This document shows positions 1-32,000 of a DNA stretch of 32,000 nucleotides, piece after piece. How positions within the stretch are numbered: position 1 is the stretch's first letter; each line of letters begins with the position of its first letter. The notes below the pieces were generated by a model that saw only the letters and a program-made list of their open reading frames with translations, searched no databases and was not told the origin of the DNA. The position numbers were made by a program, and so were the translations under genes. Origin of the DNA: Candidatus Baldrarchaeota archaeon (GTDB taxonomy: Archaea; Asgardarchaeota; Baldrarchaeia; Baldrarchaeales; DXJG01); the NCBI GenBank assembly GCA_019056805.1, contig DXJG01000004.1:90001-122000 (forward strand). Reading direction: 5' to 3'.

Positions 1-621
1 CCCAGTAAGATCTGGTCCAAAAGCATACCTCAAATAGTGCCCTGGTGAATTAGGATTCGCCATACTTCCAGTAGTAATTATTTCACCCGTAGGTAACACA
101 ACTTTTAAGCCTAAAACTTGCTCGCCAGTACAGCCGTAGAGAGCCGAACCAGGCCCCGCACCGTTTACCGCAACATTTCCAGCTACAGTTGCTGAAAGAG
201 AGCTCTCAGGATAAATAGGAAACCACAAACCCTTCTCCATCAATATTTTATCCAATTTTCCAAAAGTTATACCAGCCTCCACCGTAACCGACAAATTTTC
301 CTCATTAAGATCTAACACCTCATTCATCCTAGTTAAATCTATGATTATACCTCCTCTTCTCGCTAAAGCCTCTGCTTGAAGTCCTGTTCCTCCACCTCGA
401 GGAATAATTGGAACCTTATATTCATTTGCTAATTTAACGATTTCAGCAACTTCTTCGGTAGTTCTCGGTCTTACAACAAGGTCAGGCATGTAAGAATCAA
501 ATCCTGTAGAAGCTGTCACACTATAAGTAAGAAGCACATCAATGCTATCTGAAACATATTCTTCGCCAACAATGTCCTTTATTCTCTTAGCTATTTCCTT
601 AATTTTCATATCTTTAGACAA
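1..621 (-). CDS. FAD-binding oxidoreductase (GlcD / D-lactate dehydrogenase / FAD-linked oxidase family), N-terminal part; runs off the window start
   Basis: Absent from the ORF track; translated by hand. TTG at 621 lies 6 nt after GGAGGG (alternative ATG at 609). Reads MSKDMKIKEIAKRIKDIVGEEYVSD...PDLVVRPRTTEEVAEIVKLANEYKVPIIPRGGGTG...GGIIIDLTRMNEV...VTVEAGITFG...ATVAGNVAVNG...QVLGLKVVLPTGEII...GPDLTG, typical FAD_binding_4 motifs. Confidence 0.9.
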   Translation of the reverse strand, partial: MSKDMKIKEIAKRIKDIVGEEYVSDSIDVLLTYSVTASTGFDSYMPDLVVRPRTTEEVAEIVKLANEYKVPIIPRGGGTGLQAEALARRGGIIIDLTRMNEVLDLNEENLSVTVEAGITFGKLDKILMEKGLWFPIYPESSLSATVAGNVAVNGAGPGSALYGCTGEQVLGLKVVLPTGEIITTGSMANPNSPGHYLRYAFGPDLTG

Positions 622-654
622 AAACAACCCTCCAACACAGCTAAATATTGTGAA

Positions 655-996
655 TTACTTGAATATTTGTTTTAATTTTAATACATCGCTAAGAGATCCT
701 TTGACTTTCATTTTTCGTCTAATTAGAGCCCATGCAGCACTTTTTGTGCCTTCAAATAACCCTATTAATGTCTCTCTATCTATTTCAATTCTCATATCAG
801 GATTTTCAACTTCTCCTTCTTTTACCGTTATGTTGCCATCTTTAACCTCAAATATATATTTTTCACCAGATTTCAAAGTTAATTGAACAATGCGGTTCCA
901 TCCTTCAATTTTCTTCTTTGTTTCCGGATCCTGCAATCCTTCGTCAATTTTCTTTTGCATATAGCTTAGAAGATCTATTTCTTCACCCTCACCCAT
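655..996 (-). CDS. SCP2 sterol/lipid-binding domain protein
   Basis: YIFEVKDGNITVKEGEVENPDMRIEIDRETLIGLFEG...RKMKVKGSLSDVLKL matches the SCP2 pattern. Start moved from 1008 to ATG 996, which lies 5 nt after GGTGA. Confidence 0.85.
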   Translation of the reverse strand: MGEGEEIDLLSYMQKKIDEGLQDPETKKKIEGWNRIVQLTLKSGEKYIFEVKDGNITVKEGEVENPDMRIEIDRETLIGLFEGTKSAAWALIRRKMKVKGSLSDVLKLKQIFK

Positions 997-1113
997 CCAA
1001 ATCACCACATAACATTATTATCACTTACGATATGTAAATTGAAATATCGATTTCCGCATCCTTAATCTTTTCGGAACTTGAAAACAGAAATCGAAAATTA
1101 AAATTGAAGGTAT

Positions 1114-1130
1114 ATGACTTAAAATGTCAT
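1114..1130. promoter_or_regulatory. Possible operator palindrome ATGAC-N7-GTCAT upstream of the SCP2 gene
   Basis: atgac ttaaaat gtcat in the mtrH-SCP2 intergenic region. The arms are short and could be chance. Confidence 0.2.
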
Positions 1131-1176
1131 TAATTTCCAAAACTATTTTTATAACGTTTTAATTTTATTCTACTAA

Positions 1177-2103
1177 CTAAGACGGTTTCTTAAGTTTCTT
1201 AATGAACGTGTTTAGTGGATGAATATCAGTTTTAACCTTTATTCCTTCGAACTTCAATCCGTAGCTTATTAGAGATTCTATAGCAGCACATGCAGGAAAC
1301 ACGTACGGTGCATATCTGATAGGCCCATATATGATGAAATCTGCCCCAGCCAGTTGAACCATAGTTATTACAGCTGTATGAAAGGTTCTGAAGGAACCAC
1401 GCTTAAAAGGCCAGTTTTCACGGGATGTAAAAGATGCATTACATGGAGCACAACCGCATGGGAGTCCTAACTTACTCTTAATCTCACCTATAGCTTTTAC
1501 TACGAGGGATGTGGTTAAAAGATCTAAAACAGGAGCATCTATTAAAGGCTTTGTAATTCCAGCTTTAACACTTGCTGGAAGCAAAGTATCCTCAAGTACC
1601 TTTAACGTTCCGTTTGGAAAAGGGTTTGAAGTATTTAAAGCAAGTAAAACAGCTGCATCAATACCAAGTTCTCTTATTTTCTCAATTTCTTCATCATTTA
1701 TACGCGGACCTAAAGAATTATAGATAATTCTATCTTTCTCTCCGATTTCAATAGCAAATTTACATCCTTCAATTATGGTGTTAAAATTCGGAGAATCAAC
1801 TAAAATAGGAGCATCAGTTATCTCAAATATAAAAGATAAATAGTTTTTCATTGCTTCTGGTGTTTCAGCAATAACATCAACAGCATGAGGACAACCTGTT
1901 CCAGCGGAATATTTTTCCTGTATTTCAACTAACCTTTTAGCTTTAGTTTTATCGAATAGCCCCTTTTTGTGGTCAAAAACTACTTTGTGACCTTTAAAAA
2001 ATATGCTTCCAATCAATACAGGTGGATACTCTCCAGGTTGACCACCAAACTTTACTTCTCCTATCTCAAAAACTCTCTGTTCAACTGGAAACCTTCGAAT
2101 CAA
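1177..2103 (-). CDS. mtrH: MtrH/MtgA-family pterin:corrinoid methyltransferase (tetrahydromethanopterin S-methyltransferase subunit H homologue)
   Basis: N-terminal FEIGEVKFGGQPGEYPPVLIGSIFF-x-GH; ILVDS; IIYNSL; C-terminal GADFIIYGPI. TTG start overlaps the metE stop (TTGA). No other mtr subunits are in the window. Confidence 0.88.
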   Translation of the reverse strand: MIRRFPVEQRVFEIGEVKFGGQPGEYPPVLIGSIFFKGHKVVFDHKKGLFDKTKAKRLVEIQEKYSAGTGCPHAVDVIAETPEAMKNYLSFIFEITDAPILVDSPNFNTIIEGCKFAIEIGEKDRIIYNSLGPRINDEEIEKIRELGIDAAVLLALNTSNPFPNGTLKVLEDTLLPASVKAGITKPLIDAPVLDLLTTSLVVKAIGEIKSKLGLPCGCAPCNASFTSRENWPFKRGSFRTFHTAVITMVQLAGADFIIYGPIRYAPYVFPACAAIESLISYGLKFEGIKVKTDIHPLNTFIKKLKKPS

Positions 2104-3014
2104 AGTTCTTCCTCCACAATTTTCCTTGCTGCTTCGACCATAAGCTTAAGCTTTTCTTTCGCAATTTCTCTATCTAGTATTCTAAGACCACAGTCCGGAT
2201 GAACAACAACGTTATCTATACCAAAACGTATTACAGCTTTTCTCAAAATCCTCAAAATATGCTCAAAATCCTCAACTCTATTTATATCCGTTCTCACGCA
2301 TCCAACACCAATCTTCTTACCGTAGTCCTCAAGTTTTTCTTTTGATATAACCTCAAAATTCTCAGGATAAGCCGCAAAGGCATGGCTTAGAACACTTATC
2401 CCTTCGAAATCTAAGATCGTATTAAAGATTTTCTTGATATTGCCACATACATGTAAAGCAACTGGAACTTTTACATTCAAAGCTATTTTTTCAACGGCTT
2501 TCTTAGCTATATCCGTGGGAAAAGGAGTGACGGAGTACATAGGTTCATCTATCTGTATAGCATCTACTCCAGCTTTTTCAAGCCTTTCAGCCTCTACTGC
2601 AAGAGCTTCCGCAACATCCATATACAATCTTTCATCCCTATAGCCGGAGTAAGGTGAAGTTTTCCCAAGTCCCGTTGAAAAAACAAGAGTTACAGGCCCA
2701 GTTAATATACCCTTCACTTCAGCTTTGCCCTTAACATAACTTTTCACCCACCGAATATCATTAATTAGAAACGGCTCTTCTGAAGGCTGTATTCTACCCA
2801 CAATGTAGCTTTTCTCACCTTGAACTTTAAAACCGGGCAAGTGCGCTGTAAAATATTTTATCATATCGTATCTTGTTTGTCCATCAGAGATGAGTTTCAC
2901 ACCAGCCTCCAATTGGTCATCTACAGCAATTTTAATAGCATGTAAAAAGGGATCTTTTTCCTCTTTCTTAGGCTTTGCAGGGTAACTTCCTATAACGGTT
3001 GTGAGAAGTTCCAC
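2100..3014 (-). CDS. metE: Short (core, single-barrel) methionine synthase, MetE C-terminal domain type
   Basis: TTVIGSYP, DQLEAGVKLISDGQTR, GPVTL, IQIDEP, Zn motifs LHVCG and HPDCGL. Only 304 aa with no N-terminal folate-binding barrel. GTG start after AGGAGGT. Confidence 0.88.
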   Translation of the reverse strand: MELLTTVIGSYPAKPKKEEKDPFLHAIKIAVDDQLEAGVKLISDGQTRYDMIKYFTAHLPGFKVQGEKSYIVGRIQPSEEPFLINDIRWVKSYVKGKAEVKGILTGPVTLVFSTGLGKTSPYSGYRDERLYMDVAEALAVEAERLEKAGVDAIQIDEPMYSVTPFPTDIAKKAVEKIALNVKVPVALHVCGNIKKIFNTILDFEGISVLSHAFAAYPENFEVISKEKLEDYGKKIGVGCVRTDINRVEDFEHILRILRKAVIRFGIDNVVVHPDCGLRILDREIAKEKLKLMVEAARKIVEEEL

Positions 3015-3944
3015 TTAATCTACCTCCTGCTTAATTTCTTCAATAAGCTGGGTAGCAAGATTAGTATCCTTACATATTACGTGTATCCCATTAAACCCAA
3101 GTTCTCGAGCTTTAACAGCGATTTCCACGCAATTTTTAATTCCCATTTTAACATTTTTCCCCTTTTCTCTAAAATGTTCAATTATCCAAGAAGGTACATT
3201 GAAACTTGGAAAAGACATTAAGAAATTTAATTGTTCTCTTGAAATAATTGGGTAAATACTTACAATAATTGGAATTGGAAATCTGCCAATGAAATCTTTA
3301 AATGATGTTAGGACCTCAGGGTCAAAAACCATTTGAGTAAAAGCATATTCTGCTCCAGCATCAACTTTCATAAAAAATCTTTCCTTCTCTTCCTCTAAAG
3401 ATTTTGCAGATAAATTAACCACAACTCCAACATGCAACTCAGGTTTCCTCTCAAGCTGTAACTCAGATAAAAGCTTTTCTCCATCAATGAGATTTTTAAT
3501 CATTTTTACAGCTTGGATGGAGTTAATATCAAAAACAGGCTTAATATCCTTATTCATCATGGAGAGATCTCCAGTTACAACAACTATATTACGAATATTT
3601 AATATAACGGCTCCTAAAACCTCGGATACAATAGCAAGTCTATTCTTATCTCTACAACAAATGGTCATAATAGTTTCCACACCACCCCTCCTTTGAAGTT
3701 CACTACATAAAGCTAACGGGTGAGGAAAACTTTTTGCAAAAGGATTATTTGGAACAACAAAAGCATCAAAAAGCTCTCTAACTCTACTAACTTCTTCCAA
3801 AACCTCTTTAATTGCAAACTTCTTTAATCGTGCAACTTCCAACGTAAAAACAAAGCTCTCTTTCTTTAACGTTTCTAAAAACTTCGAATAACTATATTTA
3901 AAGTCATCATTTTTATCTGAATCTGGCACCTCTAAACCTCGCAC
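3015..3944 (-). CDS. metF: Methylenetetrahydrofolate reductase family protein
   Basis: FTLEV, TICCRDKNR, VVVTGD, VFDINSIQAV, GAEYAFTQMVFD match the MTHFR fold. Its stop directly abuts the metE start (TAA-GTG). Confidence 0.85.
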   Translation of the reverse strand: MRGLEVPDSDKNDDFKYSYSKFLETLKKESFVFTLEVARLKKFAIKEVLEEVSRVRELFDAFVVPNNPFAKSFPHPLALCSELQRRGGVETIMTICCRDKNRLAIVSEVLGAVILNIRNIVVVTGDLSMMNKDIKPVFDINSIQAVKMIKNLIDGEKLLSELQLERKPELHVGVVVNLSAKSLEEEKERFFMKVDAGAEYAFTQMVFDPEVLTSFKDFIGRFPIPIIVSIYPIISREQLNFLMSFPSFNVPSWIIEHFREKGKNVKMGIKNCVEIAVKARELGFNGIHVICKDTNLATQLIEEIKQEVD

Positions 3945-4104
3945 CCTAACCTAACTTAACTTTTACTTAAATCATAATGTCTAGAAAATATAAAACTATT
4001 TAAGTTTACACTTAAAGACAACATGTAAAGATTTGTAGTTTTAATAAAATTAACTTACCAAACAATTTTATAGTCCAACAACATATTTTTCCCAGTTTTA
4101 CCCT

Positions 4105-4698
4105 TTGGAGGTGATAGTTATACCAGTTGTCAAAGGCAAGGGATTTGAAGCAGAAGCTGTTATAGAAGTTGCAAGACTCATGGTTAATAGTGCTAGGACA
4201 GCTCCTAAATCAGCTGGAATAGATGACATAGAAATAGCATTAGTCTATGGAGCTGAAAAAGATGCATTGGTAGAGAAAATGCTTGAAATGGCAGAAGAGA
4301 AAAATGATATATTTTTTAAAAGAGATGCGAAAAGCGTAGAAAAAGCTCAAGCAGTACTCTTAATAGGAGTTAACGGTGGAAACCCGCTATGGATAAATTG
4401 CGGCGCATGTGGCTTCAAAACTTGCGAAGAATTCAAAAAAACAGAAAGAAAAGATTATGAACATTTCAAAGGACCTAACTGTGTATTTAAACTTCTAGAT
4501 TTAGGAATAGCAATAGGATCAGCGGTAAAAACTGCAAGTATACTAAATGTAGACAACAGAATCATGTTCAGGGCAGGAACGGCAGCAAGAAAACTAAAAT
4601 ATCTTGAAAGTGACGTAATAATGGCAATACCCTTAGCATCACTAGGAAAAAACCCATTCTTCGACAGAAAAGCACCAATATACAAACCAACAAAATAA
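4105..4698 (+). CDS. DUF2148 / COG4739 family protein with Cys cluster (putative Fe-S)
   Basis: ARTAPK-x-AGIDDI, NCGACGFKTC, GPNC, DLGIAIGSA, VDNRIM, GKNPFFDR. The true start may be ATA at 4120 (see findings). Confidence 0.8.
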   Translation: MEVIVIPVVKGKGFEAEAVIEVARLMVNSARTAPKSAGIDDIEIALVYGAEKDALVEKMLEMAEEKNDIFFKRDAKSVEKAQAVLLIGVNGGNPLWINCGACGFKTCEEFKKTERKDYEHFKGPNCVFKLLDLGIAIGSAVKTASILNVDNRIMFRAGTAARKLKYLESDVIMAIPLASLGKNPFFDRKAPIYKPTK

Positions 4699-4701
4699 AA
4701 C

Positions 4702-6393
4702 CTACGATATTTTTACATTATATTCCTTCTCAACTGTTTTAATTGTAACTTTCCCATCTAACAAGTCTTCTTTAATTTTTTCGCCATCTCTTTTCCGTGG
4801 ATCTCCGTAACCTCCCCCGCCCGGAGTTCTAATAATTATAACGTCTCCCTTATCTAGCTTAAATATACATTTACTTCTAAGCTTAACTTCTCTTCCATCC
4901 TTTTTTATGACTAGGTATTCTCCGGGTTCCCCAGGTTTTCCTCCAAATAAACCCCAGGGAGCTGTTTTATGTCTTTCACCAAGCGTACTCAAAGTTGCTT
5001 CACACAAAATTTTGTATATTCTTTCTATTCCTAGACCACCTCTCCATTGCCCAGCTCCCCCGCTATCCTCTCTTAAACTGTATTTTAATATCATTATTGG
5101 ATATCTTGCTTCAATTTCCTCGATAGGTGTATTCATGGTATTTGTCATATGGCTGTGAATTCCGTCCAAGCCATCTAATCCTTTTCTTCCTCCATATCCT
5201 CCACCAATTGTTTCATAAAAACTGAAAGGTTCCCCAGTTTTTGGATCCATGCCTCCAATACAAATATTGTTCATAGTTCCCTGACAAGCAGCTGGCACGC
5301 GATCAGGTACAATATTAGCAAAAGCTTTTAGTAATACATCAACTATGCGTTGAGAAGTTTCAACATTACCACCAGCAACAGCAGCAGGAAACTTAGCATT
5401 TAACAAGCACCCTTCAGGAGCATATACAGTTAAAGGCCTATAAGTACCTTCATTTGCAGGTATAGTTGGATCTGTTATACTTCTAAGAACATAATAAGAA
5501 CATGAAAGAGTTACTGGAAAAGGACAATTAATAGGACCATCAACCTGAGGATCAGTACCAGAAAAATCAAACCTAACACTATTATCCTTAATTTCAACCT
5601 TCACATGTACTCTTACAGGTTCATCAGAAATACCGTCATCATCCATGTAATCTTCTGCCTCGTAAACCCCGCTAGGCATCTTAGAAATTTCGGCTCTCAT
5701 TCTTCTCTCAGCATATCCTAAAATATCATCAACAATTTCACGAAAAGTTTCCAAACCATACCTTTCAATAAGTTCAACAACCCGTTTCTCTCCAATTTTA
5801 TTAGCTGCCATTTGAGCGTAAAGATCACCCATTCTAATATTAGGAGTCCTAACATTACTCAAAATAAGTCTAAGAACATCTTTTTCGATCTTTCCACGAC
5901 GAACAATTTTAACAGGAGGAATTATAAATCCCTCCTGAAAAATTTCAGTCGCATCACCCGGCATACTGCCAGGAGACTTACCACCCACGTCACTATGATG
6001 AGCACGACTCACAGAAAAACCAACAATCTCTCTCCCATAAAATATTGGTGAAATTAAAGTTATATCTGGAAGATGAGTCCCACCCCTATAAGGATCATTC
6101 AAAATAATCATATCACCTTTCTCAATTTCACCCTCAAAGTCTTTCAAAACAGTTTTTACAGCTAAGGGCATAGCTCCAAGGTGAACAGGTATATGTTCAG
6201 CTTGAGCGAGCATTTTACCTTGAGCATCAAATATAGCGCAACTATGGTCCATACGCTCCTTAATATTAGCTGAGTATGCTGCGTTTCTCAAAACTATACC
6301 CATTTCCTCAGCGGTGTATTCAAGAGCACCCATGATCACCTGCGTAACAATAATACGTTTCCCATATTTTTTGCTGTTCACAACAATCACCAT
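4702..6393 (-). CDS. hyuB: Hydantoinase B / 5-oxoprolinase subunit B
   Basis: AYSANIKERMDHSCAIFD, AEHIPVHLGAM, NDPYRGGTHLPD, HHSDVGG, GGNVETSQR, ETIGGGYG, SGGAGQWRGG, TPGGGGYGDP. Possible alternative start GTG at 6381. Confidence 0.92.
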   Translation of the reverse strand: MVIVVNSKKYGKRIIVTQVIMGALEYTAEEMGIVLRNAAYSANIKERMDHSCAIFDAQGKMLAQAEHIPVHLGAMPLAVKTVLKDFEGEIEKGDMIILNDPYRGGTHLPDITLISPIFYGREIVGFSVSRAHHSDVGGKSPGSMPGDATEIFQEGFIIPPVKIVRRGKIEKDVLRLILSNVRTPNIRMGDLYAQMAANKIGEKRVVELIERYGLETFREIVDDILGYAERRMRAEISKMPSGVYEAEDYMDDDGISDEPVRVHVKVEIKDNSVRFDFSGTDPQVDGPINCPFPVTLSCSYYVLRSITDPTIPANEGTYRPLTVYAPEGCLLNAKFPAAVAGGNVETSQRIVDVLLKAFANIVPDRVPAACQGTMNNICIGGMDPKTGEPFSFYETIGGGYGGRKGLDGLDGIHSHMTNTMNTPIEEIEARYPIMILKYSLREDSGGAGQWRGGLGIERIYKILCEATLSTLGERHKTAPWGLFGGKPGEPGEYLVIKKDGREVKLRSKCIFKLDKGDVIIIRTPGGGGYGDPRKRDGEKIKEDLLDGKVTIKTVEKEYNVKIS

Positions 6394-6485
6394 ATATAAA
6401 ACTCTGCTTAAGTAAGGCGAAACTGCATTGATCTTACAATGTTATCTAACTAAGTTTAAATGTACTACTTATAATTACTTAACTT

Positions 6486-6503
6486 AATATCCAAACGGAT
6501 ATT
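6486..6503. promoter_or_regulatory. Palindrome AATATCC-N4-GGATATT in the divergent hyuB/tldD intergenic region, possible operator
   Basis: Perfect 7-bp arms about 35 nt upstream of the tldD start. Confidence 0.3.
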
Positions 6504-6536
6504 TGTAGTGTTTAATTTGATAAGGGAGGATTGTTT

Positions 6537-7982
6537 TTGGAGCATGAAGATTTAGCTGAGTATGCAATTGAAGTAGGTGAAAAACTTGGCGTAGATTACA
6601 TCGAAGCTAGGCTTCAGAGGAATCTAAACAATGTTTTTCTATTAAAAAACGGTGTACCAGAAGCATCTGGGATAGAATCGTCCTTCGGTATCGGTGTAAG
6701 AGTTTTGGTCGATGGTGGCATGGGTTTTGTAAGCGTAAATCATTTCACAAAAGAACTTGTAAAGGAAAAAGTTGAAGAAGCAGTAAAAATAGCGAAAGCA
6801 TCTTCAAAAGTAAGGAAAAAGCCCATTGTTCTTTCAGAAGAGAAAATTGTGAAAGGTTCTTGGAAAACAATTTTTAGGCAAAATCCACTAGATGTACCAC
6901 CAGAAGAAAAATTGGAAATACTTTTAGATGTTGATAAAGCTATCCTCGACGTTGGGAACCGTTTAAAGGCAATGATCCCAGGGAGACTTCTACAGCTAAT
7001 GGACACCTATATCTACAAGTATTATGTGAATAGTGAAGGAACAAAGATTAGAAGCGAGATTTTAGGGGTTTCAGGATTTGCCGTAATAACAGTTGTAGAA
7101 CCATCTACAGGAGGATTTGAACAACAATACATGGATGTTGGAGCCACAAAAGGATACGAAGTATTAAAAGAATGGAATCTACCTAAAAAATGTGCAGATC
7201 TCGCTGAAATCTTGATTAAAATACTGAGAGAGGCAAAGAAACCTGTAACAGAGGAAGTAGATGTAGTTCTTGGACCTCAAATTGTAGGCATTGCTTGTCA
7301 CGAATCAGTGGGACATCCATATGAAGCAGATAGAATTTTGGGAAGAGAGGCAGCTCAAGCAGGAGAAAGTTTTGTTAAAAAAGAAATGCTAGGCCAAAAA
7401 GTCGGTAGTGAAGTAGTGAATGTTGTGGATGATCCAACAATTCCCAATTCCTATGGATACTATAGGTATGATGATGAAGGAGTACCAGCTAGGAAAAGAT
7501 ACCTCATCAAAAATGGAGTAATCAATGAATTTTTACACAACAGAGAAACTGCAGGCGAGTTTGGAATTCAAAGTAACGCTGCTGCAAGAGCTATGGGCTA
7601 TAATCGTGAACCTATTGTAAGAATGGCGAACACCTATCTTGAACCTGGAGATTATTCTTTTGAAGAACTTATTGAAGACATAAAAATAGGCGTTTACATG
7701 AAAACTTTTGGTGAATGGAACATAGATGACCGCAGATTTAACCAAAGATACATAGGTAAAGAGGCGTACCTAATTGAAAAGGGCGAAATAAAACATCTTG
7801 TGAAAAATCCAATTCTTGAAATAACAACCCCAGCATTCTGGAGCAGCGTTGACGCTGTGGGAAAAGCAGAGCTAATGGAGTTTGAAGCAGCTTTATGTGG
7901 TAAAGGAGACCCTGGTCAAGGAGCACCAGTATGGCATGGAGGGCCGCCTGCAAGATTAAGAAAAATCAAACTTGGAGGTTAA
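6537..7982 (+). CDS. tldD: TldD family metalloprotease
   Basis: HExxxH motif HESVGH(PYEADR); YDDEGV; PIVRMANTY; C-terminal CGKG. TTG 6537 lies 7 nt after GGAGG, whereas TTG 6531 abuts the SD. Confidence 0.92.
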   Translation: MEHEDLAEYAIEVGEKLGVDYIEARLQRNLNNVFLLKNGVPEASGIESSFGIGVRVLVDGGMGFVSVNHFTKELVKEKVEEAVKIAKASSKVRKKPIVLSEEKIVKGSWKTIFRQNPLDVPPEEKLEILLDVDKAILDVGNRLKAMIPGRLLQLMDTYIYKYYVNSEGTKIRSEILGVSGFAVITVVEPSTGGFEQQYMDVGATKGYEVLKEWNLPKKCADLAEILIKILREAKKPVTEEVDVVLGPQIVGIACHESVGHPYEADRILGREAAQAGESFVKKEMLGQKVGSEVVNVVDDPTIPNSYGYYRYDDEGVPARKRYLIKNGVINEFLHNRETAGEFGIQSNAAARAMGYNREPIVRMANTYLEPGDYSFEELIEDIKIGVYMKTFGEWNIDDRRFNQRYIGKEAYLIEKGEIKHLVKNPILEITTPAFWSSVDAVGKAELMEFEAALCGKGDPGQGAPVWHGGPPARLRKIKLGG

Positions 7983-7987
7983 AAACG

Positions 7988-9337
7988 ATGGAAAAAGTAG
8001 ATATTTATGATTTAGCCGATTTCATTGTTAAGGAAGGACTTAAACTAGGTGTAGACGAAGTTGCTGCCCTTATTCACGGAGTAGTAAAAAGACAAGTGAG
8101 ATTTTCTAACAACCAAGTAACAATAGCGAAAACTTGGGACGAAATCGTAGCTGAAGTATACATGGCTAAAAATAGAAAAATTGTTATGTGTACTGTCACT
8201 GATATTTCACAAAAATCGTTAAGGGAGACCTTAAACAAACTTGTTCACGTAGCAAATGTGGCTAAAGAATCAGAGAACTATGAAGAACTGCCAGAAGGGC
8301 CTTTCACGTACAAAAGTCTTTCTGAAACATATGATTCAAAAATTGTACAGCTTGGAGAACAAGTTGTAGGTTTTGCTGAAGAAGCGATAAAATCAGCTTT
8401 AGAAGCGGGAGGAAAACGGGTAGCTGGAACTCTTTACTCCGAATATGGCGAAACAGTGCTTGTTACATCGAGAAATGTAGAAGCTCGAGATAAAGGAACG
8501 AGAATTGAAATAACTGTAAGATCTTTTGCTGATGATGAAGGAGTAGCTCAAGGAATGGGACTATCAGTATCTCGTATTTTAAGTAAGTTCGACCCGTCGA
8601 AAGCAGGTAGAAAAGCTGGGGAAACATCAAAAATGGCCTTAAACCCGACCACAGGAAAACCTGGAACATACAATATTGTATTTGGTCCATATTGCTTTGC
8701 AAATCTGCTAGACTTTACCTCCATGGCTTTCTCAGCATTTTTTGTAGATAGCGGTTTAAGTCCCTTAGCAGATAAATTAAACAAACAAATAGCACCTGGA
8801 AAAGTTACGATAATAGATGACCCTCATTTACCTAACGGTTATAATTCTCGTTCTTTTGATGATGAGGGTGTACCTACAAGGCAAAATGAACTAATAAAGA
8901 ATGGCACTGTCAACACTTTTCTCCATAATGTAAAGACAGCTAAAAAATTCAATACGAAAACCACTGCAAACGCTGGTTGGATAGTACCTCATGCATGGAA
9001 TATTGTGTTTAAAACAGGAGACTATGGATTCGATGAATTACTAGAAGACGTAAGAAATGGCATTTTAATTGAAAACACTTGGTACACACGTTTTCAAAAC
9101 TATAGAACTGGCGACTTTTCAACAATACCCCGTGACGGAATATTCTTAGTAGAAAATGGCGAAGTGAAGAAAGCTATCAGAGGTATTAGAGTTTCAGACA
9201 ACATAGTAAAACTCTTCAACAATATTACCGGATTTACAAAGGAAACAGAACAAGTTCACTGGTGGGAAGTAGAAACTCCTGTAATAACTCCATATGTCGC
9301 AGTAAAAGACGTTAAAATCACAACAGCAACAAAATAA
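7988..9337 (+). CDS. pmbA: PmbA/TldE family protein
   Basis: RFSNNQV, FDDEGVPT, STIPRDG, IRGIRVSDN; no HExxxH. Starts 5 nt after the tldD stop at ATG 7988 (SD GGAGGT). The ORF-track extension to 7931 overlaps tldD. Confidence 0.9.
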   Translation: MEKVDIYDLADFIVKEGLKLGVDEVAALIHGVVKRQVRFSNNQVTIAKTWDEIVAEVYMAKNRKIVMCTVTDISQKSLRETLNKLVHVANVAKESENYEELPEGPFTYKSLSETYDSKIVQLGEQVVGFAEEAIKSALEAGGKRVAGTLYSEYGETVLVTSRNVEARDKGTRIEITVRSFADDEGVAQGMGLSVSRILSKFDPSKAGRKAGETSKMALNPTTGKPGTYNIVFGPYCFANLLDFTSMAFSAFFVDSGLSPLADKLNKQIAPGKVTIIDDPHLPNGYNSRSFDDEGVPTRQNELIKNGTVNTFLHNVKTAKKFNTKTTANAGWIVPHAWNIVFKTGDYGFDELLEDVRNGILIENTWYTRFQNYRTGDFSTIPRDGIFLVENGEVKKAIRGIRVSDNIVKLFNNITGFTKETEQVHWWEVETPVITPYVAVKDVKITTATK

Positions 9338-9379
9338 CACACAACATTTATTTTTAAACAAAGAAATAAAAAGTAGGTT

Positions 9380-9808
9380 TTATGTTTCTGGTTTCTTTAC
9401 TAGTTGTTTACTGAACGCTATTTGTATCACGTGCTTAAATATTGTTAAGAATATGGAGGCTACTACTAGATCTTTAATAAGGTTATAAGAAACACTGATG
9501 TTAATGTTTAAAGCTGGTAATCGAATAAGAGTAATCATTTCTAGAAATTTGAAGAAATACCAAAGAACTACAACATTTCGAAGTATCCCAGAAACACCGC
9601 TAATACCTGGTTTAGTGTCTTCAAAAGTTTTTTCTAAACCTGCCAATACAGCTAAGACAAACCCTATAGCCATGATCATCTCTTTATCGAAAAGTAGAAG
9701 ATAAATGCCGTAATGGCGAGCAACGTCATTTCCCAATGTTGGAAGATATCCCCATGTAATGAATATATAAATGAACTTTATAATCCCACTTTTAACTCCC
9801 AAAATCAC
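9380..9808 (-). CDS. Hypothetical multi-pass membrane protein (about 4 TM)
   Basis: 142 aa with several hydrophobic stretches. GTG start with AGGAG upstream, 6 nt after the upstream gene's stop. Confidence 0.65.
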   Translation of the reverse strand: MILGVKSGIIKFIYIFITWGYLPTLGNDVARHYGIYLLLFDKEMIMAIGFVLAVLAGLEKTFEDTKPGISGVSGILRNVVVLWYFFKFLEMITLIRLPALNINISVSYNLIKDLVVASIFLTIFKHVIQIAFSKQLVKKPET

Positions 9809-9814
9809 CCACTC

Positions 9815-10279
9815 CTAAAAGGTTTCAGTATAGTTGAGGGTAAAAGACACAAAGTTCATATCCATTAAGGACATGATTCCTTCAACTTCGATAACTATTG
9901 TCCACTCAGTAGTGCTATTAAAAATCGCTCGGCTTATTACAAAATCGAACGTCAAAGTTTTTTGTTCACCAGGATTTATGGTAAAAGTTTCTTTGTCCAA
10001 AGCTACAGGACTATTATTGCCTACAGCATCTGAATATATGTAAACTATCACGTTCATGTTTGAAAACGAAAATAAAATTCCTCTGTGCTCCAAACCTATT
10101 GTTGCCTCGACATCCACAGTTGTTGGACCTACAGTAAATACTACAGAGCCTGCAGCATCTTTAAGCCCTATATTAAGGCTTGCAGCATCGTAAGTCATTA
10201 TAGTTGAGAGAACAGAAACCCCTATACCAAACAAAATCACGATTACCTTAATTATATTGAATATCGTTCTTGCAGCCAA
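9815..10279 (-). CDS. Membrane-anchored protein: N-terminal TM helix plus beta-rich (LEA_2/WHy-like) domain
   Basis: IIKVIVILFGIGVSVLSTIM is a TM/signal anchor. FSFSNMNVIVYIY...TFTINPGEQKTLTFDFVI resembles LEA_2 beta-sandwiches. Three N-x-S/T sequons (NNS, NST, NYT). SD GGAGGT precedes the TTG. Confidence 0.6.
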   Translation of the reverse strand: MAARTIFNIIKVIVILFGIGVSVLSTIMTYDAASLNIGLKDAAGSVVFTVGPTTVDVEATIGLEHRGILFSFSNMNVIVYIYSDAVGNNSPVALDKETFTINPGEQKTLTFDFVISRAIFNSTTEWTIVIEVEGIMSLMDMNFVSFTLNYTETF

Positions 10280-10417
10280 TAGTCCTTAACCTCCAAGGTT
10301 CGTTTAGTAAATAATAAGAGTAGTAAGAAGCGAATATTTAAATTTTAAGTTCGAATTTATAGAAATAATAGCAAAATATAAAGTTAAAAATTGTAATTTA
10401 AGATGCATATTAGCACT

Positions 10418-10593
10418 TTATTTTGTGTTTTGAAGAAGTTCTTGAGCTAATACTTTAAATGCTACATTTACATTTTCGCCAGTCTTTGCAGAAGTATCTA
10501 TAGGAAGATCGCAACGCATCTAATTCAGAAATATGTCATTTAGCTCTTATCGAACTATTGTGGTCATGGTTTGTTGGTTAGTTTATTTCCTAC
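10418..10593 (-). pseudogene. Remnant of a Rab/Ras-like small GTPase (G4 and G5 motifs only)
   Basis: 10519-10418 translates MRCDLPIDTSAKTGENVNVAFKVLAQELLQNTK*, i.e. G5 (SAK-TGENV--AF) plus helix 5. VGNK (G4-like) at 10593-10582 is in another frame, 95 nt upstream of the Ser codon, with stops in between. Confidence 0.7.
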
Positions 10594-10668
10594 ATTTTTA
10601 AGCGAAGCAAATAGTATAACGGTAAAAAAATGCAAAAATGCTTTGTGAATACTAAAAGAGTCAAAGAG

Positions 10669-11451
10669 TTACGTTAAAAATTTTCTGGGGTTTCTTAGCA
10701 GCCAGGCTTCGCCTTTATCAGGCTTGTACGACCATTCTCCCTTTTTTATAAGTTTAATTCTCTTTTTTATTCTTTCTTTAATGTCATTATGATACTTTAT
10801 TGTTGAAGCAAATAGTACGAGCGCTCTAGATATAATATAGCTCTTAGCTAGATCTTCATCGTAAATATTTATTTCAACTTTTCCACCGATATTAAGCTTC
10901 TTACTATCAATAAATGCAACTTTTTTCTTAGTTGGACCGTAGTAGACGTCCCAATCGCTACCAATTGTTAGTCTATTTTCATCAATTTTAAACACGCTCA
11001 TTGGTTCTTCTTCTTTCTCCGATAAATAGGTGAAAACATAAACTTCGCCAAAACCATGTCTTCTATGAACTTTTTCGATCCAAAGGACATAATCATAGTT
11101 TGGTATTGTTGCTACAAATACAGGTATTACATCGTTTGAGCCTATACTATTCTTAAGCTCTTCAACAACGATTTCTTCAATGCTTCCAAGCCATCCACCT
11201 TCGTCTGTAAAAAGCCTCACAACAAGTCTTCCATTGAGTTCGTCGCCATCTTCACCTTTCCATGACTTTTCACGTATAGCTACAAAACCTTTACCTTTAT
11301 CATCTTCTATATACTTTCCAAAAATATCCATGTCCATTGTGAAATGTCTACTTTTCGACCTATACTGTTCTTTCTGTCTAATGCCTATTTCCTCGCCATG
11401 TAAACCTGTTTTCCAAAAGTCAATGACAAATTTCTTAATTGGTTTAACCAT
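10669..11451 (-). CDS. Hypothetical protein, probable Tubby/LURP-one/scramblase-like beta-barrel
   Basis: 260 aa, SD GGAGGT, strand-rich. The C-terminal half (SDWDVYYGPTKKKVAFIDSKKLNIGGKVEINIYDEDLAKSYIISRALVLFASTI) follows the LURP-one pattern ending in a hydrophobic core helix. The CDS is secure; the fold is inferred. Confidence 0.55.
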   Translation of the reverse strand: MVKPIKKFVIDFWKTGLHGEEIGIRQKEQYRSKSRHFTMDMDIFGKYIEDDKGKGFVAIREKSWKGEDGDELNGRLVVRLFTDEGGWLGSIEEIVVEELKNSIGSNDVIPVFVATIPNYDYVLWIEKVHRRHGFGEVYVFTYLSEKEEEPMSVFKIDENRLTIGSDWDVYYGPTKKKVAFIDSKKLNIGGKVEINIYDEDLAKSYIISRALVLFASTIKYHNDIKERIKKRIKLIKKGEWSYKPDKGEAWLLRNPRKFLT

Positions 11452-11533
11452 GAAGGTATACCTCCCTTAAAATAAGAATATCTTCCCCTTATTAATGATA
11501 CTAACAATATCCAAATCAAAAATAATATGTATT

Positions 11534-12118
11534 TTATTCTACATAGGGTAAGTTTTTCAAAGCTTCTTTTAAATCGTCAACAGCTTGTTCAATAGGTTGA
11601 ACCATAGAAGATAGCATTGCTAGAGTTGATGCATCATAGCCTCCCATTGTTGATAATATGTTAACTTCGTTCTTTAATTTCTCTAAGCTTTTAAGGACAG
11701 CTCCAAATCTAAGTAATATGATTTTCGATAAAGCTTGTCTATTTGCGAGTCTAACTTTGCCTTGGAGAATAACATTCCTCACATCTAGCTTTTTGATAGC
11801 GTTTTGCTCAAGTAGGGGCAGCGAGTTATTAATTAATTCAGTTAAGGCATAACTTAGTTCCAAGTCGTCACTATCTGTTGAAGCAATAAGCATGAAAATG
11901 TAATTATTAATAACTTCAAAAAACATTTTAAAAGATGTAGTTTGGATACGTTGAATTTTTTCTGACATATCAGGAGACAACATAGATGAGATTTTTGCTA
12001 TTGCTGCTGCAAATTCAGATGTATATTCTTCATCGGGTTGATAATTGCTATTAGGATTCTTATAGTGATATACCATTGATCGAGTCTTCATATCTACAAT
12101 ATAATACTCTAATATCAT
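11534..12118 (-). CDS. Longin-like (profilin-fold) domain protein with C-terminal coiled-coil hairpin
   Basis: MILEYYIVDMKTRSMVYHY (b1-b2), FAAAIAKISSML (a1), IQRIQTTSFKMFFEVINNYIFMLIAS (b3-b5), LELSYALTELIN (a2) gives the longin bb-a-bbb-a order. C-terminal heptads. Start set at ATG 12118 after GGTGG. Confidence 0.65.
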   Translation of the reverse strand: MILEYYIVDMKTRSMVYHYKNPNSNYQPDEEYTSEFAAAIAKISSMLSPDMSEKIQRIQTTSFKMFFEVINNYIFMLIASTDSDDLELSYALTELINNSLPLLEQNAIKKLDVRNVILQGKVRLANRQALSKIILLRFGAVLKSLEKLKNEVNILSTMGGYDASTLAMLSSMVQPIEQAVDDLKEALKNLPYVE

Positions 12119-12208
12119 ATCTAACCACCAACTTAACACAAATATTTTGCTATGATCACTTATTATAGGTTACCTTTGTTTAAGGGAAATTCGGATGTGT
12201 ATGTTTCA

Positions 12209-12769
12209 TTAGATGCTACTAGCTATTTTTCTTGATAAAGATTTTTCATCTTCCAATACAAGCTTTCTTTCTAATATTAATTCAACTATTCTTTCAAAGG
12301 GTTTCTCTACATTCACCATATTTAAAGCTGAAGTTTCAATATAATCGTCGATACGTTGCTCCATCAAAAATTTTCTAATATCTTCCCTTGAAACACTTTT
12401 CGGTAAATCCGCTTTTGTACCTATAAGCACAATTGGTATATCAGGTACATTATGCATTCTAACGAGTTCAAGCCAGTTTTCTATCGCCAAAAAAGTATCA
12501 TAAGAGGACAAGTCAAAAGCTAATAACACGCCATCTGCTCCTTTTACAGCGTAAGGATTTTCCCGGTGCATTTGCAAAAAGTTTCTACATCCTCCGAAAT
12601 CCCATATAACAAGTTTACAAGCAGCATCATTCATTTTCATAAAGTATGTAGTGAAATCTAACCCAACTGTAATATTACAGTTCATAAACTGTTTATATTT
12701 AAATGCCCTTAAAAGCGTTGTTTTACCAATTCCAGTCTCACCAACTAACAGAACTTTGAACAATTCCAT
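12209..12769 (-). CDS. Ras-superfamily small GTPase (Rab-like, divergent)
   Basis: G1 GETGIGKT, G2 TVGLDF, G3 WDFGG, G4 GTKAD, G5 ETSAL. No C-terminal Cys. SD GGTGA 6 nt before the ATG. Confidence 0.92.
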   Translation of the reverse strand: MELFKVLLVGETGIGKTTLLRAFKYKQFMNCNITVGLDFTTYFMKMNDAACKLVIWDFGGCRNFLQMHRENPYAVKGADGVLLAFDLSSYDTFLAIENWLELVRMHNVPDIPIVLIGTKADLPKSVSREDIRKFLMEQRIDDYIETSALNMVNVEKPFERIVELILERKLVLEDEKSLSRKIASSI

Positions 12770-13030
12770 TACAATTCACCTTTCAATAAGACTTTGTTTA
12801 TTTCAACTTGATTTTTAGAGTTGTCTATAGGAATAAGAAACATTCTTACACGCAAGGTTGTACATCATATATTTGTTGGTAGTAATATTTGTTATAACTA
12901 TAAATTATAGCTTGTATTAAAACTTTTCTACCAAATCTTTTTAACACCGATAAAAGGAAAACTTGCAGTCTAAAATGTTAGCAACAAAAAGATTTTTGCT
13001 CAATAAATAAGTCTTTATCCTAAAAATATA

Positions 13031-13894
13031 TTAGGTCAAGTTTTTTCCTTCTCTTTTCCTCGTTTCTTTAATTGCATCTCTAATTGGTGCATACACCTCT
13101 CTCAACGGCCACTTCAATTTAAAACCAGCAAATTGAAGTCTTGCAATGGCTGTTTCATAAGGATCAACTACTTCTTCTTCTAAATTCAAAACCAAGTTTA
13201 CATCTATTTCAGCTAGTCTTTTAATTAAGCTTGCTCTTTCCTCAGGTGTCATTATCCTCGGATCTAAACTCATAGCCGCTACATGAAAACTAACACCATA
13301 ATCCAAGAGATTTTCAATAGCTTTAAACGGTATTTCAAAACTTTCAGGAATCGCTCCAGTCTTCCTTGTAAACGCCTCCGGAGTACCAGCTTTAAGTGAA
13401 ACCCTAACATGAACTTTCTCGAACTTCGAAATTCTCCTAACATAATCCTTATCAACACCAAAAAGTATACCATTAGTCTCCAAAATAAAAAGCGGAAACT
13501 CAGAACCCTCTACATATTCTAAAAGAGATAATAAATGCTCTTTCCCCAAAGTGGGTTCAGCACCAGAAATTCTAAGCTTCTTGACACGATACTTATATGC
13601 AGCTTCCTTTAACTTCTCAAAAGCCTGTTCCGGCGAGTAAAATTCCCCTATTTTCTCCGGAAAATCCCTAGACCAACCAACCCAACAGAAAACACATCTA
13701 AGACAACACCCAACAGCATAACCCGTAGCAATTCCACCATAAACACCAGTAGCATAAAAAGCAGTATATTTACGCTCACACACACCATTCTTGATTCTTG
13801 TAACAATTTTCTCAGTTTCTTTTGCAAGTTTAACCGGATCAAAAGGCTTAAAACCCGGAGTAACATATCTAGGATATTCTGAACCAGGTTCCAA
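13031..13894 (-). CDS. Radical SAM protein (COG5014-like, function unknown)
   Basis: GGIATGYAVGCCLRCVFCW (CxxxCxxC), RISGAEP, FILETNG, VRVSLK. Confidence 0.88.
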   Translation of the reverse strand: MEPGSEYPRYVTPGFKPFDPVKLAKETEKIVTRIKNGVCERKYTAFYATGVYGGIATGYAVGCCLRCVFCWVGWSRDFPEKIGEFYSPEQAFEKLKEAAYKYRVKKLRISGAEPTLGKEHLLSLLEYVEGSEFPLFILETNGILFGVDKDYVRRISKFEKVHVRVSLKAGTPEAFTRKTGAIPESFEIPFKAIENLLDYGVSFHVAAMSLDPRIMTPEERASLIKRLAEIDVNLVLNLEEEVVDPYETAIARLQFAGFKLKWPLREVYAPIRDAIKETRKREGKNLT

Positions 13895-14036
13895 TATTTA
13901 CTCACCAAATCATACTGTTCATGAATACTTTTTATATTATTTCATAACAGCAACAAATACCTTTATCCTGTTCTCAAAAACAGATATTTTATCGAATAAG
14001 TTCATCCTGTTACAATTTTTCGAGTTTCACTTGAAG

Positions 14037-14591
14037 TTATAATTTTATTTCTTTGTAGGTGTCTTGTGTTGTGGTGAACTTGTTTCTTCCAATATGTAGG
14101 AGAGTTTTATGCTCTTTTACGTCGTAAAGTTCTTTGAAATGTTTTTCTGAAACATATGCAGCGAGAACTTTTCCTATAAAAAATGTGTGGTCACCAACTT
14201 CTATGCTATTGACAACTTTACATTCTAAATGTGCAATGCACTCCTTTATGATGGGAGCTTTAACGATTTTCGCTTTCTTAACCGTTAGTCCTGCTTCCTT
14301 AAATTTATCTAATGTTCTTCCAGATTTTCTACCACAAATAGTAACTTCTTTTGCAAGGTCAAATGTGGGTACATTTACTACAAATTCACCAGTTTCTAAG
14401 AGAAGTTTATGTGAATATCTTCCAGGCTTTATACTTATTCCCAAATATGGTGGATTAACACTTATAGGAGTTATCCATGCTACAGCAAGAACATTTTGTT
14501 TTCCATCTTTACCTACTGTTGTAACAAGAACCGTGTTACGTGGATGAAGAAGATACGGAAAATATTTAAGAGAAACTTCCTTTTTACTCAA
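14037..14591 (-). CDS. Flavin reductase family protein (DIM6/NTAB)
   Basis: HPRNTVLVTT, NVLAVAW, GEFVVNVP, APIIKECIAHLECKV, GDHTFFIGKV. Confidence 0.9.
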   Translation of the reverse strand: MSKKEVSLKYFPYLLHPRNTVLVTTVGKDGKQNVLAVAWITPISVNPPYLGISIKPGRYSHKLLLETGEFVVNVPTFDLAKEVTICGRKSGRTLDKFKEAGLTVKKAKIVKAPIIKECIAHLECKVVNSIEVGDHTFFIGKVLAAYVSEKHFKELYDVKEHKTLLHIGRNKFTTTQDTYKEIKL

Positions 14592-14812
14592 AGCTTTCCA
14601 CCTCAGAAAATAATTAATATTTTTAACAATTTTATCAATACTTAGGTTAAAGTATTAGTGGAAAATTTCGTATAAACTTTTAGGAGTAATTCTTCGCTTC
14701 CTTATGTTTTCATTGAAATTTGATATGTAATATATAAGCATAATTATATGTGGTTTCGATAGGTTCTTGAAGGGATTTAAGTAAATTGTCACCTAAGTGT
14801 CTTGGAGGACAA

Positions 14813-15613
14813 ATGTTGCATAAAGTAATATTAACTAATGATGATGGCATACGGTCACCTGGATTATTAGCATTGTATAGAGAGCTTTCAAAAATCGCTG
14901 ATGTACTAGTTGTTGCTCCAGAATCTCAGAGAAGTGGTGTAGGGAAAAGTTTGACATTTCATAAACCTATAAGAATATTTGAGTTCACCTTAGATGATAA
15001 TTCTAAAGGTTATGCTGTCTCTGGAACTCCCGCTGATGCTATACTCTTTGGTCTATCCGAACTGTTTTCTGAGCCCCCGGATCTGGTAATTTCAGGCATA
15101 AATATTGGACTAAACATTGGGATGCAATCTATCTTGACTAGTGGAACTTTGGGAGGAGTTTTAGAAGCAGCTATCTACGGGATACCTTCGATGGCATTTT
15201 CATTTGAGACAGACATTTCACACTGGTTTGCAATGCCAGAAACACTTGACCAAAAAATGTTTAAAAAACCTTCAGAGAAAGCTAGAGAAATAGTTTCAGA
15301 AATCATTGAGAAAGGCATGCCTAAAGGAGTAGATCTACTCAATGTAAATTTTCCCTCGACAGTAGATGAAAATACTCCAATTAAAATTACGAAGCCCTGT
15401 CGTTCACGTTATAAAAATAAATATGAACAACGGATAGATCCTTTTGGCAGACCTTACTATTGGATTTTCGGTATGGAAAACGAGCCAACTGATCCAGAAA
15501 CTGATTTATATGCGATTAAGGTTGAAAGAGCGATTTCTATAACACCTATTTCTCTAAAACTAACAAATAAAAATCTAATAGAAGAAACTAAAAAACACTT
15601 TAACTTCAAATAA
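14813..15613 (+). CDS. surE: 5'/3'-nucleotidase SurE
   Basis: ILTNDDG, VVAPESQRSGVG, GTPAD, LVISGINIGLN, SGTLGGVLEA, LNVNFP, DPFGRPYYW, ISITPI. ATG follows GGAGG. Confidence 0.93.
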   Translation: MLHKVILTNDDGIRSPGLLALYRELSKIADVLVVAPESQRSGVGKSLTFHKPIRIFEFTLDDNSKGYAVSGTPADAILFGLSELFSEPPDLVISGINIGLNIGMQSILTSGTLGGVLEAAIYGIPSMAFSFETDISHWFAMPETLDQKMFKKPSEKAREIVSEIIEKGMPKGVDLLNVNFPSTVDENTPIKITKPCRSRYKNKYEQRIDPFGRPYYWIFGMENEPTDPETDLYAIKVERAISITPISLKLTNKNLIEETKKHFNFK

Positions 15614-15883
15614 TTAAATATTGGTTAAGAAAAGAATCACGAGAAGCTGTAAATTTAACAGCAATCACCATATTGCGTTGCAAAAACTAGGGAGAATTAT
15701 TTGTCCAGAGGATCCTACAAAGCTGTTAGTACTAGAATATATGAGCAAAATGTTTTGTAAAACAGAAAATGTAAATAATGCAAATTTAGCAAACTATGTG
15801 AACTATAAGTTTAAAATTTATTAAGCATCCGACATAATAAATATAGATGTTCCAGCTTGGATTAAATTTGGGGAGTTGCGGCT

Positions 15884-16570
15884 TTGTGGGTATTCTTCGA
15901 TGTAGGAGGTACTCTTTTTGATGAAGAACCTTTTATCAGCCTGCTTTTTAAAGAACTACATGAAATGTTGCTAGAATACGGTGTAAAGGTTCATTTTAAT
16001 GATCTTTACGAAAAAGTTGAGGAAATTGTATTAAACAGAAAATATGAGGATCACTTTTTCATAAATGTAATAGAAAATACATGTCTTCACTTTGGACGAG
16101 ATAAAGAAATGGCCGCTTCAATTATTAGACGATATAAATCGGAACTGGCACCTCAATATCTGGATAAAATTCGTCCTTATCCAGGAGTTGAAATTGTACT
16201 TGAGAGAATGTCTAGAAAATATAAGCTTGGCATCATCGCAAATCAAAGTTTAAAAATAAGAGAATATTTAGAAGAAAAATGGAAACTTTCCCATTATTTT
16301 AAATTAATAGTGATTTCAGAGGAAGTTGGTTATCGTAAACCAAACCTAAATATATTTCTACATGCGCTTGGAGAAGCAAATTCAAGTCCTAGTAACGCTT
16401 TTATGATTGGTGACAGACTTGACTACGACATAAAACCAGCGAAGATCCTTGGAATGGGAACAATAAGAGTGAAACAAGGAATATTTTCCGTACAAAAACC
16501 AGAAACAACCATTGAAATTCCGGATTTCGAAGTATCTTGCATAAAAGACTTATTAAATCTCTTTAGGTAG
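15884..16570 (+). CDS. HAD-superfamily hydrolase (subfamily IA)
   Basis: FFDVGGTL, LGIIANQ, SEEVGYRKP, MIGDRLDYDIKPAKILGM. Confidence 0.88.
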   Translation: MWVFFDVGGTLFDEEPFISLLFKELHEMLLEYGVKVHFNDLYEKVEEIVLNRKYEDHFFINVIENTCLHFGRDKEMAASIIRRYKSELAPQYLDKIRPYPGVEIVLERMSRKYKLGIIANQSLKIREYLEEKWKLSHYFKLIVISEEVGYRKPNLNIFLHALGEANSSPSNAFMIGDRLDYDIKPAKILGMGTIRVKQGIFSVQKPETTIEIPDFEVSCIKDLLNLFR

Positions 16571-16690
16571 CTACAACTCTAACACTTTCATTACACTGTT
16601 TGATACGGATATTGTTCTAATTGGTTGAAAACATTATTTTGGATAAACTTTGACGGAAATACAGGGAGAAATCATGGTAGTGGTTGGATT

Positions 16691-16915
16691 TTACATGTAT
16701 TGTTTGAAAAGGAAGATGATAAGTCCTATGTATATTAAAATTGTTAAAATTGAGAACGTTAAAGCTGTTAAAGGAATTAGCTTATCTCTTTTCTCGTAGA
16801 GAAATTTCACTTCTAAATAAAACGAGACTAAAGCAAAGGCAAACGGTAAAGAAATCACTATTGCTACGCTTACTATTATTTTAATAAGTTCTTGAGATAT
16901 ACTTATGGGAAACAA
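16691..16915 (-). CDS. Small 2-TM membrane protein
   Basis: 74 aa with two hydrophobic helices. GGTGA lies 6 nt before the TTG. Confidence 0.6.
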   Translation of the reverse strand: MFPISISQELIKIIVSVAIVISLPFAFALVSFYLEVKFLYEKRDKLIPLTALTFSILTILIYIGLIIFLFKQYM

Positions 16916-17093
16916 GAAAGTTCACCTATTACCTTGCATAATTAATATGTTTTCATTTCTAAGTAAATCTTTCGACATCTACAATATATACAGAAGATTA
17001 TATTTCAGAGAATCTATAAATAAAGGAACTAGTTTAAACCTAAACATTACAACAATCACGCAAAGAAGTTAAAAATATATAACAAGTTAAAAT

Positions 17094-17864
17094 TTGAGGC
17101 AGGTGAATTCTTTGGATATCACAATAATATTCTTCATTGTTTTAGCAACTGGTACAATAACGTTTGCTCTTTGGAATTTTCCATGGCTAACAAAGTATTA
17201 CACACTTGAAATAACCAGCTTTGAGTTAAAAGAAGACAGCAAGGTTCTTATAGTATCCGATTTACATATACAACCTTCTAATATCGCATTTAAACCTCTA
17301 AAAAAGATAATTGAATCAAAAAATATTAAATATCTGATTATTGCGGGTGATTTTATCGAATATAAACACAAAAAAATAGAAAAAGAAAACCTTTCAAAAA
17401 TATTAGCTAAAATCTTAAGGAAACTAGAGATACACGAAAAATTAACGATTTTTTATGTACCTAGCAATACTTCACATGACCCTAAAATATCAGAAAACAC
17501 AGTTTTAGAATTAAATTCAACCAAGATTTATATCTTAAATGATGTTTTAAAGCTCGTTTTAAGGAACTTTACTCTATATGTTACTCATGGAGATTACGCC
17601 AGCAGAGATGGCGCCATAGCAGCAACAATAAATAGAATATTAAAACTATTTGGTAAGAAATTATTTCTAGAAAATCTATTAAAGAAAATTCTTAAGCTAG
17701 AGCAAGATTCTTGGCTAATAATGGGGCATACCCATTTACCAGGTATAGACGGTCAAAAGAAGGTAGCAAACTGTGGAGCTTGGGGTAGACATTTCTTAAG
17801 AAAAGAGTCAAACACAGCAATCCTAATAGAAAACGGAAATATAAAACTCGTAAGAGTAGAGTAA
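17094..17864 (+). CDS. Membrane-anchored calcineurin-like metallophosphoesterase (LpxH-like)
   Basis: N-terminal TM; IVSDLH, IIAGDF, SNTSHD, THGD, MGHTH, NCGAW. Likely start TTG 17112 after GGTGA. Confidence 0.82.
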   Translation: MRQVNSLDITIIFFIVLATGTITFALWNFPWLTKYYTLEITSFELKEDSKVLIVSDLHIQPSNIAFKPLKKIIESKNIKYLIIAGDFIEYKHKKIEKENLSKILAKILRKLEIHEKLTIFYVPSNTSHDPKISENTVLELNSTKIYILNDVLKLVLRNFTLYVTHGDYASRDGAIAATINRILKLFGKKLFLENLLKKILKLEQDSWLIMGHTHLPGIDGQKKVANCGAWGRHFLRKESNTAILIENGNIKLVRVE

Positions 17865-17913
17865 AATATACATTGTTTGCAGTTTGCATATGATAGGTAA
17901 ATAAATTTCTTTC

Positions 17914-17993
17914 GCCTTAACTTCTTTTTAAGTTGAAATCTGAAATGCTAAGAAAATTATAAAAATAGTATTTGAGTCTCTTCAAGTTAAGGC
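17914..17993. repeat. 10-bp perfect inverted repeat (GCCTTAACTT / AAGTTAAGGC) upstream of the MFS gene
   Basis: Arms at 17914-17923 and 17984-17993 with a 60-nt spacer. Confidence 0.55.
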
Positions 17994-18060
17994 CGTGACG
18001 AAGACAAAATTTTTAAGAAAACCCTAGTTACTAAAGTTACCTTCGCTGAGAGTGATTACA

Positions 18061-19296
18061 ATGACCAGTGAACAATATAACAACGTGGATCTCAATTCAA
18101 GCATGAAGATATCCAGAGATGCAAAAATTCTCATTCTCTCTAATGCGATTGGATCTCTTCCATGGGGATATTTCAGCGTTCTACAAGCAATATACTTAGA
18201 TATAATTGGAATAGAACCCACATTAATCGGAATGTTAATGACTTTCTCTGGGTTAACCTCCGCACTTTTAGCTATCCCCTTTGGAATACTTTCAGACAGG
18301 TATGGAAGAAAACCTTTCCTCATAACCAGTGGTTTCTTATACGCCTTTTCCATGTTAATCTACGTAATAACAATCAAATACGTTTATTTAGCGGTTGCAA
18401 GCGTTATAGGAGGACTTGCAGGAGCCATGTTTTTCCCTCCATGGCAAGCGATTCTTGCAGATAAAAGCACGCATCAAAACAGAGAAAAAGTTTTCAGTTA
18501 CTCAGCCTTTGCATCTTCCACTGCAATAACTATTGGATCCCTTCTAAGCGTAATACCAGACTATCTTCAAATAAAACTAGGAATTGGAGAAATAGCATCA
18601 TATAAACCCATGTTTCTATTAGCTTCTATTCTTGCAATAATTTCAACACTTTTACTTTTCTCTGTTAGTGAAATAGTGAAGAAAAGAATGTTCAGGGAAA
18701 TTTTTCCTAGAAAATCTGCTAAAATAATAGCTAAATTTTGCTTAACTGGCGCATTAATAGGATTTGGTGCCGGATTTATTATTCCACTCTTCTCACTCTG
18801 GTTTTACTTAAAATTTGGTCTAGGAGGAATTATTTTAGGACCTCTCTTCGCTATTTCAAATGCAGTTATGGCTATTGCATTTCTTGCAGCCCCTAAACTC
18901 GCAAAAATAATTGGAACGGTTAACACCATAATATTAACACAAGCGATGGCCACGGTTCTTCTTGCAATCATACCATTGGTGCCAGATTTTAGAATAGTCT
19001 CCGTTCTTTACGTAGTGAGAAACTTTTTAATGAATATGTCACATCCAATTCAATCTGCTTTCATGATGAGTCTTGTAGAACCTGAAGAGAGAGCATCAGC
19101 ATCAAGTATAACAGGAACTGCATGGAGCATACCTAATTCGATAAGTCCAAGTATAGGAGGTTACATAATGGAGCACTTATCCTTATCGCTGCCTTTCCAT
19201 ATCTGTGCTGCTCACTATACAGCTTCAATTATATTTTTCTATCTCTTCTTCCATAAAGTTAAACCATCTGAAGGCAGAGACATCAAAATTTCATAA
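18061..19296 (+). CDS. MFS transporter
   Basis: About 12 TM; motif A GILSDRYGRKP; second-half repeat APKLAKIIG. ATG 18061 chosen; GTG 18052 is possible. Confidence 0.92.
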   Translation: MTSEQYNNVDLNSSMKISRDAKILILSNAIGSLPWGYFSVLQAIYLDIIGIEPTLIGMLMTFSGLTSALLAIPFGILSDRYGRKPFLITSGFLYAFSMLIYVITIKYVYLAVASVIGGLAGAMFFPPWQAILADKSTHQNREKVFSYSAFASSTAITIGSLLSVIPDYLQIKLGIGEIASYKPMFLLASILAIISTLLLFSVSEIVKKRMFREIFPRKSAKIIAKFCLTGALIGFGAGFIIPLFSLWFYLKFGLGGIILGPLFAISNAVMAIAFLAAPKLAKIIGTVNTIILTQAMATVLLAIIPLVPDFRIVSVLYVVRNFLMNMSHPIQSAFMMSLVEPEERASASSITGTAWSIPNSISPSIGGYIMEHLSLSLPFHICAAHYTASIIFFYLFFHKVKPSEGRDIKIS

Positions 19297-19306
19297 GTGC
19301 CGTAGC

Positions 19307-20167
19307 TTATCTGTTAATACTTAATTTCAACCTATACTCATTTTCTCTACAGTGTTCCTTTTGATTAATGATTTTGAAACCAAATTTTTCATAAAAGGGA
19401 ATATTTTCAGCTTTAGAACAAGTATATATTTCTTTAATTCCCTTTTTCATATAACTTTTAATCAATTTCCATACTAAACTAGTACCTATACCCCTTTTTC
19501 TGTACTTAGATTTTACAAGAAGAAATTCTAATTCACCAACCTTATTATGAAGGTGTCCAAATATTGCGCCAACAATATTATTAGATTCTATTGCTACAAA
19601 GCAGAATTCCGGAGTACTTTCAAAAATCTCTTTCATTTCTCTTAGATCTTCCTTCTCAAACCCCTCTTTTGCAAACATATCAATAACTTCATCCACATCT
19701 TCCTTTCTCATCGATCTAATTTTTACTTCAAGAGGTTTGACTCCAAAGAATTCATAAGCAACCTTTTCCAGTCTTTCTACATAATCTTTTTTTAAACCAA
19801 TAAATATTCCATCATATTTCTTACCAACCCAGCTCCTCGTGGATTCTCCAGGCTCTAAAACTCTGTTTAATAGAGGACATATTATTTTTAATGAAGAGGT
19901 AAAAACTCTAATCTTTCCTATTTCTATCTCTCTTGGATCTCTTAACCGTATTTCAATTCCATTTCTTATTCCTTCAATCCTAAGAAAGTTTCCTCTACCC
20001 CTATAAATTATTTTACCTAACCCAATTTTCTCTACATCTAAATGTGTAACTTTAGCTCTAGCATAACCCTTCAAATGAATATAAACAGCAGCATCAATCT
20101 CCATTTCCTTAGGCATCAAATATACACAAGCGTCCAACTTTAATTTCCCATAAACTTCTCTTGCCAA
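19307..20167 (-). CDS. Fusion: uncharacterised archaeal N-terminal domain plus C-terminal GNAT acetyltransferase
   Basis: From about residue 147: IRSMRKEDVDEV...FVAIESNNIVGAI...LLVKSKYRKRGIGTSL...NIPFYEKFGF (GNAT motifs A/B). Residues 1-145 are unrelated to GNAT. Confidence 0.82.
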   Translation of the reverse strand: MAREVYGKLKLDACVYLMPKEMEIDAAVYIHLKGYARAKVTHLDVEKIGLGKIIYRGRGNFLRIEGIRNGIEIRLRDPREIEIGKIRVFTSSLKIICPLLNRVLEPGESTRSWVGKKYDGIFIGLKKDYVERLEKVAYEFFGVKPLEVKIRSMRKEDVDEVIDMFAKEGFEKEDLREMKEIFESTPEFCFVAIESNNIVGAIFGHLHNKVGELEFLLVKSKYRKRGIGTSLVWKLIKSYMKKGIKEIYTCSKAENIPFYEKFGFKIINQKEHCRENEYRLKLSINR

Positions 20168-20294
20168 CTCATTTACCTCTCTCTAAGAAATATAGATGAA
20201 CTTAAAATAAGAATTATTTTAAATTTTTCACCTTTCCCTTCTCTAGGTATTAAACAGCGAATAGAACAAATTTAACAGTATTAGTCAAAATTGC

Positions 20295-20311
20295 ACGATG
20301 ATTATCATCGT
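20295..20311. promoter_or_regulatory. Perfect 8-1-8 palindrome ACGATGAT-T-ATCATCGT, likely transcription-factor operator
   Basis: Lies near the midpoint between the divergent GNAT-fusion and HD genes. Confidence 0.5.
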
Positions 20312-20463
20312 AGATAACTGCAAGTAACTGGAGGTGATTAATACAGCTAGTGTGTAAAGTCGACTCAAATGAAAAATATAAAAGTAAAAAATATTATTTC
20401 TACAAACAATAATTAATTGATCTATACGAGTTTGATTTAGAATATTCCGGGCTGTGAGAGGGG

Positions 20464-21642
20464 TTGTCCTTCGCAGTTTATACCCCTATATATGGGAAAA
20501 TTAAGTTTAACGAAATATCCAAAGAGCTACTTTCAACATACGAATTACGTCGCATAGATCGAATTTGCATTGGAGCGCCTTTCTTCTCTTATCCGTTCAA
20601 GGCAGGATATTCGAGACTTGAGCATTCAATAGGTGTTGCCTATTTAGCTCAAAGACTCTGCGAACAACTAGATATAGAAGCTGTAGATTTAGCCGTTACA
20701 GCTGGACTATTACATGACGTTGGTTTAAGTCCTTTTTCTCATACCACGGAAGATTACATGGTTAAATTTTATAGTAAAAATCATAAAGCGATGGGAGGAG
20801 CAATAATAAAAGGAGAAATTACCATATCACCGAATATTGGAAATACCATTCCAGAAATATTGGAAAAACATGGATACGATCCCAAAGAAGTTGCAGCTAT
20901 AGCTGTCGGTGATTCGAACAGGGCTCCATTATACTTAAGAGATATGTTTAATCAACCTCTTGATTTGGATGTTCTTGATTCAATTACTCATTATAGTGAT
21001 TGTGGCTTTGTCAATGTCAAAGTACATCCGGTTAAAATGCTTAAAATGTATACAATATATGAAGATAGGCTTATTTTTGATGGTAAATATATTAATGATA
21101 TTTGGAGAATAACTAGGGTTAGAAGATGTTTCTACTTTGATTTTACAATTAAAGAAAAAGCCCAAATGAATTCCATGGAATCTATGTTACAAAAAGCAAT
21201 AGAACGTGCCTTATACAAAGATTTTCTAGATGAAAACTTCGTTTTTATGGACGATTACGAACTGCTACACGTATTAAAACAATTCAGCTATTGTAAAGAT
21301 ATCATTCGAAATTTCATCGACGGCAAAATGCTTCCCACAATTTTAATGAAAAGAGTAACCAAAAAACAATTACAAGAAATAAATAAGAATAAAAATGCTA
21401 TTGAAAGTGAAATCGCTGAAAAACTAGGGTTAGAAGAAAAATATATCATAGTTTCAACACAAATGCACGGATTGTCAAACATTAAATACCCGGTTCTAAC
21501 AAAAGAAGGTCTAAAACCACTTTATAAATTGTTAGATATAGCAAGGGCAAAAATACCAAAATATTACCTTTTCATCCACTGCAAAAAACAAGATGACACA
21601 AACAAAGAAATAATACAAAAAATCTTGGCAAAATACATATAA
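20464..21642 (+). CDS. HD-domain phosphohydrolase (SAMHD1/YdhJ-like), divergent
   Basis: SRLEHSIGV, GLLHDVG, PFSHTTE, LDLDVLD. Confidence 0.82.
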   Translation: MSFAVYTPIYGKIKFNEISKELLSTYELRRIDRICIGAPFFSYPFKAGYSRLEHSIGVAYLAQRLCEQLDIEAVDLAVTAGLLHDVGLSPFSHTTEDYMVKFYSKNHKAMGGAIIKGEITISPNIGNTIPEILEKHGYDPKEVAAIAVGDSNRAPLYLRDMFNQPLDLDVLDSITHYSDCGFVNVKVHPVKMLKMYTIYEDRLIFDGKYINDIWRITRVRRCFYFDFTIKEKAQMNSMESMLQKAIERALYKDFLDENFVFMDDYELLHVLKQFSYCKDIIRNFIDGKMLPTILMKRVTKKQLQEINKNKNAIESEIAEKLGLEEKYIIVSTQMHGLSNIKYPVLTKEGLKPLYKLLDIARAKIPKYYLFIHCKKQDDTNKEIIQKILAKYI

Positions 21643-21691
21643 TTTAAGCTCCTAACGAGTTTGCAAATAAATTTTAGCAAGTTTTCCGAAT

Positions 21692-22954
21692 TTATTTTGT
21701 CTTGCTCTGATGAATCGAGGAAACAACTACATCTAATATTTTGACAGCTACATCTCTCTTAGATGATAAAGGAACGTGAACAACATTTTTCTGAGGATCA
21801 ACAATATAAACCTCGTTTGTATCGCTTTCAAAGCCCCTTCCAGCTTTTCCAACATCATTAGCTACTATCAAATTCAAACCAGCTTCCTTCAACTTTTGAT
21901 AACTCTTCTCTATTAACTCTTCCTTAGATATTTTGTATTCAGCTTTAAACCCAACAATAAAAACGTCAGGATCTGCTTGTCTAGCTGCACAAACAACCTT
22001 CGGCAAACTTCTCAACTTAATGGTCCATTCCTTCAAACCAGATGGGGTTTTCTGATCAACAACCCTCTCTGGACCATAATCAAGCACAGCTGCAGTAGAA
22101 ATAAAAATGTCATATTTAGTGGATTTAAGTTCATTTACTACAGCTGAAAGCATTTCCTCCGTAGTCTCCACATTAATAAGTTTGACATTTAAAGGAGGCT
22201 TAGCTGTCCCTCTCCCATATATAAGTGTTACTTCAGCGCCTCGAGCCAAAGCTTCCTCAGCTATTGCAATACCCATTTTACCTGAACTTGGATTCGAAAT
22301 AAATCTGATAGCATCAATATATTCTCTCGTAGGCCCAGCGGTCACCAAAACCTTGAGACCCTTCATATCCTTAGGCCTCGTTAAAATACCAATAACCCTA
22401 TTAACAATGTCCTCAACATCCGCCATCTTAGCCTTCCCTTCCTCAATTCTAGGACCAATAAACCACACACCTAAATTCTTCAATTTCTCAACATTTTCCC
22501 TTATAACCTGATGCTTATACATAGATTCATGCATCGCCGGAACAATCACAATCGGAATGCCACTACCCATAGCTGTACTAACAACCGTTGTAACTGGAGT
22601 ATCATCAATACCACAAGCAATTTTACTAATAGTATTAGCTGTAGCAGGGGCAACGAGAATTAAATCAGCCTTATCAGGATGATCACCAGCCAAAGAAACA
22701 TGTTCTACCTTACCAGTTAACTCGGTTACAACAGGATTACCAGTAGCGTATTCCATTAAAAAGGGATGAATAATTTTTTGAGCATTAAAAGACATAACAG
22801 TAAAAACCTCAGCACCATGCCTCATAAGCTCCCTAGCAATCCTAGGACACTCAAAAGCCGCAACACTACCAGTAACACATAAAACAATCCTCTTACCATC
22901 TAAAACATGACTCTTACTACCAATGATATCCTTTGAGGTATGCTTACCAAGCAA
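21692..22954 (-). CDS. coaBC: Bifunctional phosphopantothenoylcysteine decarboxylase/synthetase
   Basis: CVTGSVAAF, LVAPATANTISKIACG, PAMHESM, VTAGPTREYIDAIRFISNPSSGKMG, AAVLDY, VGFKAE, IVANDV. Confidence 0.96.
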   Translation of the reverse strand: MLGKHTSKDIIGSKSHVLDGKRIVLCVTGSVAAFECPRIARELMRHGAEVFTVMSFNAQKIIHPFLMEYATGNPVVTELTGKVEHVSLAGDHPDKADLILVAPATANTISKIACGIDDTPVTTVVSTAMGSGIPIVIVPAMHESMYKHQVIRENVEKLKNLGVWFIGPRIEEGKAKMADVEDIVNRVIGILTRPKDMKGLKVLVTAGPTREYIDAIRFISNPSSGKMGIAIAEEALARGAEVTLIYGRGTAKPPLNVKLINVETTEEMLSAVVNELKSTKYDIFISTAAVLDYGPERVVDQKTPSGLKEWTIKLRSLPKVVCAARQADPDVFIVGFKAEYKISKEELIEKSYQKLKEAGLNLIVANDVGKAGRGFESDTNEVYIVDPQKNVVHVPLSSKRDVAVKILDVVVSSIHQSKTK

Positions 22955-23170
22955 TTACAAGCCTCCCGGCAAACTATAAAGAAAACATCATTTATCTCAA
23001 TTTTGTATTTATTCTATATAGTCTATGAACAAATATATAGTATCTTTGAATCTGGTAGAGAAAGAAATGGTAGTTGAAGAACAATTCTTGAAATATTCAC
23101 TGTTCCAGCGAAGGTTAATTTCAATTATCTTTTATTGAAAGTCTTTTAGATTCCTGCATTTGTTTGGTAC

Positions 23171-24001
23171 TTAAGTTTTTCTTTTTCTTTTTAGTATCAG
23201 TATGAGTATTGAAACGGTTGATACTATTACAAAGGTAGCAACTAAGACTTCTAGTAAGGGAACTGCGTCTCTAGATTCTTCTCTAAAATCAAATAACACT
23301 ATTATTTCTTCTGTTGAAGGTTCTCCAACAAAAATCCACGTATATTTGAAATACATATCTTCATTGTACTGTATTGTTTCCGTTCGGTTTGGTGTAGGGT
23401 CTATTTCGCTAGGTTCAAAATTAAGAGAAGTTACGGATACAGTCTCATATAAATCAGAAGTATTCCAATGCTTTGCTGTCGCTAACAAGTATCTTATAGT
23501 ATAGAAGCCCTTACGAAACTTCACCGTTTCCGCTATTTTCAAGTTTACTAAATAAGGTATGTTTGCTGTCAACGTTAAGTTAAAAATTATTAAACCGTAA
23601 CCAAGTAAAATCTCATCAAATTCAGGGTCGCTGGACCATGGATCACGTATATACGAGAAATTGACTCTATAACTATTCACGTACACTTCCATACTTGCGT
23701 TTTCATCATAATAATAACTTACCGGAATACCTAAGAGTAAACTTTGATTATTTGTACTGAAAAGTATATATGAAGCAGTAAATGTCAAATTTACATCATC
23801 GCTGTCAAAGAGTACTTTATAGTCTACATGTGCGCTTAGAAAAGAAACATTCGAAGCAGTCATAGGCAGAATTAAACCTCCATATAGAGGAGTTACAGGT
23901 ATCGGATTAGAAACAACTTCAATTTCCACGGTAGCAACTAAAGAAAAAAACAAAAGCAAAATTATCAACGATTGTATCTTAAGACATGGCATACCTAACA
24001 A
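23171..24001 (-). CDS. Secreted, C-terminally anchored surface glycoprotein (hypothetical)
   Basis: Signal-like LIILLLFFSLVA; 8 N-x-S/T sequons; C-terminal TM followed by KRKRKT. Confidence 0.75.
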   Translation of the reverse strand: MLGMPCLKIQSLIILLLFFSLVATVEIEVVSNPIPVTPLYGGLILPMTASNVSFLSAHVDYKVLFDSDDVNLTFTASYILFSTNNQSLLLGIPVSYYYDENASMEVYVNSYRVNFSYIRDPWSSDPEFDEILLGYGLIIFNLTLTANIPYLVNLKIAETVKFRKGFYTIRYLLATAKHWNTSDLYETVSVTSLNFEPSEIDPTPNRTETIQYNEDMYFKYTWIFVGEPSTEEIIVLFDFREESRDAVPLLEVLVATFVIVSTVSILILILKRKRKT

Positions 24002-24265
24002 ACCTACCTATCAACTTCATTTATCTAATAAATCTAGAGAATCTAACAGAATATAAATTAAGCTTTAATGGCAATTTTGCTAGGAATACGCTTTCTAAGC
24101 AAAAACACATAAAATGGTTGACAATACATTTCTCTTAGTGTTAATTAATTCTTAAATGGGTATCACATATAACTCCTGTTTAGTTTCTTTAGAAAAATTC
24201 ATTAAATAAAGAATAAATGAAACACTAGCAAATTACTGTGAAACCCGATCATAGAGGTCAAAAAA

Positions 24266-25183
24266 TTGATGGTAGCCAAAGCCTATTGTCCAGGACATAT
24301 AACAGGATTCTTTGAAATATGTGATCAACCGAAAGATATCTTAAGGAAAGGGTCTAGAGGTGCAGGAGTATCTATTGAAAAAGGAGTTGTTACAACGGTT
24401 TCTCTAAAACCAGCTGAACAACTTATGATCAAAGTTTACGTTAATGGAGTGGAAAGCGAAGCCCCCGTTACAAAAAACGTAGTAGAACAAATACTAAGAA
24501 TAATAAACGAAAAATTCATAGTGACAGTTACTCACGAAATAGAGATACCCATCGGTGCTGGTGTGGGAGCAAGTGGAGCTGGTGCATTCAGTACTGCTCT
24601 AGCTCTTAATAAGGCTTTAAACTTGGGATTAACATATGATAGGGTGGCGCAAATAGCTCATATAGCGGAGGTAGTTAATAAAACAGGTCTTGGAACAGTG
24701 TTAGCACAGTCAAGAGGCGGGGTAGAAATTAGAATTAAACCTGGTGCACCAGGCATCGGATACGTAGATTTAATCCCAGTAGATCCCGATATGGTTGTTG
24801 TATGCGGATCTCTTGGACCAATAGAAACAAAGAAAATGCTTTCCAATCCAGAGATTCGAGAGAAAATAAATAGAATCGGTGGAAGAATGGTGAATGAACT
24901 TTTAAAAAACGCTTCAATTGAAAAATTAATGGAACTGTCTAGACGTTTTGCTATGGAAATAGGGTTAATGCCTGAAGGAATAAAGAAAATTATAAAGAAA
25001 CTTGAAGAGAAAGGTTTTGCTCATGCTAGTATGGCAATGTTTGGCGAAACAGTATTTTGCTTCGCAAAACGTGAAGATAGTAATCAAGCTTTAAATGTCA
25101 TCAAAAAATATTTTGGCAAAGGAGTTGTTTTCATTTCTGATATTAATTTCACTGGTGCTAGAATCCTGGGAGGTAGTATTTAA
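24266..25183 (+). CDS. pok: Pantoate kinase (archaeal PoK, GHMP family)
   Basis: [32 protein letters not shown]...[12 protein letters not shown]. Stop overlaps the pps start (TAATG). Confidence 0.92.
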
Positions 25184-25998
25184 TGTTTGAAATCCCACCT
25201 GATCACCCTAGAGCGGAGTCGCTTAAAATCAGAGAAAAACTAATAGAAGGATTTGAAAAAGGACTTGTAGCAAAGGCAGGTTTAATAGCACACGGCAGAG
25301 GCGAGGCTTTCGACTATTTGATAGGTGAAGAAACCACGAAACCGGCTATGGAGGCAGCAAAGGCAGCTGCAGCGGCAATGCTACTTGCAAAACATCCGGT
25401 AATAAGTGTTAACGGAAATGTAGCATCACTAGTACCAAAAGAGATAGTAGAACTTTCAGAGGTTACTAGAGCAAAAATAGAAGTAAATCTGTTCTATAGA
25501 ACGAGAGAAAGAGAAGAAGCAATTAAAAATGCCCTTGAAGAAGCTGGAGCAAAAGAAATATTGGGCGTAGGGGAGGCAGCAAGTGCAACAATTCCTGAAC
25601 TCTCAAGTTGGAGAAGAAAAGTGGATCCAAGAGGAATACTAATAGCGGATGTAGTCCTAGTTCCACTTGAAGACGGAGATAGAACTGAAGCCTTAAGAAA
25701 AATGAACAAAACAGTAATTGCCATAGATTTGAACCCTCTTAGTAGAACAGCTCAATGGGCAAACATAACCATAGTTGACAACGTTATAAGAGCAATTCCC
25801 AACATAACAGAACAAGCTAAAAAACTAAAAAACCTTAGCAGCGATAAACTAAAAGAAATTTTGAAAAATTTTGACAACCGTAAAAACCTAGGAAAAATGA
25901 TAGAAATAATTAAAGACAGACTCGCAAAACTGGCAAAGGAAGGAATATACATCCCAGAAGCTTCGCAAGTATATAAAGAGATGCGCAAAATCGAATAA
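25183..25998 (+). CDS. pps: 4-phosphopantoate--beta-alanine ligase (phosphopantothenate synthetase)
   Basis: [52 protein letters not shown]. Confidence 0.95.
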
Positions 25999-26007
25999 GT
26001 AAAATGT

Positions 26008-26883
26008 TTACGTTTCTTTTGCTTCTTCTTTCCTACCGAGAACGTCTAAGAGTTTTTCGTATTTTTCTTTCTTCATGTGAAAGCTATGTTCTTTGGAAGG
26101 AAACTCTCCTGATTTTACCTCTTTAACATATTCTTGTACAGCTTTCAATATGATTTCGCCTAGGTTTGCGTATTTTTTTACAAATCTTGGTGTGAAACGT
26201 TCAAAAAGACCAAGCATATCATGAAACACTAGTACTTGACCATCACAATAAGGACCAGCACCTATGCCAATAGTTGGAACCGAAACCTCCTCAGTAATAA
26301 CCTTAGCTACCTCAGCAGTCATAAGTTCTAAAACTATTGAGAAAACCCCAGCTTCATCCAAAGCCTTAGCATCTTTAATAAGTTTTTTAGCAATTGCAAC
26401 ACTTTTACCCCTAACACGATATCCACCAAACATCGCAATTCTCTGAGGAGTCAAACCTGCGTGGCCCATGACGGGTATTCCTGCATCGACAAGAGCTTTA
26501 ACTACATGCTTAACTTCTTCTCCACCTTCAAGTTTTACAGCTTCAGCTCCACCTTCCTTAATTAATCTTCCAGCGTTTCTTATAGCTTCCTCGACGCTAA
26601 CATTAAAAGTCATGAAGGGCATATCAGCAACAACAAGAGCACGTTTAACAGCTCTAGAAACAGCCTTGGTATGATGAATTACATCTTCAAGGGTGACGGG
26701 AATAGTTGATTCGTAACCTAAAACAACCATGCCTAGTGAATCTCCAACAAGAACAATGTCTACACCAGCTCTATCAACCAGCAAAGCTGTAGGATAATCA
26801 TAGGCTGTAATCATAGCTATCTTCTTACCCTTCTTCTTCATACTAATTAAACCAGGAATAGTAACTTTATCAATGGAGGACAA
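26008..26883 (-). CDS. panB: 3-methyl-2-oxobutanoate hydroxymethyltransferase
   Basis: ITAYDY, LVGDSLGMV, ADMPF, VKLEG, GHAGLTPQ, IGIGAG, DGQVLV. Confidence 0.96.
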   Translation of the reverse strand: MSSIDKVTIPGLISMKKKGKKIAMITAYDYPTALLVDRAGVDIVLVGDSLGMVVLGYESTIPVTLEDVIHHTKAVSRAVKRALVVADMPFMTFNVSVEEAIRNAGRLIKEGGAEAVKLEGGEEVKHVVKALVDAGIPVMGHAGLTPQRIAMFGGYRVRGKSVAIAKKLIKDAKALDEAGVFSIVLELMTAEVAKVITEEVSVPTIGIGAGPYCDGQVLVFHDMLGLFERFTPRFVKKYANLGEIILKAVQEYVKEVKSGEFPSKEHSFHMKKEKYEKLLDVLGRKEEAKET

Positions 26884-27032
26884 ACTTAGTCATCTCACAA
26901 TTTATTAACTCCAAATTAATAGATTGATATAGTAATTATGAAAATATCCTCTATAGAATATATATTTGCTAAAATCTTTAAACATATATAGACATTTCGC
27001 AAAAATTTAAACAACTTACTCGGGGCAAAAAC

Positions 27033-27956
27033 ATGAAAATAGCTATACTAGGAGCGGGAGCGATAGGAAGCCTATTTGGAGCACTACTGTGGGAGTCAGG
27101 GGAAGACATAGTATTGATTGGAAGAAAAAAACATGTAGAGGCTATAAGGAGTAGGGGATTAAGAATCTCAGGTATGAGTGGTGAAAGAATAGTTAAACCT
27201 AAAGCAGTAACAACAACGCAAGAAGTAGGAAAAGTAGATCTAATAATAATTTCTGTAAAGTCTTATGACACTGAACAAGCAGCAGAAGATGCATTAAACA
27301 TGGTACATCCTGACACTGTGGTTTTAACGATACAAAATGGACTAGGAAATATCGAAAAACTATCTGAAATAATCGGGGAAAAACACGTGATTGGCGGTGT
27401 AACTATGCAAGGTTCAACATTCATAAAACCTGGAGAAATATATCACGCAGGAAGGGGTCCAACTATAATAGGAGAACTAAATGGAGAGATAACAGATAGG
27501 GTAAAAAGAATAGCTGAAACATTTAACAAAGCAAAAATAGAAACTGAGATAACGAGAAATATATGGGGAGTTTTATGGGACAAAATAATAATTAATACCG
27601 GAATAAATGCTTTAACAGCAATAACCAGAATGAAAAATGGAGAACTACTTAAAGTACCAGAAATCAAAAATACGATGATCGAAGCAGTAAAAGAAGCAGT
27701 AAACGTAGCAAAAACCCTTAACATTAAACTAGAAGTTAAAGATCACGTAAAAAAGGTAATCGAAGTTGCAGAAGCAACAGCAAATAACAAATCTTCAACG
27801 CTACAAGACATTGAAAGAGGAAAAAGAACAGAAATAGACTTCATAAATGGAGCAATAGTTAAACTAGGCAAAAAACTAGGCATAAAAACACCAGTAAACG
27901 AAACCTTAACAGCCCTAGTAAAAGGAATAGAATGGAAACTTTCAACAAGTGTTTAG
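27033..27956 (+). CDS. panE: 2-dehydropantoate 2-reductase
   Basis: GAGAIG, VKSYDT, QNGLG, WDKIIINTGINALTAI, SSTLQD, KRTEIDFINGAI. Confidence 0.94.
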   Translation: MKIAILGAGAIGSLFGALLWESGEDIVLIGRKKHVEAIRSRGLRISGMSGERIVKPKAVTTTQEVGKVDLIIISVKSYDTEQAAEDALNMVHPDTVVLTIQNGLGNIEKLSEIIGEKHVIGGVTMQGSTFIKPGEIYHAGRGPTIIGELNGEITDRVKRIAETFNKAKIETEITRNIWGVLWDKIIINTGINALTAITRMKNGELLKVPEIKNTMIEAVKEAVNVAKTLNIKLEVKDHVKKVIEVAEATANNKSSTLQDIERGKRTEIDFINGAIVKLGKKLGIKTPVNETLTALVKGIEWKLSTSV

Positions 27957-28046
27957 CAATCAGTATCCTATGAAAGTATCTTTATACAAAGGTACAAGAA
28001 TACTCACTCGTACTTCATTGCACTTAATAAACTGTTAATATGAGAG

Positions 28047-28847
28047 TTACTTCTTTATTTTCCTCGCTTTAAATCCAAATAAAATATGTCTTGTTTTTTC
28101 GAAGCCTATTTTTTCATAGACTTTTCTTGCAGGGAGATTATCTTTTGCAACCCAGAGTATTATTTCTTTATTGAGACTTAATAGTTCTTTTAAGAGGGCT
28201 GAGCATGCTGATGTGGCAAGACCTCTATTTCTTAAAGAAGGAAGAGTGTATACCCCTCTAATAAGAGCAATATCATCTATGATCTCAGGGACAGTTGCAA
28301 GAGACGCTAACAAGCCCTTTTCATAGGCTCCGTATGCTGTACCTCTGCGGATCGCGTTTTCAACCCTTTTCTTCTCCTTTTCTCCAAACTGCTTCAAAAC
28401 CTCATCAAGATCTTCAATTCCCAATTTTTTGATATAATGTCTAATCATTGGTTTGAAGGTGTTAGGATTTAACTTCATGACAAAATATGTGGTTATTTTG
28501 CCCTGGCTTGATGAATCTGATGGTTCAACAGGCTCAAAAACCTTTTCAACTACTGCTAGATGATGAGGCTCTATAACAAATGTCACTTCATCTAAATCAA
28601 TACAATCTAAAAGTTTAGCTATACTTTCCACAGTACCATGTGTGTGAACTATTCTATTATCAAATTCAAAAATATAACCATGAATCTCCTCGTTTTTAAA
28701 GGCTATCCAAACTTTAGTTTTGTCTCTCATATATTTTAAGTCGTAGATAGTGAAAATGTGTAAAATTTTATCTCTACCGAGAAAATCAAGAAAAACTTTT
28801 TCGTTTATTTTCTCAATAGGGTATATTCTTAAAGAACTATGCATCAT
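28047..28847 (-). CDS. GNAT family acetyltransferase (C-terminal GNAT, FR47-like)
   Basis: IRGVYTLPSLRNRGLATSA, DNLPARKVYEKIGF. Confidence 0.85.
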   Translation of the reverse strand: MMHSSLRIYPIEKINEKVFLDFLGRDKILHIFTIYDLKYMRDKTKVWIAFKNEEIHGYIFEFDNRIVHTHGTVESIAKLLDCIDLDEVTFVIEPHHLAVVEKVFEPVEPSDSSSQGKITTYFVMKLNPNTFKPMIRHYIKKLGIEDLDEVLKQFGEKEKKRVENAIRRGTAYGAYEKGLLASLATVPEIIDDIALIRGVYTLPSLRNRGLATSACSALLKELLSLNKEIILWVAKDNLPARKVYEKIGFEKTRHILFGFKARKIKK

Positions 28848-29055
28848 ACTTCGCCATAGCCATTTAATTATGAAAATAACATTTTAACAATTATATGTGC
28901 TTACATAGAAATTTTAAACTTTCCTTGGAGCTTCATAACAATTTCATTTTGCCAAAATATCTTATACTAAAGTAACAAGATACAATATTCTTTAATTGAA
29001 TTGTTTGGTATGTTTCTTATGTCATGATTGTAGATTTAGGCGGGATGGTGACACA

Positions 29056-30138
29056 TTGAAAATACGTAACATTGAAGATGTTAAATCCGTTGTTTATGGT
29101 GGTGCATTTTTCGGTGGCGGTGGAGGAGGACATATCAGTGAAGGTCTAAAGTATGCGGAGCTTGCTCTTAATCTTGGTGGTGAAATAAACATTTTGGAGC
29201 CTAATGAGATAGATGATGAGCAAGTACTTGTGACTGTTTCTGTTGTTGGTTCTCAAGCTGCTGAAGAGAGATATTTGAGACCTATACATCTAGTTAGAGC
29301 TGTCGAGGTACTTAGGGAGAATGGTGTAAGAATTGATGGATTAATACCTTGTGAAATGGGTGGAGTTAATAGTGTTAATGGATGGATCCAATCAGCAATT
29401 TTGAAAATACCAGTTGTTGATATTCCATGTGATGGAAGAGCTCATCCAACAAGTGTTATGGGCTCCATGGGGCTTCACAAAGTTAAAAACTACATTTCTA
29501 AACAAGCTGTCGCAGGAGGGGACCCTGAAACTGGTAAATACTTAGAGCTGTTTGTTTCAGGCAGCTTACAAGTGGTTAGTAGATTTGTTAGGAAAGCAGC
29601 TGAGGAAGCTGGTGGTGAAGTTGCGGTAGCCAGAAACCCGGTAGAAGCAAGATATGCTAAAATTCATGGAGCTTCGGGTGCTATAAAACAATCTATGAAA
29701 ATTGGTAAAATTATCATCGAATACATCAGTAGAGACCGCATGGAAACATGTTATAAGGTGTTTGAGGTTGCAAAAGGAGAAGTTATAGGTGAATGTAAAA
29801 TAGATGATGCATTTCTCGAAACACGTGGTGGATTCGACATAGGAATCATAAAACTCGCCTGTGGCAGTAATAGATATGAGATGGTGTTTTTCAATGAGTA
29901 TATGACTTTAGAGAGGAACGATCAAAGAATCGCTACGTTTCCAGATCTAATAGTATTAATGAATCCTGAAACAGGATTACCGATGCTATCCGCGGAAGCA
30001 TTAAAGTCTAGGGGTAAAACTGTAATTGTAGGCTATGTTCACAAGGAGCATCTTATTCTTGGAGATGGGGTTAAACATCCAGAAGTATATATAGATTTAG
30101 AGAAAATTATAAACAAGAATATAGCACGCTATCTTTAA
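29056..30138 (+). CDS. DUF917 family protein
   Basis: GGAFFGGGGGG, PCEMGGVN, CDGRAHPT, FFNEY, ATFPDLI. TTG 29056 follows GGTGA by 4 nt; the ORF-track extension to 28996 is probably spurious. Confidence 0.85.
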   Translation: MKIRNIEDVKSVVYGGAFFGGGGGGHISEGLKYAELALNLGGEINILEPNEIDDEQVLVTVSVVGSQAAEERYLRPIHLVRAVEVLRENGVRIDGLIPCEMGGVNSVNGWIQSAILKIPVVDIPCDGRAHPTSVMGSMGLHKVKNYISKQAVAGGDPETGKYLELFVSGSLQVVSRFVRKAAEEAGGEVAVARNPVEARYAKIHGASGAIKQSMKIGKIIIEYISRDRMETCYKVFEVAKGEVIGECKIDDAFLETRGGFDIGIIKLACGSNRYEMVFFNEYMTLERNDQRIATFPDLIVLMNPETGLPMLSAEALKSRGKTVIVGYVHKEHLILGDGVKHPEVYIDLEKIINKNIARYL

Positions 30139-30180
30139 CCATCATCTTAAAAATAATAATTTTTGGTCTGAAATCGTGAA

Positions 30181-30564
30181 ATGACCGAACTTTGTGAGGT
30201 TAAGATTTTGATGAAAGAGTCAGATTTAACTTTAAGGGAAGCACAAATGCTAGTTAAAAACTTTTTAACAACAATGGGCAAAGAATGGTCGCAAATAGAT
30301 AATCACTTTTATCTAATCACTCATTTAATGGAGGAAATTGGCGAGTTAGCAAGACATGTAATAACTATAGAATTCAATCTAAGCTTAAACAGAACAGAAA
30401 AGAAAGTTTTACCAAGAGAAAAAGCGTTATCGTTAATAGAAGATGATTTAGGAGATCTCTTGTATCATATCTTTAAAATAGCAATTGCATATAACATTGA
30501 CATTACCAAGGCGTTTCAAAAATCAATGAAAAACATCCAAGAAAAATATTCCAAAACAAAATAA
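30181..30564 (+). CDS. MazG-like nucleotide pyrophosphohydrolase
   Basis: HLMEEIGELA...DDLGDLLYH. Confidence 0.82.
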   Translation: MTELCEVKILMKESDLTLREAQMLVKNFLTTMGKEWSQIDNHFYLITHLMEEIGELARHVITIEFNLSLNRTEKKVLPREKALSLIEDDLGDLLYHIFKIAIAYNIDITKAFQKSMKNIQEKYSKTK

Positions 30565-30778
30565 ACATGTAATAAACTTACAGATTTATGCAAACTATGT
30601 ATCGGCGTTTCCTTTAAATAATGCCACTAACTTGTTGACTAACCAGTCTAGTTTTCTTCTTACATCTTCTTCCTCAACTTATAGTTAGTTTCATGGAACA
30701 TCTTTAAAACTCGCCTTAAAGATACGGAAGAATATTTATTAATAGAATATTATAGAGATTATATTTGGTGTAATTAAT

Positions 30779-31033
30779 ATGTCAACTATAGCCATTAGAG
30801 AAGAAACAAAAAGAGAATTATTAAAGTTTGTATCAGAACTTCAGATCAAGTTAGGTCGTAGAGTTGATTTTGACGAAGCGATACGATTTTTGTTAATGTA
30901 TAAGAGGAAAAAGAACCCTAACCTTTTATTAGAGGCATGTATTCCAAGAGAAGATGTTGAAGAAGCGTTAAAAGAGCTTTATGAGGAGAGAAGAAAGGAT
31001 GAAAGAAAGTATAACAGGTACATTAGCGGTTGA
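30779..31033 (+). CDS. vapB: VapB-like antitoxin
   Basis: 84 aa, MSTIAIREETKRELLK...VDFDEAIRFLL; directly upstream of and overlapping a PIN gene. Confidence 0.75.
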   Translation: MSTIAIREETKRELLKFVSELQIKLGRRVDFDEAIRFLLMYKRKKNPNLLLEACIPREDVEEALKELYEERRKDERKYNRYISG

Positions 31034-31436
31034 TGCCAGTGTTTTAATAGACCTATTAATGTTATCTATTCGAGGCAAAATTATCCAGAGAGCTCTCTTA
31101 GATGAAATAGTGGATGTGCACACAACAGAAGTGGCAATAATAGAAACAAAATATATATTATGTAGAAGACTGGGATGGAATGAAGCAAATGTCCAAGTAG
31201 AAAAATTATTAGCATCTGGTTACATAAGTGTTGAAAAAACAGAGCCAATAGTTGACTTAGCTGCCAAATATAAATGTGAAAGAAACATATCACTAGCTGA
31301 TTCTTTAATATTAGCTTTAGCGAAGAAACTTGGTTGTAAAGCTTTATTTTCGCATCGAGAAAAAGAATTAATTAACGAAATTCAGAAAAAGAAATTCGAT
31401 GTTGAAATAATTTTCTTAGAGGACTACGAAAAGTAA
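30999..31436 (+). CDS. vapC: PIN-domain toxin (VapC family)
   Basis: VDASVLI, EVAIIETKY, ISLADSLILALA. Start set at ATG 30999 (ORF track gives 30981). Confidence 0.85.
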   Translation: MKESITGTLAVDASVLIDLLMLSIRGKIIQRALLDEIVDVHTTEVAIIETKYILCRRLGWNEANVQVEKLLASGYISVEKTEPIVDLAAKYKCERNISLADSLILALAKKLGCKALFSHREKELINEIQKKKFDVEIIFLEDYEK

Positions 31437-31609
31437 CTTTCCCATAATAAGCAATATTATGAACAAGTGATACTAAACATATTAAGACGTAAAACTTTAC
31501 AAGTTTTTTCGCTTAGCCTCATGTCCTACCATGTTTTGACGTGGAAACTTCCTAGATTGTAGATTTATTTTTAAGCTTCTCATGGCTTATGATAGTGAGG
31601 TGAGAGGTT

Positions 31610-32000
31610 ATGGTTTATTGGTATGATTTAAGTTGGGATGAAGTTAAAGAAAAACTTCCAAGTATCAAAGCTGTTATTCTTCCAATTGGCAGTTGTGAAC
31701 AACATTCTCTTCATCTTCCTTTAGGCACAGATACCTATAGTGCAGTTCACTTATCTGAGAAGGTTGCTGAAACCCTAAAAGACAAGGTATATGTTTTACC
31801 TCCAATATGGTACGGCATTTCTCCACATCACATGAATTTCCCCGGAACAATAACTTTGAGCGAGGACACTTTAATCGGACTTGTTTTCGAAATAGCTTAT
31901 AGTTTAAAACAACATGGGATCAAAAAACTCGTTATCATAAATGGTCATGGCGGAAACATACCTGCCTTAACAATAGCTCTTAGAGATATAAGAGACGGAC
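31610..32000 (+). CDS. Creatininase (creatinine amidohydrolase) family protein, N-terminal part; runs off the window end
   Basis: Absent from the ORF track. ATG 31610 after GAGGTGA. Reads MVYWYDLSWDEV...ILPIGSCEQHSLHLPLGTD...YGISPHHMNFPGTITL...INGHGGN. Confidence 0.93.
   Translation, partial: MVYWYDLSWDEVKEKLPSIKAVILPIGSCEQHSLHLPLGTDTYSAVHLSEKVAETLKDKVYVLPPIWYGISPHHMNFPGTITLSEDTLIGLVFEIAYSLKQHGIKKLVIINGHGGNIPALTIALRDIRDG

Follow-up and report, generated by a model that had tools for sequence, protein, structure and literature searches.

The window analysed here, a 32,000-nt stretch of DNA from an uncultured Asgard archaeon (Baldrarchaeia), carries an apparent operon of three minus-strand genes, with a fourth gene divergent from it. 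The features, given by their positions in the window, are as follows.

3015..3944, minus strand: first operon gene, predicted MetF-like methylene-pterin reductase (P0001, 309 aa; PF02219)
2100..3014, minus strand: predicted core MetE of the MesA type (P0002, 304 aa; PF01717)
1177..2103, minus strand: predicted MtrH-family methyl-pterin:corrinoid methyltransferase, a MetE-linked paralogue (P0003, 308 aa; PF02007)
3945..4104, no strand: AT-rich divergent intergenic region of 160 bp with a TATAAA-type box and a block conserved in the genus
4105..4698, plus strand: DUF2148 Fe-S protein of 197 aa (PF09918, 109.9 bits; weak PF04060 Fe-S motif)

In the Pfam search, each operon product scored above its own cut-off (MTHFR, 90.9 bits; Meth_synt_2, 135 bits; MtrH, 245 bits). 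A sequence-only reading of this DNA had described metF as abutting metE and metE as overlapping mtrH, and both junctions are as described. The TAA of metF ends at 3015 and the GTG start of metE lies at 3014, with GGAGGT 8-9 nt upstream, while the TGA of metE (2102-2100) and the TTG start of mtrH (2103-2101) overlap by 4 nt as TTGA at 2103-2100, again with GGAGG upstream. With Shine-Dalgarno motifs at both junctions, the three genes appear to be translationally coupled. The intergenic region is a putative promoter region, its conserved block with the TATAAA-type box being present in the alignment of all four genomes of the genus. An Rfam search of window positions 1-8000 at a permissive threshold matched no family.

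In the alignment, the residues of the MetF-like protein opposite E. coli E28, Q183, K172, and D120, the last within a TGD motif, are conserved. The protein falls below the curated equivalog cut-offs (TIGR00676, 68.5 versus 293.7; PRK09432, 35.5 versus 382), and its lineage looks isolated and divergent: identity is 57-59% within the genus, and the next best match among 1.8 billion representatives is 38% identical. The nearest relatives outside the genus occur in Wood-Ljungdahl contexts, adjoining either an AcsE-like gene or MetV and HdrA-like genes. Because a true Mer (444 bits) is encoded elsewhere in the genome, the MetF of the operon is likely to be a dedicated extra reductase.

MetE consists of a single catalytic barrel of 304 aa that matches PF01717 only. 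It passes the cut-off of NCBIfam NF002119 (PRK00957) with 298.4 bits against 258, compared with 326.5 bits for a Methanopyri member. By alignment, S10, D156, H188, C190, and C275 correspond to E. coli S433, D599, H641, C643, and C726, and Q46 occupies the position of E. coli E484, where MesA and MesC also have Gln. The fourth zinc ligand, Glu665, is replaced by Ala212 (motif LSHAFA); its equivalent is retained in the MetE members of Asgardarchaeum, Hod- and Odinarchaeia, Methanopyri, and Thermoplasmata. The folate-binding N-terminal barrel is missing, as had been noticed from the sequence, and a genome-wide search for Meth_synt_1, the pterin-binding barrel, found no separate protein, the sole weak match being MetE itself. 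PF00809 (Pterin_bind) has a single match, elsewhere in the genome, within a 433-aa frame.

Could methionine be made in one of the more familiar ways? The partner domains that these would need are absent from the searches of this 91%-complete genome, and on that ground three readings were rejected: (i) a split MetE, there being no separate Meth_synt_1 subunit; (ii) MetH or a split MetH, there being no match to PF02574 (S-methyl_trans, the MetH-type homocysteine domain); and (iii) an MtrA-dependent MesA, there being no match to PF04208 (MtrA) and no other mtr genes. The core MetE is the sole Meth_synt_2 gene in this genome and, judged by these profiles, its only recognisable methionine synthase.

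The third protein, P0003, matches the solved methylcorrinoid:tetrahydrofolate methyltransferase 6SJ8 over its full length (220.8 bits). Its LVDS and CAPCNA motifs align with the LLDS, which contains the mutated Asp, and the CAPSNA of 6SJ8, so that both this Asp and the Asn of APxNA are retained. It narrowly exceeds the cut-off of NF002142 (288.4 against 287 bits) and fails TIGR01114, the equivalog for MtrH of the Mtr complex (230.3 versus 271.4 bits), which the genome's second MtrH, MtrH2, passes with 310 bits. The two paralogues are 41-42% identical. P0003 does not stand in an mtrEDCBAFGH operon context. In the MtrH tree, the MetE-linked proteins of Baldrarchaeia and Methanomethylicota form one clade with 99/95 support, and all 29 other MtrH proteins of the comparison set, including the genome's own MtrH2, fall outside it. 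The clade is set off from other MtrH only by A74, R239, E276, and a short C-terminal extension; a subfamily signature was dropped, these separating residues being too few for interpretation.

The proposal had been made to depend on whether the trio is conserved elsewhere, and here the answer is divided. The exact MetF-MetE-MtrH order is syntenic in all four genomes of the window's genus and was found only there, while the MetE-MtrH pair recurs well beyond it: each of the 25 recovered Methanomethylicota loci, judged only as far as its contig extends, encodes a corrinoid protein, MetE, and MtrH in overlapping genes, the B12-binding corrinoid protein gene preceding the pair. The synteny within the genus despite differing flanks, together with this recurrence, argues that the arrangement is more than chance. 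In one Thermoplasmata genome, a MetF-MtrA-MtrH locus lies near MetE-DUF4346. Members of the same MetE clade lie beside MttB and a corrinoid protein in Freyr- and Jordarchaeia and, in other cases, beside MtmB and RACo. The nearest MetE relatives (Asgardarchaeum and Hodarchaeia) have no neighbours of the MtrH or corrinoid type, and in Asgardarchaeum, Hod- and Odinarchaeia the MetE gene stands by itself. In the phylogeny, the Baldrarchaeia MetE, which matches the MesA-type profile, falls in a clade separate from the methanogen-type members.

How might the three proteins work together? The genes of the operon probably provide a split methionine synthase route that depends on a corrinoid. In it, MetF would reduce methylene-pterin, its methylene group perhaps supplied by serine through SHMT or by the Wood-Ljungdahl branch, to methyl-pterin; the MtrH paralogue would pass the methyl group to a Co(I) corrinoid; and the core MetE would transfer it from methyl-Co(III) to zinc-activated homocysteine, yielding methionine. 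The whole would amount to MetH chemistry performed by unrelated stand-alone proteins, with the carrier encoded outside the operon. We infer the direction of flow and all of these activities from sequence comparison. The same order of transfer had been suggested in the sequence-only reading, and the Methanomethylicota operon, the Thermoplasmata locus, the MtrH clade, and the standing of MetE as the only recognisable methionine synthase of the genome now support it.

Several lines of evidence favour this corrinoid route. The coupling is tight, with ribosome-binding motifs at both junctions; MetE, the only recognisable candidate for the final step, keeps its homocysteine-binding residues and three of its zinc ligands; and MetF and MtrH keep their catalytic residues. 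The Methanomethylicota loci add a corrinoid protein to the MetE-MtrH pair in every case, the MetE-linked MtrH proteins group apart from other MtrH, and other members of the MetE clade adjoin parts of corrinoid methyl-transfer systems. MetF seems to have joined such modules at least twice, the Thermoplasmata protein being only 26% identical to that of Baldrarchaeia, and the separate Mer would leave it free for a dedicated role. Methylcobalamin serves core MetEs as a substrate in vitro, and their donor in vivo is presumed to be a corrinoid protein (PMC7857596, PMC7005905). Ruegeria pomeroyi cannot do without the corrinoid-binding component MtgC, either to demethylate glycine betaine or to synthesise methionine (PMC12478193). 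Weighing against the route are the loss of the Glu665 equivalent, the nearest MetE relatives without such neighbours, the confinement of the trio to one genus, and the lack of a corrinoid protein gene in the operon and its surroundings.

Where, then, would the carrier come from? The search for stand-alone B12-binding proteins found one small carrier in the genome, a 222-aa protein at G000:C11:158735-159400, which lies 37 kb past the window end and 65 kb from the operon in an MttB/MtrH2 cluster, a methylotrophic module. The earlier remark that no other mtr genes and no corrinoid protein are nearby thus stands. The remaining B12-binding matches are B12-binding radical SAM enzymes and were rejected as carriers. 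The small protein is the likeliest candidate for the carrier, which the operon would share with the MttB/MtrH2 demethylation module; CoFeSP, whose genes CdhD and CdhE are present, or a cobamide that has no dedicated carrier is less likely. Since this candidate already adjoins its own MtrH2, the need for a second MtrH is left without explanation. In another member of the genus (G018, 84% complete), no small corrinoid protein was seen.

The missing carrier gene invites an unlikely alternative, in which MtrH serves as the absent pterin-binding barrel within a MetE-MtrH complex and the methyl group passes directly or via a cobamide at the interface. The Methanomethylicota sister operon has a carrier gene where the Baldrarchaeia operon has none, and the 4-nt MetE/MtrH overlap suggests matched output of the two proteins. 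Chemically, a cobamide could shuttle the methyl group with no protein carrier: MtrH is reported to methylate cob(I)alamin, and core MetE to accept methylated corrinoids in vitro (PMC7005905). However, a core MetE is reported to have a Km of about 240 uM for free methylcobalamin, a value considered unphysiological (PMC7005905), the closest MtrH relatives are encoded alongside a corrinoid protein, and MtrH-family chemistry requires the Co(I) nucleophile. Strictly corrinoid-free transfer is without precedent in the family, and the comparative evidence gave no support to the earlier suggestion that MtrH replaces the folate barrel without a corrinoid.

As for the pterin of the corrinoid route, H4MPT is the likelier candidate, because FTHFS and FolD were not found in the genome and Mch and Mer are present; a THF-based C1 branch is disfavoured on the same grounds. 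At odds with H4MPT, the THF-type MtgA gives P0003 a higher score than methanogen MtrH does.

The route might instead run in reverse, with the MetE-like enzyme demethylating methionine or another methylthio compound onto a corrinoid, MtrH handing the methyl group on to the pterin, and MetF oxidising the methyl-pterin to methylene-pterin as an input to the Wood-Ljungdahl pathway. Both Mer and a methylotrophic MttB/MtrH2/corrinoid module are already present in the genome, the Glu665 equivalent is lost, and MtrH-type reactions are reversible, MtgD being bidirectional (PMC12478193). Yet such a role would leave the genome with no recognisable methionine synthase, the homocysteine-binding residues agree with those of MesA, and in Methanomethylicota the same MetE clade is always (25/25 loci) part of a corrinoid protein-MetE-MtrH operon, all of which makes catabolism improbable. 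More improbable still is that the three proteins have no joint function, MetF and MtrH serving general C1 metabolism and MetE being methylated by CoFeSP, as predicted for MesB and MesC. The CoFeSP genes, the single-genus distribution of the trio, and the stand-alone MetE genes of Asgardarchaeum, Hod- and Odinarchaeia fit this account; the coupling of both junctions, the recurrence of the MetE-MtrH pair in another phylum with a MetE-specific MtrH clade, and the general C1 needs already met by Mer and MtrH2 speak against it.

How does the predicted corrinoid route compare with known systems? MesA is the methylcobalamin:homocysteine methyltransferase of methanogens (Price et al. 2021, PMC7857596; Schroeder and Thauer 1999, as cited in PMC7005905). 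The Baldrarchaeia MetE resembles it in its length of about 300 aa, its lone catalytic barrel, its passing of the PRK00957 cut-off, its S/Q/D homocysteine residues, and its H-x-C and C zinc ligands. It differs in belonging to a separate clade, in having Ala for Glu665, in being encoded with MetF and MtrH, and in its non-methanogenic host, whose 91%-complete genome gave no match to MtrA, the predicted MesA donor. It is 34-39% identical to methanogen-type members; the criterion of Price et al. 2021, about 40% identity or more, refers to the characterised MesA. MetH (EC 2.1.1.13) shares the proposed chemistry, from methyl-pterin through Co(I) to homocysteine, but unites unrelated homocysteine and pterin domains in one polypeptide, along with a SAM-dependent domain for its own reactivation; no component for reactivation was identified in the Baldrarchaeia system. 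The MtgBCDE system of R. pomeroyi (PMC12478193) also makes methionine from separate pterin-methyltransferase, corrinoid-protein, and homocysteine-methyltransferase parts; in the Baldrarchaeia operon a core MetE barrel would handle the homocysteine step and an MtrH-family protein the pterin step, and the genome gave no match to PF02574. The MttB/MtrH2/corrinoid protein locus has the same three kinds of component as the MtgA/MtgB/MtgC glycine betaine system of Desulfitobacterium hafniense (6SJ8 family), whereas P0003 is paired with MetE and MetF rather than an MttB-type methyltransferase, and its proposed flow is from pterin to corrinoid.

The closest known arrangement is the Methanomethylicota operon (loci L028-L060, including Methanosuratincola LWZ-6 and LCB70), which has the same MetE-MtrH order, overlapping genes, and a sister MtrH clade; its MetE is 45-52% and its MtrH about 38-40% identical to the Baldrarchaeia proteins. 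In the literature, its mtrH is placed near corrinoid protein and methyltransferase genes, with methylated but unspecified substrates (PMC10033731). By its gene content, the Baldrarchaeia operon appears to be a new form relative to this one, in which MetF occupies the upstream position and a gene for a corrinoid protein is lacking. The sequence-only reading did not recall such an operon as characterised, and a literature search indeed found no paper characterising a MetF-MetE-MtrH operon, nor any on Baldrarchaeota or Methanosuratincola with MtrH. The physiological methyl donor of core methionine synthases has been unsettled since 1999, with only in vitro methylcobalamin activity and genomic predictions (MtrA, CoFeSP) to go by, and MetE-MtrH operons point to concrete, testable natural partners. 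The Baldrarchaeia operon would add the upstream reductase, so that one operon may span the path from methylene-pterin to methionine. Orphan mtrH genes are usually taken as a sign of methylotrophy; a biosynthetic role for some of these "methanogenesis-like" genes in non-methanogens would bear on metabolic reconstructions of Asgard and TACK archaea.

What of the divergent neighbour? The DUF2148 gene adjoins the trio in all four genomes of the genus, though the outer flanks differ, and four Cys of its product are invariant. A link to the methionine system is tentative. In three homologue contexts (another Baldrarchaeia, Bathyarchaeia, and Archaeoglobaceae), the gene is not next to MetF, MetE, or MtrH, and a general partnership with these proteins was rejected. 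A sequence search found no solved relative, and a literature search no paper mentioning DUF2148. In the AlphaFold model (pLDDT 89.7), the fold resembles that of nitroreductases (Z 13.4); B12 binding by this fold type also occurs in CblC, reductive dehalogenases, and QueG. It is quite unlikely that there is no classical carrier protein at all, with MetE and MtrH sharing a cobamide directly or DUF2148 acting as corrinoid binder or reductive activator; if true, either version would amount to a minimal B12-dependent methionine synthase of a new kind.

Three genes occupy 3944-1177 on the minus strand of the window (G000:C11:90001-122000), in a host genome of 1.92 Mb (91% complete), with a divergent neighbor on the other strand:

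3944-3015, minus: P0001, a MetF-like reductase (309 aa; Pfam MTHFR, 90.9 bits)
3014-2100, minus: P0002, a core MetE (304 aa; Pfam Meth_synt_2, 135 bits)
2103-1177, minus: P0003, an MtrH homologue (308 aa; Pfam MtrH, 245 bits)
4105-4698, plus: a DUF2148 protein with four invariant cysteines

The sequence-only reading had the metF stop abutting the metE start and the metE stop overlapping the mtrH start, and both are borne out. The TAA ending at 3015 directly precedes a GTG at 3014 (GGAGGT upstream), and the TGA of metE and TTG of mtrH overlap as TTGA (GGAGG upstream). A divergent AT-rich region of 160 bp precedes metF and a T-rich spacer of 168 bp follows mtrH. We found no literature on a MetF-MetE-MtrH operon. 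Sequence, context, and phylogeny together make it fairly probable that the operon encodes a route to methionine, in which MetF would produce methyl-pterin, MtrH would use it to methylate a Co(I) corrinoid, and MetE would pass the methyl group to homocysteine.

Is P0002 a methionine synthase? It passes the NCBIfam equivalog PRK00957 (298.4; cutoff, 258), on which a MesA-type protein of Methanopyri scores 326.5. Aligned to Escherichia coli MetE, it keeps S433, D599, H641, C643, and C726. E484 is replaced by Gln, a trait of MesA and MesC (Price et al., PMC7857596). One reservation is that E665 is replaced by Ala212 (motif LSHAFA); members of the clade differ at this position, having A, S, G, or E. 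The N-terminal folate-binding barrel is indeed missing, as had been read from the sequence, and no Meth_synt_1 partner was found elsewhere in the genome. Because own-genome searches returned a single Meth_synt_2 gene and found no Meth_synt_1, MtrA, or S-methyl_trans domain, P0002 is the sole recognizable methionine synthase; all absences here mean "not found" in a 91%-complete genome. The operon could instead run in reverse, demethylating methylthiol or methionine catabolically, but this would leave the genome without any recognizable methionine synthase, and we regard it as quite unlikely. MesA itself has been placed solely in methanogens, with MtrA the predicted donor (Price et al., PMC7857596), and MtrH and unknown corrinoid proteins have been discussed as candidates (Deobald et al., PMC7005905). 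The GapMind 2026 paper mentions neither MtrH nor MesA.

Among named proteins and loci, the nearest are those of Candidatus Baldrarchaeota, a lineage of Asgard archaea. MetE proteins of the P0002 type occur in 22 of 301 sampled Asgard genomes (six genera); MtrH and MetF adjoin MetE solely in the window's genus, in 4/4 genomes. A wider survey of one genome per GTDB species gave 80 loci, which were screened with phmmer. All 25 from Methanomethylicota, including the cultured Methanosuratincola petrocarbonis LWZ-6 and M. verstraetei LCB70, carry overlapping genes for a corrinoid protein (B12-binding_2 plus B12-binding), MetE, and MtrH, as far as contigs reach. Neighborhood conservation, proposed earlier as a check, thus holds for the MetE-MtrH pair but not for the full trio, which is confined to one genus. 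The form in Baldrarchaeia includes MetF and lacks a carrier gene. A Methanomethylicia mtrH cluster has been interpreted as acting on unknown methylated substrates (Yellowstone study, PMC10033731).

Other neighborhoods vary. A Thermoplasmata locus (L098) reads MetF-MtrA-MtrH and, 1.3 kb on, MetE-DUF4346; its MetF is just 26% identical to P0001, so MetF entered modules of this kind independently. In Freyr- and Jordarchaeia, MetE converges on an MttB-family gene accompanied by a corrinoid protein, and a 57% identical metagenomic homologue (L114:320-4548) has an MtmB-family methyltransferase on one side and, on the other, a corrinoid activase of the RACo/RamA type. None of these neighbors was found within 8 kb of MetE in Asgardarchaeum, Hod- and Odinarchaeia, 28 Dehalococcoidia, and methanogens. 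The clade of 28 Dehalococcoidia and Chloroflexota core MetE genes (L061-L089, L094; 43 to 47% identity to the archaeal protein), beside which no MtrH or corrinoid neighbors were seen, suggests between-domain transfer of a MesA-like enzyme distinct from characterized MesB; its single aligned member (L069) has Gly at the Glu665 position. Asgard family f15 (L102, L103, L104) has MetE-like genes paired in tandem or nearby (about 317 and 324 aa), retaining Glu484 and branching outside the rest on a long branch; the L104 pair has a corrinoid protein in the middle.

P0003 aligns full length with the solved methylcorrinoid:tetrahydrofolate methyltransferase 6SJ8 (220.8 bits), keeping the pterin-site Asp and Asn, and fails the equivalog for MtrH of the Mtr complex (230; cutoff, 271). 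In an IQ-TREE analysis of 47 MtrH proteins, with groups set by MetE linkage itself and the best hits to P0003 as outgroup in place of canonical Mtr-complex MtrH, a single branch (ultrafast bootstrap, 99; SH-aLRT, 95) separates the MetE-linked proteins of Baldrarchaeia and Methanomethylicota from 29 other MtrH proteins, among them MtrH2, the genome's second copy. A MetE phylogeny built by a quick method groups the window's MetE with Asgard relatives and puts the Methanomethylicota proteins beside those of Odinarchaeia, but its deep nodes are weak (84 to 87) and therefore leave joint inheritance of the pair unsettled.

Why would this archaeon carry a MetF? Mch and a true F420-type Mer (444 bits; cutoff, 348.7) are present, and FTHFS, FolD, and MetV were not found in the genome, so the Wood-Ljungdahl methyl branch looks H4MPT based and already served by a reductase, which makes P0001 an extra methylene-pterin reductase. 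SHMT is also present. P0001 keeps E28, D120 (as TGD), Q183, and K172. It is an isolated MetF lineage, with 57 to 59% identity within the genus and 38% to the following best match among 1.8 billion representatives; its closest relatives outside the genus lie in acetogen-type contexts (AcsE-like then MetF, or MetV-MetF-HdrA-like). In genus member G039, frame changes or stops disrupt the 5' third of metF (L014:5042-6140, G039:C135; read-through crosses two TGA and two TAG), leaving an open reading frame of only 217 aa, with MetE and MtrH intact. The bin is 9% contaminated, and either assembly error or genuine MetF decay could account for this.

What, then, carries the methyl group? The search for a stand-alone B12-binding protein recovered one small corrinoid protein (C11:158735-159400; 222 aa, DxHxxG present; TIGR02370, 240.7; cutoff, 215.3), but outside the operon. 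It adjoins MtrH2 and a pyrrolysine-free MttB-family protein (no in-frame TAG) in a complete module (G000:C11:155963-159400; L101:6964-10404) 34 to 37 kb past the window's end, which is similar to the MtgB/MtgA/MtgC systems for glycine betaine and probably supplies a shared corrinoid carrier. In bacteria there is a published precedent for one carrier that serves a substrate demethylase as well as methionine synthesis (PMC12478193). The protein shares 38% identity with the carrier encoded in the Methanomethylicota operon, and such a protein is present in 2/3 other genus genomes; none was found in G018 (84% complete). Since free cobalamin or methylated corrinoids are reported to suffice for each half-reaction, MetE and MtrH could work carrier-free or as a direct complex, but the sister operons carry a carrier gene, and we consider this unlikely. 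The remaining B12-binding matches are radical SAM enzymes and were rejected. CoFeSP is also encoded (CdhD and CdhE, contig C6). The archaeal CoFeSP complex takes methyl from methyl-H4MPT via its own subunits; a carrier requiring MtrH for loading is likelier to be the small protein. That the adjacency is coincidental and CoFeSP the methyl donor seems the least likely reading of all.

The block of DUF2148 and MetF-MetE-MtrH is constant within the genus, the only place where the two adjoin; outer flanks vary. The DUF2148 family is widespread in archaea and highly conserved (about 3,900 matches, 55 to 62% identity), and we found no literature on it. AlphaFold models the window's protein with a fold like that of nitroreductases (Z 13.4 to iodotyrosine deiodinase and FMN nitroreductases). 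On an Archaeoglobaceae contig (L107:4633-6648), DUF2148 adjoins a 472-aa Pterin_bind/PterinBD-DUF4346 protein. Genes 3' of mtrH (window 1-1008; L115:10038-12628) encode an SCP2-domain protein, a GlcD-like FAD-linked oxidase, and a CCG/Fer4 (GlcF- or HdrD-like) protein, in an order that varies within the genus. Farther past mtrH, at a distance of about 5.6 kb, a putative corrinoid uptake pair consists of a gene resembling an ECF S-component (201 aa, weak match) and a DUF4430 gene (153 aa) (G000:C11:84496-85541; L115:6496-7541). In Asgardarchaeum abyssi (L015:11255-12296), a DUF4430 gene overlaps a 201-aa gene (no Pfam match) 4.3 kb from MetE. A further corrinoid protein of the host (L011:1441-2550; G000:C9:563249-564358; 369 aa) fuses the C-terminal corrinoid-domain part of CdhD to a 2x[4Fe-4S] ferredoxin, immediately follows a SAM methyltransferase gene, and is possibly HgcAB-like.

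Follow-up and report, generated by a model that had tools for sequence, protein, structure and literature searches.

The window analysed here, a 32,000-nucleotide stretch of the Candidatus Baldrarchaeota contig DXJG01000004.1, carries between positions 9380 and 12769 a run of six minus-strand elements noted in a preliminary description, all of which were confirmed at the coordinates given. They correspond to a Rab-like small GTPase of 186 aa (GTPase1, 12209..12769), a 194-aa protein composed of a longin core and a C-terminal helical hairpin (the longin-domain protein, 11534..12118), a 260-aa protein with a Tubby/LURP-one/scramblase fold (P3, 10669..11451), the remnant of a second GTPase (GTPase2, 10418..10507), a 154-aa single-pass membrane protein (P4, 9815..10279) and a 142-aa protein with four hydrophobic segments (P5, 9380..9808). 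A deletion scar (10508..10668, assigned to neither strand), a spacer without detectable homology to sister-genome DNA, lies between P3 and the remnant. The short spacers described previously were confirmed, with 90 nt between GTPase1 and the longin gene and 82 nt between the longin gene and P3, and 6 nt separate the P4 stop from the P5 start. The shared orientation holds for all six elements but is not special, since the upstream radical-SAM and flavin-reductase genes lie on the same strand. Pfam searches with all five proteins returned no family for P3, P4 or P5, and the genome itself holds no paralogues of the longin-domain protein, P3, P4 or P5.

GTPase1 matched the Pfam Ras family (E 2.5e-31) and its closest solved structures were Rab25, Rab11 and Rab35 (E about 1e-27 to 1e-24). 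All five motifs of the Ras superfamily are present, namely G1 (GETGIGKT), G2 (T34), G3 (WDFGG), G4 (TKAD) and G5 (SAL); in the orthogroup alignment G1, G2 and G3 were invariant, and within G4 only G, K and D. GTPase1 resembles other Asgard Rab-like GTPases in its Ras-fold G domain, its G1-G5 set and the lack of the prenylation Cys motif of eukaryotic Rabs, its C-terminus reading ...KIASSI. It differs from them at the position of the catalytic Gln after DxxG, occupied by Cys61 (Cys or Tyr in 10 of 10 aligned orthologues, Gln or Glu in more distant relatives), in a switch II lengthened across the orthogroup by a 3-residue insert, in an orthogroup G4 that reads TKAD or MKAD, and in belonging to a fast-evolving orthogroup found in Baldrarchaeia only. 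Its dN/dS of 0.15-0.47, with dS saturated in most comparisons, was the highest of the region, reaching 0.47 against the nearest relative and staying below 1 in every comparison. The genome has 12 Ras-family matches, GTPase1 among them.

The true start of the longin gene is the ATG at 12118, which follows a conserved GGTGG ribosome-binding site and gives a product of the length seen in all homologues. The AlphaFold2 model (pLDDT 86.7) has a core (residues 1-104) of beta-beta-alpha-beta-beta-beta-alpha order (E2-9, E14-20, H30-47, E57-59, E63-70, E73-80, H85-104), the topology of a longin domain without an N-terminal helix, and a helical hairpin at residues 127-188. Foldseek matched this model in the PDB to AP2 sigma, zeta-COP of COPI, Bet5/Trs23 of TRAPP, Mon1-Ccz1, MglB and LAMTOR (E 2e-5 to 1e-3), and among the AlphaFold DB Swiss-Prot models to the COPI delta-COP N-terminus, sigma adaptins and Bet5, bearing out the longin fold that had been guessed. 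The core fold is common to the MglB-MglA, Mon1-Ccz1-Ypt7, TRAPP Bet5/Trs23 and AP/COPI sigma/zeta assemblies, and the likeness to longin/roadblock platforms extends to a gene adjoining that of a Ras-superfamily GTPase and to the occurrence, elsewhere among Asgard genomes, of homologous longin domains fused with Arf-like GTPases, the N-domain being homologous to the longin domain of these fusions of about 300 aa. The protein departs from such platforms in lacking a significant match to the Pfam longin families (Fuz_longin_1, 14.4 bits, curated cut-off 26.1, E 0.045), in an extra helical hairpin that resembles the delta-COP N-terminal region only, and in an adjacency to GTPase1 confined to one genus. 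Hydropathy gave no transmembrane segment (maximum KD19 1.1), and an assignment as a SNARE of the Ykt6, Sec22 or VAMP7 type was rejected, since an anchor is missing and the C-terminal region folds into a two-helix hairpin. The longin-domain protein had a dN/dS of 0.03-0.05, again with dS saturated in most comparisons. Its full-length orthologues in four other Asgard families had no GTPase in the flanks covered, at most 1.5 kb on either side. A 132-aa gene lying between two LOR (LURP-one-related) genes in L106 was also considered as a longin and discarded, having no similarity to the longin profile.

The Tubby/LURP-one/scramblase fold proposed for P3 was likewise recovered. The AlphaFold2 model (pLDDT 85.3, pTM 0.88) is a 12-stranded closed barrel around a central C-terminal helix (residues 205-236), the fold of the Tubby_C/LOR/scramblase superfamily. 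The assignment was settled by VIA-align, whose top matches were the LURP-one protein At5g01750 (2q4m_A, Z 9.8) and PIP2-bound mouse Tubby (1i7e_A, Z 9.6), the next best reaching 6.5, and by AlphaFold DB clusters with scramblase, LURP-one and Tubby_C matches (E 1e-5 to 1e-3). Foldseek against the PDB gave no row at E <= 0.001, with Tubby and TULP1 matching weakly (TM about 0.4). At the sequence level, the P3 HMM matched LOR sequences at E 2.9e-5 in a 2,728-sequence database, above every unrelated open reading frame of its own genome, a weak but specific match to Asgard LOR proteins, and hhalign gave a remote signal (probability 44-46%). The P3 profile returned chance-level rows only among PDB sequences and did not match the sole LOR protein of its own genome (hhalign), and none of 20 family members matched Pfam LOR (PF04525), Scramblase (PF03803) or Tub. 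The Atlas held a structure of neither P3 nor P0007. P3 thus has the 12-stranded barrel around a C-terminal helix of the Tubby/LOR (DUF567)/scramblase superfamily but differs from its members in the lack of a Pfam match, in a family-specific N-terminal motif (residues 9-45, with highly conserved H18, G23, Q26, K33, R35 and F37, of which H18, Q26, K33 and R35 are invariant) and in its C-terminal motif LLRNPR. It also lacks the strong internal hairpin repeats of LOR and the transmembrane or palmitoylation segment of scramblases, hydropathy detecting no transmembrane segment.

The P3 family is near-universal and mostly single-copy in Asgard archaea, with members in 290 of the 400 genomes searched, spanning 73 of 85 genera; in a set from another archaeal phylum it was detected in one of 201 genomes, that one being the query MAG itself. 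Some members contain a zinc finger or a helix-hairpin-helix domain. Literature searches on Asgard archaea with Tubby, scramblase or LURP yielded no description of a P3-like family. Outside the genus, a GTPase was found near 2 of 28 P3 loci, both in one other genus, where the GTPase is Rab-like and lies some 0.8 kb downstream, the rest lying in unrelated contexts, and 0 of 30 LOR (PF04525) loci had a GTPase or this longin domain nearby. The spacer between the longin gene and P3 contains a T5 run, followed by a conserved TTAATAAGGGG element and a GGAGGT ribosome-binding site. No T5 run occurs between GTPase1 and the longin gene, where the spacer is reduced to 56 nt in L011.

A decayed second GTPase had also been proposed; the remnant is real but smaller than claimed, being limited to the stop codon and the 29 codons before it, which encode the G5 SAK motif and helix 5. 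It occupies the syntenic position between the P3 and P4 orthologues of relatives and shares 66% identity with residues 156-184 of its L011 counterpart, an intact GTPase2 of 188 aa; identity to a Rab-like paralogue of its own genome was 63% over 27 residues. An out-of-frame VGNK upstream, considered as a further part of the relic, was rejected: in Smith-Waterman comparisons with the ATPase and GTPase2 DNA of relatives, the 154 nt from the P3 stop to the relic scored no better than shuffled sequences. Mapping of the window by blastn against L011, L012 and L013 showed that sister genomes carry roughly 2.1-2.3 kb at the scar, encoding a GvpD/KaiC-like ATPase and most of GTPase2, which have been deleted from the window. 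A contig from a second sequencing run bridged the junction with 0 differences. GTPase2 is intact in seven relatives (G006, G007, G008, L011, L012, L130 and L131) and frameshifted in L013. The ancestral order comprises seven genes, including the ATPase, and is kept in the same seven relatives; L013 has pseudogenes.

This order is kept within one Baldrarchaeia genus only. The SurE, flavin reductase, radical SAM and TldD/PmbA genes show just as much collinearity in the same relatives, and the conserved order is therefore a mark of close kinship, although its persistence while GTPase1 is only 59-65% identical makes some selection on the arrangement possible. Among distant genomes with differing flanks the neighbourhood was not conserved, the order being absent in other families. 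[quoted passage not shown] One conserved Asgard operon encodes a Rab-like GTPase together with a LAMTOR1-like roadblock protein and a protein with a DENN domain (Liu et al., 10.1101/2020.10.19.343400). The present locus resembles that operon in that a GTPase adjoins a roadblock/longin-superfamily protein in an Asgard genome, but has no DENN-domain gene, has a partner of longin rather than roadblock topology and is not conserved across Asgard classes. The preliminary interpretation was upheld for the longin fold, the Tubby/LURP-one/scramblase fold and the GTPase remnant, and was not supported for the six elements as one conserved system, given the genus-limited order, the equally collinear flanks, the unrelated neighbours of the components elsewhere, the recurrence of P4 and P5 as a pair by themselves and an ancestral ATPase gene that was not visible to the preliminary description.

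We consider the locus to be, more likely than not, a lineage-specific neighbourhood of evolutionarily independent units rather than one conserved system. The folds, distributions, deletion and limits of synteny described above are direct results, and we infer every interaction and every biochemical activity discussed below. GTPase1 and the longin-domain protein would be the sole pair with a plausible switch-regulator relation, and their binding is a prediction. GTPase1 may be a GTPase with little intrinsic hydrolysis, and the longin-domain protein may serve as a platform that loads or unloads its nucleotide or supplies GAP activity. Such platforms are exemplified by MglB for MglA and by Mon1-Ccz1 and TRAPP for Rabs. 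A complex prediction with two longin copies and GTPase1 scored 0.25 (mark 0.32), which counts neither for nor against binding. Conservation is far stronger in the longin-domain protein than in GTPase1, and the former has orthologues in lineages where no GTPase1 orthologue was found, so its main partner may differ.

A somewhat unlikely alternative is that the two genes are functionally unrelated neighbours and that GTPase1 is a decaying lineage-specific paralogue nearing loss, as happened to GTPase2. The loss of the catalytic Gln, the highest dN/dS of the region, the GTPase-free surroundings of the longin orthologues in four other families and the general placement of Asgard GTPase genes outside roadblock/longin operons (PMC10933270; 10.1101/2020.10.19.343400) speak for this alternative. 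Against this, G1, G2, G4 and G5 are intact and dN/dS nowhere reaches 1, the longin gene adjoins GTPase1 in every genome with GTPase1, and the same class of longin domain is fused to GTPases elsewhere.

We regard as very unlikely a single membrane-trafficking module made up of all the co-oriented genes, in which a GTPase switch, a longin GEF or adaptor, a Tubby-like lipid-binding effector and membrane partners would act together, joined in relatives by the ATPase and the second GTPase. Such a module would account for the recovery of both eukaryote-like folds, an order conserved in seven or more related genomes or contigs, the short spacers and the two P3 loci with a GTPase neighbour in another genus. 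It is difficult to reconcile with housekeeping flanks that are just as collinear in the same relatives, with the unrelated neighbours of each component outside the genus and with a lineage that tolerates the loss of two of the seven genes, and the elements of its upstream spacer suggest that P3 is separately transcribed. A narrower proposal, that in Baldrarchaeia GTPase1 and the longin-domain protein recruit P3 to membranes as a lipid-binding effector, assisted in relatives by the GvpD-like ATPase and GTPase2, is a long shot; if true, it would make P3 an archaeal forerunner of the eukaryotic Tubby/scramblase proteins under GTPase control. In our preferred reading of independent units, P3 is a soluble protein, probably with its own promoter and a function independent of these neighbours, whose most likely ligand is a membrane lipid head-group or some other small molecule, bound through a face of the barrel. 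The ancestral locus also included a tightly coupled pair of GvpD/KaiC-like ATPase and second Rab-like GTPase, a pair that decayed in one relative and whose deletion here left the 29 codons.

The small GTPases and longin/roadblock proteins of Asgard archaea are regarded as foreshadowing the membrane traffic of eukaryotes, and the partners of these GTPases can rarely be read from gene order. The locus offers one testable pair, a Gln-less GTPase beside a well-conserved longin protein, and illustrates a limit on synteny arguments, in that eukaryote-like genes can stand in a suggestive row without forming a system. The more useful by-product, and the most interesting part, is the P3 family, an unannotated family of Tubby/LURP-one/scramblase fold that gives studies of lipid binding and localisation a defined target.

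The remaining genes, P4 and P5, probably constitute a separate two-gene membrane unit. Hydropathy gave P4 a single hydrophobic helix, at the N-terminus; its C-terminal part is rich in strands, and its sequence contains three N-x-S/T sequons. In P5, hydropathy delineated the four hydrophobic segments. P4 was detected in 12 of 400 Asgard genomes. Two distant relatives were examined, G001 and G298; in both, the 8-9 kb covered contained no GTPase match and P4 lies directly upstream of P5, which is 42% (G001) and 33% (G298) identical to that of the window.

At window positions 9380-12769, the six consecutive minus-strand elements read in the preliminary description were borne out: GTPase1 (12209-12769), a longin protein (11534-12118), the 260-aa P3 (10669-11451), the relic of a second GTPase (GTPase2), the single-pass membrane protein P4 and, 3' of it, P5 with four hydrophobic segments. 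GTPase1 was assigned to Ras by Pfam (E 2.5e-31), its nearest solved relatives, Rab25, Rab11 and Rab35, are all Rabs, and motifs G1, G2, G4 (TKAD) and G5 (SAL) are intact. DxxG is followed by Cys61, a position occupied by Cys or Tyr in 10/10 aligned orthologues and by Gln or Glu in more distant relatives; alignment of orthologues also revealed a switch II three residues longer. Orthologues (59-88% identity) were restricted to Baldrarchaeia, with the next matches at ≤41%. According to dN/dS ratios, which are rough because dS was often saturated, GTPase1 evolves fastest at this locus (0.15-0.47, against 0.05-0.19 for P3, 0.07 for the radical-SAM flank and 0.03-0.05 for the longin gene). The host genome (1.9 Mb, 91% complete), in which the window spans C11:90001-122000, contains 12 Ras-family matches; the names attached to its close homologues assign it to the Asgard lineage Candidatus Baldrarchaeia/Baldrarchaeota.

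The longin fold, previously a guess, was confirmed by an AlphaFold2 model (pLDDT 86.7) with beta-beta-alpha-beta-beta-beta-alpha order followed by a helical hairpin, which Foldseek matched to AP2 sigma, zeta-COP, Bet5/Trs23, Mon1-Ccz1, MglB and LAMTOR (E 2e-5 to 1e-3); in AlphaFold DB Swiss-Prot, the delta-COP N-terminal region matched across the full length, as did sigma adaptins. Homologues have 194 aa and the start was placed at the ATG at 12118, preceded by an invariant GGTGG. A search of 1.8 billion proteins gave just 8 representative clusters at full length, a small sequence family. Residues 1-104 are also matched by numerous Asgard proteins around 300 aa long, and in 4/4 examined loci of such proteins a GTPase domain directly follows the match; one of them gave Arf (E 1.3e-23) for the GTPase domain and Fuz_longin_1 (E 1.3e-4) for the N-terminus in Pfam. 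This type of longin-GTPase fusion was already known from the literature. A SNARE identity was ruled out because the longin protein lacks a membrane anchor.

No Pfam family was matched by P3; an alignment of 20 relatives showed a C-terminal LLRNPR and a very conserved N-terminal motif. The AlphaFold2 model of P3 (pLDDT 85.3, pTM 0.88) combines 12 strands with a long C-terminal helix, and the earlier Tubby/scramblase-like assignment proved correct: in all-against-representatives searches, the top structural matches were the LURP-one-related (LOR, PF04525) Arabidopsis At5g01750 (Z 9.8, 145 residues aligned) and mouse Tubby with PIP2 bound (Z 9.6, 157 residues), the third, a 12-stranded outer-membrane barrel, scoring far lower (Z 6.5). 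Among AlphaFold DB clusters, the first four were the family's own, followed by phospholipid scramblases, LURP-one proteins and Tubby C-terminal domains (E 1e-5 to 1e-3). Comparison by hhalign with 30 Asgard LOR proteins gave probabilities of 44-46% (P 2e-4), reversed, shuffled and unrelated controls scoring well below, and a P3 HMM run against 2,698 own-genome ORFs plus 30 LOR sequences ranked P3 and then 8 LOR sequences (best E 2.9e-5) above all unrelated ORFs. Sequence profiles support P3-LOR kinship, weakly but specifically; LOR proteins have strong internal repeats that P3 lacks. With members in 290/400 Asgard genomes and 73/85 genera, usually one copy per genome, the P3 family adds to the Tubby/LOR/scramblase superfamily a new variant that is widespread in Asgard archaea.

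In close relatives the order is GTPase1, longin, P3, a GvpD/KaiC-like ATPase (470 aa; GvpD_P-loop E 1.7e-21, KaiC 6.6e-12), a Rab-like GTPase2 (188 aa), P4 and P5, complete in four loci (L011, L012, L130, L131) and followed by three further genomes (G006, G007, G008) over the extent of their contigs. Gaps of only 9-14 nt between ATPase and GTPase2 in sister genomes (L011:8035-10023; L130:8403-10402; L131:8464-10452; L088) make these look like a tightly coupled pair, of which a literature search returned no description. Both genes carry frameshifts and stops in the related locus L013. Relative to these loci the window lacks about 2.1 kb, a deletion whose junction is spanned with 0 differences by a second-run contig from the same study. 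The decayed second GTPase of the preliminary description stands as a remnant, its last 29 codons, but the upstream VGNK is a chance occurrence, since the remaining spacer has no detectable homology to the lost region. The SurE-flavin reductase interval (14592-14785, versus L011:1965-3526) also lacks 3 or 4 genes present in relatives, among them a prenyltransferase/cyclase-like gene and a HEPN-like pair. Taken with the ATPase/GTPase2 deletion, this suggests that the 1.9-Mb genome has undergone gene loss.

The proposal that all elements form one membrane-trafficking system was weakened. Gene order is kept in close relatives, but in every one of these SurE, flavin reductase, radical SAM and TldD/PmbA are equally collinear, so the kept order reflects close kinship, and beyond the genus the longin protein, P3 and P4-P5 have unrelated neighbours. 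Flanks of up to 1.5 kb around full-length longin orthologues of families f3, f12, f28 and f29 contained no GTPase, nor did those in an Asgardarchaeia MAG. Orthologues of P3 at 63% and 49% identity have different neighbours, a GTPase lay nearby in 2/28 loci outside the genus, and no flanking gene family recurred with P3 beyond clade level; likewise, no GTPase or longin domain of this type occurred near LOR genes (0/30 loci). P4 was found in 12/400 genomes, with P5 directly next in the relatives examined, and the P4-P5 loci of genomes G001 and G298 gave no GTPase match in 8-9 kb. The longin-P3 spacer contains a T5 run, a conserved TTAATAAGGGG element and a GGAGGT site, suggesting that P3 may be transcribed separately from the longin gene; the GTPase1-longin spacer (56 nt in L011) has no T5 run.

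P3 most likely functions independently, as a barrel that binds a ligand or a membrane. The best-supported functional link, which we advance tentatively and at somewhat less than even chances, would pair GTPase1 with the longin protein, because a Rab-like switch without the Gln would be expected to depend on a partner for exchange or hydrolysis, and small-GTPase platforms are usually longin/roadblock dimers (MglB, Mon1-Ccz1, TRAPP); the longin protein would serve GTPase1 in that way. The pairing is qualified by the greater age of the longin protein, which is also under far stronger constraint than GTPase1.

TldD (483 aa) and PmbA (468 aa) overlap by 52 nt on the plus strand (6531-9337), convergent with the cluster, and are reduced to decayed fragments in L013. 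A P3 copy 63% identical to that of Baldrarchaeia was present in a "Thermofilaceae"-labelled MAG (L123/L132, G400:C21:6376-7128), the sole carrier in its phylum (1/201 genomes) and with few Ras-family genes, which suggests a mis-binned contig or transfer. Some P3-family members (AlphaFold DB cluster A0A842TFZ3; P0021) carry additional parts of a nucleic-acid type, either a helix-hairpin-helix domain or, together with Lys/Ser-rich N-terminal tails, a C2H2-like zinc finger, hinting that the family, like Tubby, may contact DNA or RNA. In genus g28, a 132-aa gene without Pfam match or similarity to the longin profile lies between two LOR genes (L106:197-1959), with similar spacing in L095 and L099, and several Asgard genera have LOR genes in tandem pairs. 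The own genome encodes one LOR-family protein (G000:C9:532340-533014), unlinked to the window, with an N-terminal zinc-ribbon-like CxxC...CxxC motif.

What the first reader, a model, noticed from the sequence alone, without database searches (positions are those of the whole stretch)
12209..12769. Mosaic small GTPase lacking the catalytic glutamine
Seen: G3 is WDFGG-C (Cys codon 12587-12589) where Ras/Rab have DxxG-Q; switch I is Rab-like (TVGLDF); G4 GTKAD and G5 SAL resemble Rho (GTKxD, SAL) but there is no Rho insert (G4 Thr to G5 Ser is 29 residues); DFGG resembles Roc domains; switch II is about 3 residues longer than in Rab; no prenylation Cys. Established: loss of the switch II Gln slows hydrolysis unless a GAP supplies the residue in trans. 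Inference: a constitutively GTP-bound, partner-dependent or possibly redox-sensitive switch sitting between eukaryotic subfamilies.
Basis: partly seen in the sequence, partly recalled or inferred. Interest (0 to 1): 0.6.

Follow-up and report, generated by a model that had tools for sequence, protein, structure and literature searches.

The report
Gln-less Asgard small GTPase beside longin
A real small Ras/Rab-like GTPase gene of an uncultured Asgard archaeon (Baldrarchaeia) has lost the water-positioning glutamine in all its orthologues (Cys or Tyr instead) and sits next to a longin-fold protein, so it is probably a slow or partner-dependent switch, not a hybrid of eukaryotic GTPase families.

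Summary
Observation confirmed. ORF 12209-12769 (-) encodes a 186-aa small GTPase (Pfam Ras 2.5e-31). G1, the switch I Thr, DxxG, G4 Lys/Asp and G5 are intact. Cys (TGT, 12587-12589) stands where Ras/Rab have the catalytic Gln, and switch II is 3 residues longer than in Rabs.

It is not an error. All orthologues with that region (59-88% identity, some labelled Baldrarchaeia) carry Cys or Tyr, never Gln, and dN/dS is 0.13-0.25.

The 'mosaic between eukaryotic subfamilies' reading is not supported. WDFGG and GTKxD are ordinary in the nearest archaeal-type relatives, which keep Gln. Trees put the clade on the archaeal-type side. Its sister is a Gln-bearing GTPase that shares the switch II insert and is followed by a Roadblock/LC7 gene.

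The downstream neighbour here is a longin-fold domain plus helical hairpin, and the next gene has a Tubby/LURP-one-like fold.

A redox role for Cys61 is unlikely, because Cys alternates with Tyr.

Best reading (inferred, not measured): it binds GTP, hydrolyses poorly by itself, and depends on a partner, most plausibly the longin neighbour. Binding could not be tested.

Among 400 Asgard genomes, WDFGG-Cys/Tyr GTPases occur only in this genus. It is a new variant of a known kind, of moderate interest.

The parts
12209..12769 (-). Small GTPase gene (186 aa, P0001), Ras superfamily, Rab-like by overall similarity, lacking the switch II Gln
   Evidence: ORF. Pfam Ras 2.5e-31. Best PDB matches are Rab25, Rab11 and Rab35. 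Orthologues are 59-88% identical. dN/dS is 0.13-0.25.
12719..12742 (-). G1 / P-loop GETGIGKT (residues 10-17)
   Evidence: Read from the sequence. The GxxGxGKT core is kept in all orthologues.
12668..12679 (-). Switch I core: invariant Cys31 (12677-12679) to the Mg-binding Thr34 (12668-12670), followed by VGLDF
   Evidence: C31, T34, V35, G36, L37, D38 and F39 are invariant in 13 orthologues.
12587..12604 (-). G3 WDFGG plus residue 61. Cys codon TGT at 12587-12589 stands where Ras/Rab have the catalytic Gln
   Evidence: Orthologues have Cys (TGT/TGC) or Tyr (TAC) and none has Gln.
12533..12586 (-). Extended switle II (residues 62-79), 3 residues longer than in Rabs and most Asgard relatives; N63, F64, E70 and V75 are invariant
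   Evidence: Alignments; conservation. The insert is shared with the Gln-bearing sister P0090.
12407..12421 (-). G4 GTKAD (residues 117-121). The usual Asn is Thr here and Met or Leu in orthologues; Lys and Asp are invariant
12323..12334 (-). G5 TSAL (residues 146-149)
   Evidence: the beta6 + G5 stretch (residues 141-150) is invariant at 8 of 10 positions among orthologues.
11534..12118 (-). Downstream neighbour (194 aa from Met8 of the ORF; P0065): longin-fold domain (about 1-105) plus a long helical hairpin. Candidate regulator or effector platform
   Evidence: The AF2 model has pLDDT 80.7 and topology bb-a-bbb-a + 2 helices. Foldseek hits are COPI zeta, AP sigma, Sec22b, TRAPP and LAMTOR. 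VIA Z: 11.8 synbindin, 11.1 MglC, 10.9 Sec22b, 9.5 MglB. It is 88-96% identical among relatives. It is adjacent to the GTPase in the three fetched Baldrarchaeia loci and in G002.
10669..11451 (-). Third co-oriented gene (260 aa): Tubby / LURP-one-like barrel with a central C-terminal helix. Its link to the GTPase is weak
   Evidence: AF2 pLDDT is 86. VIA Z is 9.5 to At5g01750 and to Tubby-PIP2, and the next hit is 6.2. More distant homologues are not next to a GTPase or longin gene.
10421..10507 (-). Relic (G5 + helix 5) of a second, canonical GTPase. In relatives that gene follows a KaiC/GvpD-like ATPase at this position
   Evidence: tblastn gives 66-69% identity over 29 aa to the second GTPases of L001-L003.

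Best explanation
This is a functional small GTPase of the Asgard 'Rab-like' kind. It belongs to a lineage-specific subfamily so far seen in one Baldrarchaeia genus and its metagenomic relatives. The subfamily first gained a 3-residue longer switch II, a state still seen in a Gln-bearing sister that is paired with a Roadblock/LC7 gene. It then replaced the water-positioning Gln with Cys, and one sub-branch changed that Cys to Tyr. All nucleotide- and Mg-binding elements are kept, so the protein should still bind GTP. Without the Gln it should hydrolyse GTP only slowly by itself (inference from Ras Gln61 biochemistry). It would therefore stay GTP-bound for long periods, and it would be switched off, or read out, through a partner. 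The most plausible partner is the conserved downstream protein with a longin-fold domain and a helical hairpin, by analogy with Roadblock/longin platforms such as MglB, TRAPP, Ragulator and Mon1-Ccz1. Shown here: gene reality, loss of Gln across the clade, purifying selection, the fold of the neighbour, and the phylogenetic position. Inferred: GTP binding, slow hydrolysis, and the identity and role of the partner.
For: The gene is real and the domain is a small GTPase. Gln is absent in every orthologue (Cys or Tyr). G1, Thr34, DxxG, Lys119, Asp121 and the G5 Ser-Ala are conserved. Selection is purifying, with dN/dS 0.13-0.25 against 0.01-0.06 for the two neighbours. Among 73 G3 motifs of unbiased nearest single-domain representatives, the residue is Q 55, E 11, L 2, K 2, H 1, G 1, P 1, with no C or Y. 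Among 400 Asgard genomes, WDFGG-C/Y inside a GTPase occurs only in G000 and G002. The clade is monophyletic (SH-like/SH-aLRT 97). Its sister is P0090 (support 98, 88 and 96 in the three trees), which keeps Gln, shares the insert and is followed by a Robl_LC7 gene. The neighbour has a longin/roadblock-superfamily fold whose best structural matches are small-GTPase platforms. GTPase-longin adjacency is seen in L001-L003 and G002. Established knowledge: substitutions of Ras Gln61 lower intrinsic and GAP-stimulated hydrolysis. Rap (Thr61) relies on an Asn supplied by RapGAP. TBC RabGAPs supply a Gln in trans. Rab25, the best PDB hit, itself has Leu at this site.
Against: No biochemical or binding evidence exists for any step after 'binds GTP'. 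The whole ~10 kb region is syntenic among these close relatives, unrelated genes included, so adjacency within the genus is weak evidence of functional linkage. Homologues of the longin-hairpin protein in other Asgard lineages have no GTPase within about 1.5 kb. Intergenic gaps of about 80-90 nt, with a TATA-like box before the longin gene, allow separate transcription. The longin domain lacks the GP motif reported for GAP-type longins (direct reading against PMC12290439). The GTPase evolves 3-5 times faster than its neighbours, which could mean relaxed constraint rather than partner co-evolution.
Confidence: 0.55

Rival explanations
1. It is a non-cycling, constitutively GTP-bound adaptor, like the Rnd or RhoH 'pseudo-switches'. 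No GAP acts on it. It is controlled by its abundance or by its partners, and GTP serves only as a structural cofactor.
For: Gln is lost across the whole clade. The first G4 position is loosely constrained (Thr, Met or Leu), which could raise spontaneous exchange. The protein evolves faster than its neighbours. Established knowledge: Rnd1-3 and RhoH lack the catalytic residues and do not cycle.
Against: Switch I and parts of switch II (N63, F64, E70, V75) are strongly conserved, as expected if nucleotide-dependent conformations still matter. The sister GTPase is paired with a Roadblock/MglB-like gene, which suggests a regulated cycle in the ancestor.
Confidence: 0.22
2. Hydrolysis is normal because another residue in cis takes over. 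Candidates are invariant Asn63 or Glu70 in the extended switch II, or Tyr/Cys61 itself. On this reading the missing Gln has no kinetic consequence.
For: The 3-residue switch II insert predates the loss of Gln. N63 and E70 are invariant. About a quarter of the nearest relatives also lack Gln, mostly carrying Glu, so the family tolerates alternatives. Established knowledge: HAS-GTPases and Rheb do not use the canonical Gln.
Against: Cys and Tyr have little in common chemically as water-positioning groups. No structure or model of this GTPase was made here to show that N63 or E70 can reach the gamma-phosphate.
Confidence: 0.12
3. Cys61 is a redox sensor that couples thiol oxidation to the nucleotide state.
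For: Cys61 would lie next to the gamma-phosphate. Cys31 in switch I is invariant and Cys51 is nearly so, so thiols are present near the active site.
Against: Residue 61 is Tyr in a whole sub-branch of orthologues (P0005, P0008-P0011, their cluster members, and G002), through a single G-to-A change. A thiol at 61 is therefore not required.
Confidence: 0.05
4. It is an evolutionary intermediate or mosaic between the eukaryotic Rab, Rho and Roc subfamilies.
For: Individual motifs resemble different eukaryotic families: TVGLDF and KLVIW are Rab-like, GTKxD resembles Rac/Rho (recalled from memory, not tested here), and DFGG is Roc-like with Pfam Roc 5e-18.
Against: The same motifs occur together in many Gln-bearing archaeal-type relatives. 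The trees place the clade away from the Cys-tailed, eukaryote-like Rabs, while the genome's other paralogues lie closer to them. On a reduced set, forcing it together with that side costs 102 lnL units, p-AU 0.0007. That group was named after seeing the tree and may be confounded by nested rows.
Confidence: 0.04
5. It is a sequencing error, a strain-specific mutation or a decaying pseudogene.
For: None beyond the unusual residue. The adjacent second GTPase of this locus has indeed decayed.
Against: The same loss is seen in independent assemblies from several sources. The frame is intact and dN/dS is well below 1.
Confidence: 0.01

Closest known systems
Asgard 'Rab-like' small GTPases (e.g. Thor-Rab; Tran et al. 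2024, PMC10933270)
   Same: It is a single G domain of about 170-190 aa with no prenylation Cys. It is Rab-like by overall similarity (best PDB hits are Rab25, Rab11 and Rab35). The WD[FL]GG and G[NT]KxD motifs are shared with many relatives.
   Different: The catalytic Gln is replaced by Cys or Tyr, switch II is 3 residues longer, and there is a basic C-terminal tail. It sits directly upstream of a longin-fold gene, whereas the paper reports that MK-D1 GTPase genes are generally not in operons with roadblock or longin genes.
Sister GTPase P0090/P0248 with a Roadblock/LC7 neighbour (MglA-MglB-like gene pair)
   Same: It is 43% identical to P0001 over the full length, has the same switch II length and GTKAD in G4, and a roadblock-superfamily gene lies immediately downstream.
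   Different: The sister keeps Gln (FDFSGQ). Its neighbour is a 135-aa Robl_LC7 protein, not a longin-hairpin protein, and the two neighbours show no detectable sequence similarity.
Eukaryotic Gln-less Ras-superfamily members: Rab25 (Leu), Rap1 (Thr61, with RapGAP supplying Asn in trans), Rnd/RhoE (Ser)
   Same: The G domain is intact and a non-Gln residue stands at the Ras-61 position. Rab25 is the top PDB match, and its Leu aligns with Cys61.
   Different: The loss is independent and archaeal. Cys or Tyr was not seen among the 73 G3 motifs of the nearest representatives. There is no lipid-modification motif, and no RapGAP or TBC-type partner has been identified.
Longin/roadblock platforms for small GTPases (TRAPPC4/synbindin, MglB/MglC, LAMTOR2, Mon1-Ccz1, Fuzzy-Inturned)
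   Same: The neighbour's N-terminal domain superposes on these with Z 9-12 and rmsd 2.6-3.2 A over about 100-117 residues.
   Different: There is no sequence-level family match in Pfam or NCBIfam. It carries an added C-terminal helical hairpin. It lacks the GP motif of FLCN/SMCR8/NPRL2-type GAP longins (and direct reading). Binding to the GTPase has not been shown.

Membership tests
Ras superfamily small GTPase (Pfam PF00071 / TIGR00231) | A significant match to the G-domain profile over its full length | tested here: met
   PF00071: E 2.5e-31, 108.9 bits against a cut-off of 21.6, profile positions 1-161 of 162. TIGR00231: 67.7 bits against 42.5.
Ras superfamily small GTPase (Pfam PF00071 / TIGR00231) | G1 GxxxxGK[ST], switch I Thr, G3 DxxG, G4 [NT]KxD and G5 SA-x are all present | tested here: met
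   GETGIGKT, T34, DFGG, TKAD and SAL are read directly from the sequence and are conserved in orthologues. The first G4 residue is Thr, Met or Leu, not Asn.
Ras superfamily small GTPase (Pfam PF00071 / TIGR00231) | A catalytic Gln directly after DxxG | tested here: not met
   Cys61 here and Cys or Tyr in all orthologues. This feature is typical of the superfamily but is not required for membership; Rap, Rnd and Rab25 also lack it.
Bona fide Rab family (eukaryotic) | RabF1-F5 motifs (IGVDF, KLQIW, RFrsiT, YYRGA, LVYDIT) | tested here: inconclusive
   By direct reading, the motifs being recalled from memory: VGLDF and KLVIW fit RabF1 and RabF2. NFLQMH does not fit RabF3. YAVKGA and LLAFDLS fit RabF4 and RabF5 only partly.
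Bona fide Rab family (eukaryotic) | C-terminal Cys motif for geranylgeranylation | tested here: not met
   The tail ends ...SRKIASSI and has no Cys, and the same is true of all orthologues.
Bona fide Rab family (eukaryotic) | Phylogenetic placement inside the Rab clade | tested here: not met
   It lies on the opposite side of a 98/99-supported split from the Cys-tailed, eukaryote-like sequences. The library sequences carry no names, so 'eukaryote-like' is inferred from their Cys tails.
Rho family | A Rho insert helix between G4 and G5 | tested here: not met
   Only 29 residues separate Thr118 from Ser147. No Rho protein is among the best 60 PDB hits.
Roc (ROCO) domain | A Roc G domain followed by a COR domain in one polypeptide | tested here: not met
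   The protein is 186 aa with a single domain. The Pfam Roc match (5e-18) is weaker than the Ras match and covers only residues 5-121.
MglA-MglB-type GTPase / roadblock pair | A GTPase gene immediately followed by a Roadblock/LC7-superfamily gene | tested here: met
   The neighbour has a longin/roadblock-superfamily fold. The sister GTPase has a true PF03259 neighbour.
MglA-MglB-type GTPase / roadblock pair | Physical binding, and GAP or GEF action of the partner on the GTPase | not testable with these tools
   No tool here measures binding or catalysis. This needs biochemistry.
Longin-domain GAPs (FLCN, NPRL2, SMCR8 type) | A GP motif in the beta1-beta2 region together with an Arg finger (PMC12290439) | tested here: not met
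   The beta1-loop-beta2 stretch reads ILEYYIVDMKTRSMVYHYKN and has no GP. An invariant Arg13 lies in the loop, but whether it corresponds to an Arg finger is unknown.

The most novel reading that the evidence does not exclude
The Gln-less GTPase and the longin-hairpin protein form an archaeal switch with catalysis in trans. The longin platform would supply or position the missing catalytic group, for example through invariant Arg13 in its beta1-beta2 loop. It could act together with the Tubby-like lipid-binding protein at the membrane. That would be a prokaryotic forerunner of the eukaryotic longin GAP/GEF logic, in a natural gene-linked pair that can be reconstituted.
Probability: 0.15. Interest if true: 0.75.

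Novelty: new variant of a known kind. Interest (0 to 1): 0.42.

Why it matters
Asgard archaea carry dozens of small GTPases and longin or roadblock proteins. Which regulator serves which GTPase is largely unknown, because the genes are usually unlinked (PMC10933270). This locus offers two related, gene-linked pairs: a Gln-bearing GTPase with a Roadblock gene, and a Gln-less GTPase with a longin-hairpin gene. Together they form a natural before-and-after experiment on how a small GTPase can give up its own catalytic residue. They also give a tractable test of whether archaeal longin-fold proteins act as GAPs, GEFs or effectors. If the GTPase simply turns out to be slow, the result is ordinary, since Gln-less small GTPases are well known in eukaryotes.

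Tried and rejected
- Complex prediction of the GTPase (A1) with the longin neighbour (A2) gave 'no answer': score 0.00 against a mark of 0.32, and the controls were not run. This counts neither for nor against binding.
- Profile comparison of the longin-hairpin family with the sister's Roadblock neighbour showed no similarity (probability 0.2%). The query profile is very shallow (Neff about 1), so this is uninformative.
- The Atlas feature search for the longin protein gave only sub-threshold leads (0.89 or lower). These were Asgard hypothetical proteins and one Roadblock/Fuz_longin cluster.
- The sigma-70 promoter and terminator scan is not applicable to archaea and gave counts at the chance level.
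- The full AU test on 102 rows was killed by the sandbox. A reduced test ran, but its group was named after seeing the tree.
- Foldseek found no PDB match for the 260-aa protein at E <= 0.001. The wider VIA search then found Tubby and LURP-one.
- A pattern scan for WDFGG[C/Y] gave 5 extra hits in other Asgard genomes. None lies in a GTPase, and 5 hits of the control pattern show this is the chance level. GTPases with another G3 context (for example WDLGG-C) would have been missed.
- No structure model of the GTPase itself was made, because both prediction jobs went to the neighbours.

Full report
**1. What is in the sequence**

The minus-strand ORF 12209..12769 encodes a 186-aa protein, P0001. 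An AAGGTGA ribosome-binding site lies 7 nt upstream of the ATG.

The protein matches Pfam Ras over the whole profile (E 2.5e-31). It also matches Roc (5e-18), Arf (3e-12) and TIGR00231.

Against solved structures the best 60 of 907 matches are all Rabs, led by Rab25, Rab11 and Rab35 (98-90 bits).

- G1 is GETGIGKT.
- Switch I is NCNITVGLDF, with Thr34.
- G3 is WDFGG, followed by Cys61 (TGT at 12587-12589).
- G4 is GTKAD and G5 is TSAL.
- There is no C-terminal Cys, and no room for a Rho insert.

In the HMMER alignments Cys61 lies opposite Rab11 Gln and Rab25 Leu. The Rab switch II needs three gap positions.

**2. The loss of Gln is inherited, not an error**

A word-indexed search of 5.8 billion proteins found eleven orthologue clusters at 59-88% identity. 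Two are labelled Candidatus Baldrarchaeia.

In the ten that cover G3, residue 61 is either Cys or Tyr and never Gln:
- Cys: P0003, P0004, P0006, P0007, P0012.
- Tyr: P0005, P0008-P0011.

Fourteen further cluster members and the same-genus genome G002 agree.

The codons are TGT/TGC and TAC, so one transition separates the two states. On the tree the Tyr forms make one sub-branch.

The G1 core (Gly10, Gly13, Gly15-Lys16-Thr17), Thr34-VGLDF, WDFGG, Lys119, Asp121 and the G5 Ser-Ala are conserved.

Pairwise dN/dS for the GTPase is 0.13-0.25. dS is near saturation, so the values are rough. The two downstream genes give 0.01-0.06.

The gene is therefore under purifying selection, but it evolves several times faster than its neighbours.

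**3. How unusual the residue is**

An exhaustive HMMER search of 1.84 billion cluster representatives gave 33,715 hits. Nothing closer than 44% identity fell outside the gene's own cluster.

Among the 73 G3 motifs found in the single-domain representatives of the top 150, the residue after DxxG is Q 55, E 11, L 2, K 2, H 1, G 1 and P 1. None is C or Y. Non-Gln is thus common, at about a quarter, but Cys and Tyr are not.

In the window's own genome (1.92 Mb, 91% complete) the other seven Ras-like paralogues carry Gln, except one with His (WDIAGH).

A DNA pattern for WDFGG[C/Y] was scanned over 400 Asgard species genomes. It hit a GTPase only in G000 and G002. The five other hits are not GTPases and match the control rate.

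No orthologue above about 40% identity exists in five other Asgard genomes, including the other family of the class.

**4. It is not a mosaic of eukaryotic families**

WDFGG-Q is the dominant form among the word-indexed relatives. That search favours shared words. In the unbiased set, DFGG and DLGG together are still as frequent as DTAG among sequences without a Cys tail.

GTKxD is shared with the distant relatives P0014-P0022 and with P0090.

Two trees of 102 sequences were built, one with FastTree and one with IQ-TREE LG+C20 PMSF in quick mode. They agree on three points:
- The orthologues form one clade (support 97).
- P0090 is their sister (support 98 and 88; 96 on a reduced set).
- A 98/99-supported split separates this side from a 41-row side.

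The 41-row side holds 21 of the 22 Cys-tailed, eukaryote-like sequences, all the other paralogues of this genome, and the second GTPase of the related loci. The side with the clade holds archaeal-type sequences, only one of which has a Cys tail.

On a reduced set, forcing the clade onto the eukaryote-like side costs 102 log-likelihood units (p-AU 0.0007). That group was defined after seeing the tree, and nested unlabelled rows may inflate the cost, so I count it as weak support only.

The library sequences carry no names. 'Eukaryote-like' is inferred from their Cys tails.

**5. The sister gives the history**

P0090/P0248 is 43% identical to P0001 with no gap in switch II, so it shares the 3-residue insert. 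It has GTKAD and keeps Gln, as FDFSGQ.

In two independent contigs it is followed, 62 nt downstream, by a 135-aa PF03259 Roadblock/LC7 gene. That gene has a faint MglB match.

So the longer switch II and the pairing with a roadblock-superfamily gene probably came before the loss of Gln.

**6. The neighbours**

*The longin-hairpin protein.* The downstream gene (11534-12118, 194 aa from Met8; P0065) has no Pfam or NCBIfam match. It is nevertheless 88-96% identical among relatives.

Its AF2 model has pLDDT 80.7, although only one of the five models is confident. The model shows a bb-a-bbb-a longin topology followed by two long helices.

Structural matches are:
- Foldseek: COPI zeta/delta, AP sigma, Sec22b, TRAPP and LAMTOR, at E 3e-5 to 1e-3.
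- VIA-align: synbindin Z 11.8, MglC 11.1, Sec22b 10.9, Fuzzy/Inturned-RSG1 10.2 and MglB 9.5. All 50 listed hits belong to the longin/roadblock superfamily.

It lacks the GP motif reported for GAP-type longins (PMC12290439). Arg13 in the beta1-beta2 loop is invariant.

*The Tubby-like protein.* The next gene (10669-11451, 260 aa) models with pLDDT 86. It matches At5g01750 (LURP-one) and Tubby-PIP2 at Z 9.5, and the next hit scores 6.2.

*Gene order.* In three Baldrarchaeia contigs the order is: flavin reductase, radical SAM, Gln-less GTPase, longin-hairpin, Tubby-like, KaiC/GvpD-like ATPase, canonical WDLAGQ GTPase, small proteins, PmbA/TldD.

In this window the ATPase is gone from that position. 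Only a 29-codon relic of the canonical GTPase remains, at about 10421-10507.

**7. How strong the functional link is**

The whole region is syntenic among these close relatives, so adjacency alone is weak evidence.

- Longin-hairpin homologues exist in other Asgard lineages (G005, genus g65 5/5, genus g24 12/15). No GTPase lies within about 1.5 kb of them.
- More distant Tubby-like homologues are not linked to a GTPase or a longin gene.

The case for the longin protein as partner rests on three things: adjacency wherever the orthologue exists, the parallel GTPase-Roadblock pair of the sister, and the established role of this fold as a small-GTPase platform.

**8. Mechanism**

By established Ras, Rap and Rab biochemistry, removing the switch II Gln lowers intrinsic hydrolysis. 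Inactivation then depends on residues supplied or positioned by a partner. Examples are the Asn of RapGAP, the Gln of TBC domains, and the way MglB repositions MglA residues.

My best reading, at 0.55, is a GTP-binding, intrinsically slow, partner-dependent switch that works with the longin-hairpin protein.

The rival readings and their weights are:
- A non-cycling adaptor of the Rnd type (0.22).
- A substitute catalytic residue in cis within the extended switch II, such as invariant N63 or E70 (0.12).
- Redox sensing by Cys61 (0.05). It is disfavoured by the Cys/Tyr alternation, although Cys31 in switch I is invariant.
- A mosaic between eukaryotic families (0.04).
- An error or pseudogene (0.01).

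**9. Verdict**

The evolutionary framing as a mosaic between eukaryotic families is not supported. The functional inference is reasonable but untested.

This is a new variant of a known kind, and of moderate interest. The main reason for interest is that it provides a gene-linked GTPase and longin-fold pair in Asgard archaea, plus a Gln-bearing, Roadblock-linked sister for comparison.

Noticed in passing
window 10421-10507 (-), within the gap 10280-10668: This is a relic of a second small GTPase (G5 TSAK plus helix 5), 66-69% identical over 29 aa to the canonical WDLAGQ GTPase that follows a KaiC/GvpD-like ATPase in L001-L003. In this genome the ATPase and most of that GTPase have been deleted from the locus.
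   Followed up: partly
window 11534-12118 (-): The longin-hairpin protein is 88-96% identical among relatives whose GTPase is only 59-88% identical (dN/dS 0.01-0.05). Its layout of a longin domain plus two long helices recalls longin SNAREs, but no TM segment or SNARE motif was tested.
   Followed up: partly
window 10669-11451 (-): This 260-aa protein has a Tubby/LURP-one-like barrel around a central helix (Z 9.5 to 2q4m and 1i7e). Homologues occur in Helarchaeota and other Baldrarchaeia without the GTPase or longin neighbours.
   Followed up: partly
G000:C9:490568-491059 (+), outside the window: Another small GTPase paralogue of this genome has His instead of Gln after DxxG (WDIAGH).
   Followed up: no
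window 12677-12679 (-) = Cys31; 12617-12619 (-) = Cys51: Cys31 lies in switch I, three residues before the Mg-binding Thr, and is invariant in all 13 orthologues compared. Cys51 is kept in 12 of 13. If any thiol chemistry matters here, Cys31 is a better candidate than Cys61.
   Followed up: no
window 12209-12265 (-), C-terminal tail: The tail of P0001 lacks about 10 residues that are present in its closest orthologue P0003 (…SRKI-ASSI against …SRKIRLIASNETSTSELP). Orthologue tails are poorly conserved but carry basic clusters such as RKRTK and PRKIKF.
   Followed up: no
L006:5001-5956 and L007:726-1681: The Gln-bearing sister GTPase and its Roadblock/LC7 neighbour lie beside a block of replication genes: a Hel308-like helicase, MCM and a GINS subunit.
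   Followed up: no
G4 position of orthologues (window 12416-12418 equivalent): The first G4 residue varies: Thr (P0001, P0003), Met (most orthologues) or Leu (G002), where Asn is usual. The Lys and Asp are invariant. This may imply weaker base contacts and faster exchange.
   Followed up: no
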